Shown here: piece after piece, positions 1-64,000 of the stretch
How positions within the stretch are numbered: the stretch's first letter is position 1
Layout of the letters: every line of letters begins with the position of its first letter
From: Squalus acanthias
Lineage: Eukaryota
Assembly (NCBI GenBank): GCA_030390025.1
Contig: CM059432.1
Span: 72,170,001-72,234,000 of the forward strand
DNA: 64,000 nucleotides
Direction: 5' to 3'
Notes under the pieces: generated by a model
Databases searched by the model: none
What the model was told of the DNA's origin: nothing
What the model saw: only the letters and a program-made list of their open reading frames with translations
Translations under genes and position numbers: made by a program

Positions 1-59
1 TTGATTTTCAACAGTATCTTACCTAAATTAAACAACGCAGAATGACAATGTCGGACTCA

Positions 60-745
60 GTTGCTAAGGTGGCAGGACAAGTTGAGAAGGCTGTTAAAAA
101 GGCATACAGGATCCTTGGCTTTATAAATAGAAGCATAGAGTACAAAAGCAAGGAAGTTATGATAAACCTTTACCAAGCGCTGGTTAGGCCCCAGCTGGAG
201 TATTTTGGCTAATTCTGGCCACTACACTAAAGGAAGGATGTCAAGGCCTTAGAGAGGGTGCAGAGGAGATTTACTAGGATGGTACTAGGAATGAAAGACT
301 TCAGTTATGTGGAGAAACTAGAGAAACTGGAATTGTTCTCCTTAGAACAGAGAAGGTTAAGGGGAGATTTGATAGAGGTGTTCAAAATCTTGAAGGGTTT
401 TGATAGAGTAAATAAGGAGAAACTGTTTCCAGTGGCAGAAGGTCAGTAACCAAAGGACACAGATTTAAGGTAATTGGTCAAAGAACCAGAGGCAACATGA
501 GGGAAAAAATTATGCAGTGAATTATGATGATCCGGAATGTACTGCCTTAAAGGGTGGTGGAAGCAGATTCAGTAACAACTTTCAAAAGGGAATTGGCTAA
601 ATACCTGAAAATGAAAAAAATTGTAGGGCTATGAAGAAAGAGCAGGGAAGTGGGACTAAATGGTTAGCTCTTTCAAAGAGCCGGCACAGGCAAGATGGGC
701 CGAATGGCCCCCTTCTGTGCTATATCATTCTATGTTTCTGTGATA
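60..745 (+). mobile_element. CR1 (HER1-like) LINE, 3' fragment
   Basis: C-terminal RT peptide QRRFTRMV..LFSLEQRRLRGDLIEVFKI (ORF 258-449); tail GATGGGCCGAATGGCC..CTGTGCTATATCATTCTATG. Confidence 0.9.
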
Positions 746-949
746 AGGAATCCTCCTTCCATTTCAGTCATTCCTTTTCCAAAGTTCAGGGGCACAGTTC
801 TATTAGATATGCTTTGTGGTCTCCTCAAGGCAAAACACAGATTAATTTGAGTGTGACATCACACCCCAATAAATAATGCATACTTTCCAACTGGAATCAT
901 TGGTTAGCGATTAAGAGTGGGAACTCTGAGTGGACAATTTTTTTCTCTT

Positions 950-2238
950 TACCGTCCTGTTTGCACTCAAAAATGAGGTGGTAAATGAAACCGCTATTCG
1001 TCCTAGCCACTGACCGCTGCTTTTACAGCTGGTCAGATTTCCGGGGGCACATTAAATCTGACAGCCAGAGTCCCCAGAATCTGAAACAGGTCTTGTGCAT
1101 AAATTCAAATTGGGCTCAAGTGACGTCATTATAATATCAATGCCATTTTCCGACCTTACCGCCTGACTAATTAAACTTTCTTCTCTTGCCCACCAACCAT
1201 GGCTAGTGCAAGTCTTAAAGAGGCATTTCAAATGCTATTTGAAGGGATTCTCAGCTGCTCTCAGGTGAAGTTGTATAGAACTTTGAGACATTTTTGTAGT
1301 TTTTTTTTAACCTTAAAGAACTTGAAAGTGCTTGTAGTTACTATTGTTAAGGAATTGTTAAGGAACTTCTGGCATTGCAGATATTTCTTGATGGGAGTCC
1401 GTCTAGAAATCCTACTCTGGAGGAGGAGGAGGAGCAGGAGGCAGAAGCAAATAGCTGCAGCTGGAAGGAGAGAAATAGAGAAGGCGTGCTCGAAGGACAC
1501 AACAGAGTTTATATGCCCAGGACAACATACCTGCAGATCTATGGGAAGCAGTGCATAAGAAAGCTTTGATTCTCTCGGGAGGCAGTGACAGAGTTGTGTC
1601 GCATCCTCCAAAAAGAGCTGCAGCCAACTGCTGCAGCTAGCAGAAAATTGCCTGTTACAGTCACTGCAACCTTGAACTTCTTTGCCTCCGCTCCTTCCAG
1701 GCTGCCACAGGGGATATCGGCAACATCAGTCAGCCTTCCATTGCACAGGGACACTGAAGCTAGTTGTAGTGCCTCCATTCTTACACTGGATGAAATGAGC
1801 TAGCTCAGCACGAACAAGCATTGTACCTTCCTGGTCTCTTTGACTCAGTTCCACACTGCGCCATGAGGTAAGCCTTTGACCCTAAAAATCTACTGCTATT
1901 CTGGCGTACTCCTGCTGTAACTTCAGCAGATGTATGCCAGTACGGATAGAAACTCGGCCAGGACCCAGTTACGCTGGATCTAAGCCTAGCGCTGAAGCTT
2001 CTGAGATGGCCTGTTAGGTGTGGAGCTTTGCTTGCTCCAAACATAGCCAATACTGTAAAGGAGAGGGTCTAGGAACAGGGACTCCAAACTTTGGAGTTCT
2101 CATGGTGTGGGCCTTCAGTGGGACCCAGCTTATAGTCAGGGTACTAGTCAACCTATTAGTGGATGTGGGGCCCATCTGGGAGTCCAGGCAGGGATCATGA
2201 ACTTTAGTGGGTTGTCCATTCTGTGGATTTTCCAGGCC
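950..2238 (+). mobile_element. PIF/Harbinger transposon remnant with N-terminal transposase fragment
   Basis: ~1390-1740 reads RVYMPRTTYLQ..CIRKL and, after a frameshift, VTELCRILQKELQPT..LPVTVTATLNFFAS, paralleling 22800-23000; possible end TTTTCCAGGCC near 2238; boundaries approximate. Confidence 0.7.
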
Positions 2239-2689
2239 AATTTTTTTTTAATTCTTTATTAAAATATTATGTCTTTGTCTCTCATTCTTAGTACATGGCT
2301 GCTACCAGGAAAAATTATATTTTAAATAAAGTTTTATTATATCAGCTACATTAGTACCTTGGAATTACAAATAGAGAATTTGGCTCTTGCCTTTGTATAG
2401 CAAGTACAGCTCTAGTTGAAGTTTTTTTCTAAATATGATTAAACTAATTTGATTTATCTTTAGAAAAAAAATGCTTTGATGGCAAATTGGAATTGTGTCT
2501 TATGTTATTAAGGTTAAATCTCTTACCTGACATGATACAAAACTAATATAAATGGCATAGTATTGTTTGTTCAATTTACTGGTTATCTCCTTTAATGAAC
2601 TAGATCCTTCTGCAATGTTAACTAAGTAGTGTCATGATTTTTGCACTGTTAGCAGTACTGAAATCTCCCTCAGAGAGGCAGCCGGTATG

Positions 2690-2865
2690 GAAACTGGAAA
2701 GTCACACCGATGCAGTAGAAGGTGCTCTTCTGAGATTGGGGATTCAATCCCATTGTTTTGGTGGCTTTACTGCATAGCTATGTATTAGTCCTCATCTGGG
2801 AGTGCGTGATCTGGGGGTGCCTGAATCAGGAAAGCGTTCCATTCCGCAGCATCAATGTTCTTAAT
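2690..2865. mobile_element. ancient SINE-like fragment
   Basis: GGTGCCTGAATCAGGAAAGCGTTCCATTCCGCAGCA resembles the tail of the SINE at ~26065-26110. Confidence 0.35.
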
Positions 2866-4404
2866 TTTGATGAGCAGTAACATTACAGAAAGGCCTACTA
2901 TAATTTACCCACCAAGGGATATTGGCAAGCTTAGTTTTCCAAATAAACCAGTGACAGGGAATAATGGAGACTTGGAAATGATTACAAGGCAGTAATCTAA
3001 TTAGACAGTTCAGTTGCTGTGATAAACCACAAGAGCAAAGCACTTTATAACTGACGACTGAACTGCAAGATTAAATTGCTGCCTAGAAAGTATGCCAGAG
3101 TATCTATTATTTTTAATAATATATACTGTAAACTTTATGGAATTGTTTTATTCAGAGTTTGAGAGTTGTGGGGCCTATGTAGGGTGTGCAGCTTGGTGAA
3201 TTCATTTTTCTTTAAAATGGCCATGATACTTTGGGGCAGAGTCATCTGCATAATTACATGAAATGCCAAAGGGGATTAATAATTCTATTAAAAGATTACA
3301 TATCATGGGTAAATTAAACGCTTCCCAAGTATAATTGCAGTCCTTCAAGAAACTTTCAGATCATTAGGCAACAAAACTGTAGGGAGGAAGATAGGCAAGG
3401 TAATTCACACTTGATATAATACTAAGAGTTAAAGTGTTTCTACTATTTTATGTAGCATTTTGGAGAAATGTGCAGGACTGGACGTAGGTTGGTTGCAGCG
3501 TAGGATTATCTGAATGGAATCAAGATAAGAAGATCATCAATTTGCATTTATATTGCACTTTTAATGTAGAAAAATGTCCTACTGCTACCTCCCCAGTGTC
3601 TAGTAACTCCCTCATATGGTTGTCAGTGTCTTACAAATCTCCTTGCTAGTCTCTTTTAGAACTCTGGGATAAAAACAAAATCTATCCCTAGTGATTTGTT
3701 TGTTTTGAGCCTTGCTAGAGCTTTCCATCTCATTTATATCAAAGTCACTGATTTTATTTTGGTTATTTCTGTTTAGAAAGGACATGGAAAAAGTGCTCCT
3801 CCCAGATCCACAGTGAAATTGCAGGCCACTGCTAGCCAAGCTGCCCCCCATCAATCTCCTCGTGCCCCCAAACTTACCGTGGTCCCGGTTTAGGCGTCTC
3901 TGACGGGTGAACTTCAACCTCTTGGGGCACAACTAATGCCCCAGCATACTGATTATTGAAGGAGGAGAGCCATTTTCACGTGGTCCTCTTGTGCATCAGT
4001 TTCGGCATGGCGGTCCTTGCTGCCATTGGGTTCGCGCCCGAGTTTGGTCGACAAAAATTGGCAGGTTGTGCACCCGTTTCCACATCAGAAAAATGGGTGA
4101 AGCGAGGTCCAAGTTTGTCTCCCACATGTTCCAATATCATTTCATCCCCGAGTTCTTTAAACCACATTTGAATCCAGTTTACATGGTGACGTTCTCACTT
4201 GACTCACAGGTTAATAGATGGAAGGTGCTGGTGCACCCTCTTGGAATCTAGCAGAAAATGCCTCCTTCTTCTTTCTTCCCTATAGTGGTATGGCAATTAT
4301 CTAGCTGGGCTTCTTGTCATGGCTCCTTCCTTTCTCACTTTTCTAGTATGTCTTTTACTTCAGTAATCCTTTTCTCCAGCCTTGTTTATATAATTTTAGT
4401 TGAG

Positions 4405-4860
4405 GGTGCTGAAACCCTCATTCATGCCTTTGTTACCTCTAGACTCGACTATTCCAATGTTCTCCTGGCTGGCCTCCCACCTTGGGCCCTCCGTAAACTT
4501 GAGATCATTCAAAGCTCTGCTGCCCGTATCCTAACTCACACCAAGTCCCATTCACCCATCACCCCATGTGCTCACTGACTTACAGCGATTTTAAAATTCT
4601 CATCCTTGTTTTTAAATCCCTCCATGGCCTCGCCCCTCCCTATCTCTGTAACCTACTCCAGCCCCACAACCCTCTGAGATCTCTGCGCTTCTCTAATTCT
4701 GGCCTCTCGCACATCCCTGATTTTCTTCGATCCACCATTGGCAGCCGTGCCTTCAGCTGCGTAGGCCCTAAGCTCTGGAATTCCTTCCCTAAACCTCTCC
4801 GCCTATCTACCTCCTTTAAAACGCTCCTTAAAACCTACTTCATTGACCAAGCTGAGTCTC
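4405..4860 (+). mobile_element. L2 LINE 3' fragment
   Basis: AETLIHAFVTSRLDYSNVLLAGLP and FKILILVFKSLHGLAPPYL..GPKLWNSFP peptides. Confidence 0.9.
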
Positions 4861-5229
4861 ATGTAATAAAAATTTAATTTGACTTATTTAGTCACTGTAA
4901 AACAGTGGTCACAATTATAACCTTTAAATTACTCCTTTGGAGTTCATGGAGTGATCTTATTATGCTTAGATTTGTTTTGAAGTAGGCAGGTGATACAGCA
5001 GACAAGGACAGTCCCTGTGTGTTGTACAGTTAATGTATGTTGATAAAATCTACAATACAAGTTTAACAATTTGTAGTGCCTTGGTCTTTTATATTGCCGT
5101 GTTACCAATAACACAGAAGTTTACATTGTGGAGGTTTGATCTTTTACTCTATTCTATTTCTATTCTATATACTGTACAATTAGTTTTACTTGGTTATGTA
5201 TTTAAGCAAAGCATATCGATAACCTATGT

Positions 5230-5725
5230 AATCCTCAACCATGCTTTTGTTACCTCCAAACTTGACTATTCCAATGCTCTCCTGGTCAGCCTTCCATCTT
5301 CCACCCTCCATAAACATCCAAAACTCTGCTGTCTGTATCCTAACTCACACCAAGTCCTGTTCAGTCATTACCCCTGTGCTCGCTGACCTGCATTGGCTCC
5401 CGGTCCACTAATGCCTCAATTTTAAAATCCCTCGATGGCCTCGTTCCTCCCTATCTCTGTAACCTCCCCCAACCCTCCAAGAACTCTCCATTCCTCCAAC
5501 TCTGGCCTGTTCTGCACACCCACTCCCTTCGCCCCACCATTGCCATCCGTGCCTTCAGCCATCTCTGCCCTAAGCTCTGGAATTCCCTCCCTAAACCTTT
5601 CCACATCTCCTTCATTAAGACACTCCTTAAAACCTACCTCTTTGACTGATTACGCTCCTGTGAAATGCCTTGGGATGTTTTACTATGATAAAGGTGCTAT
5701 ATAAATGCAAGCTTTTATTGTTGTA
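5230..5725 (+). mobile_element. L2 LINE 3' end
   Basis: HAFVTSKLDYSNALL; tail GTGAAATGCCTTGGGATGTTTTAC..GGTGCTATATAAATGCAAG. Confidence 0.85.
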
Positions 5726-6149
5726 ACAGCTAGACAGGATGTCACCATCCCAAGGCATTGTTGAAGCAGTTGTAAAAATATCCTGGCAATTACACAATTA
5801 TTTTGTTATATTTATTTAATTTAGTGTACTGCTAGGAAATAATACAATCAGTATAATAAATTAGGTGATATTAATTTGCCTGATTTTGAATAATCAAAGT
5901 CTAAATTACCTGAATATTATCTCACCTACCCGTCAACATTAACTTGATAAATAAAACATATACCGTCTTTACAAGAGAATATTTAGACTTGACTATTATA
6001 TATGGGATGAAAATGATCTTAATTTTGTAATACGTATATTTACCTGCATAAAATGTAAAATAAGATGTACACAGAACTGAGTGAATATGGTCGTCGCTTT
6101 TTGAGCATTTTTAAAGAACCACAGAAATTCATACTTGTGTAGTTCTAAC

Positions 6150-7250
6150 GCCCACTGCCTAATGAATCTTGGTCTTTTCAGTAAATTATCACCCACTGCA
6201 ATACGCCTCCAATTCTCGTTGGTAAAGGAGAAAGCGTTTTGCCCGATTTAGGAGACTGAACCATTAAATAAGGGGTGTGAACGGATAAGCCTATTCGCCA
6301 TGTTAATCTTCTCATAGATTTATTGGAAGAATAATGTTACCGGGTATTGAACTTAGCTTGTAAGCCCAACATCTTTGAAGTAACATATTTGAGTTACAAT
6401 ATTGCGGCGGGGTTGGAGTTGTTGCCGCAGGTGGCTCCCCTGTGTGGGTTGTTGGGGATGGCCGTGCTGGCGGAGTCTGGCTGAGTGTGTGTGGAGCAGC
6501 TCTGTCTCAGTGTCGCTGCTGTGCTGTGTTACAATGCTGCGATACATTGTCTCCAGCCGAACCTGATCCGGGCTCCCTTCCATTCGCACCGGAGGAAGAG
6601 TTAGGTCGCAACATTCATTTTTGTTGGTAAGCGACGTTTTAAAAATTAGGTAGTAATTGCAAACGAGGAGTTTTGTCGGTTTGGCTGGATTGTTGTACTG
6701 CGGTTCGTGGAGCCTAGCTGCGGCTTAGCTTCCTTGTACCGTGGAACTGTGTGAAAAGAGAGACAGAAATGCGTCTCAACATTGAGAAGCTTCTGTCATT
6801 TTTCCAAGTTCACAGAGCCCGGAAAACCCATTTGTTTTGCTTCGTTGTTGCCTTTTCGCTCTTTCGTGTCTTTTGAATGAAGTGGAACGGTCATAAGTGG
6901 AGTAAGAAAAAGGAAGTTCTGAATCATGTCTACCCGGCATTCGACCGGCATTTGTTTATGAAAATGTTTAACTCTAGGTGCCACTGCATGCGATTGAAAA
7001 CGCAAGCAGGGTAAAACGCCGTTACGCATTGTTCATCGGGACACTCGGCTGCTGGCTTTAAAGCGCATTTACATTGGGGTAAAAGCTAGGGTTACTATTT
7101 TGAAGTAAAACCTCTTGGAAAAAAGTAGGTTTTAGGAGGGGAGAAGGGGAGGACGGGCGGTGGCACCGAGCATTAAGTCTGGTTTCTTCAGAAATTCAAA
7201 TTAATGTAACCGACCTCTAAAGAACATTTGAATGTGTCTGAACTTAGGGA
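6150..7250 (+). promoter_or_regulatory. CpG-enriched promoter region of an unidentified host gene
   Basis: Visible CpG enrichment outside any recognisable repeat; CCAAT 6209-6213; GC-box-like GCGGCGGGG ~6404-6412; followed by a strong splice donor. Confidence 0.65.
6400..6626 (+). other. candidate non-coding first exon (5'UTR)
   Basis: Ends at TTG|GTAAGC (GT 6627-6628); contains only short uORFs MAVLAESG* (6458-6484) and MLRYIVSSRT* (6534-6566); 5' boundary is a guess. Confidence 0.55.
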
Positions 7251-7564
7251 GTTGGATGGGCTGGGCAGGATTATTCCGATCATTTTAGCTAAAGTTACAC
7301 AAGATTTCATCTTTTTATTGAAGGTGGCAACATTTTTTAAACGCATATATTACATCTCTGTCACATCGCGAACCCTTCAGAAATCTAGAGAGGCTTGTTG
7401 GTACGATAGAGGCAAGATGGATTTTAGTGTCGAGAATCCTTGATCCTCAACCTTAAATCGTTTTTGACGATCCTTGAGCAGAGAGGCCATGAAGCTTCCA
7501 TTGGGGGAAACTTGTTAACCCAAGAGATGTTTAACATCGACCTGGATAAAGTATAAGGTTTGGT

Positions 7565-7835
7565 CATACCAGCTTGCGGGGCAAGCAGCCAGGACAATTG
7601 CCCGGGGCCCCAGGCCATGATATGGGATGGAGGGGAAAGGACTCGGAAGTTAAGTCATATCTGAAGATTAGTGGAAAATCGCACATTTAGCCTGCTATCT
7701 CACCTTAAAGTGGCGTAGTTTAGTTCATGACACTTTAATTTTACAAAGTGGAAGTCATCCAAAAGTGTGGGCGAGGGAGGGGTTCCACGCGTTAGCCTCC
7801 GCCCGAAGCCCCCATGAGTCTAACGCTGGAGCTGT
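7565..7835. mobile_element. possible hAT-type MITE remnant
   Basis: Subterminal-like motifs CAATTGCCCGGGGCCCC and GCCCCCATGAGTCTAACGCTGG recalled from vertebrate hAT MITEs; no clear TIR or TSD. Confidence 0.3.
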
Positions 7836-8212
7836 GGTCTGCCTTTGGCTGCTGCGGGGAAAGAAGGGATGAAAATGTACAACACCTTGGAGCATCTTAC
7901 GGGAAGTCGAGTGCTTCAAGCAGCCTGCAGTATGTGTGGAAATGTCATCTTCAGTTGGTGTAGGGCTCTTGCATTACAATAGAACCAAGAAAAACATAAT
8001 TCATTGGTAAACGATCTCTGACCTTGATCTCTGACCTTGAGAAGAAAAACTTAGTCATTATCCGTTATCCTGTAGCAATAAAGTTTGACTGTAAATTATA
8101 GTAATGGACCCAGTTAGCTTTAACTGTATTTAACCTGAGGATTTCCTGTGCACTGCTGCAGTTAATGTCCAGAATGAGAGTTCTAGTGTGGCTAACAATT
8201 TTTCACCAAAAC

Positions 8213-8360
8213 CTACAACAACTTACTCATTTAGCGTAGCAAAACATCCCAAGGCTCTGAACAAGCGATATCAGTAACAAATATTTTTGACACTGAGCCA
8301 CAGAAGGAGATATCAGGACAGATAACCAATAGCTTGGCCAAAAGGTAGGTTTTAAGGAAA
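8213..8360 (-). mobile_element. L2 3' tail fragment
   Basis: Reverse complement of the L2 tail seen at 23590-23745 and 54795-54940. Confidence 0.6.
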
Positions 8361-8843
8361 AACCTAGGTATAGTTGAATAGAATGCTTCCTAATTTTTAT
8401 ATTTCTGTCCTGTTAAATATGTAGTAATTAATATTTGTATATATTTGCAATGTGCATATAAGAGATAGTTGAATGTACTGGATGCAGCAAAGGCCCTGAC
8501 GACAGCCTGGCTGTCGTTCTGAATACCTGTGCAACAGAGCCAGCCGCTCCCCTACCTAGCTGTACCAGTACAACTAAATAAGACACTGAACTCTACTCAA
8601 CAATGTGGAAGGTTGCTCAGGTGTGTCCTATCCACAAAAAATAGGATAAATCTAACCCAACCAATTATCAGCCTCGTCCCAGGCATCACTAAAGTAATGG
8701 AAGGAGTCATCAGTAGTGCAGTCAAGCAGCATCAGTAACCTGTTCAATTTGGGTTCTACAAGAGCCATTCAGCTCCAGACCGCATCACAGCCTTAATTCA
8801 GACATAGATGCAAGAGCTGAATGCCAGAGGAAAGGTGACAGTA

Positions 8844-8969
8844 CAAAAGCAAGATACTGCGGATGCTGGAAATCTGAAATAAAAACAGAAAATGCTGGAA
8901 ATGCTCAGCAGGTCAGGCAACATCTGTAGAGAGAGAAACAGAGTTAACATTTTAGGTCGATGATCCTTC
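8844..8969 (-). mobile_element. Penelope-type terminal (pLTR) fragment with degenerate hammerhead motif
   Basis: Same sequence as 16910-17045; flanked by GACAGTA at 8837-8843 and 8970-8976. Confidence 0.8.
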
Positions 8970-9130
8970 GACAGTAGCTGCCCTTGACATCAAAGCCTCA
9001 TTCGACTGAGTATGGCACCAAGGAGCCCTTGCAAAATTGTGGTCACGGAGTTGGGGTGGGGAAGTCAAAGGGAAAATCCTTCAGTGGCTGGAGTCATACC
9101 TGATGCACAAGAAATGGTTGTGCTTGTCCG

Positions 9131-10222
9131 AGGAATTGGGGACAACCTATTGACATGGGTAGGGAATTGGTTGGGAGGTCAGAGACAGAGAGTAGGTATG
9201 CACTCCAGTTGGCAGGATGTGACTAGTGGTATCCCCCAACTGGGGCCTCAGCTTTTCACTATATTTATAAATGACTGGGATGAAGGAATAGAGAGCCGTA
9301 TAATCCAAGTTTGCTGATGACACCAAGTTAGGTGGTACAGTAAATAGTCTAGAAGGGAGCAGAAAGTTGTAAAGGGACATTGACAGATTAAGTGAGTGGC
9401 CAAAATTGTCAGATGGAGTTCAATGTGGGGAAATGTGAGGTCATCCACTTTGGACCCAAGAAAGAGAGATAAGAGTATTTTCTAAATGGCAAGTAGCTAG
9501 GAACTGTGGATGAGCAGAGAGATTTAGGGGTCCAAGTATAGAAATGACTAAAGGCTAGTGGACAGATACAAAAATGTAATTAAAAAGGCTAATGGAATGT
9601 TGGCCTTTATCTCAAGGGGGCTGGAATACAAAGGGGTGGAAGTTATGTTAATTATATAAAGCTCTGGTTAGACCCCATTTAGAGTACGACGTTCAGTTCT
9701 GGGCACAGCACCCCTGGAAGGATATATTGGCTTTGGAGGGGATGCAACACAAATTCACCAGAATGAACCCAGGACTAAAAGAGTTAAATTATGAGGACAG
9801 GTTGCATTGACTAGGGTTGTATTCCCTCGAGTATAGAAGATTAAGAGGTAATCTAACAAAAGTGTTTCAGATGATTAAAGGATTTTATCGGGTAAATAGA
9901 GAGATACTATTTCCTCTGGTGTGGGAGTCCAGAACAAGGGAACCTAACCTTTAAAATTAGAGCTAGGCCGTTCAGGGGTGATGTCAGGAAGCACTTCTTC
10001 ACACAAAGGGGAATGGAAATCTGGAAAACTCTCCCCTAAAAAGCTGTTGAGGCTAGGTCAATTGAAAATTTCAAAACTGAAATTGATAGATTCTTGTTAG
10101 ATAAGGGTATTAAGGGATACAGAACCAAGGTGGGTAGATGGAGTTAAGATGCAGATCAGCCACAATCTAATTGAATGGTGGAACAGGCTTGAGGGGCTGA
10201 ATGGCCTATTCCTATTCCTATG
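9131..10222 (+). mobile_element. CR1 LINE, 5'-truncated, nested in the family-B LINE
   Basis: [19 protein letters not shown] and FADDTK region; tail GGGGCTGAATGGCCTATTCCTATTCCTATG. Confidence 0.9.
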
Positions 10223-12865
10223 AGGCCAGTCATTGCAGCCCAAGGGTATCACTGCAAGAGTTTTTTATGGAAGCGTCCTCGGGCAAACCATCTTCAACTG
10301 CTTCATCAATGACCTTTCTTCCCTCATAAGGTCAGGAATGGGGCTGTTCACTGACGATTCCAGATTGTTCAGCTCCATTCACAACTCTTCAGATAACAAA
10401 GTATCCTATGCCCACCTACAGCAGGACTTGGATAACCTCCAGTCTTGGGCTGATGTGTGGTACGAATGTTATTTGCCACACAAGTGCCAGGCAATGGCCA
10501 TCTTGAACAAGGGAAAGCCTAGCCATCTTCGATTGACCTTCAATGGCTTCATCATCGCTGAGATCCCCACCATCAATATCTTGGGGGTCACCATTGGCCA
10601 GAAGCTGAACTGGACAGTCATATCCACACCATGGCTACAAGAGCAGTGTAGAGGTTGTGTACGCTGTGATGAGTGGTTCACCGCCTGACCCCATGAAATC
10701 TCTATTATCTGCAAGGATTAAGACAGCATTGTGATGGAATACTTGCCACTTGCCTGGATGGCTGCAGCCACAGCTACTCTCCAGAAGTTCAACACCATCC
10801 AGGACGGAGTAGCTTGCTTGATTAATGTGCCTGTAATTGGATTCAATATCCACCCCCTCCATCACTGGCACACTGGCTGCAGAATGTACATACTATAGGA
10901 TGCACTGCAGCAACTCATCAAGCTTACTTCGACAGAACCTCCCTCCTCTGTAACCGAGAAGGACAAGAGTAGCAATGTTTTGGGAACGCCATCCCTTCCA
11001 AGTTGCACACTATCCAGATTTGGACATGTATATCGTTGCTAAGTCAATATCATGGAATTCCCTACCCAGCACCATTGTAGGAACACCATCACCATATTTT
11101 GAGGAGAAGGCCCACAATGACTTCCTCAAGGCAACTAGCAATGATAAATAAATGTTGTCATGCCAGAGTTGCCCACATCTTGAACAAATTAAAAAAAAAA
11201 CATATATATGTAACTGTATACCTTTGGTCTAAGGGTGGGGGGGAACCCAAGCCACATTTTTAAAAACATTTTTGGGTAGATAGTTATATGGTGGGATACA
11301 ATTATTTTGATAAGTTAACTGAAGAATACCTCATTGCTGGAACACCCTTTGGGAGAAGGCATTCATTTTGCTGAAACTCATAATTAACTAAATTACATTA
11401 ATGCAGAAAAGCCTTTTCTTTTGCCTTTTAGGTCTCATGCCAGCACAGATTTATACCATTATAGTTAAATTATAACAAGAAACAGTGATTGAATTCTGTT
11501 TTGGGGTTTAGAATCAGAAATTTGCTACTCCTTTCCACTAAAATGTAGTAATGCCCCCATACAAAACCAACAATCTGTTATTACATGTGAAAATGCTGTC
11601 TTTTTAACTGTGTGGCTGTGGATCTGAATAATAGGGGAGTGTGTACTTACTGTAATATGCAAGTCTCAGCAGGCAGCTCTGAAGATGGGGAGGAGTATTG
11701 GCATTGAGTATCAACAGACTAACTTGACCTATATTGCATCATCTATTCCAACCTGTAAGGTGAGATCATTATCATCAACCAAATTTATTGTCCTCTGGTT
11801 ACTTTGTCAGACAGTCTCAATTAAATTTGCATAACTACTGGCTGGAGTGCTTGGTTGTCTGAAATGTTTCCGGAAGGAGGGAAGCCAATTCAGAGAACAG
11901 CAGGAAAATGGTGCACTTGTCTATGATCTGTTGATATGTCTACAGCATTTACAGAACTGGTAGATTTTTTTTTTACTAAGATTTCCTAATCCTGCATAGA
12001 ATCAGAAATCTGATCCAGCTATAGAAAGAAAAGGAACTGGCAATAGCTGTAAGTGAGAGTTTTGATTCTGCTTGTGTGCTTTGGCTGTGTCTGGTACTGA
12101 GCATTGCCCCTGTATAAGTCTCCTGATTTATTGCTGGAGTGTATTTCAGATTCCGATCTGCTGCAGCAAATAAATGTTAAAGTATGCAATAGCATAAATT
12201 ATATGAGCATGATCATTTTTCTGCCTTGTTTATAATTATGTGGAAGTACCATGCTGCCACTCTTGAGATATTAATATCTCAATCACCTGCAAGAAGACTA
12301 ATAGTAGATTGTAATGTTCAGACATTTACCTTTTTTTGTTATCTTGGAGAGGGTATGAATGTACAATGATCCATTCCTTTATCTATTTTATCATCCCTCC
12401 TGTAAGGCATGTCAGGATGTTTTCTGCGTTAAAGGTGCCATATAAATACAAATTATATCTTTGGGGGTATGGGCAAACGATTGCCCTAGCTACTTGGTCT
12501 AGCTCACTTCAGAGGGCATTGAGTCAACTAGTACGGGTCAGAGTCACGTATAAGCCAAATATTCCAGATTGAAGTGGCTGGTTTCCTCCTTTTTTGAAGT
12601 TCAGTTCCTGCAATAATCTAGCAACTTCATGACCATCTGAGTTCTGGGTGTAATGGGTGAGCATATAGACCACTCTACTGACAGGTACATTTTCTTAACT
12701 CACTTAAATTCCTAACCTTGCTTTTTAGCTACTAATAAATTAATGTATATAAATCTTTAGGTTTACAAGTTGCCATTAATCTGAAAATTAATCCAATAAA
12801 CCATTTTCTGCACTCAATGGGATTGTGATTTTTGTGACTTTAGCTAACAGCTTCCAAAAAAAGAT

Positions 12866-13200
12866 AGGCCTCAAATCCATGGGGCAGTACGTCTTGGTGT
12901 AAGTATAGCGGTGCGCCCGCCTTGGACCTCCGTCACTGATCCTGCTGTAAAACACAGGAAATCTCCATAACTCCAGTTGCGCGGTCATGGGGAGGTCCTG
13001 TGATTTACGGACTAGGGGTACATCTGGGGCAAGCTCACTATACCAAACCGGTCCTAAAATCCAGCCAAAAAGTCTGGGATATGACAAGGAGATGCTGGGT
13101 CTTGTCTTTCCCCCCTTCCCCCAGAAGAAATATTTAGTTGCCCCTGTGCCCCCCTTACAAAGGCCATTCTGGAAATCTGGACTTCTCTTACGAATGGCTC
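12866..13200. mobile_element. Harbinger-like MITE fragment
   Basis: GC/CpG-rich block starting GGCCTCAAAT, like the GGCC-terminated MITEs elsewhere; second TIR not found. Confidence 0.35.
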
Positions 13201-15066
13201 TTGTCCACTATATATGAGACAGGAACATTATTGAATGTGTCAATGGGTTCTGGTAGTTTGGCCCAGTCCTCTCCAATCTATATTCCATAGGTTGTAACAG
13301 GAAAGAAAGATACGGTATGGTTTTTGTATAGAATGCCCCTAATACAAGCTTCTGACATTTATGCACAAGAACATAAGAAATAGGAGCAGGTGTAGACCAT
13401 CCGGCCCCTCGAGCCTGCTCCGCCATTCAATAAGATCATGGCTGATCTTCTACCTCATCTCCACTTTCCTGCACTATCCCCATATCCCTTGATTCCCTTA
13501 ATATCCAAAAATCTATCGATCTCTGTCTTGAATATACTCAATGATTGCGCCTCCACAGCCCTTTGGGGTAGAGAATTCCAAAGATTCACCACCCTCTGAG
13601 TGAAGAAATTTCTCCTCATCTCAATCCTAAATGGCCGACCCCTTATTCTGAGACTGTGACCCCTGATTCTAGACTCCCCAGCCAGGGGAAACATCCTCCC
13701 TGCATCTACCCTGTCAAGCCCTGTAAGAATTTAGTATGTTTCAATGAGATCACCCCTCATTCTTCTAAACTCCAGAGAATATTGACCTAGTCTACTCAAT
13801 CTCTCCTCATAGGACAAACCCCCCATCCCAGGAATCAGTCTAGTGAACCTCCGTTGTACTCCCTCTATGGCAAGTATATCCTTCCTTAGGTAAGGAGACC
13901 CAAACACAATACTCCAGGTGTGGTCTCACCAGGGACCTATATAATTACAGTAAGACATCTTTATTCTTATACTTAAATCTTCCTGTAATAAAGACCAACA
14001 TACCATTTGCTTTCTTAATTGCTTGCTGTACCTGCATGTTAACGTTCAGTGATTCGTGTACAAGGACACCCAGGTCCCTCTGAACACCAACATTTCTCAA
14101 TCTTTCACCATTTAAAAAATACTCTGCTTTTCTACTTTTCCTAGCAAAGTGGATAACTTCACATTTCTCCACATTATATTTCATTTGCCATGTTCTTGCC
14201 CACTCACTTAGCCTGTCTGTATCCCCTTGAATCCTCCTTGCATCCTCCTCAGAACTTACATTCCCACCCAGCAAACTTGGATATATTACATTTGGTCCCC
14301 TCATCCAAATCATTGATATAGATTGTGAATAGCTGAGGCCCAAGCACTGATCCTTGTGGTACCCCACTAGTTACAACCTGCCAACCTGAAAATGACCCGT
14401 TTATTCCTACTCTCTGTTTTCTGTCCGTTAACCAATCCTCAGTCCATGCTAGTATATTATCCCAACCCATGAGCCCTAATTCTGTTTAGTGACCTCTTGT
14501 GTGGCACCTTATCGAATGCCTTCTGAAAATCCAAATACACCACATCCACTGGTTTCCCCCTTATCTATTCTGCTAGTTATAACCTCAAAAAACTCTAACA
14601 GATTCGTCAAACATGATTTCCCTTTCATAAATCCGTGTTGACTCTGCCCAATCCTATTATTATTTTCTAAGTGCTCTGTTACCACGTCCTTAATAATAGA
14701 TTCTAGCATTTTCCCTACTACTGATGTCAGGCTATCTGCTCTGTAGTTCCCCGTTTTCTCTCTTCCCTCCTTTCTTAAATAGTGGGGTTACATTTGCCAT
14801 CTTCCAATCCATGGGAACCGTTCTAGAATCAGTGGAATTTTGGAAGATGACAACCAATGCATCCACTATCTTTATAGCCACCTCTTTCAAAACCCTAGGA
14901 TGTAGGCCATCAGGTCCAGGGGATTTATCAGCTTTCAGTCCCATTAATTTCTCCAGTACAATTTTTTTTTACTAATTTCTTTCAGTTCCTCATTCTTGCT
15001 AGACTTTTGGTTCTCCACTATTTCCGGGAGGTTTTTTGAATCTTCTTCCATGAAGACAGATACAAA

Positions 15067-15884
15067 GGCCGCGATTTTTTCATTGGAGGTGGGTTGGGTG
15101 CAGGTCAGGAGGGTTCTGGCTTCCAATCCGGCCCACAGACATGATTTTACATTGATTGACCTTGTTAAGCACGCCCTGCGGGCTTGCCAGCCAATTAAGA
15201 GGAAGCCGGTCAGATGACTTAATTTGATGACGCGTCATCTGCCGGTTTTCTTAAAGGGACCACGCACAATTTTTTTTGACATCTGATTTCTCAGTGTTTG
15301 ACAGCATTGAGGTGCTGCAAACACTGACAATTACTGTAAAAAGGTGAGCTCTTGCACCCAGGCTCTCCATAGGCTGGAATTAATGGCAGCTGCAGGTGAG
15401 GTGACAGAAGCGATCTGTCACTGGTGAGAGAGGTTCTCCCAATGAGGTGGCACTGGACATGGATTTCAAAACTTGTTACCTAAAGAAATGTGTAAATGAA
15501 TTTCCCAACATTTTCTGACCTCTGAGACTCACCAGTGCACAATTGGATCCTTCACACCATTTCTGCAACTGTCATCAATCCAGAAACATTATAGCAGACT
15601 CACAACACGCCACACTTACCTGGCGTGGTGTCCGGACTTTGGGAAACCCGAGGCAGAAGCGGCAAAATTAAAAAAATAGCCTGTCAACTACCTGTTAACA
15701 GGCAGGCAGGCTTTAATAGTCTTCTCGCCGCTAGGTGTCAGGCCTATAAGCAAATCAGGGACCCGACACATGGGAAAATTGTTTGGAGGTGGGTTGACAG
15801 CGGGATTGCAACCCGCCGTCAATCAAAACGATTTTACCCTTTGAACCGCCTCCAAACCTGCCCTCTGCCAATAAAATTGCGGCC
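15067..15884. mobile_element. Harbinger-type MITE inserted in CR1
   Basis: TIRs GGCCGCGATTTT (15067-15078) / AAAATTGCGGCC (15873-15884), 11/12 match; CR1 sequence resumes on both sides. Confidence 0.8.
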
Positions 15885-15929
15885 AGTGTATTTGTTTAAT
15901 TTCTCAGCCATTTCCTTATTCCCCATTAA

Positions 15930-16050
15930 TAAGTGTTATCGAGGGTAGGCGGGAATGTAGAGTAATCAGATCAGCCATGATCTTATTGAATCGCGGAGCA
16001 GGCTTGAGGGGCCGAGTGGCCGACTCCTGCTCCTAATTTGTATGTTCGTA
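15930..16050 (+). mobile_element. short CR1 3' tail inserted antisense into the larger CR1
   Basis: GATCAGCCATGATCTTATTGAAT..GGCCGACTCCTGCTCCTAATTTGTATGTTCGTA. Confidence 0.8.
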
Positions 16051-16907
16051 TTATAATTTCTCCTGTTGCAACCTGTAAGGGACCCACATTTACTTTTGCT
16101 AATCTTTTCCTTTTTACATACCTGTAGAAGCTTTTACAGTCTGTTTTTAAGTCTCTCGCTAGTTTTATTCTCATTTTATTTTCCCTTTATCAATTTCTTG
16201 GTCCTCCTTTGCTGAATTCTAAAATCCTCCCAATCCTCAGGCTTACTGTTCCTTTTGGCAGCATTATAAGCCTCTTCCTTTGATCTAATACTATCTTTAA
16301 CTTCTCTTGTTAACCACAGTTGGACCACTTTTCCTGTGGGGTTTTTGTGCCATAAAGGAATGTATATTTGTTGTAAATTATGTATTAATTCTTTAAATGC
16401 TAGCCATTGCTTGTCGACCGTCATACCTTTTTAATGTAGTTTCCCAATCTACCTTGGCAAACTCGCCCCTCATTCCTACGTAGTTTGCTTTGTTTAGATT
16501 TAAGACCCTAGTTTCGGATTTAACTAAATCACTTTCAAACTTAATATAAAATTCTGTCATATTATGTCTGCAATATTTATTATTTGTTAGTTTATATTTA
16601 CAATCGTCAAAAAAAAATCAGATCTCAGATTTAAAGGGTCTGGCATATCTCGGTCTGAGTCTTACTTCTGGTAGACTCTGAAGTTATGGCAGGAGTCCAC
16701 TGTAGCATCCATGGATTTTTGAAGTCCTGTTGTCTTGGATCATTCCCAGTAGAATTGAATTTGAGTTCTCATTTCACCTTCAAGTTCCAGACATGTGCAT
16801 AACTAATGAAGCAAGTCTGCACAAAGAAAAGTCAACGTCGTCAATTTCTGTACTCTATTTAGGGAATGAGAATTTGGAGTAGGCTAGCAGAGCATTCATA
16901 CACACCT

Positions 16908-18586
16908 ACACAATAGCAAAATACTGCGGATGCTGGAAATCTGAAATAACAACAGAAAACGCTGGAAAAACTCAGCAGGCCAGGCAGCATCCGTGGAGAG
17001 AGAAACAGAGTTAACGTTTCAGGTCTGGGACCCTTCATCAGAACTGGAAAAAGCTGGAGATGTAACAGATATTAAGCAGGTGCAGAGACAGGGAGGAGGG
17101 GGGGGAGGGGAGGAAGGAATTGAAGGAATATACTGTGCTTTTGTAAGAGGCAGGAAAGATAAAATGTTGCAAATGGGAATGGCAAAATCATACAGCATGA
17201 AAAATGGGGGCAGGGGTTAATAGTTTGAAATTGTTGAACTCAATGTTGAGTCCAAAAGGCTGTAAAGTGCCTAATCGAAAGATGAGGTGCTGTACCTTGA
17301 GCTTATATTGAGCTACATTGGAACAATGTAATAGGCCGAGGACAGAGAGATCAGAGTGGGAGTGAAGCGGTGAATTAAAGTGACAGGCGACCAGAAGCTC
17401 GGTCACCCTTACGGACTGAACGGAGGTGTTCCGCAAAGCGGTCGCCCAATCTGCGTTTGGTCTCCCCAATGTAGAGGAGACCACATCGTGAGCAGCGAAT
17501 ACAGTATACTAAGTTGCAAGAAGTACAAGTAAATCGCTGTTTCACCTGGAAGGGGTGTTTGGGGCCCTGGACAGTGGGAAGGGAGGAGGTAAAAGGGCAT
17601 GTGTTGCATCTCCTGCGCTTGCACGGGAAGGTGCCAGGCGAAGGGGAAGGGCTGTTAGGGGTGATAGAGGAGTGGACCAGGGTGTCGCGGCGTGAATGCT
17701 GAAAGGGGAGGTGAGGGGAAGATGCGTTTGGTGGTAGGATCACGTTGGAGGTGGCGGAGGATGATCCATTGAATATGGAGGCTGGTGGGGTGAAAGGTGA
17801 GAACAAGGGGAACCCTATCATGGTTCTGGGAGGGAGGGGAAGGGGTGAGAGCAGAAGTGCGGGAAATGGAACGGACACGGTCAAGGGCCATGTCAACCAC
17901 AGTAGAGGGGAATCCTTGGTTGAGGAAAAAGGAAGACATGTCGGAAGCACTGGTATGGAAGGTGGCATCGTCTGAACAGACGCGGCAGAGACTGAGAAAC
18001 TGGGAGAATGGAATAGAGTCCTTGCAGGAAGCGGGGTGAGAGGAAGTGTAGTCCAGGTAGCTGTGGGAGTCAGTGGGCTTGTAGTGGATGTTTGTTGAAA
18101 GCCGATCGCCAGAAATGGAGACGGAGAAGTCGAGGAAGAGAAGAGTCGGCGATGGACCATGTGAAGGTGAGGGAAGGGTGGAAATTGGAAGTAAAGTGAA
18201 TTAACTTATCTAGTTCAGGGCGAGAGCAAGAAACGGCACCGATACAGTCATCGATGTACCGGAAAAAGAGGTGAGGGAGGGTACCCGAGTAGGACTGGAA
18301 CAAAGAATGTTCCACAAATCCCATGAAAAGGCAGGCATAGCTAGGGCCCATGTGGGTTCCCATAGCAACACCTTTAATTTGGAGGATGTGAGTGGAGTCA
18401 GAGGAGAAGTAGTTCATTGTGAGAACAAGTTCAGCCAGGCGGAGGAGGGTGGTGGTGGATGGGGACTGGTTGGGCCTCTGTTCAAGGAAGAAGCGGAGCG
18501 CCCTCAGGCCGTCCTGGTGGGGGATGGGGCTGTAGAGGGATTTACAATAGCAAAATACTGCGGATGCTGGAATACAATAGCAAAAT
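16908..18586 (-). mobile_element. Penelope-like retroelement (Neptune-type), 5'-truncated, RT plus GIY-YIG endonuclease, frameshifted
   Basis: RT QIKGVAMGTHMGPSYACLFMG..FFRYIDD (ORF 18070-18417); Cys linker CKRRRCNTC; GIY-YIG NLVYCIRCSRCGLLYIGETKRRLGDRFAEH (ORF 17375-18160); 14-bp TSD ATTCATACACACCT at 16894-16907 and 18587-18600. Confidence 0.93.
17006..17046 (-). ncRNA. minimal type I hammerhead ribozyme motif in Penelope terminal repeat
   Basis: Minus strand: CAGTT-CTGATGA-A-GGGTC-CCA-GACCT-GAAA-CG-TT-AACTC (core boxes, helix II, palindromic AACGTT, helix I AGTT/AACT). Confidence 0.7.
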
Positions 18587-19257
18587 ATTCATACACACCT
18601 GTTCTTGTGTGGTATATTTACCTTTCAAAACATCTTCCCATAAACCAAATGTTCCAAATATTTTGGGGATCTTGTGCAGATGAAGTTAATTTGTTGGACA
18701 ACCTGTGTTTTTGTTAAATCCTAGTATAAAACAGTCAAATTTGCTAGTTTAAAATTTAAAGCTTTGTCAGTGGATTTGTTTTCTTGAGGTTATCTATTCC
18801 ACAGTTGCCATTATTCTCGAATACCACAATGATTTATTTATATGCAGTAGTTTAGGAGTGGCCATCCTTTCAAAGCTCAATTAAGCTCCTGCAGAACCTG
18901 GTAAATGTGGGTTTAATTAAAATGTTACTATGGATATTTTCAATGTAACCTATGCATTGCCTGACTATACCTTGTACATTGCACGCATATTTTTATTATT
19001 ACAGTAAGAGTTTCACTGAACACACTAAGTCAGGAATGCTTATCAATGTAACTTCTAATGTGCTTTTAATTTAAGTTGTGATAACAAAAAAAGCCATCAT
19101 ATTTTTATCATTAAATGTTAGTTTCCAAAATTTGCAATAGTCCCATCAACTAATAATAAAAATTCCTGATTTTAATTTATCCAGATGCAAGAATATGTCT
19201 TCTATAAAGGCCAAAAACAGAAGCTACTGTCAGGGTATACGTTGCCCTTTTCTTCCA

Positions 19258-19972
19258 TGAATAAATGGTAGGATACTGAGAAGTGCAGAGGGACCTTGTG
19301 GTGCATGTCCACAGATTCTTGAAGGTAGCAGGACAGGACAGGTGGTTAAGAAGGCATACGGGATACTTTATTAGCCGAGGCATAAAATATAAGAGCAGGG
19401 AGGTTATGCTTGAACTGTATAAAACACTAGTTAGGCCACAACGAGAGTACTGTTCTTGTCACCACATTACAGGAAAGATGTGATTGCACTAGAGAGGGTA
19501 CTGAGGAGATCTACGAGGATGTTGCCAGAACTGGAGAATTTTAGCTATGAGGAAAGATTGGATAGGCTGGGGTTGTTTTCTTTGGAACAGAGGAGGCTGA
19601 GGGGAGACTTGATTGAGGTATATAAAATTATGAGGGGATAGGAAGGACCTGTTTCCCTTAGCAGAGAGGTCAATAACCAGGGGGCATAGATTTAAAGTAA
19701 TTGGTAGAAGGATTAGAGGGGAGCTGAGGAGAACTTTTTCCACCCAGCAGGTGGTGGGGGGTCTGGAACTCACTGCCTGAAAGTGAGGTGGAGGCAGAAA
19801 CCCTCATCACATTTATAAAGTACTTGGATATGCACTTGAAATGCTGTAACCTACAGGGCTACGGATCAAGAGTTGGAAAGAGGGAGTAGGCTGGATAGCT
19901 CGTCTCTGGCTGGCACACTTACGATGGGCTGAATGGCCTCTTTCTGTGCTGTAAACTTCTATGATTCCATGA
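19258..19972 (+). mobile_element. CR1 LINE 3' fragment
   Basis: QRDLVVHVH..ELYKTLVRP; LFSLEQRRLRGDLIEVYKIM; tail GGGCTGAATGGCCTCTTTCTGTGCTGTAAACTTCTATGATTC. Confidence 0.9.
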
Positions 19973-21009
19973 ACACTTTAATAGGATTGAGGAATTCAAA
20001 AGTTAAGCAGTTACATTTCCACCAGAAAGCAGTGGCTGAATACTGAGGCAAAAGTTTGAAGGGTGATCACAGTCATTGAGTTCCTCAATTTTTGAATTGC
20101 TAGGTTTCTGTGTAGTTCACAATTTCCAGAACAACTCGTGACCTGTTTCAAATTCTGGTACTTCCATATCAGCAGCTCATAACAAATGATTCAGTGAAGT
20201 GTCCAGTATTTGAGACAGCTGTATTCAGCTTTACAAAGTCCCAGTAATCCACTTACTGATACTAACAATGCTGGTGCTCCATCTACAGTAATGGCAGTAA
20301 GTTTCTCAAATAGTACCTTGGCTTTCTGAATAACGGACATCACTGCGTCCTTGATATTCATGCTTCATTTTTGACCTTTTAGTGATAAGCAGGTCTTTTT
20401 TCACAACCATCGGACAAATACGCACAAAGCATTGCTGCAGTTTGACCTGAACATCATATGGCTCATCCAATGCAAGGTTTAAATATGCACATCGCTGCAT
20501 GACCGAATGCTGTTCAGGATCATTCCCTGAATTTTGAGGGCCAATTTCCCTCAGACCCTTACAGTTGTGCAACTTCCATGGGGCTTTTCTAGCTGATTTC
20601 CCACCGTTAGACTTGTTCTAATAAATTCAGTGAGATTCTTACTTGTGTCGGGTATCACCACTGCCCCCCCCAGCCGGCGAAGGAGGGGAAATTGCTGCTG
20701 CAGGCCCTTGATGGCCTGCAGTAGTGTGCTCCTCCAGTATCTATTTCTGTGGAAGTCAAAGAAAATTTTTTAACTTTTAATTAAAGTAAAGATTTAAAAA
20801 ATCAGAGTCAGAGAGACGATCGATTGCACAAGCTGTTGGGGTGAAATTAAATTTTAAATCCTCAGCACGCCATAGCAAAGGTGTATGTCAGGAACACCTG
20901 ATATTCCTAGCATTACTATGGTGCAAATTGTGGGAAATAAGTTGCATGATTTATTCCTATTGTTTCCATGTTATCTCAGTATGCTCACTCATGTTTAGAC
21001 AGACATATT

Positions 21010-21725
21010 GGGCTCGATTTTGTCATTGGGGCGGGCTGGGGTCGTGTCATCCGCTTTTCGTGTTAGCCACCCGACTCCAATTGGATGTGGGAGAATTATG
21101 TGATTTTCCCCTAATTGGGCAGTTGAGTTCCAGCATGTGGGAACCCATGACCCAATTTGTTTTTTCAGTCTGAAAGTCGCCTCTGATGATGTCATCATTG
21201 CTGCTGCATTTAAGGTCTGCAAAGACTGCCAGCCTTTTGGTCTTTGCTGTGAGAGGGACCTGGAGGCAAAATGAGCAGCAGGAGACCTAAGTCTGCTCCC
21301 AGATTTTTTTTCTTCCACCACCACCACCACCACGCTCCAAACTTCCACAACAATGGTTATGCCCGCTAAAAGGTCCCCCAGAATGATGATGGATCAAATC
21401 TCCTTTTCAATGGTGGAGCTGCAGATGATAGTCAGCAATGTAAGTGTGCTACCACCAGGTTTCACCGTCGTGTTTCAGAGGAGGCGTGCATCACGTCGGA
21501 AAAGTGTTAAAATCAGAAAGGCCTCTCAAAATGGGATTATAGAGGCAATTAAGTGGTTGTTAAGGGCCTATCCTGCCTCTTGGAGGCGGGACGGAGACGG
21601 GATCAGAAACCACGCATTTGGGAAAATTGCATGGAGGTGGGGTCGGGCCCGCCCGCCATTTTTTGCAATTTTAACACCCCACACGCCTCCATTCCCGCCT
21701 CCTCGGGCCTGGCAAAATCGAGCCC
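21010..21725. mobile_element. Harbinger-type MITE
   Basis: TIRs GGGCTCGATTTTGTCA / TGGCAAAATCGAGCCC (15/16 match); ATT on both flanks (21007-21009, 21726-21728). Confidence 0.88.
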
Positions 21726-22225
21726 ATTGAGTACCCAATGTTATTACCAGTGGGGAATCTCTGAAATCGCAGTCTGTGATGAAGAGCCAGTGGAATACCT
21801 GCCTGCCCGATTTTCCACGCAGTCCACTGGAATTGCATTGAGGCGTTGGCATAACTCGAAGATCTGCCCCAAGTGCTTTCTTGTATGGTAAGACCGTGCA
21901 GATCTGAAATTAGCTTTTGCAGTTGATTATTACCTGGCCATAGGATATCATTTAATTACATTTTCACAAAATTACTCAGAGTAAAACTTTTCTGCATGGC
22001 ACTCTTCCGTGCAACTTGTTATGAAGCTAGAATCAGAGTTCCTGCTTTTTTAGCAGATTTACTGAAAGCTTCATTCTGTTTTTCAAGCTGCCTTTGCAAG
22101 ATCTTCAGCTTTAAAGAGTAAACTTAACCCCTTGGAAAATCCTGGTCAGTGCAGTCATGGTGAGTGCTAAAATGACATTGAAGATTTGAACTGAGATAGA
22201 TTATAATGACTGAGAAGGCACTTAA

Positions 22226-23000
22226 GGGGAGAAATTGGAAGCTTTAGCACCAGCCATGACAGCCATGAAATGGTGAAAAGCCGGCGGCCGGCGCTCTACC
22301 ACCAGTTGGTGGTGGATCCGTTGGCGCGGGCCATTTTCGAGCTGCCGGTAAACACTAGCACCAGGGACATTTAAACGACAGATTGTGACGTCAGTGAGTG
22401 TGCAACGCTCACTTGATGCCCGATCTCCAACATTACCGTCAGCGCAGAATGGCCACAAGGAGAGCTGTTGTCTACTAGCAGGAAGCAAGCTGCAGCAGCG
22501 ATATTTACCGGCACCATTCCCAGTCAGTTGCACCTGGCATGGTTCAGCAGTTTCAGTGCCTGTTTGCTACTTCCTGCAACTGAAACAGCTTTCTTTAGTT
22601 ATTTCAAGGTTTTTTGGTAACCGGGAGTGTTGTTTCAAGTGCAGAAGTCCCTCTTTTTTTAAAGGCTTCTGCTCACAACACTTGCTCACAGTCATGGGGG
22701 CTGTACTGGCAGTCGACCTCGCGCTCCAGGATCTATGGCAGAGGCAGCGAGGAAGACGGGAACCTGCAGGAGGAGGAGGGCCATGAGGGCTCTCAACAGG
22801 AGGCCTTGCCCACCTAGGGTCTTCCGACAGCACTTCTCCTACCTCCACTTAAGCGAGGAGCGCTGTCTTAGGAGGCTACCCTTCAGCCAGGAGGTGGCCA
22901 CAGAATTCTGCCACCTCCTGCAACCAGATCTGCAGCCTGAGAGCAGGGCGACCACAGCTCTCCCAGTGGCAGTCAAGGTCACCGTGGCACTCAATTTCTA
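22226..23000 (+). mobile_element. Harbinger transposon 5' end with transposase fragment
   Basis: Starts GGGGAGAAATT after TAA; ORF 22735-23001 RVFRQHFSYLHLSEERCLRRLPFSQEVATEFCHLLQPDLQP..LPVAVKVTVALNF resembles the HARBI1-like transposase N-terminus. Confidence 0.85.
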
Positions 23001-23139
23001 GTTTTTACATTGCATCTACAAAAAAAATGCGAGCTCACAAGCCAGTAAGATCAGTGATATTCCTTATGCTTTCTTTTCCATTTACATTTTTCTGCCATCT
23101 TATTGTATACTGTGGAGGATCATGAACACAGTCATCAGT

Positions 23140-23405
23140 GTACATGTAGAAGCTGACCCCAAGTCTGCAGATGATGTTGTCAAGGGACAGTATGTAGGTG
23201 AGAAGGAGGGGACAAAGGATGGATCCTTGGGGGACTCTGGTGGTGACAGTGCAGGGGTGGAAAGAGAGGCTATTGCTTGAAATACTCTGGCTATGATTGG
23301 GTAGGTAAGATTGAACCAAGCAAGAACTGTTCCACAGAGCTGGACAGTAGAGGAGAGGTTGGTATGGTCAACGGTGTTGCAAGCTGCAGAGAGGTTGAAA
23401 AGGAC
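23140..23405 (-). mobile_element. L2 RT fragment
   Basis: SYLPNHSQ..VPQGSILCPLL..VSFYMYTDD. Confidence 0.8.
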
Positions 23406-23504
23406 TTTCTAATTTACTTAATCTCTTTATTTTAATTACTTTTAACCCAGGTTGTATCCTGGAATATGGGAAATGCATTTACACAAGTTTTATGTAAGTG
23501 TTAT

Positions 23505-23745
23505 TACCTTCAGCTGTCTCGGTCCTAAGCTCTGGAATTCCCTCCCTAAACCTCTCTGCCTTTCAACAACTTCCTCCTCCTTTAAGATGCTCCTTAAAAC
23601 CTACCTCTTTGACTAAGCTTTTGGTCACCTGTCCTAATATCTCCTTAGGTGGCTTAATGTCAAATTTTGTCTGATAATACTCCTGTGAAGTGCCTTGGGG
23701 TGTTGTACTATGTTAAAGGTGCTATATAAATGCAAGTTGTTGTTA
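23505..23745 (+). mobile_element. L2 3' end
   Basis: CCTAAGCTCTGGAATTCCCTCCC..GCTATATAAATGCAAGTTGTTGTT. Confidence 0.85.
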
Positions 23746-23791
23746 ACTGCTATCCAAGTCATTTTTTTAGGGACGTAGGGGGGGGGAAAGA

Positions 23792-23792
<1 letters not shown>

Positions 23793-23820
<28 letters not shown>
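23793..23820. repeat. (CT)n microsatellite
   Basis: Direct reading. Confidence 0.9.
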
Positions 23821-23824
<4 letters not shown>

Positions 23825-24915
23825 CTCATATCTCACTGATTGACGTGGCCAGTTTAATATGAAATTGTACAATGATTTAAAAGTATAATGGTTTTAGTTA
23901 ACAGTATGTTCAATGGAGATGTGTATATATATATCACACTGTTGAGCTGTACTGAACAGAATAAACCATTATTTATGTTGTAAGGTATCACTGGTTAATG
24001 CTACCAGAAGTTAAATGGATTGGAGTCAGCGGGGGAAAAAAGTCATTTGTTCTTACTATTTACATGTCCAAAGGCATGCAGATCTGAAGGACAGAAAAAA
24101 ACAGAATATTCCTGCTCTGTGAAAATGTGTTAAGAGAATAAAAGGTGCCAGAGGAAAGGCTATTGCTGCCTCATTTTTATTTCTAACTCCCTGAATCATG
24201 GGGTTGATGAAGTATGTGTTTTCTAAAATTGTGGAGAAATTGTTTTTTAAAATCATATGATCAACAAGATAGAAGTTGCTAAAACACATACATCATTCCA
24301 CCAATTCTAAATTTAGTCATATCAGGATTTTAACACTCCTTTTTTTCTACTGGGAAGCCCCACTGATCATGGATTTTTAATTTAAATATTATAAATGAAA
24401 AAGAATCTGACAATTTTTAAGAATTGTAGCTGTGTATAAAAATACACAGTTCAAACACTTCATGGGTTATGAAAACTAGGTGAGTTTCACTGTAAAAAAT
24501 GAATGATCCTCCACAGAATACTTTATAATTCAGATTGTGAAACTTACATTGTGATAATTATATAATCAAGAGCTTATGCCATTGCTGTAGATTTAAATAT
24601 TGTCATGTTAATTTTAATAAGTTATGCAGAACAGGAGTGCTAAGGTACCTCTTCTGAATTTTCAAATATGGAGCAAACTTGCTATCTGGGTAGGAGCTCT
24701 AAACAACCTCTTCCTCTATAGTGACTTTGATATAAACATTCATAACAAATTTATATTGCAGTTTTTCAAACCAAGTTTCATTTGTATCTTTTCTCTATTG
24801 TTATGTTCCATATCATTTGTCAGGCAAATGGGTTTGAGGCCTTTCTCAGCCATTGCAACTCATGAGCCAGCGATACTAGGACTCTGCTCAACACCTCAGA
24901 GTATCGCTGAAGCGG

Positions 24916-25677
24916 AGAACATAAGAACATAAGAAGTAGGAGCAGGAGTAGGCCATACGACCCTTCGGGCCTGCTCCGCCATTCAACAGGATCATGGCTG
25001 ATCCGAACCTAGACTCACGTCCACTTCCCTGCCCGCTCCCCATAACCCTTAGTTTCCTAGCTGATAAGGGAATTGTCTATCTCCGTTTTAAATTTATTTA
25101 ATGTCGCAGCTTCCACAGCTCTCCTGAGGTAGCAAATTCCATAGCTTTACTACCCTCTGAGTGAAGAAGTTTCTCCTCATCTCAGTTTTGAAACGGCAGC
25201 CCCTTATTCTAAGATTATGCCCCCTAGTTCTAGTCTCACCCATCAGTGGAAACATCCTCCCCGCATCCACCCGATCAAGCCCTCTCACAATCTTATATGT
25301 TTCGATAAGATCGCCTCTCATTCTTCTGTATTCCAATGAGTAGAGGCTCAACCTTTCCTCATAAGTCAACCTCCTCATCTCTGGAATCAACCGAGTGAAC
25401 CTTCTCTGAACTGCCTCTAGAGCAAGTATATCTTTTCTTAAATATGGAAACCAAAACTGTACGCAGTACTCCAGGTGTGGCCTCACCAGTACCCTGTATA
25501 GCTGAAGCAAGACTTCCCTGCTTTTGTACTCCATCCCCCTTGCAATAAAAGCCAAGATTCCATTGGCCTTCCTGATCACCTGCTGTACCTGCATACTAAC
25601 CTTCTGTGTTTCATGCACCAGGACCCCCAGATCCCTTTGTACTATAGCACTTTGCAGTTTCTTTCCATTTAGATAAT
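24916..25677 (-). mobile_element. CR1 LINE 3' fragment, relatively young
   Basis: Uninterrupted 174-aa ORF 25094-25618 (LVRPHLEYCVQFW..RRMRGDLIETYK..RRNFFTQRVV); AGAACATA repeat tail. Confidence 0.93.
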
Positions 25678-25764
25678 TTAGAAGTTGGCTATGTGGGAAT
25701 TTTACAGTTGGAAGTCATCTCCAACAGGTGTGTGATGTGCCAGCTAGGATGACTATTTTCCATA

Positions 25765-26110
25765 CTGGGTAGTGCAATAGGTTTGACACTTGTTTCAACC
25801 CTGGAACTGGGTTCAAATCTAGCCGTACTGATTATATCAAAAGGAGTCCATGTGAAAAAGTTTGGTCAGTTTCAGTCCACTTCCTCATGGACATGAGTAG
25901 TTCCAGTAGCACAGAACTGTCCCTAATTTTGTCACTAAATTGGCAATCTCATACAGAAGCCACAGATCGGCTGCTGTGGGAAAGTAGAAAGTGCCACACT
26001 GAGTTGCGGACTTGAGGTTTCAGGAGAGGGCATTGTTGGGGCAGAATGGAGGGTGTGCTTGATGCTGGGTGCCTTAAATGGAAAGGTTCCATTCCCCAGC
26101 ACTGATATCC
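25765..26110 (+). mobile_element. LF-SINE-like tRNA-derived SINE (old)
   Basis: B-box GGTTCAAATC; body CCATGTGAAA..TCAGTCCACTTCCT..GGAC..CACTAAATTGGCA resembles the LF-SINE body as I recall it. Confidence 0.5.
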
Positions 26111-27477
26111 CTCTGAAAATCACAAAGCAGAAAGCTTTAAAAATATGTATATTTCATCTTTCATTGCCAGACACAATTCTGAGACCTAAAATCCCTCTAA
26201 AAAGTGACATTTCCTATACACCTGGTGCCCTGTAATGATGTGCCCTCACATTATTTCTTCCAGGATGGCCTTTGTTCAGTGCTTCAACTAATAGCATGAA
26301 GCTCCTGAGTTTACTTATACTGCAATACTTCACTGTTAAAGTAAATGCTTCTGTCGTCTTCCTACCAGGGTCCTGGTGTAAAATTTGGACTGTTAAGTAT
26401 GTGTTGAGCAAAGGATTACCTGAGTTTATTTTCATGATTCATTAGTGAGGTGCTGCTTTAAATTCACCAATATTGTTTGAATTAATCCATCATGTTGATG
26501 GACTTTGGACCTACAGTTCCCAAAACTTTCCACCACTGGGGGTTTCTGCATCTCATGTCTGGGACTGTTGTAGACGAATTGATCGAGATTGATTGCCATT
26601 ATTAATCAACAACTCCATTATCGTTGTATCCTGCGACTCCCAGGATGGTTGAAGGTGAAAAAGGTGAGCCGTGGTTTTTTTTTGCCTGGCAATTCTTATG
26701 TTTTCCTATGACTGCTGCCTTAGAACTCAGTACCATGTCTTAGCCACATACATTTTGTCACTTTAATGATACTATTACTTCAGGTTGACCTGAAGCAGTT
26801 TTGGGTGCTTCTTCACACAAAATAGAGCAATATAACTGACAGCAGAGTGCATTAAAGCTAACGGGTGTGAGACTCCTTCTAGGAAGTCATCACGCAGTTT
26901 CAGGTTTATGCCAACTGCTGTATAACTTCAACCTGGAGCGATGCTGCAATTCCAAACTTTTAAACCACTGAGTGGAATGTTTTAGTGTTAGGGGAAAAAT
27001 AGATGTTCCCACTTCAGTTTCCTAACCTTAACTATCAGCTTTTGCAGAGTGGAATTCTGCACATGTCAAAGCATGCGCAAACAGAACTTCATTGTCACTG
27101 CACTTCACTATGGGTCAGACTAAGGTCACTCTACTATAATTCCAGCCTGTCAACTGCTCATTGTAACTGGCAAGTAACAATCTCTGGTTATTCACTACAG
27201 TATAACTGCAGCCCAAGAGTGAGGCCTATGAAATTAATTTAAGATTTGCTTCCAGATTGCTGTTAAGTGATTTCAGTGTCTGAACCCTCTTGATGAAAAG
27301 GCCTTGGCTAGGCCTCAGTTAGAATATTGCATCCAGTTTTGGTCTCCTCACATGGTGGGTGATATTGCAGCTTTGGAAAGGATGCAGAGGAGGGCAACAA
27401 AGTTAATAGCCAGTTTAAAGCATCTTCGTTACCAAGATAGGCTCAAAGACCTGGGACTCTACACTTAGAGAAGTGCA

Positions 27478-27718
27478 AAAGAAGGAAAGACCTGAATTTA
27501 TATAGCACCTTTCATGACCTCAGGATGTCCCAAAGTGCTTTACAGCCAATGAAGTACTTTTAGAAGCGGAGTCACTGTTGTACGTAGGAAACGTGGCAGC
27601 CAATTTACGCACAGCAAGGTCCCACAAACAGCAATGTGATAATGACCAGATAATCTGATTCAGTGATGTTGGTTGAAGGATAAATATTGGCCAGGATACC
27701 GAGGATAACTCCCCTGCT
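27478..27718 (-). mobile_element. SacSINE1/DeuSINE-like SINE, 3' part
   Basis: Reverse complement of CCTGGCCAATATTTATCC..ATCTGGTCATTATCACATTGCTGTTTGTGGGACCTTGCTGTGCG with an L2-type tail. Confidence 0.8.
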
Positions 27719-27758
27719 CATTTGATCGAGGTTTATAAGATGATGAAAGGAATTGATT

Positions 27759-28496
27759 GGCCCAAAAATTAGTGAGTGAGCCTTTGTGTGAGGGTAAGGC
27801 TTCCCCGCCATCTCTCACTGCGCGCTGGCTTTTTTATTCCCAGCTCGCACGAACTTGATGTTCTGGACAGCAGCTGTGCAGTGCTTTCGTATCCCACAGG
27901 CGCAGTTAATTCGTGCGAGCTGTGGGATCACGTGACTCAGTTAGAGCCAATGGCAGCACACCATCTTTCATTCATAGCTTTCACAGCACGGCTGTGAAAG
28001 CTATGAATACTATACCCCCCCAAAAGAACAGCTAAACCTCAATTAAATTTTAAAAAAGCCATCACATTAATAAAATAAGTATAGTTAAATAAATTAACCA
28101 CTTTAAACAAAAAATTTAATTTTTGAAAAAATTTAAAATCTTTTAAAAAGTTATAAAAATAAACTTACCTTTCTTTAAAGTCTCTAAAAAAGATATACCT
28201 GTTGAAAAAAATTCAAAATAATACTTAATTAACTACTTACCTTGTTAAAAGAGGGTCTTATGCCTCCTTTATGTGTAAAATGTTCCATGCTTACCTGCGC
28301 GTTCAAAGCACTAAGTGCACTGCGTGCGCGCAGCCTGCAGCGCGCATGCGGTTCACCTAGGAACCGCCCCCTTTTGAAATCACCAAGTGCTGGTTTTCAG
28401 CGCATGCGCAGTGCATGCAGAAAACCGGCAATTGGAGACAGAATACGCGAGAGTACACAGTGCGTACTCTCGTGTAGCGGCACTAATTTTTGGGCC
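27759..28496. mobile_element. Harbinger-type MITE
   Basis: Perfect 16-bp TIRs GGCCCAAAAATTAGTG / CACTAATTTTTGGGCC; ATT on both flanks (27756-27758, 28497-28499). Confidence 0.92.
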
Positions 28497-29112
28497 ATTG
28501 TGTTTGTGCAGACAGTTTGTTTCAACTAAATAGATTAGGGAGGACCAGGTGTCACAAACAATACAAGTTATGTAAAGCCAGAACTAGGAGCTGATTCTTT
28601 TCCCAGAGAATAGTGCACCTGTGGAACAGGCTACTGGTTCAGGCGGTGAATGCTGAGTCACTGAATCCCTTCAAGCGTGAATTGGACCTGTTTCTGGCTG
28701 GGGTGGAGATCAACTCGTACAAAAGTTAGGTATTGTATCACATTAATCAGGGTCAGTGTGATCTCCTGGACTAGTTTTGATTGCCTAAAGGGGTCGGAGA
28801 GGAATTTTCCAGATTTTTTTTTCCTAATTAGCCTGGATTTTCGCCTCTCCCAGGAGATCACATGGCTTTCAGGCAGGGTGGGGATATATATATACATTGT
28901 GATGCGCAAGGCATTGTCGTTGTGTGCGACAGGCTGGATGGACCAGGGTTTTTTCCTATCCCTCTTTTGTTTTATGTTCATAAAAATGCTCCTTTTAAAC
29001 ATGGCAATCTTGTATTGTTCCAGCACAGCTGTGTTATTGTTAGCTTTCATAAGATGTGCTTAATGTATATTCCCCATTAAATTTAATACTGTAAAATATA
29101 ATTGAGTTCTAA

Positions 29113-29540
29113 GCGTCAGCTTGGCTCACTGGTACCATTCTCACCTTTGATTCAGATTGTTTTGGGTTCAAGCCCCACTTCAGGACTTGAGCGCATAATC
29201 TGGGCTGACGCTTCACTCCAATACTGAGGGAGTTCTGCATAGTTGTAGGTGCTGTCTGTCAGGTGAGCCATTAAAACAAAGCTCCATCTTTCTGTTCAGG
29301 TGGTTGTGAAAGGTCACATGGCACGATTCATTCCTTCGATTCATCCTTCAACCAACACCACCAAAACAGATTCATTGTTTCATTTATCTCGTTACTGTTT
29401 ATGGGATCTTGCTATGTACAAATCAGCTGCTGCATTTACCTACATAACAAGAGTGTCACTACATCTCAAAAGTACTTCATTAATTGTGAAGCTCTTTGGG
29501 ATGTCCTAATATAAAAGGCACTGTATAAATGCAAAGTCCA
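29113..29540 (+). mobile_element. SacSINE1/DeuSINE-like SINE, near full length, decayed
   Basis: tRNA-like head (TGGCTCACTGG..GGTTCAAGCCCC), Deu-like body, tail GGCACTGTATAAATGCAA. Confidence 0.75.
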
Positions 29541-29611
29541 TTTTTTTTCTGAATAAGTTTCCCCATATTTTTTTTTAAAGTATTTTGATCATTATGAAGT
29601 TCCAAATAGTC

Positions 29612-29730
29612 TTTGAAATAAAAACAAAAAATGCACTTCAGTTCTGTCTTGCCTCTCGATAGATGCTGGCTGGTCTGTGTATTTTTAGCATTTTGTAATT
29701 TTTATTTCAGATTATCAATGTTTGCAGTTT
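29612..29730. mobile_element. decayed Penelope pLTR remnant, inverted arrangement
   Basis: GAAATAAAAACAAAAAATGC followed by its complement GCATTTTGTAATTTTTATTTC; same family as 16910-16960. Confidence 0.5.
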
Positions 29731-30635
29731 TTTTTAATTTTGATTTGAGTGGTCAAGACTACTGTATAGTGTAATGAGGCTGAAAATTTCACTGTGACCA
29801 GATACCATTCATAACATTATTGTTTGACTTCATAACTGAAATGTTCTCCATTCTCCAGACCATAGTGTAATTGCAGTTTGTGTGTTGTGTTGCTTGGTAC
29901 ATGCTGTTCTGGAACACAATCTGTACGTAGGAATTTTTTTGTTCCCAGAATTTTCAAACACAAACTGTATATGTAAAATCAATCAACATTTTACAGCATA
30001 TGTGAGACAGTCATACACACATGATTTAATTTCAATTAACTATTGTGTACTTTTTGAAAGCACGAATTTTCAAGGTTTATTTTATGCATATAATAATTGC
30101 CTTTTTTATTTTTACTTTTCATGATGCAGTGTAGTACTTGGCTGCTGCTAAAATATTATTGGAGCATAGTAATACTAGTGCACAGTACAATTTGTACTCG
30201 TCATAAAATTATTTGGCATGAATAAGAATGAGAGCTATAATAATAATAATTAAAAACATTTTACTAATAACTTTCATACGCATGTGCGCCCAAGTCCAAA
30301 AGCATTCTAAGACGCCTCAGTACAGCCAAGCTCAAGCATTAGACACTAACTTAAAAATGTGAGTTTAGATCATGACTGCAGCAGTTCCAGTTAGCTGGGC
30401 AGTTACATGCTTGAATTACAACCAGAAGGTTGCATGTTCCAGCTTTAGGGTAGCCTGTCACACTAACTCGTTCTCGGCTTGGTTGGGCCAGTTCTGTCTG
30501 CTCCTGGCAAAACAGCTACATCGAGCTTCATAAAGGAGGGAGAGCAACAGGTCAGTGTAATCTGCTGCATTTTATTTCCTTGTGGAAAATTGCAGATGGT
30601 GAACTCGGGTTAAAATTGTATTTGCTTGATGACTC

Positions 30636-33600
30636 GGGTAGCATAGTGGTTATGTTACTGGACTAGTAATCCAGAAGCCTGGACTAATAATCTGGAGACA
30701 AGTTCAAATCCCACCATGGCAGTTTGTGAATTGGAATAAAAAGCTAGCATCAGTAATAATGACCATGAAGCTATTGGATTGGTGTAAAAATCCAACTGGT
30801 TCACTTCAGGGAAGGAAACCTGCCGTCCTTACCTGAGAACATAAGAACACAAGAAACAGGAGCAGGAGTAGGCCAATTGGCCCCTCGAGTCTGCTCCGCC
30901 ATTCAATAAGATCGTGGCTGATCCAATCTTGGCCTCAACACCACTTTCCCGCTCTCTCCCCATACCCCTTGACTCCCTTGTAGTTCAAATGTCTGTCAAT
31001 CTCCGCCTTGAATATATTCAATGACTCTGCCTCCATAGCTCTGGGGTAGAGAATTCCAAAGATTCACAACCCTCAGAGAAGAAGTTCCTTCTCATCTCCA
31101 TCTTAAAAGGGTGCCCCCATATTCTGAAACTATGCCCCCTAGTTCTAGATACCCCGACTAGGGGAAACGTCCTCTCAGCATCCACCCTGTCAATCCCCCT
31201 CAGAATCTTATATGTTTCATTCTTCTAAACTCCAATGAGTATAGGCCCAACCTGCTCAACCTTTCATCATATGTCAGCCCCTTCATCCCAGGAATCAACC
31301 TAGTGAATCTTCTCTGCACTGCCTCCAATGCAAGTATAACCTTCCTTTTAAATATGGAGACCAAAACTGTACGCTGTACTCCAGGTGCGGTCTCACCAGC
31401 GCCCTGTAAAGTTGCATCAAAACTTCCCTACTTTTATACTCCATACCCCTTGCAACAAAGGCCAACATTCTATTAGCCTCCCTAATTACTTGCTGTACCT
31501 GCATGCTAACTTTTTGTGTTTCATGTACTAGGACCCCCAGATCCCTTTGTACCGCAGCATTTTGTAGTCTCACTCCATTTAAATAATTTGCTTTTTCATT
31601 CTTCCTTCCAAAGTGGATAACCTCACATTTTCCCACATAATACTACATCTGCAAAATTTTTGCCCACTCACTTAACCTATCTATATCCCTTTGCAGACTC
31701 TTTGTGTCCTCCTCACAACTTGCTAACCCACCTATCTTTGTATCATCAGCAAATTTGGCAACAGTACACTCGGTCCCTTCATCCAAGTCATTAATATAGA
31801 TTGTAAATAGTTGAGGCCCCAGCACTGATCCCTGTGGCACCCCACTGGTCTGGCCTATGTGACTCCAGACCCACAGCAATGTGGTTGACTCTTAACTGCT
31901 CTCTGAAATGACCTAGCAAGCTACTCAGTTGTACCAAACCGCGACAAAAACGTACAATAAGAAAACCAGACAGACCATTCGGCATCGACCTAGGCATCGG
32001 ATTCGGACACGACAAAGGCACGCCGAGCCCAGTCGACCCTTCACATTCCTCCACACTAACATCTGGGGACTTGTGCCAAAATTGGGAGAGCTGCCAGACT
32101 AGTCTGACAATGAGTTAGTGTGACGGGCTACCCTGAAGCTGGAACATGCATCCTTCTGGTTATAATTCAAGCAGCAGTCTGACATAATCATACTCACAGA
32201 ATCATACCTATCACCATTCCTGGGTATGTCCTGTAATGGCACAGTGGTAAACAGTCAGCAGGGACTGTCCCTGGCAGCCTTCAACATTGACTCCGGACCG
32301 CATGACGTCTTGTGGCATCAGGTCATGGGACGTTGCATGAGCAAGGTAAACTCCTGCTGATTACCACCTACTGCCCTTCCTCAGCTGATGAACGCCATTT
32401 GGAAGAAGCACTGAGGGTAGCAAGGGCAGTATACTCTGGGTGGGGTACTTCAATGTCCATCACCAAGAGTGGCTCGGTAACACCACTAATGACTGAACTG
32501 GCTGAGTCCTGAAGGACATAGCTGCCAGTCTGGGCCTGCGACAGGTGGTGAGAGAACCAACTCGAGGGAAAAACCTACTTGACCACCTCCTCATAATCTA
32601 CCTGTCACCAATGCATCTGTCCATGGCAGTATTGGTAGGAGTGACCACCGCACAGTCCTTGTGGAGACTAAGTCCCATCTTCACACTGAGGACACCCTCC
32701 ATCGTGTTGTGTGGCACTACCACCGTGCTAAATGGGATAGATTCAGAACAGATCTAGCAGCTCAAAGCTGGGCATCCATGAGGTGCTGTGGGCCCATACG
32801 CAGCAGCAGAATTGTATTCCACCACAATCTGTAACCTCATGGCCTGGCATATCCCTCACTCTACCATTACCATCAAGCCAGGGGACCAACCCTGGTTCAA
32901 TAAGAAGTGTAGAAGAGCATGCCAGGAGCAGCACCAGCCTTACCTAAAAATGATGTGCCAACCTGGTGAGGCTACAACACAGGACTACATGCATGCTAAA
33001 CAGCGGAAACAGCATGCTATAGACAGGGCTAAGTGATCCCACCACCAACGGATCAGATCAAAGCTCTGCAGTCCTGCCACATCCAGTCGTGAATGGTGGT
33101 GGACAGTTAAACAAATGACGAGGAGGAGGCTCCATGAACATCCTCATCCTCAATGATGGCGGAGCCCAGCACGTGAGTGCAAAGGACAAAGCTGAAGTGT
33201 TGCAACCATCTTCAGCCAGAAGTGCCAAGTGGATGATCCATATTGGCCTCCTCCTTAGGTCCCCACCATCACAGAAGCCAGTCTTCGACCAATTCGATTC
33301 ACTCCACGTGATATCAAGAAGTGGCTGACTGCACAGGATACAGCAAAGGCTATGGACCCCGACAACATCCCGGTTGTCGTGCTGTAGACTTGTGCTCCAG
33401 AACTAGCCGTGCCTCTAGCTATGCTGTTCCAGTACAGCTGCAACTCTGGCATTTACCCGACCAAGTGGAAAATTGCCCAGGTATGTCCTGTCCACAAAGC
33501 TGGACAAATCCAGTCCGGCCAATTACTGCCCCATCAGTCTACTCTCAATCATCAGCAAAGTGATGGAAGGTGTCTTCAACAGTGCTATCAAGCGGTACTT

Positions 33601-33850
33601 ACTCACCAATAACCTGCTCACTGATGCTCAGTTTGGGTTCCACCAGGACCCACTCGGCTCCCGACCTCATTACAGCCTTGGTCCAAGCGTGGACAAAGGC
33701 GTTGAATTTCAGAAGTGAGGTGAGAGTGACTGCCTCAACATCAAGGCAGCATTTGACCGAGTGTGGCACAAGCAGCCCTAGTAAAATTAAAGTCAATGGG
33801 AATCGGGGGGGGGGGGAACTCTCCTGGCCGGCGTCATACCTAGCACAAAG
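30636..33850 (+). mobile_element. family-B LINE 5' portion: tRNA-derived head, 5'UTR, APE endonuclease, start of RT (3'-truncated)
   Basis: A-box TAGCATAGTGG 30639-30649; B-box GTTCAAATCC 30702-30711; endonuclease motifs TNIWGLVPKLGEL (~32055), DIIILTESYL (32181), IGRSDH (~32630); RT GPDNIP, NYCPISLLSIISKVMEG, QFGF. Confidence 0.85.
30836..31848 (-). mobile_element. CR1 LINE, 5'-truncated, nested in the family-B 5'UTR
   Basis: [42 protein letters not shown]; tail AGAACATAAGAAC. Confidence 0.93.
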
Positions 33851-35601
33851 CACATGGGCCATGATCAGTCTTGCAATTTCAGAGCACCCAGCTCCGTGCT
33901 TGCTGGGTCTACTCACTGGAGAGCATGTGCAGACCATGAAGGGTAGGTTGCACAACCCTTGCTGCTAGCTGCAAGAAGATGCATCACCCCTTTGACAATG
34001 CAACCCCCACTCATCACCAAACATGGCTAAAGCACACGGACACATCCTAATTAGAACCAGTGATATTCAGCAACCATCTGCAACTGGAGAAATAACTAGC
34101 TGTCTGGGGCTTATTCTTGGAGGTCCAGTTTAGCAGAAACTATCCACCTCAAACAAAAACCCACCCACTAACAAACATGACTTCTAGTATGCAGGCCCCC
34201 CACCCCCATCCCCTAGTTCCCCATTACCAGACCAAACTAACCCCCAAAAGTCAAGACCAAACAATTTGAGACATTCCTTGACCCAGATTGCTCCCAGTGT
34301 GCAGTTATACCAAGAAGCCTCAATTTATTAATGCTCCCTCCCAAATGCTTTACCCAATCAAAATGTACATTGGCTTCATAAAATCTGAGTGTACACTTCT
34401 GATAATTCAATTGGGGAAAAAAACTGGGCAAGATAAGTTAAAGTATAGACAGATACATACCTGCACCTTAATTTGTCCATACAATGCAGTAAAACAGGAC
34501 TGTTCCAATTTTTGGAGCTGGGAGCCAGATAGATGCATGTTAAAACTAGTGAAATGTTGTGCAGCAATGTGTTTTTCCCCCTCCCCTCCAGTCCACCAGA
34601 AATGTGATTTTCCCCCATATCCACAAGAAATGTGACTTCCCCCCCCCACCCCTGCCATGTACAAGAAATGCGCCCCTTCCCCAGCCCCCTGTCCCATCCT
34701 CTTTCCTCTCCCCCTTTCCATTCTCCCATTCTGAAGCATGAAAAGTTCAGTTCTTTACCAGTCCTCAGGCCTGAGAGGTTTAAGGCTGATTCCTTGAATG
34801 GTGTAAAACATGGTACTCCAGAAGTGGTCAAAATTCACAACCCAGATAGCAAACTTTTCCAGTCTGCCAAAACCATGAAGTTCAAACAGCTGAATTTGAA
34901 AAATCTTTTGTGCACAAGTATGAAAAGAACAGAGGTTTCTGTGGGCAACTATACGGAGATTATGGGCCTCTTCTGGGATAGCCCTGGTATAGGGCCAGAG
35001 ATGGTGATGACATTTATCATCGTTAATTATTTTCACTGTCCATTTCTTGTCTAAAACTACACGATTTGTCATCATGGCAGCATAACGTTTTGTATAATAC
35101 TAAGGCTTTCCCTGTTAACATCTGGAATAGAAATGAAAGATGTAATGTAGTGGAGATAGGTACTTTGGAGGTGTACCCATACTCTGGTTGGGCTAGGTTT
35201 CCTACACATTACACAGAGAGTGCCTCTCTTACACTCTAGTTCTCATGTGAAATATAACGGATCCAGTGTGTTTTGTTCTGTTCCTATGCCTTTTTACAGA
35301 AATTGCAAGACAAGATCTCCAGCTTAGTATAATAACAGATGAATGTCTTGTATAGATACTAATCTGCTTACAAATTCAGTTTTTTTTGCCAGTTTTCTTC
35401 CTTCTTTCCCTTCAGAGATGATTCACCTTCACATATCATTGTTCAGTTTGTAGCCCATGATGGCCTGGGCAGGGCTACAAACTCCTTGATATATCTTATC
35501 TAACTTTGCATGATATTTCCCTGTAGGAGTGTTACTTGAGTATGATACCATGTGTTCTGGCCAAGATCTATCAAAACAATACTGAGATAAGTAGATTTAA
35601 A

Positions 35602-36008
35602 GGCCCTGATTTTGCAGTAAAAGTAACAGTGAGGCTAACTGCACTCACCATTATTAAAGTGTAAATCCGAGAGCAATATCTGCAGACTGCAGATGCAAGT
35701 AGAAACGCCGGAATCAGGATGTTGCTGTTCGAGTTGCCCTGTTCATCCAGAAGGTTCGCTATTGAAACACATGGAATGACGTGAAATTGTGGTATTTGCG
35801 TGATGCACACTAAAATCGCCAAAAAAAGTCCCAGCTTGTCCATTCCAGTGTAAAATTAATTTTTAACAGCATGATGAGCCTTAATTACTGCCAAACAACC
35901 TCTCTAGCACTGAAAATTAACTTTTAGAAGAGTGGAGTCTCGTTCCTTCTGATTTTAATTATTGGAGAATTTAAATTTTTAAAAATTTTAACTTTTTCTT
36001 TGTCTCTT

Positions 36009-36044
<36 letters not shown>

Positions 36045-36195
36045 CCCATCTTTGTTTCCCTCTCTCTTTCGCGTTCTGTAGACGATTTGGCGTTGAATTA
36101 ACTATTCTAAGTGACACTTCTTGGTTCAGACACTTCGCACCTCATTAATAATTCTTCGATCTGATTCATTCAGGGGATACACACTTGCTTGCCCT
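35602..36195. mobile_element. Harbinger-like MITE fragment with (CT)n tract
   Basis: Starts GGCCCTGATTTT; CpG-rich arm then AT-rich core like the other MITEs; right end replaced by L2. Confidence 0.45.
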
Positions 36196-36199
36196 GTTG

Positions 36200-36868
36200 A
36201 AAGCTCTCATCAAAGTCACAAATGACATCCTTTGTGACTGTGACAAAGGTAAACTATCCCTCCTTGTCCTCTTGACTTGTCTGCAGCCTTTGACACGGTT
36301 GACCACTCCATCCTTCTCTAACGCCTCTCCACCATCGTCCAGCTGGGTGGGACTGCACTTGCCTGGTTCCATTCTTATCTATCTAATCGTAACCAGAGAA
36401 TCACCTGCAACGGCTTCTCTTCCTGCTCCCGCATCGTTACCTCTGGTGTCCCCCAAGGATCTATCCTTGGCCCCCTCCTATTTCTCATCTACATGTTGCC
36501 CCTTGGTGACATCATCCGAAAACACAGCGTCAGTTTCCACATGTACGCTGACGACACCCAGCTCTACCTCACTACCTCTTCTCTCGACCCCTCCATGGTC
36601 TCTAAATTGTCAGACTGCTTGTCCGACATACAGTACTGGATGAGCAAAAATTTTCTCCAATTAAATATTGGGAAGACCGAAGCCATTGTTTTTGGTCCCC
36701 GCCACAAACTCCGTTTCCTAGCCATTGACTCCATCCCCCTCCCTAACATCTGTCTGAGGCTGAACCACACTGTTCGCAACCTTGGTGTCATATTTGACCC
36801 TGAAATTAGCTTCCTACCACATATCCGCAACATAACAAAGACCGCCTACTTCCACCTCTGTAACATCG
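36200..36868 (+). mobile_element. L2 RT fragment
   Basis: ALIKVTNDILCDCD; VSFHMYADDTQLYL..LQLNIGKTE..VRNLGVIFD. Confidence 0.93.
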
Positions 36869-37136
36869 CTGTTGCTGTCAAATATGGAAGAGCACTGCCA
36901 GTGCAGGCTGGTATTAGCGTATGGGAGGCAAAGAAGTGATCATGCATTTTATTCTTTATCTACCTGTAACTGGCATGAAGCCCACTTAGTACTTTTTTTT
37001 TAAGGAAAGCAATTTGAGTAGTTGCCAGTATACACTTGTTAATCATTTCAGAAGAACTTGCTGTCCTGTTAGTCCTACAGAAAATGAGTAACAGACTGGT
37101 GAGCAGTGCTTTGTGTGTGTGTTTGCAGAACTCCGA

Positions 37137-37490
37137 GAATCATACAGGACAGAAGGAGGCCATTCGGCCCATTGTGCGTGTGCAGGCTCTTTGAAAGAGC
37201 TGTCCAATTAGTCCCACTCCCTTGCTCTTCCCCCATAGCCCTGCAAATTTTTCCTTTTCAAGTATTTATCCAATTCCCTTTTGAAAGTTACCATTGAATT
37301 CATCACCCTTTCAGGTAGTGCATTCCAGATCATCATAACTGGCTGTGTAGAAAATTTCTCCTCATCTCCCCTCTGGTTCTTTTGCCAATCATCTTAAATC
37401 TGTGTCCTCTGGTTACTAACCCTCCTGCTGGTGGAAACAGTTTCTCCTTATTTACCCTATCAAAATCCATCAAAACACCTCGATTAAATT
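37137..37490 (-). mobile_element. CR1 3' fragment
   Basis: Reverse complement of the tail at 640-745 (CAGAAGGAGGCCATTCGGCCC). Confidence 0.85.
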
Positions 37491-38109
37491 GCGATCAAGT
37501 ACCTATGCTGGAGGAATTAAGGGTATAAACCAGCATCCTGATGATCAGTGGCTTAGTGTGTGTTGCCACTTCTGACTATAGGTTCTGTCAAATTCTGTTT
37601 ATTATGAGGCCAAAAAAATCCTATTTATGTTTGACCACATATTTAAAAAAAAAGTAAATTCTATTATCACTTGAGATAAATATCCCAGCCAGTGTAATTC
37701 AGGTGTGCTGTTTGTATAAATAATCCAGCTAATCAAATTTAAGTTTGCTAAAACAACCTTTGGTGTGATTAATATAAATGTGTGTTGTTGATCATCAACC
37801 AATTTACCAAAGTAAACTTCAAGCAAGATATCAAAAGTGTTGTAGCAAGAGCTTTGCAGTCAATACAGTAAAATGGTGAGTAGTTAAGCAAAGTTTTCAA
37901 AAGGAGTTTCTATTTGGCATTGTGCCACTGTACTGTGCCACCCACGTATGCCTTGAAGGCAAAGGAAAGACCAGCAAGCTATATGTGTGTGGGCAGCTTG
38001 TTCACATCAGCCTAATTTTAATCTAATTTTGTCAATGAATTGTGTAGGTTTTGTGACCTTAATGTTTAAGACGTCCATATTCTGGTGGTTAATGCTAAAG
38101 TAGTGTTAT

Positions 38110-40340
38110 AGAATCACAGAAATTGCACACACAAAGGGGTACTTCAGCCCATTGTGCCTGTGCTGGTACTAGTTCTTCAACGAACTATCTAATCCTATTT
38201 CTCTGTATCCTGTTATATTCTTTATCCTATTGTATTATTTTTCAAATACTTATCCAACTCCCTTTTAAGTGGTCTCTACCTCAAATAGCCATTTGTGGTA
38301 AAGCGTTCAATGTTCTAATGAACCTCCATGAAAACATTTCTTTGAATTTCCCCCTTCATTCATTCTGATAATGCTGAGTGTATACCTAAATATTATTAAT
38401 TCGGCAACCAGTCTTTAAATATTTACCCTATCAAAACCTTTTGTTGTTTTGAAAACTTCTATTCGATCTCCTTTAACCTTCAGTGAAACCTCTTATTCCT
38501 GGTATCATTTCAATGAACCTTCACTGTATCTGTGCCATGCCATCACTGTTTTTTCTTGTAATGTGGTGCCCAGAGCTACATGATGTACTCCAACTGTTAC
38601 CTAACCAATGCCTTGTACAAATTCACTATGTTCTTGATTTTATATTCATTTCCTTAAAACACAAAATCCTATTTGCTCTTTCTGCCTGAACTCCTGTCTC
38701 TAAAGGTCTGTATAGTTGCATCCCTAAATCTGTCTGTTCCTCCACTCTGGTAAAAATCTTGCTGTTTAGGAGATGCATCCTTTGTTCTTTTGCTCAAGAT
38801 GGACTACGTCATATTTCTCCATTGATCTACTACCTTCCACTAAACTTTCTATAAACTCCTGTATTCTTGCTCACCATTTTCTATGCCACTTAATTTGATG
38901 TCTTCAGCAAGCTTTCTGCATTGTTACTCTTGCACTTATTCACAAATCAATTATATAAATGGAAAACAAAGTCTCAGCACAGATCTCTGGGCACACTGCT
39001 ATCCACATTCCACCAATCTGAAAAATATTATTTTGCTTTCTGTCCACTAAGCGCTTCTCTATCCATATGGCTACATTCTCTTTAATACCATCGCCTCAAT
39101 TTTTCAATAAGCTTCTGAAAATGCAGTTTTACGACATCATCTACATTCACTTTGTCTATGCATAATGTGATATCCTCAAAGTTCAATTAGATTAGTTAAG
39201 TATGACCTGTCCTTTAACAAATCCATACTTAATGCCCTGATTAGCCCATGTTTTTCTAAATGCTCCTTAATCTCTTCCTGAGTTATGGACTCTAGCAGTT
39301 TATATACAATCTAAGTAAGTCAAACTGCCCAACAATTTCTTGCTTTATCCCTTTCCCCCCATCTCTTATAGGAGTGAAATATTTGCCACCCTTAAGTCCT
39401 TAGCAATTTCTGCTTCCAAAGATTTTTGAGTAGTCATGATTAGTGCTACCATTATCTCCTCCGTAACCTCCCTCTGTATTCTGCATCTACTTTCAGTCTT
39501 ATCCAATAGAGTTCTGACTATGTATCTCCAGTAGTGTCTTTTCCACATCTTCCTCAGGAACTACTACAGTCCTATTTTTATATTCTTTTGTAAGAATTGA
39601 AGCTCAAATGAGCAATACTTTCCTTCCTTTCCTCTGAATTACAAGACAGCCCACTTTGTGGCCTTTTGTGACTATCCCTTTACTCGTGTTTTTAAAAACA
39701 CTTGCCATGTCTCTTTTTGGTGACTGCTAGTCTACTGGCTTTCATGTTTTTTTATTTTTGCTTCCTTTCTATACTTATGGTTTTCTTCCTCTCATAGTTA
39801 TGATCTGCCTTGTTTTTTACAAAACTTAATTTTTGCTCTAATCTCTCTACCCATGGAACCCCAGCCTTTTATCTTTTTACTCCTAGTCAGAATGTACCTA
39901 GTCCATCTTGTAATTAAATATTTGCCAATCCTTGCCTGCTGTTTGACCTGACATTTTTTCCAATCAATTAATCTGATTAGGTTCCCTTTCATCCAACTGA
40001 AATAAGCCATTTTCCAGTCCAGTACCTCGATCCTTGCTTGCCCTTTTTCTTTATCTATTTTCAGTGTGAACCTTCGTAGATTATATTCACTTTCCCAAGT
40101 GTTCTACCTACTTGTTCTGCTTCTTTACCTAGAATTAGATCTACCATTGCATCCCTTTTGTTGGGGACAATTAAGAGATTGATTAGGGAAACATTCTGGG
40201 GTGCATTCTAAGGACTCTATTTAGACCATATTTTTCTCAGTCCACCTTTAGAATACTGCAGACCTGTTAAATTGCTTACTATCCTCATCCTCAATTGATT
40301 TTCCACTATTCAGTGGTCTATAATGTACCCCTAATATGGG
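38110..40340 (-). mobile_element. old, heavily decayed CR1 LINE (endonuclease to 3' tail)
   Basis: Tail ATAGAATCACAGAAATTGCACACACAAAGGGG..TTCAGCCC; RVANI motif near 39380; ILGVHYRP-like reading near 40310-40340. Confidence 0.7.
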
Positions 40341-40344
40341 AATT

Positions 40345-41170
40345 CATAGAATCCTGGAATTTTATGGCACAGAACGAGGCCATTCAGCCCATTGCACCTG
40401 CATCAGCTCTCCGAGCTGTTGATTTCCCCTGTTCATTCCCCATAACAGTTTACATTTTTATTTTTCAAATGTTTACCCACTTCTATGAATTCTGCTTCCA
40501 CCATTGTTTCTTGTAGTACATTCTATGTCCAACAGCCCTCATCAAAGAAAAAAGTCTCCTAACCTCTCCCTTTGTTCTTTTGGTGATTTTAAATTTATTC
40601 CCTCTTGTTATGAGCTCACCAGCAGGTTGAAATAGTTTTTCCCAATTTATCAAAATGTGTCATCATTTTGAACGCCCCCTATTAATAAGTGATAAATTAA
40701 GAGGAAGTCTTCAGAAAGTCCACGCAAGATGCTGTGCTGTCTTCTGGAAATTTTAAGGTGGCACTGCTACAACTTAAAATTAGATCTCTTAATCTTCCTG
40801 TTCTAATGAAAAGAGGCCCAGTTTCTTTAATCTCTCCTCACAACTAAAGCCTCTCAGCTCTGGCATCATCTTAGTGAATCTCTTCTGCATCCTCTCTATG
40901 ACCTTGATATCCTTCCTAAAGTGAGGCACCTGAAACTGGACACAATACTATAACTGCGGCCTAACCAATGATTTGTATAATTTTGGCATTACCTCTTTGC
41001 TTTTGTACTCTACTATTTATGAAATCTAGTATCCCATATGCTTTTAGTTTTACAGCATTATCAACTTGTCCTGCCACTTTTAATGATTTGTGTATCTGAA
41101 TTCCTAGGGCTCGCTGCTTCGCTACTCCTTTTCAGGTTTTACCATTTAATGTGTATTTCCTCTTATTCTT
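40345..41170 (-). mobile_element. CR1 3' fragment
   Basis: Tail CACAGAACGAGGCCATTCAGCCC; reverse complement of the LVRPQ..YCVQF region at ~40930-40970. Confidence 0.75.
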
Positions 41171-41789
41171 CCTCCTGTGTAAGTATTCTGTATTCTTTGC
41201 CTATGCAGTGGCGGGTGAATTTGGTGTTTTTTTTCATTGGTGTGCAGTGAACATGAGTAGATATTCTTTTCTAGTGGAAAAACAAGATCATTAGGAGGCA
41301 ACAGGATAACTCTTGATGATCAGCTTTCCTACAGAAGTACAGTGTTGGAACTTCTGTCTGTGCCAAATTAAGAAAATGTTCAAAAGACAAAAGGTTGGCG
41401 TCAGATTTGGGAAATTATTTTTGGCATTCCTTCAATTTAGTGATTTCTTCACATGCTTGACAGACAAAATTAGCTCTGAAACACACTTCACCTAAGTGAA
41501 CCCTACTATATGTGAAGCATAGTAATCAAAAGACAGATGTATTTCTGAGAACTTGGTGGGTGGAATAAGTTTTCTTTTACTACGTCCAACAATAATACAA
41601 GTCTAAACTTTTCATGTTCTTCAGTATAATGTGAATGAAGACCTGTTCTTTTTGCTCTGTTTTGTTCTCATTGTGCTATTCAATATTCAGTGTATTTTTC
41701 TTTTGTCAAACATCAGTATTGAAAATAATGTGTTGAAGTCTTCCTCGCTTCATGGTGTCTCTTTTTCTTATTTCTTGGATCTCCCAATT

Positions 41790-43063
41790 ACCATCCCAGG
41801 TCAAGACAATGGATGAACTGCTTAAGGGTCTGGCAGTGATGTTAATGAAACTAGTTACTAGGAGATGCGGAACAGTAGCTGGAGTGACTTGTCTCTCAAG
41901 TGATATTTCCTTCCTCTATCTGGGGCTGCTCATCTCATGGCACAGTTAGGCAGAACACAACAGATGCAAATGATCTCTGAAACTCTCTCTAATGAGCCCA
42001 CTTGGTCTTTCTAGACGTTTGAAATGCTGTTTCATATCCCTATGGTATTTTCCACCAGAATTTGGTTGGAGGTATTGGTGTTGGGGATCCAGAGTGGCGA
42101 ATAATCAGGGGAAACAAGGGTATCTCTGGTCCTCCAAGAGCCATCTGTCCATTTGCCCTGCTCCTTCAAATAGTTGTGGCATCATCAACTCACAAAGTGA
42201 AAACATCATGGCTGTTGCTGGAATATCTTGCAGTCAATGTATTATTTTGAAACCACCTGCACCTTAATTGAAATTAATCTTTCTTGATTCATGTATGCCA
42301 CAGGATTGTTTGATGCCCTGATAGCAACATGGATGCCATCAATTACACCATGCGCTTTTGGGAACTCAGCCACCTGATGGAAGTGTTGGGCCCACTCCAA
42401 TTGATCTTTCCCTTTCTATTGGGAACGTGGGAAACGTGATGACACTGGAAAACATGTCTGCAATGGGCTGCTTGATGTATTGTGTACAGATGATTGACTA
42501 AACTGGCAAATGTCACCAGTTGGGCTGGAAAAGTGCTGGTACATAAAAGCTCAATGCAGAGTTGTCTACTATGCTGGATGTCGTCTGAAGGTCAGACTCC
42601 AGTAGATGGCACAGCTCAGTGACTGCCTCCCTGCTGAATTGTAGATTGTGAAGGCAGGCCTCTTCTGACATGTCCAAGTAGTAATGTCTGGGTCATATGG
42701 TGTAATTCTTGGGCTATTTGTGGATGGGTGTCGGGCACTTGCTGTGCAAGCAAACCTGCCTCTCCTCCCTCTGGTGGAATTTCTCTTCTAGAACCAGGAC
42801 ACCCATCAGCAGGCCTGATGGGATGTTCGTGGTCAGCACTGCTTGCAGCTGCATTGGAAAACTGGTGGCAGCAGGAATACAAACGTTCAGTTTATCAAAT
42901 CAAAAACAGCAAACAGAATGCAGGTCTCACAAATATGGCAACTTACTATTGAGTGGTAGAATTCAACAGCAAAACTGTTTGCAGTGCTCCCAATGCCTGT
43001 TTTATACAGGTGCACAGCTAATCGAGATCTGCACTGCAAAACAGCAAAGGAAATTTGGGCCCC
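41790..43063 (-). mobile_element. Harbinger transposase pseudogene (DDE core) with probable 5' TIR
   Basis: Minus strand: YLDMSEEACL..FSREAVTELCHLL (~42600-42700), GVIDGIHVAIRA (~42310-42350), ARYSSNSHD (~42205-42235), WLLEDQRYP (~42117-42150); end GGAAATTTGGGCCC. Confidence 0.82.
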
Positions 43064-44964
43064 AGTTTTAACCCAACCCACCCAGTGGGAAGGGGGTAGA
43101 TGAGAGGTTGAAATATAAAAAATTGACTTACTGCTGCTGGTCGCCATTTTAACTGTCCAACTGAAACAACGAAACAGGCAGATGCCTCAAATAAATGCAA
43201 ATCGGGGTCCCTGATACCATTTTAACTGGGCGACCAACCGGGCTGAATAAAAGCTGGTGGCACTGGCCTCAGAAACCCCCTGGAAGCAGTATTTAAAGGG
43301 GCACTCAACTGCAGGCACTCAAATCACGAGGATCTGTGTACTGTTGTCATTAGTGGATTTCCAAGGCAGTTCTGAGCTTGGAGATTGCTTCTTTGATTTT
43401 TTTTTAATCCCTTGCACATCTATCCTCTCTCCTATTTTTTTTTAAACTTCCTAAGGGGTTTTAGTAAGTGTCTAATCTGTATTCTGAAGTAACATTAAAT
43501 TAAATGTCTAGTATTACCAAATCTTAATCATATTATTTGAGAGAAAAGAAATAAGGCAGTGCAGTTCTAATTTTGTCATAGTCCTCAAAAGGTTAATCAC
43601 TTTTTGTTTTGATAGTATTTACGACATGTACAGCACAGAACTTGCAGAGAAATAACCGAGCTTTGAGGATAAATCCAGTAAAATGTCTTCATAACAGGAA
43701 ATCTGGACCTTTCCGGTGCATGCCCCTGTCTCTTATCAGGTTGTTTTTAGAATGATAGCAGCAAGCTCTGACCTCCTTGTCTGTGTATGTATCAAAATTG
43801 TTTATCCCAGGCTATTGCTCATTGTAAAAATATAGACACATCTGTAATTAAAGCTGTTTACAGTTTCCTGGGTCGATAGTAATCATAAAGTGAGTCTTGA
43901 CTGGATTTGTTGATGTTAGAACTATTTAGCCTCTTGTAAATTTGGAGAATCATTGATGAGGAATTTCATAATGTGCATGCAAAAAATCCCAAAGGACACC
44001 AAACACACCATCTGGAAGATTCACTGTGGTACAAATTTTTTATAATTACCTCATCATCAATGACTTTACAACCTTATAACTTCAAGTCTATTATTTTATG
44101 TCAACAGTATTGTATAATCAAAACCTCTTTTTACTTTATTTAGAGAATAGATGAAAATAATGAAGAAAAACGACCGGCTCGGTCTATTTCATTGCTTAGT
44201 AGAAAAAGGAACTCTGTACATCATCACACTAATTGTATTTTGCAGACACGAGTAAATTATTTTAAAGAAAACTTTATCCTCTTATATGTCTACTGAACAA
44301 CTGGAGATATTTCCTACAGATTATATCAACTATACAAGCACAGTACCAGGGCTTTCCTATTGGCTCCACTTGTACCTCCTAAAAAAACTATAAAATGTTG
44401 CATATGAAAGACATTTGGGAGAGGAGGCTAGTAACAAGGACAAAATGTGGTAGTGGTAGTAGACTTTTGCATATAACAGTCAGATTTTCAGTTCTTTTAG
44501 AGGCTAGGAATTTTGGTCTAGTAGTTTATTTCTGTGTAAGTGCCCTAAAGTTCTGGCTCTAAACTTTAATTGCCATTTGAAAATCCTGCTGCCTTTAGGG
44601 AGGAATTGTGAGATGAGATAGTGGTTACATCACCACTGCTCTAGCTGTCTCATGGCATGTAGGAGTTATGTGGGTTAGATTTCCAGTTAATGATGTGCTA
44701 CTTAACACCTTCTAAAAAGGAGTTTAATGATTACATGAATGAAGATTACAAGGATAAGTAGAAAGTGGATTTGATCAATTTTGTTGGTTAGATTGGCTCA
44801 AATAGACAGTCAGCTTCTGTTAACCAATCAAATGTCTGATCGACTAAATATGAATAAAGTAACAATGAGGAATGAGTAATAGAAAAACTGAGCAAAATAG
44901 CCCTCCATTTTTTCCAAAGCTATCAAACCTAACCAATCGAGTTATTCAAGTAATTTCTTCACAC

Positions 44965-46010
44965 TCTCTTTTTGACTGTCGTTTGCCTCCTTCCCTCAGA
45001 TGAACATATGCCAGCTCAACCTCTTCCAAACCAAAATCCTAATCCAGGCTTTTATCACCGCACAGCTGGACAATGTTCTTTATACCAGCCTTCCTACTTC
45101 TACCATTCACAAACTACATATTATCCAGGGTGCCATGACCTGTGTCCTTGCTTGTAACGAGGCCTGCATCCACTCAGCCCTCCTTACGTCCCCATCCCGG
45201 AGAATCAACTTTGTCACTTTGGCTCAGTTAGTAGCACTCTTGTTCTTGAATCCGAGGTTGTGATTTCACATACCCCAATATGGGCAGGTACTTCATCTAC
45301 ACTGATCTCTCCATGAAGTAACTAATTAGAACTTTATTATCCAAAATGCTGTATCAGATGAAACAGTAAACTAACATTAAAGCATGCATAGGTAGCTATT
45401 AAAAAGAAAAAAATGCACTATTCAAAGAAGAGCTGGGAGTTCTCAGTGTTGTGGCCACCATTCCTGCTTCAACCAACCCTGCCAAAAAGATATCTAGTCA
45501 TTCATTCATTTGTTGTCTGCGGGACCTTGCTGTGTGCAAATTGGCTCCTGTGTTTGGCTATATAAGAATAGTGGTTGCACTTCAAAAGTAATCTACTGGT
45601 TGTGAAACACTTGGGACATCCTGAGGACGTGTTGAGGTGCCATGTAAATGTAAATTATTTCCCTCTGTTAAGATTCTCCTTGCCTTCAAATCCCTCCATA
45701 GTCTCTCATTTCCTGACCTCAGTGATCAGTTCCAACTCTATATCCCTCTATGCACACCTTCTGGTTCTCTAACACCAGCCCCTATCACTTACTCACTGCT
45801 CCTTTTGGCATCTTCCTCTAGCACTCTCCTCCTCATGTTTGCCTTGCTACCTTGCTCTCTGCCTTCAAAAACCTCCATAAATCCACTCTTCCTGTGCCTT
45901 TGCCTCCTGTTGACCCTCTGCACTTTTTCGCCTTCACTAAATAATGTTCACTCACTGTCCACTGCCCTGAAAGGTGCATGGAGACCTCTCTCCGTATGTA
46001 ATGAATGCTC
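44965..46010 (+). mobile_element. decayed L2 3' region with a nested SacSINE1-like SINE (~45215-45660)
   Basis: ILIQAFITAQLDN peptide; SINE body GCACTATTCAAAGAAGAGCTGGGAGTTCTC..GGGACCTTGCTGTGTGCAAATTGGCT. Confidence 0.65.
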
Positions 46011-46399
46011 CAGAAAAATAAGTGATTATTGTATACAGCTCGGAATAACATTTATAACATAAGCGCACAAAAATAAATCTGGAAAGAAAATCATTAAACC
46101 TGTTCTCAAAATGTCTTATTTAACATTAGAAACATGGGCATGCGTGTAGCTCTGCACTTCTGTCATAACCCTAGGGCTTGAGTTAGAAAATTTGTCTTTG
46201 CCTAGGTGCGAATGGATAAATTCTGTGTGCGAGAGATTCATCATGGGAGTTGTAGTTTTCACCCTGCCTTGGAAACTGCAATACCCAGAGTACACCATGC
46301 CAACTATTACAGCCAGTTAGAAAAGCACTGAGGAGTTGAGCTTCTGTGGAGAAAATCTGTGTGCATTTGAGAGCTAGAGTTTTACTCTTGCTCTTCTGA

Positions 46400-49300
46400 A
46401 ACTTGAGTATCCAAGATGTTCTGTGATCCAGCCAGAACATGTATAAATAGCAACTATGATGTGTGTGTGTGGCAGAAAAAAAGAAAGTAAGATTTCCTTT
46501 TTTAACATCTTAGACAGTTTAGTGAGTAAAAATTCTAAGCTATTGGTGTTGTTTGAGTTGAACTTTTTTGACTTGCTGAGGGAGGCTTCATGTTTGTGCT
46601 GAGACCAGAGATGGATTTTCACAAGATGAGGACTGCTGGTATTACATCTGGATTCAACTAGGCATGGCCAGTGGCGAATGACCACCTGGTCACATGCTAG
46701 TCACCAGAACTTTGACCGTTAGAAAGGCCTCCCTGGACAGTCGTACATCAGTGACCAATCGCTTCAGCAAGGATTACAAATCCACATGGGAATTAAAGGG
46801 AAGAGAAAAATAGATCTTTTAGAATTGTGTCAATAACTGAGGAAAAGCAAGGATTTGGGGAAAGAAATATAAACCAATAAAGAATTAGCACCTTAAGGAA
46901 AGGTTGCAAATCCACACTGGAGAAATAGATCAAAAAATAGATATTTTATCACACAAATGACTGGAAAGAAGCGGTTTTAAGAAGAAAAGATAATTAGTTG
47001 CGAGTTTTGTACAATGATGGCTAAATAGTATACCAAATATATTAAGTAAAAACAAGATGCTGGAAATACACAGCACACCAGTCAGTATCTTATGAAGGAT
47101 TATGCATCTGAAAAGTTATAATCTGCAGATAGATTGACCTGTGTACTTGCAGCATTTTCTGTTTGTATTTCAGATTTTCAGCATTTGCAGCTTTTCTTTT
47201 AAACCAAACATTGAGTTTATCTTTCAATGAGTTAAATATGTAATATTTTTACCTCCAATCAGCCATGCGCTATATTGCATCAATAAATTTGCATTGCAGC
47301 AGTGGATGAACGACTGTTGTAAATGCAGTAAATATCTAAAACCACACTGCAGAAGGATTATCTATGAGGAACGCCATAGGTTGCAAGTTACCTTTGGCCA
47401 TTCTCAAACTCCAGTCTTTAAAAAGTGCTTTTCAGCAGTTACTGCACACCTATGTCTGTAGCATATTCACTTATATCTGTATCTAGACAACAGACTAGTC
47501 TGAGTTTCAATCTGAGAATCTGCCAAGCAGCCTGAAAACGATCTATACTTTCCAGCAGTTGGGATTTTGGTCAGTCAAGAAAATTAGCAAGCACACATTT
47601 CACAGAATCTTGTGTTTTAGGGGCACATTTTTGAACAGTCGGGTACAATTTGTTACTGCTCTGCTAGAGATTTGCAGTGCTGAAGTACCTAATATGTCAC
47701 TTTATAAGAAGGCATCTTTCTCACAACCCAGGTTTACCTTCAATTGTAGGGCTTGTGGAAGCTACCCGTTTTGTGGTTTCCAATGTACATCTAGTTATGA
47801 AGACCTTTCAGCTAAATTTACTTCAGCAATGGTCCACCCACCAACTTCCTGTTGCAGTGGTTCATGTGGACCGGACATCAGCGTTGGATCTTGGGTGGCA
47901 AACTCAGGGTAGTAATGTTCTGCTCGGGGATTCTCCTTCAGTTGCCTCCCTTCTATTGGGCTGGGGGCGGAAACGTCTCCTAGGGAAATGGGTGAAAGGA
48001 AACTGGACGTTTGGATGTTTCAATCACATGGCATTTCGGAGAGAATACAGGGTTTCCGCTGTTCATCTAGTGTTGACTTGTAGATAACGTTTTCCCTCTG
48101 GTTGGTGAGACCCTACTCTGTTCCAGGAAAATCCAACTCTCTGAGCTTACTATGCCAAGTGGTGCATGTTTGGGGAATGGTGTGTGTCTAGGTCCATTCT
48201 CTCTGCAATATGCAAGTTATAACTTAGAATATCTGCAGTGATTGAGCTGTGTCTAAAGCCCAGCTGTATTTTAGTACAGACCGCCATACCCTTCCATGAA
48301 CCGTTTTGCAGGCTTGCTGGGTTTTCATCCGTTCATGCCTAGTTTTATGCAAGCTATGTTGATCTCCCTTAGTTCCTAACTGGGACCTTAATTTAGTCCT
48401 TAATAGGTTTTGGATCTGCTGTTTGAAACTTTTCAACTGTGTGATTTATAGCTTCTTACTTGAAAGATGAGATTATTAGTAACACTAGTTTCAACCCATA
48501 GGGTTAGTGAGCTTGCAGGTTGTAGTTGTAGTTGGATTTAGCAAAAGGATACTGTAGTTCTTGGGACTCGAGCAGGATTTCTCCCATCTTAAGATCTCAA
48601 TTTCATTTAAGGTAGGAGAATGGTGTACATTCTTTCATCGTGCACTCTATCAATCAAATGAGAATTATAGGTTTCACTGTTAAATGCCACAGAGTACTTT
48701 GCTTTTATGTTTACTGAACTTGGGACTTTAGGAAGTCCTGGAGGTTATTTTTATTATGGAAAGAAGACCTTGGGTAACCCAATGATGGAGGAGGATATAG
48801 TAAAATAATGTACTCCACAGTACCATTAGTTAGTAAACATCCCAGAAATTTAGTTAAGTCTGTTTTACTCATTCCATTGCTACTTCTTGGGCTTCTTTTG
48901 TTTCTATTCATCGTGTCTGTAAGGCAGCTACATGGAGAACCACTCACACTATTTAAATTAGGCCAATGCTCAGAACAGTGTTTTGGCAGCAAGGATTGGG
49001 ATATCACAGGTAGAGCCTCCTTCCTCCTAAATTGGTACGACTTTGGTATGGCTCCTATGGTGTGTGAGGGATGCCTGAATACCAAAGGAAGTAAGATTAC
49101 CTATCTCATAGCATCTTCGTGATTCATCGAATGCCAACTTCCCACACACAACATGCTGGGGTGGTTGTTGTTTTAAGGTTAGGAAACTTTGAAGGAGCCC
49201 AATTATAGGAGAGTGTTGGTTAGAAGGAACTGCAAGTCCTGTAACCATTTGTATATCTGGAGCAAGGGGTCACAAGGCAGGCGATCGCAATAATGTCCAA

Positions 49301-49416
49301 CCAAAAAAAGATGTGATTTCCCCAATACCAATCAAGATTAAAAAGTTACTACAAGTGGTGAGGGATGCTATAATTCAAAGAATCACAAAGACCCTATAAA
49401 GTAGGTAATCTTACTT
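46400..49416 (+). mobile_element. DIRS1-type tyrosine-recombinase retrotransposon, decayed
   Basis: RT PVFKKCFSAVTAHL..IHLYLYLDNRLV (47410-47500); SIVGLVEATRFVV..LVMKTFQ and ASLLLGWG..VKGNW (RT/RNase H, ORF 47677-48087); recombinase PLVPNWDLNLVL (48366), RVSEL (~48500), SIATSWASFVSIHRVCKAATWRTTHT (48873); ICR/terminal inverted match 49089-49125 vs 49380-49416; 5' boundary uncertain. Confidence 0.85.
47047..47200. mobile_element. decayed Penelope pLTR remnant nested in DIRS
   Basis: AAAAACAAGATGCTGGAAATACACAG with downstream complement GCAGCATTTTCTGTTTGTATTTCAG; degenerate hammerhead-like TATGAAGGAT..ATCTGAAA. Confidence 0.55.
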
Positions 49417-50130
49417 TACAAAGACTACCCGTGTGTCTTCAGACGAAGATAACCATTTTGGAGTTTGTCAATAACCAATTTTATTGCTCCCAGCATCAAA
49501 CTGTTTTTTCCTTGCAACTGAGCATTTTGTTCATTGGTCTGTGAAACACCCCACTCCACACTAACCCTTCCAAATTAATGACATTTTATGGAGAATAATG
49601 TGCTGCGACATTGTAGTCTATGTTTCTATTTCGTACATGAGTAATCTTGTATGGTCTTCATGTACACCAGATGGATGGCCAACTACTAAGGTTTTTTGAT
49701 TATAAATGAAAGGTGGCACATAAGCCAACTACATATAATATTGTCACTCTCTAGTATTTTCCCACAAAGAAAAGCAAGGTTTGACTTTATTTTAATGTGT
49801 TTTCTTCTCCTAGAAGCTGAACAAATAATTCAGTGGTAGAAATAACAACTCCATTGAAAATACTGATTGAATCTGGGTTGAATTTCTATCTGTGTTTGCT
49901 GTTACACATGTTAAGAAGGATACAGAAGCCAAATTAAATCAGTTAATTGACATGTTGAAAAATATTTATCTTTGGTTTTTACAATAAAAATGTTAAATCC
50001 TCTCAAAAGTAACTTAATCTGCAAGTGTTGGTTCATGTAGGGAGGGAAACAGTTTTGCTGGGCTTTAGAGTTATAAATAATATCAAGAGTAAAAGAATAA
50101 AATCTTTAAGAAGTAAGAGAACTTACTTCT

Positions 50131-52340
50131 GGAATGCATCCTAGGTTATTGAAGGAAGTAAGGTTGAAAATTGCAGATGCTCTGGCCACAATCTTCCAAT
50201 CCTCCTTGGATATGGGGGTGGTGCCAGAGGACTGGAGGATTGCAAATATTACACCCCTGTTTGAAAAAGGAGAGAGGGATAAAGTCAGTCAGCCTAATGT
50301 CAGTGGTGGGGAAACTTTGAGACAATAATCCGGGACAAAATTAATTGACATTTGGAAAAGTATGGGGTAATCAATGAAAGTCCGCACTGATTTGTTAATG
50401 GCAAATTGTGTTTGACTAATTTGATTGAGTTCTTTGATGAAGAAACGGTGAGGGTTGATGTTGTGTATATGGACTTTCAAAAGGCGTTTGGTAAAGTACC
50501 ACAGAATAGACTTGTTAGCAAAGTTAAAGCCCATGGGATTAAAGGGACAGTGGCAGCATAGATATAAAATTGGTTCAAGGACAGAAAGCAGAGAGTAGTG
50601 GTGAACAGTTGTTTTTGGAAGGAAGTACACAGTGGTGTTCCCTAGGGGTCGGTATTAGGACCTCTGCTCTTTTTGATATATATTAATGACATGGATTGGG
50701 TATACAGGGCATAATTTCAAAGTTTGCAGATTATATGAAACTTGGAAATGTATTAAACAATGAGGAGGACAGTAACAGACTTCTGGCGAACATGGACAAA
50801 CTGGTGAAGTAGGCAGACATCTAGCAGATGAAATTTAATGCAAAGAAGTGTGAAGTGATGCATTTTGGTAGGAAGAATGAGGAGAGGTAACTAAATGGTA
50901 CAATTTTAAAAGGGGGTGCAAGAACAGAGAGACCTGGGCGTGCTTGTACACAAATATTTGAAGGTGGCAGGACAAGTAGAGAAGGCTATTAAAAAAGCAT
51001 ATGGGATTCTTAGCTTTATTAATGGGCCGGATTTTCCGACCGGAGGCTTCCTGCGTGAAGATGCCTCTGATCTGGAAAAATCTAAGAACTTACCTGCTGG
51101 CTCCGTAGGTCCCGACACTTCCGCTCCTGGGCCTCTCCTGGTCCGCGCGCGCAGAGGCCCAGGTATCCCAGGGGTGCAGGTAGTTCGCAAGCGTCCCTGG
51201 GATCACGTGGGCCATGGGGAACCAATCAAAGAAGGGAATCCCCCTTCACACTTTTGACAGGTCTCTCCACATAGACCTGTCAAAAGTATGAATGGGGATC
51301 CCTCAAAAAACACACAAACATTAAAAAAAAATTAAATCACATATTTAAAATTAGTAAAAGTTACATTAAATATTTTTTATAAACAAAATTGAAGTTTTTA
51401 ACAGGGCTAAAATTAAACTTTTTTTTTTAAAGTATTTTTAAATTATAAATGAGTGGGGGGGAAAAATTTATGTTTTTACTTTTTTAAACTCTTATGCTGG
51501 CAAAAGCAGGCCTTACGCCTGCTTTTACCAGGCGTAAGATTTTTAAAGGTTTTCAGCGGGCGGAGGTTCTGCAGAAAACGGAACTCTCTGCCCGCAGAGG
51601 CCCTTCTCCAGGGCAGGCGGATGATCTGTCAAGATTAACAGATCGGAAGTGCCAGTTTTCAGCGCATGCGCTTCGCATGCCTGAAACCGGCACTTGCAAG
51701 GCCTCTACGGGTGCAAACACACCCGTGGGAGTTGGAAAATACAGGCCATTAAGGTAGAGTACAAAAGCAAGGAAGTTATGCTAAACATTTATAAAACACT
51801 GGTTAGGCCTCACCAGCAATATTGTGTTCAAATTTGGGCACCACACTTTAGGAAGGATGTCAAGATCATGGAGAGAGTGCAGAAGAGATTTACTAGAATG
51901 GTACCAGGGATAAGGGACTTCAGTTATGTGGAGAGACTGGAGAAGCTTGGGTTGTTCCCCTTAGCGTAGAGAAGGTTAAGAGGAAATTTGATAGAGGTGT
52001 TCAAAATCATGAATGGGTTTCATACAGTAAATAAGGAGAAACTGTTTCCAGTGGCAGAAAGGTCGATAACCAGAGGAGACAGATTTAAGGTGATTGGAAA
52101 AAGAGCCAGAGGCGACACGAGGAAACATTTTCTTACACAGCGCATTGTTGTGATATGGAATGCACTGCCTGAAATGGTAACATTCAAAAGGGAATTGGAT
52201 AAATACTTGAAGGGAAAAAATTTACAGGGCTATGGGGAAAGAGCAGGGGAGTGTGATTAATTGGCTAGCTCTACCAAAGAGCCGGCACAGGCACGATGGG
52301 TCGAATGGCCTCCTTCTGTGCTGTATCATTCTAAGTATGA
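50131..52340 (+). mobile_element. CR1 LINE (RT to 3' tail), split by a MITE
   Basis: MHPRLLKEV..VPEDWRIANITPLF; YMDFQKAF; LVRPHQQYCVQIWAP; tail GGGTCGAATGGCCTCCTTCTGTGCTGTATCATTCTA. Confidence 0.93.
51024..51747. mobile_element. Harbinger-type MITE
   Basis: Imperfect TIRs GGGCCGGATTTTCCGAC / GTTGGAAAATACAGGCC (13/17 match); AAT and ATT flanks; CR1 resumes on both sides. Confidence 0.8.
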
Positions 52341-52400
52341 TAGCTTGTACTGGACTGGCAACACAGGTCGGGAATTTAGATCCACCATTGCAAGTAATGA

Positions 52401-54939
52401 GCAGCAACCTATCTCACCTCTCATTTAAAATTCTCATTCTCTACCACCCACCCAAGTACCATAAAAATTTTATTACCGAGATATCTTCATTGCTTTCCTC
52501 CCTCAGCCTCTGCACCAAGCGACTTCACATCCTCGGTGATTTCAACCTCCATCTCAATTTATCATGCTCTCTCTCCTCTGAGTTCACTAGCCTCCTATCC
52601 TCCCTTAATCTCTCCATCCATGTAAACTCCCCAACCCATATTCACAGCCACTCCCTCAACCTTGCCATCTTTCATGGCCTCGCTACTCCCATTGTGTCAA
52701 TCGCAGATAAGACCATCTCTGACCACTTCCTCGTATCGCTCTCCCCCTGCAACCATACTTCCTTCTGTGTCCACCCCTGGTAAAAAAAAAACTCTCCCAA
52801 CTCTCGTACAACTGCACTTACAAAATCCCAACTATCCAGCTTTTGGCCCTCCATTCACCATGACATTTCTGCAGCTACCACACCCTCACCACCGCTTTTG
52901 ATGCCCTAGCCCCTATTAAAATAATTACTCGCTCTCACCCTGGTAGTTCCTCCTGGTACGGCCCTCATCTTTGCTCGCTTAAGTCCAAGGGACGCAGACT
53001 TGAACGGATGTGGCGGACAACTGGTTTAGCCATTCATCACCAGACCTGGCTGGACCACATAAAGTATTATTGGGTCCTGCTCTCGTTTGCCAAAATTGCT
53101 TACTATTCCAGAATCATTCTGGAATGCAAAGATAAACCCCAGCTTCTATTCTCTACTGCTAACCATCTTCTTAAACCCCTCTGACCTGTCTCCTCCACCC
53201 TCACCTCCAACAAGTGTGAGGGGCACATGGACTTCTTTGTCCCTAAGATTGAGACCATCTGTTCAGCGGCCTCTACCACTTTCCTTCCTTCCCCTAGCCC
53301 ACCGGGCTAAACTTCCTCTAAGGTTCCCCCCTGCCCTAGCCCTGAACTCGCATCTTTCTCCAGTTTCTCTCCGATCTCCCCTCATGACGTCTCCGCGCTC
53401 ATCTCCCCTCATGACGTCTCCGCGCTCATCTTGTCCATGAGACCCACTTCCTGCTCCCTCGACCCTATTCCCATGTTAGCTGACATTGTTAACGGTTCTC
53501 TCTGAGGTACTGTCCCCTTCTCCCTTAAATCTGCCGTCATCACCCCTCTCCTCAAAAAAACAACCCTTGATCCCTCCTTCCTTGCAAACTACCGCCCCAT
53601 CTCCAACCTCCCTTTCCTCTCAAGTCCTTGAACATTTTGTCACCTCCCAAATCCAAGCCCATCTTTCCCACAACTGCATATTTGAATCCCTCCAGTCAAG
53701 TTTCCGCCCCTGCCACAGTACCGAAACGGCTCTCATCAAAGTCACAAATTATATCCTTTATGACTGTGACAAAAGTAAACTATCACTCCTCGTCCTTCTT
53801 GACTTCTCTGCAGCCTTTGACACGGTTGACCACTCCATCCTTCTCCAACACCTCTCCACCATCGTCCAGCTGGGTGAGACTGCACTCGCCTGGTTCCATT
53901 CTTACCTATCTAATCGTAACCAGAGAATTACCTGCAATGGCTTCTCTTCCCGCTCCAGCATCATTACCTCTGGTGTCCCCCAAGGATCTATCCTTGGCTC
54001 ACGTACGCTGATGACACCCAGCTCTACCTCACCACCACTTCTCTCGACCCCTCCAGGGTCTCAATAGTCAGACTGCTTGTCCGACTTCCAGTTCTGGATG
54101 AGCAGAAATTTTCTCCAGTTAACTATTGGGAAGACCAAAGCCATTGTTTTTGGTCCCCACTACAAACTCTGTTCTCTAGCCACTGACTCCATCTCTCTCC
54201 CTAACATCTGTCTAAGGCTGAACCACACTGTTCGCAGCCTTGGTGTCATATTTGACCCTGAAATGAGCTTCCGACCAAATATCCACGGCATAACTAAGAC
54301 CGCCTACTTCCACCTCCGTAACATCGCCCGTCTCCGCCCCTGCCTCAGCTAATCCGATGCTGAAACCCTCATCCATGCCTTTGTTGCCTCTAGACTTGAG
54401 TATTCCAACGCACTCCTGGCTGGCCTCCCACATTCTACCCTACGTAAACTTGAGGTCATCCAAAACTCGGCTGCCCATGTCCTAACTCGCACCAAGTCCC
54501 CATCACCCCTGTGCTCGCTGACCTATATTGGCTCCCGGTTAAGCAACGCCTCGATTTCAAAATTCTCATCCTTGTTTTCCAATCCCTCCATGGCCTCGCC
54601 CCTCCCTATCTCTGTAATCTCCTCCAGCCGCACAACCCGCCGAAATATCTGTGCTCCTCTAATTCTGGCTTTTTGAGCATTCCTGATTATAATTGTTCAA
54701 CCTTTGGTGGCCGTGCCTTCTGTTGCCTGGGCCCTAAGCTCTGGAATTCCCTCCCTAAACCTCTCTGCCTCTCTTTCCTCCTTTAGGACATTCCTTAAAA
54801 CCTACCTCTTGCTTTTGGTCAACTGCCCTAATTTCTCCTTATGTGGCACGGTGTCAATTTTTTTGTCTTCTAATACTGCTGTGAAGCGCCTTGGGATGTT
54901 TTACTACGTTAAAGGCGCTATATAAATACAAGTTGTTGT
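52401..54939 (+). mobile_element. L2 LINE, long copy (endonuclease, RT, tail)
   Basis: ILGDFNLH, ISDH; QSSFRPCHSTETALIKV..LLDFSAAFDTVDH..GVPQGSILG; YADD; tail TATAAATACAAGTTGTTGTT; TAATGA on both flanks (52395-52400, 54940-54945). Confidence 0.95.
53374..53431. repeat. perfect 27-bp tandem duplication inside L2
   Basis: ATCTCCCCTCATGACGTCTCCGCGCTC x2. Confidence 0.95.
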
Positions 54940-54940
54940 T

Positions 54941-55200
54941 AATGAAATTGAATTCAATAAATCTGGTCATTTGTAGGCTAGCACCAGAAATTGACTCTGG
55001 AAGCGGCCAGATTGTTTACAAACCCAACTGGTTCATTCATGTCATTCAGGGAAGGGGATGTGCCACCCCTATCCAGTCTGGCTTATATACTGCTCCATTC
55101 CTAGACTATGTGGTTGACCCATTATGCCCTCAGGGCAACTTGGGATGGGCCATAAATACTGGCTTGTGAGCGTTGCCCACATCCCAAGTACAAATGAAAT
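54941..55200 (+). mobile_element. SINE-like derivative of the family-B LINE (5'UTR joined to 3' tail); head probably at 52340-52400
   Basis: CCAACTGGTTCA..CAGGGAAGG..GTCTGGC..ATGTGGTTGAC matches 30790-30835 plus 31848-31890; GGCAACT..TAAAT..TTGCCCACATC matches 11130-11180. Confidence 0.75.
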
Positions 55201-55499
55201 GCTGGGGCAGTTTAACCAACATTTGAAGAGAGAAAAAGCAAATTAAATTTTAGATAGAAATCCCTTGCTGGAATTTGGATTATAGTTCTTATTTTACCTC
55301 ATCTAGGTAATGAATGTTTTATTGCTGGGAAATCCATTTCAGGCATCCAATGTCAGCATCGGGAATTCCCAGTGGAACGTAGGCACAGGAGTAGGCCGTT
55401 TAGCCCCTGGTGTTTGTCCCGCCATTCAATGTAGTCATGGCTGCCTTAATGACTATTTTTTGTTCGACCCTTGCCTACTTGGAACTGAACTGAAACTAC

Positions 55500-55630
55500 C
55501 CAAACTTCTTTCACGTAAGATTTTTACAGCCAGTGGAAACTTCTTGACCCATTAGTCTGGGCTGGATTTGAAATCCGGTTCCACAGGTGAAAGGGCAGGA
55601 ATTGAGGTCTAACCCATTGAGCCACCCAGT
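55500..55630 (-). mobile_element. tRNA-derived SINE head fragment
   Basis: Minus strand TGGCTCAATGG (A-box) and TTTCAAATCC (B-box-like). Confidence 0.45.
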
Positions 55631-56777
55631 TTCACTTTTTTTAAACCCCTGTTTTCAAGCTCTTGACCAAGATTATGTAATCACCAGAGGAAATAATGAT
55701 TATCCTTGTACTTCCTTCTCTTTCCACCCCTCATCTGTTCACTTTGCCCATAAATTAATAAAAAATAAATTGTAACCAAAAACATTCTCAGTCCCCCTTT
55801 ACTGCACGCCCACCCCCCACATATACAAATTCTGAATTGTGTACTTCAGTACCTAATTAACTCACCTTTGAGCTCTATTACAAGGGATGGATACTAACTG
55901 GAGCCAAAGCCAATTCATTGGCTTGTGGAGTCTGTTTACACCCATGCCACAGCTCCTCTTCTCTCCTCCTGCAGTTGAATTGCCCTCACAGCAGATTTGT
56001 TTTTACAGATTAGAGGCATTCCTGATCTGGTGCTTTCCTATTACCTTGGTAAATTTAAATTCCCAATAAATTGAAAAGAATGCCTTTATCATTCCATTTG
56101 AATTGTGGGCATGTGCATCCATTTTCCTCTTCATTTTCAGTTTTAGTTTAATTGAACCATCACATTGCCAGTTGCTACTAGTTTGTAATTCCATAGTTGA
56201 GCCACTTATGCATATATGGATGTGTGAATGTATATTGTTCCATGTGTCCTTTAATGAAAGTATATTCTATTATTATGCCTTAGTAAAAGCATTCATACAT
56301 ACTTTTTATTGCATACATTTTCCACCATATGCAAATGGCAACAATACTTTAATCTTTACAATATAGTCCTGTATTATTCTGAATTACTTTCTGTACTTGC
56401 CACTGTAAATTTAAACAAAGTCAAATATTATCCAATGCTTGCACCATAAACCTGCTTACGAAAAGGTTTTGGCAGTATTATTGCATCATCTGCAATTTTA
56501 ACCCTCTTAGTATGCATTAGCTGTGTAGTGTGCTACTATATCACAATAATGCCAACATTTTTCATGTTTGCCCACTAATCTAAACATGTTCCTTTTTCTT
56601 GTGCTAAAGATGGGAGTCTTGCCATCACCATCCTCTTTAAATGCAAATATTCAAAGTTAGTTTTAACAGTGAGAACTAATGATTTAATCATGGAAGCCAG
56701 TTGAAAGGATTTACTTAACTTAAATTCTGCTCCTTCATATGCTGTTAATTGGCACCATTTGTGTTGTCCTGCTACAC

Positions 56778-56990
56778 AGAATTACATAGAATGTTACAGC
56801 ATAGAAACGGGCCATTCGGCCCAACTGGTGATTATCCTCCACACTCACCTCCTCGCGCCTTACTTCATCTAACCCTATCAACATATCCTTCCATTCCTTT
56901 CTCCCTCATGTACTTATCTAGCTTCCCCTTAAATACATCTATGCTATTCACCACAAACACTCCATGTGGTAGCACATTCCACATTCCACG
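56778..56990 (-). mobile_element. CR1 3' tail fragment
   Basis: CATAGAATGTTACAGCATAGAAACGGGCCATTCGGCCC. Confidence 0.75.
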
Positions 56991-58072
56991 CTGATTTTCT
57001 CTGCTCCTCTCCTGAAGACGCTTGCTCTTGCTAGAGTATAGTTACATTTGTACTGGTGTTTCTTTGATATCTCATCCAAATGGTCGCTTTTCATAAGCAA
57101 GTCCAGACAAAGAATGTTGGCAGGCCGTGTGACCACATTTCAGCCCAATCCTTTCTTCATTGAATAGTGATCAAAAGAGGGAACTCGGACGATTTTTTTC
57201 TCATTTCAAAACTGAAAAGTATGTTGAATTGACTCTTTTTTTTCAAATCGCTTTAAAGGGAAGAAATGAGCACACACTTGCACATCCAATTAATCCATGG
57301 CATGCACTGTTCCTATATTCCTGTATTTTTCTACAAAGCCCCGTTGAATTTGTGGCAGAGTTGCATAAGATTTTGGGTGGTTTCTGTTCCTTTTTCATGG
57401 AGCAAAACATCCCTAAATCACAGATGAAAAATGAGCAAAAATGCTTTGCTTATCAGTTTCCTTATGTAGACGTAACATTTATTAGAATTAAATGAAACCC
57501 TGGTTCTAATATTTTGTTTTGTAACATGCAAAGCTTGAAATTGTAGGTTTTTCAACTGTCTCTGTATTTGCATATTTTGGTACTGCAAAAAAAACAGATA
57601 AATGATGTGTCCGGGTACTTTGGGTAGAACTACTTCTGTAAGCTTACATTGTTCCATTTTGAAACTAAAATATTCTGGAATGACCTATCTATACCATGTA
57701 AACCCTGGCAACATAATTACATATTTATCTAGCATCAGGTAATATTGCCAGAGAACATGCAAGTATATTGGTTACTGAAACCCATCTTCTTCCTTTCTTG
57801 GGTTAATTCTGGGGGGCAGGCTGGGGGTTGTGGCGCAGTTTCTGGGAGAAGCCAAATGTATGTGCTAGAAGCCCGGTTTTGTCTACTCAATCTCCTCTTG
57901 GGCTCATAGGAAGACCTGCCTCCAGGCAAACTAATGTGATGTTGTTCAGTTAAACCTGTTGTGAGTTGAACTTGTGTTAACGCCATGGGTTTTCTTAAAT
58001 TAGCAAATGCCATATTTTCAAGCATAACTGGGCATATGGTACAACTAAGAAAGTGTTGTGTAAATGAAGTGG

Positions 58073-58117
58073 CAGATTCTGACGAAAGGTCATCGACCTG
58101 AAACGTTAACTCTGTTT
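58073..58117 (+). ncRNA. minimal hammerhead ribozyme motif in a ~94-bp Penelope-type insert (58080-58173)
   Basis: CAGATT-CTGACGA-A-AGGTC-ATC-GACCT-GAAA-CG-TT-AACTCTG; TSD TGGCAGATTC at 58070-58079 and 58174-58183. Confidence 0.7.
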
Positions 58118-58379
58118 CTCTCTCCACAGATGCTGCCAGACCTGCTGAGTATTTCCAGCATTTTCTGTTTTTATGGCAGATTCACTGTCCTGTTCACCTG
58201 CAATAGATTATAGAAGCTTAGTCATTTTGCACCGCAGCTCTTCTATGTGTGTAGTAAAATTGTAATAGTGTTGCCTGCATTCATCTCATATTCACATAAA
58301 CTTTGAGGAAAATATTACAATCCAGATTGAATTAATTTATTCACATTAACTTGTGGGTATGTGTCTTGCATCACAGTGA

Positions 58380-58692
58380 AATGCAAATATAATTAGATTA
58401 GCAGTCCATTTACTGGAGGTGATGGTGTCAGCATGGTAGAGAGCATGTGCAGGATACTGCAGGTGTCTTTCTTCCATGAGGGGCTGACGTCAGCACTGGA
58501 CAAGTTGAAAGCTTTACATAGCAGCTGTAATCTCCATGCTGCATTGGAGAGAATAGCCAGGGATGTGCTTACAGTTGATATGGCAACAAATGCTTGGGGT
58601 CAAAGCACTATAAACAGTGTACTTTCAATATTGTTTTATTGGAGTGCACCGACTGACATTTCCAGCAAGGAACACTGGGTGATTGAGTGAGT
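58380..58692 (+). promoter_or_regulatory. candidate alternative promoter with short first exon
   Basis: Octamer ATGCAAAT 58381; palindrome GCTGACGTCAGC 58483-58494; X-box-like GTTGATATGGCAAC 58574-58587; TATAAA 58609-58614; donor TGA|GTGAGT (GT 58687-58688). Confidence 0.45.
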
Positions 58693-59589
58693 ACCTTTTT
58701 CTTTGTGTGTTTCACTGAACACATTTGTGCATAAAAATGAATACTGTTGATCATGGCAGCTATTTAATTTGATATTGCTGTATGTAATATTTTTACTCCA
58801 GTGAGACGTAGCAGCAGATGTGACCCATTATTATCGTGGCAGGAATGAGCTTATAGTAGGCTTATTCCGATGACGAGAGCACAGAGATGTATTGGTGTGC
58901 TTACTGCTTATACTTCAGTGTGCATATACTTTTGGTTACCTTGCTTTGTTCCATTCATGTTGCTCTTACAAACATGTTTATGAATGGCTATTCCTGTCTG
59001 TCTTTGCATTTTCCAAGTACATTCCAGGATTATTTGATTACACAATGCCTCAAATGTTTGGCAATGGATCTCTTATCCGTATTGTTTGTTTTGAGGTGAT
59101 GTATGGCTTGTATATGAATTATTCAGAGTAGAAATGACAACTTATTGTTACAATGATATTTTTTAAAGCAACATTTTGCTTGAATAATTTGGCAAATACT
59201 ATTCAGCAAAAACACAGCATCCTTTCACAGGCACTGGATTAGGCCCAGGTCCTCAGAGTATTTAAGTGTTGTATTGAAAAATCAGCATTTCATTGTTGTT
59301 GAAAGAATTGTGTGGATCTTGCATGACATATAATGTATTTACTTTTTAAAAGAAACACATTTGGGCAATGTGTATATTTTTGCAAATTTTACAGTTTATG
59401 TGGTTGTTTTACTTGGAAAAATGGTGATTAAAACTGATGCAGAGTACTTCTCCCTCTGTTACATTAAAGGAAATCATCTTTACAAAAGTGTATATTTGTT
59501 TTAAGTTGGAGAAGAGCCATACATCAAATTTGACGTGTTTGGTAAACCTTTTTCATTTATTTACAAACACTTTTATCACAAAAAGGGAC

Positions 59590-59960
59590 TGCGTGGTGTC
59601 GTGGTTTGGACAAATAACATGGGACCTGCGTTCAAATAGAAACCCAGACCGATTGAATGAGTCTAATCTATCTGCCGGAAAGGGTCCTGTGTGAAATAAG
59701 TTTGAACAGTGTAATGTTGCTCCCATTGGGCTTAGTCCCACAGTACAAAAATGCCTGTAAATGAGCACTAAATTACCAACCTTACTCAGACATCACAGAA
59801 TCACTGATGTAAGAAATAGGAAAATGTCATATTGGTACAGTAAATAAGTTCTCTTAGGCTGGGAAACAGTCGGGGAAGTTGAACTCTACATCTAACTGCT
59901 ATGCTTGACTGAAGTTGGGAGTACTTGATGTTGATGCTGGTTGTGAAGTACTGACAAAAA
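59590..59960 (+). mobile_element. LF-SINE-like old SINE
   Basis: GTTCAAAT B-box; CCTGTGTGAAATAAGTTTG..CACTAAATT parallels 25845-25945. Confidence 0.45.
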
Positions 59961-60207
59961 AACTTCCAATTAATAACATATCAATCAGAACTACAATTAC
60001 TTTAGTGGCCTTAATAATTCAACAGTTACAATTGCCAACATCTCAGTTTAAAAACAAATACTGCTCCAAATTCAACATAATTGTCCCAGCAGTTTGATCT
60101 TCAATGCAATTATTTAAATGTTTGCATTCTGTTGATTGTTGATGGGATTTTTATGTTGATGAATATCTTACATTTTCAAATGATTAATTTTTATATATTT
60201 TTCACAG

Positions 60208-60292
60208 GGCAACATAATTGTTGGTTAAAACATGAGGTTCTGTCAAGTTGACGTGTAGCTGATGAGAGCTGGTATCACTGGAGAGGAACTAA
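60208..60292 (+). other. candidate non-coding exon
   Basis: Acceptor TTTTTATATATTTTTCACAG| at 60207; donor uncertain (weak CTAA|GTGAAA, or GAA|GTGAAT near 60350). Confidence 0.3.
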
Positions 60293-60967
60293 GTGAAAAA
60301 ATCTTTTTCATTCTTGTGGGGTGGTTAACATCATTTTCAGCTCCAAAGAAGTGAATTGAGTTTTTTAATTAGCCGTATTGATGAAAGCAAATATCAAAAA
60401 GCATTTTGAGAACTTCTAATATGAATACAATGTAATTAATAACTGATAAAATAGCTCAAAGGACTATTTTTCCAACATATTTATTGTGGGTGTTTTATAA
60501 GATTTTGATTGAACTGTGTTCATTCAAGGGGGGAAAAAAACAAATTATCTGACTTTATTCCCTAAACCAAAAAGAAGTCTACATATATATTTCTCGTCAC
60601 TAGGCCAGCATATCTAAATGGGGTGTTTTCAGACAATCTGCAGTTGTGTGTATATTTACTATAATGTGGTATGTAAATGTGTGCCACTTTTATGTGAAGA
60701 GTACTGCTGTTTTTTTTTTGGAATCTAATTGCCTGTACAAGTTTACCCAGCAGGATATCCTGTCATAACATCCTTGGCACTTGGCTAACTGATGAGGCCA
60801 TATGTTATGAGAGATGACCATTGGCCCCATGTCTTTAATCCACATCATCAGATATGCAGATAAATAAATGTAGATGTATATTTTCATTTTTGTTCCTGTA
60901 CCCTTTCCACCTTCATATTCAACCTCTATATGGGAATTTTTGTTTATTTAATATCTGCCTTTTGCAG

Positions 60968-61290
60968 CCATCTCCACCCTTTTAAAATACATATTTTTAC
61001 TGTGATAAAATTGTTATGCCCATTTCATAAACTGCTAGTCAATTTCCCATGGCATTGCACGCGGAGTTAAGAACAGCTGTTGTCTTCAGGTGTAGCAGGG
61101 TTGGAGGGTAGGAGATTATTTAATCAGGGGATACAGGCATCCTTCCAGCTGACTGGCAAGGCAGTTGCTCAAAGAGGCTTCCACGGACTTTAAAAAATAT
61201 CTGCAGGCATTGGGTGCACAAACGCCAACAAATGCAATACTGGTAGAAGATGACTAAGATGATCAGACTCCATCTGAAGCTTTGAATATT
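60968..61290 (+). other. candidate 5'UTR exon with several uORFs
   Basis: Acceptor TCTGCCTTTTGCAG| (alternative GTCTTCAG| at 61089); consensus donor |GTAAGT at 61291; stops in all three frames; non-repetitive. Confidence 0.55.
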
Positions 61291-61489
61291 GTAAGTAATT
61301 TTTTTTTTTAATGTTTTTTATATCGGTGCAGTGCAACCTCTCCATTCACCCGGGTCTTCAGATTGGTGAAAACTTAATAAGGTAAAATAAATTTAAAAGA
61401 AGACCTGCAGTCTGAGTAAACTTGGCTTAAAAGAAGACAGGGAGAAGACCATCTTAAATAGTCCAAAGTTAAAGTCTTGGGCTCGTGAT

Positions 61490-62880
61490 GGGACGAAGTA
61501 GACTTGTAGACAGTGTGGAGTCAGCTTAGAATGTCAACAAACTAATATCCAGGTTCTGAGTCAGTTGTAGAGAGGGAGTAGTTCCAAAAGCCATTCGAGG
61601 GGCAGAGTATCAGTGGAGGCATTGTCCAGTGGAATTGGAGGGCAGAATCGGAGTAGTCAGTTAACCATGAGCCAGCAGAGGTTGCTCCTGCAGTCCATCA
61701 GAGCTACGTAGTGGCTTCAGGTGTTAACAGTGTGCGCCAGCAGTTCTGGTGGATCAGCAGAAGAGCAAGGAGCACAAGGTGGGAAATACAAGGACCAAGA
61801 GCAGTAAAGACCATGGAGCCAGGGGAAGGTGAATGGTAAATCCACGGGATCAGTGCAGCTGACTGAGCTGGTCCAGGGAGCAGCTCTTGGGTGGTGATTA
61901 GCACACTATCAGGAAGAGCAGGAGCTGGTCCAGCCCAGCCCAATGAAGGGAGTTAGAGGAGTTCTGATGGACAGGTGAAGTAGAGCAAAGTCAGTGGCCA
62001 TGGGAAGCAAGCATGTGGCAGCAAAGCAGAGATCATTCAGCAGCATCCAGAGCAGGATGGAAACCAGGAAGAACGGATTAAAGCTAGCTGACCATAGAGG
62101 GGAAAATGTCTGAGCAGAAGAGTGGAAACTGACCTCGCATGCCCAGACAACAGTTGAATAGAGCTAGTTCAGCAAAGAATGTAGTCATGGTAGAAAGTGG
62201 TAGCAAAAGTAGAGGTCATGGTAAAGGCCAGATGGCAGCAGAGAAATGGCCTGGAAGAAAGTGTATTTTGACCCAGGACTCAATACAGCAGCAGGGAACA
62301 GCGGAGAAGCCAGCAGTGTAATGGAGTACACTACTGAACCCAACAAGTAGCAGCGGGTGAGGGATGGGCACCGTAGGCTGAAATATGTTACCTAAAATTT
62401 GAAAAGATTGAGTGGCAGAGCAGAGTCACAGCACCTGAGGAATACAGTGTAGTCCAGCAGAGGAGAAGTGGGGACACGTTGGACCCCCTGTGGCCCCACC
62501 TCATTGTCTTAGCTGTACTCTGCTGTGTCTTTGATGTAATACCTCCCTGACGGATTGTATCTCTGCAGACACATTGTTCTCTGTCTATATACACTTTGTA
62601 ACCGATTTGTATTCCCTCACTGTACCTGACGAAGGAGCAGAGCTCCGAAAGCTCGTAATTTCAAATAAAACTGTTGGACTATAACCTGGTGTTGTGCGAC
62701 TTCTCATTTTTGTCCACCCCAGTCCAACTCCGGCATCTCCGTATCACCGCAGTCATGAAGGCAGAGGTGTGCCAGGGTCCAGGAAATCAAATGTGATTTC
62801 AAATGAGCAGAGTCCTAGCTGTCAAAGAGCACAGGTAAAAATACAGATTAAATATGGTCAAGGGATGGGATTGGAATTGT
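61490..62880 (-). mobile_element. old L2-like LINE remnant, interrupted at ~62470-62745
   Basis: Purine-rich tract resembling the reverse complement of the pyrimidine-rich L2 body at 52400-54400; motifs decayed. Confidence 0.45.
62470..62745 (+). mobile_element. second Penelope-type terminal repeat family with hammerhead motif (62621-62657)
   Basis: TGTAC-CTGACGA-A-GGAGC-AGA-GCTCC-GAAA-GC-TC-GTA, then AATAAA and a TGTTGGACT..AGTCCAAC hairpin. Confidence 0.7.
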
Positions 62881-63385
62881 GTTCTGTATAGATAACTTTA
62901 ACTTGTAGCTTGGACTTGTGGATTGAACTAAAATACGTTCCTTATTAGGAGCAGGTAGTCTTAATTAGTGGGGAGAGGGGTGGGGGACGAGGGCAAAGGA
63001 TTGCAATAATAGGCCGGGATTGAATTGCAATTCACTTGGAAGCTGCCAGCCTAGGAGCCATCTGGGCAATCCTTGAAGTAAATTTTCTGGACATAGTTCA
63101 AATACAGAGCAATGGACTTGCTACCCGATTTTGTACCATGTGATGGTGATGCTAGTGTCTTTTCCCACGGTTCTTTCTCTTAGTGCTGGTGTATTCTGTA
63201 TGCATTCTAACCCTTAACCTGGACTTCTAAGTGATTCCCCAGGGAATTAAATAGGTGTGCTCCTTCCTGGAAGAGTGCAATATATTTTGAATGGATCATG
63301 CACTGTCTGCAGTAGTGATAAGTCTGCCGCAGTTAGGTAGCCTGCTTGACCTGCTTTGTCCTCATTCACATAAGGAAATTTGGTC

Positions 63386-63622
63386 ACTTCCTCATGCCCA
63401 GAGGGTGGCGGGGGTCTGGAACTCACTGCCTGAAGAGAGTTTCTGTCTCTACCACCCTATCACATTTAAAAAGTACTTGGATATGCACTTGAAGTGCTGT
63501 AACCTACAAGGCTACGGACCATGAGCTGGAAAGTGGGATTAGGTTGGATAGCTCATTTTTGGTCAGCACAAACATGATGGGTCGAATGGCCTCCTTCTGT
63601 GCCATAAATGTCTATGATTCTG
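63386..63622 (+). mobile_element. CR1 3' tail fragment
   Basis: QRVAGVWNSLPE; tail GATGGGTCGAATGGCCTCCTTCTGTG; same subfamily as 19740-19970. Confidence 0.85.
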
Positions 63623-64000
63623 TGTATCCGTATGCTGCTAGCATCTGTGAAACCACATCCTAGGATGGATTATTGCCTTCAGGAGAGACTATTGGAAAAA
63701 GTGGTACTGTATATAGCAACTGTGGGTATAGTTTGCGTAATCCAATTACAGTACTGAACTTGAAGTACTCCCAGGTTTACCTTGGAAATCATATTAAGTT
63801 GCTTATAGTTTCTCATTGCTCTGTTTCAGTGAGTCAAATAAAAATAAAATTGCCCATCATCATTAACTGTTTTAAATAGGTGACCACAATCATAACCAGT
63901 TACGTTGATCATACCATTTTCCTCACTGTGGATTACTAAAATGCCTTTGGAACACCATAACTGAACTATGTTCACCTTTTTAGAAAGAGTTAGTTTATTG

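Follow-up and report, generated by a model that had tools for sequence, protein, structure and literature searches.

A short Penelope-derived hammerhead insert in Squalus acanthias and a recurrent 5′ stop of related copies at the ribozyme edge

The window analyzed here, a 64,000-nucleotide stretch of the Squalus acanthias genome (GCA_030390025.1, contig CM059432.1, positions 72,170,001 to 72,234,000 of the forward strand), carries a 94-base insert derived from the terminal module of a Penelope-like element (PLE). The insert is flanked by two copies of TGGCAGATTC, at 58070-58079 and 58174-58183, the only plus-strand occurrences of this sequence in the window, where a single reverse copy is found at 47516. 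Positions within the module are numbered from the predicted hammerhead cut, GUU|A, at 58107/58108. The features considered are as follows.

58070..58079, plus strand: the 10-bp target-site duplication on the left side; its final three bases agree with element positions -31..-29 as well and provide the C3 of the core
58080..58173, plus strand: insert of 94 bp, corresponding to positions -28 to +66 of the terminal module of the PLE and ending in the tail-less 3′ class; all 94 nt agree with genomic copy L001 (100%)
58174..58183, plus strand: the duplication on the right side, identical to element +67..+76 at 7 of 10 bases
58079..58107, plus strand: hammerhead motif of the minimal type I, made up of CUGACGA, an extra A, a helix II of 5 bp, GAAA and a palindromic ACGU, with cleavage predicted to follow 58107
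58115..58129, plus strand: strong splice-acceptor-like stretch in the insert (pyrimidine run and CAG), simple score 7.5, the sole site above 2 in 58000-58300
16908..18586, minus strand: 5′-truncated, frame-broken PLE of the same family, with part of the reverse transcriptase (RT; RVT_1 E 0.0027), linker CxxxRCxxC, GIY-YIG region, pseudo-LTR (pLTR) and tail
8843..8982, minus strand: another short stub from this module, which retains the tail and has a damaged hammerhead core

In view of the target-site duplication, the Penelope module can be considered to have been retrotransposed here as a discrete product. Its boundaries are blurred, given that the left duplication ends in TTC, as does the element at -29, and the right one fits the continuation of the element; the span of -28..+66 becomes -31..+75 once the bases common to the duplication are counted. 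The initial annotation had described a 10-bp duplication around a 94-bp insert that ends like the Penelope element at 16908-18586, and both observations hold, the match to that element being 87.7% over 106 nt. The 16908-18586 element is itself flanked by a 14-bp duplication (16894-16907 and 18587-18600), inside which extra tail copies lie at its 5′ junction (18544-18586). An older partial piece of the module is present at 47047-47190 of the window.

Elsewhere in the genome, full-length matches of the insert are 97-100% identical to it (40 scored candidates). In L115, the module continues without a break into the ORF; it therefore serves as the leading part of the full-length unit as well as the 3′ terminus of inserted copies, an arrangement also found in Anolis PAc (PMC11167929). 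The module is a terminal repeat of an element encoding an RT and a GIY-YIG endonuclease (EN), as in EN+ PLEs, with Pfam matches that are just under the curated cut-offs (in L278, RVT_1 E 1e-6 and GIY-YIG E 6e-4); inverted arms, partial tandems and duplications of variable length, the other attributes of EN+ PLEs, are found in this family as well. The linker motif CxxxRCxxC is present in four of the five long frames printed, with one C changed in the fifth. As a Zn-finger-like Cys motif between RT and EN defines this type (PMC8557442), the sequence points to an element of the Neptune or Nematis clade; a Poseidon label was rejected once the linker motif had been found.

To estimate the abundance of the module, 160 stretches of 10 kb, spaced evenly over contigs C1-C14 (1,598,300 bases of the 3.7-Gb genome), were sampled, yielding 96 module pieces, which extrapolates to about 180,000 copies genome-wide. 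Of these pieces, the 77 that begin at +20 or upstream of it and extend to +55 or beyond were used for the analysis of ends, and 19 were left out. About 30,000 copies (32,500) are estimated to start at -38..-29, like the insert. A second set consisted of the 67 distinct copies among 71 listed exact matches to +18..+52 (3 were not fetched and 1 was a duplicate). Both samples were chosen without regard to the 5′ end.

Every part of the hammerhead core named in the initial annotation is at its place: CUGACGA at 58079-58085 (the C lying inside the duplication), the extra A at 58086, GAAA at 58100-58103 and CGUU at 58104-58107, with helix II (58087-58091/58095-58099) predicted to pair with a probability of 0.94-1.0. 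Among the attributes of minimal hammerheads (min-HHRs) as defined in PMC4209133, the insert sequence has the core CUGANGA/GAAA/UH, an extra base before helix II, helix II and a palindromic helix III. Helix I, for which 4-5 bp are expected, is 4 bp long in native copies; in the insert it can be drawn with 2 bp in register or, if a bulge is allowed, with 6 bp, and both versions are predicted to form with a probability near zero. Accordingly, the proposal that the target site supplies one strand of helix I stands insofar as such a helix can be drawn (6 bp with one bulge, -7.1 kcal/mol together with helix II), but it is not predicted to form (probability 0.00; the minimum free energy, MFE, is -20.8). 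For the dimer, a fold in which only helices II and III are scored has -13.5 vs an MFE of -32.5 kcal/mol. Folding energies have little bearing on hammerhead activity, and native module copies are likewise predicted to misfold in the same calculation, so that misfolding is weak evidence against activity. An Rfam scan of the window (E≤1) produced three weak, unrelated hits, with no hammerhead and no family over the insert. According to the text of PMC4209133, single min-HHRs did not cleave in vitro. Xenopus dimers are described as lacking cleavage in vitro in 8 of 9 cases. The single copy at 58080-58173 would be a dead-on-arrival stub, without self-cleavage or re-transposition.

The 5′ ends of the module copies are concentrated just upstream of the ribozyme. 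These ends were taken from BLAST local alignments and are accurate to a few nucleotides. In the random sample, 14 of the 41 copies at risk end in -38..-29, a 7.2-fold excess in rate (p 2e-7), which is still 3.0-fold when the comparison is made with -28..-1 alone (p 0.003). The pattern set gave 18 of 44 (ratio 12, p 6e-12), or a ratio of 4.4 (p 2e-5) relative to -28..-1 alone, and then no ends at all from -36 to -93. The modal ends are -32/-31, with a spread over about 10 nt. By contrast, there is no excess of ends at the cut site: 6 of the 77 random and 5 of the 67 pattern copies end at -3..+4, and the hazard at the cut, computed from both samples, is about 0.012-0.014 per nt, similar to background. 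The initial annotation regarded a random spread of 5′ breakpoints, along with a lack of cleavage, as the outcome that would count against its reading; the breakpoints proved to be non-random.

The 3′ ends fall into two classes, +59..80 and +95..104, which together comprise 42+32 of the 77 copies in the random sample and 34+31 of the 67 in the pattern set, and which reflect the known, optional PLE tail of 30-40 nt. Tailed and tail-less stubs are both centred on -32 (16 vs 16 copies, p 0.77); since stubs of 100 nt and 135 nt share the same edge, the edge depends on position and not on stub length. Target-site duplications were assessed in 30 short copies whose identity was 85% or higher, five of these being flagged as inverted. 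Among the 25 non-inverted ones, 16 show an exact duplication of at least 8 nt, vs 0.17% of 600 mismatched flank pairs, and 17 show one of at least 7 nt, vs 1% of the control pairs. Six head-to-head inverted insertions (L010, L012, L027, L152, L252 and L258) have one or both arms that also end at about -32..-29, and their inversion junctions recur near +20..+24 and -13.

A different picture emerges for copies that include the beginning of the ORF. A query spanning +125..+285 produced 39 hits other than itself, the first 20 of which were fetched. Six of these end before reaching the edge (one at +31, one at +44 and four at about +115, three of the latter sharing one junction), and 14 pass it; as two pairs are units of the same arrays, the latter amount to 12 independent copies. 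None of the 12 stops at -38..-29, all ending at -65 or beyond, compared with 18 of 44 in the pattern set (Fisher p 0.006; the ORF-start and pattern sets represent different subfamilies) and 14 of 39 in the random set (Fisher p 0.022). Within the ORF-start subfamily alone, 5 of 7 random first-pass copies stop at the edge, vs 0 of 14. That ORF-start copies never stop at the hot spot and that the stop is independent of stub length are the new observations made here. A pause intrinsic to the sequence should equally halt an RT that has already copied the entire ORF, and so these observations show that the stop is not of that kind. The hot spot is likely to represent a 5′ end of the template. Under this interpretation, full-length copies starting at -33 were expected; this expectation failed (0 of 12), which requires the assumption of a second kind of template.

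Further, the cut site is copied intact in the stubs, so that the template must have been uncut or religated. Taking these observations together, we consider it fairly probable that the insert was produced by the RT/GIY-YIG protein of the element, which initiated synthesis immediately downstream of the ribozyme and continued to the likely 5′ end of an uncut element RNA, some 33 nt upstream of the cut. In such a scheme, the protein would bind the pLTR-ORF junction, reverse transcription would start internally at about +66 or +103, by analogy with the Anolis element PAc, and copying would reach the end of the uncut element RNA at about -33, leaving a stub; -33 would then be the transcription start, and the long seamless copies would come from another template, possibly circular or read-through RNA. 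For PAc, uncut RNA is described as the main substrate, with two internal RT starts, and ribozyme cutting as dispensable in vitro (PMC11167929); a circular template for partial tandems has been proposed by Cervera and de la Pena (PMC4209133).

The sequence around the edge is compatible with a transcription start there. Long copies have an Inr-like CCAGTT at -35..-30, and in 49 of the 52 long copies printed a TTAA box lies 29-32 nt upstream of A(-33), a regularity inherited from few common masters rather than seen in 49 independent cases, and missing from the L304/L305 subfamily. Reading CCAGTT and TTAA in this manner relies on the Inr and TATA consensus. The same bases can also be read as a branch point, a pyrimidine tract and CAG. 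In two stubs, L015 (-34) and L189 (-33), the start lies unambiguously 5′ of the AG. There was no clear enrichment of an extra, cap-derived G before the stub starts, the preceding base being G in 3 of 6 rows at -33 and 4 of 11 at -32, where some rows are long copies with point changes.

A tentative extension of the run-off explanation invokes two templates. Uncut transcripts beginning at about -33 could give rise to stubs resembling strong-stop products, whereas cut and ligated circles could give rise to seamless partial tandems that continue past -33 and restore the upstream TATA-like promoter, which would be lost on copying from a linear template. If true, this would be genomic evidence of why PLEs keep the hammerhead, with the start mapped to a few bases. 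For the role of the hammerhead in the Penelope cycle and the origin of the partial tandems, a stop confined to the first pass is a modest clue; the sharpness of the stop provides exact coordinates for assays of RNA ends, circles and in vitro run-off. Tandems of 136-140 nt were considered as possible template jumps from +103 to -33 and rejected, as the four relevant loci inspected turned out to be other structures (two further hits were not fetched); L306 consists of two stubs with 31 unrelated bases between them and L307 is a minisatellite. The three independent insertions L303-L305 contain an internally doubled module with a period of 137-139 and a junction at about +70|-65, around 1400-1660, and form a subfamily with two hammerheads side by side; the upstream module of L305 starts at -33.

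The principal competitor of run-off at an RNA end, which we regard as rather unlikely, holds that the RNA extends further upstream and that the protein of the element, bound to the ribozyme of the initiating module, or a nick made by an endonuclease terminates copying at about -33 in that module only. A block or resolution of this kind predicts a position-fixed stop on the first pass equally well and needs no second template. It would also fit the protein assistance described for the PAc ribozyme (PMC11167929) and the EN-mediated resolution invoked for PLE tails (PMC8557442), and a fold in which -34..-27 pairs with +19..+29 is predicted. However, the spacing between the Inr-like sequence and the TTAA box would then be a coincidence, and, arguably, a structural stop should be expected near +29 rather than -33, given that the RT meets the 3′ arm of the helix first.

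Splicing appears improbable as the source of the edge. Here, the edge would be a 3′ splice site (CAG|TTC at -32/-31), with the stubs copied from spliced RNA, and there is a precedent in Penelope of D. virilis, whose intron is described as ending at the 5′ side of helix I (PMC4209133; PMC2377424). The pyrimidine tract and CAG of the long copies and the modal ends at -32/-31 are compatible with this possibility, but no upstream exon is shared among the stubs: in 17 of the 25 non-inverted ones, a duplication of at least 7 nt lies only 0-11 nt from the start, and the spacers differ. In addition, the ends are spread over about 10 nt, and no GT..AG joint ending at the edge was found among the 15 of 24 joints listed. 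Splicing is disfavoured because of the lack of a shared leader exon and because L015 and L189 still contain sequence 5′ of the AG, which would be intronic.

Equally doubtful is the possibility that the module is a self-propagating mini-retrozyme or SINE, such that solo copies are transcribed, self-cleave as dimers and are re-mobilized by the PLE protein. The initial annotation proposed that the module is retrotransposed on its own in the manner of a tiny retrozyme or SINE; of this proposal, the discrete retrotransposition product is borne out by the duplications, but self-propagation is not, considering the intact cut, the lack of a stub lineage and the rarity of tandems. Discrete size classes with duplications and largely conserved core bases across the module copies are what a retrozyme or SINE would show; PLE-derived non-LTR retrozymes have been proposed for vertebrates (10.64898/2026.07.22.740005); the genome contains a few tandem ribozyme arrays; and 98-nt back-joints occur in contigs of the DNA runs X6, X7 and X10 (5, 14 and 1 contigs, respectively). 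Yet, no SINE-type diagnostic variant separates short from long copies, and there is no stub-specific lineage, 0 of 9 variable columns reaching p<0.05 (lowest p 0.07; comparisons of 9 v 25 and 18 v 26 copies, with low power). The unit ends away from the cut site, which is copied intact. Only 14 non-minisatellite tandem or duplicated places were found (from 39 and 33 rows), vs about 30,000 stubs, a count that is a lower bound since the pattern requires two exact 15-mers, and the tandem units inspected are not dimers of stubs. The insert itself is not accompanied by a second consecutive ribozyme unit, the window containing one plus-strand core in total. Finally, PAc is described as needing RNA downstream of the RT start (PMC11167929), which the stubs lack, and the inactivity of single min-HHRs in vitro (PMC4209133) also speaks against autonomous cleavage. 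A fixed start at the ribozyme edge provides no evidence for a new retrozyme or SINE family.

Some arrays in the genome involve the hammerhead region more directly. A 52-bp minisatellite on the minus strand (G000:C6:68552718-68552940) repeats a unit that consists of the hammerhead alone, about -33..+19, in which helix I has 5 bp; according to the search table, it conforms to the tandem definition of non-LTR retrozymes and is a better candidate for cleavage than the insert. Three other minisatellites (G000:C5:145694724-145695548, C9:8551973-8552861 and C22:28901429-28901667) consist of 28-45-bp units that span the cut and lack the CUGA half of the core.

Random 5′ truncation, with the start at the core due to chance or an alignment artefact, is very improbable: although the background of ends between -28 and +20 is high and PLEs are described as heavily 5′-truncated (PMC8557442), the p values in the two samples refute it at the level of the family, high identity continues through -38 in several references, and the duplications abut the edge; the single insert copy may still have arisen in this way.

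The closest parallels come from four kinds of systems. The min-HHRs in the pLTRs of metazoan PLEs share with the module of the insert the unpaired base before helix II, a G-C first-pair region, palindromic 15.2/16.2 and a short helix I, and most of these motifs are dispersed single copies, "probably related to truncated PLEs" (PMC4209133, Cervera and de la Pena 2014); the text of that article describes no solo copies that begin at a fixed 5′ position, nor does it mention cartilaginous fish by name. The Anolis Poseidon element PAc (Frangieh et al. 2024, PMC11167929) is similar in having the ribozyme at the pLTR-ORF junction, two 3′ classes 30-40 nt apart and insertion from uncut RNA; unlike PAc, the element described here has the Zn-finger-like linker motif of the Neptune/Nematis type, and the 3′ junction of the insert shows 7/10 microhomology, whereas PAc is described as initiating without homology. 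The text of PMC11167929 contains no analysis of the 5′ ends of genomic PAc copies. The EN+ Neptune and Nematis PLEs (PMC8557442) resemble our family in the RT, the linker Cys motif, the C-terminal GIY-YIG domain, the pLTR, partial tandems, inverted arms and tail; the sharp start of the stubs found here goes unmentioned in the text on those elements. Non-LTR retrozymes (10.64898/2026.07.22.740005; PMC7229834) are, likewise, derived from PLE pLTRs, non-coding and equipped with a type I hammerhead, and dispersed monomers are recognized; however, they are tandem repeats with the ribozyme in at least two consecutive units (10.64898/2026.07.22.740005), whereas the insert is a single dispersed unit. 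Outside subscription journals, Repbase/Dfam entries and supplements, we found no literature describing solo PLE modules that begin at a fixed 5′ position.

With respect to the host context, the comparison of 146 non-PLE open frames of the window with Pfam resulted in two hits, both below the cut-off (74 shorter frames and 7 others were left out), and two simple exon scans revealed nothing recognizable. As these scans identified no host gene, the sense orientation in a host pre-mRNA and the alternative promoter suggested in the initial annotation are at most candidate features; of promoter-like sequences, only a CRE-like 8-mer at 58485 and TATAA at 58609 were seen, 300-430 bases downstream of the insert. 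In contigs of organisms C (X7) and E (X10), the flanks of the site are joined to 26-30 insert bases; over 370-450 bases of flank, there are 9-30 differences. Comparison of these sequences indicates that the insert is likely to be old and shared between species; this is likely rather than proven because the joints fall just under the 31-base bridging rule and are among the 15 of 81 joints listed. By itself, the insert matters little: it is an ordinary, old, short PLE stub, probably fixed and likely inactive.

Several derivatives of the family were also noted. L295 and L296 (G000:C1681:538811-540878) contain a 767-bp tandem unit that comprises the pLTR and the ORF start (about -311..+461), possibly a tandem derivative that is non-autonomous and in which the presumed binding region for the protein is retained. 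Nine copies (L094, L099, L204, L047, L095, L044, L247, L261 and L255) belong to a derived repeat family with an inverted piece of the module; repeats of the L094 type have about +21..+86 reversed and joined to -13..+64, lack the CUGA core and continue into several hundred shared non-coding bases. The acceptor-like site is located at +22 of the module; with approximately 180,000 copies, it could seed cryptic exons.
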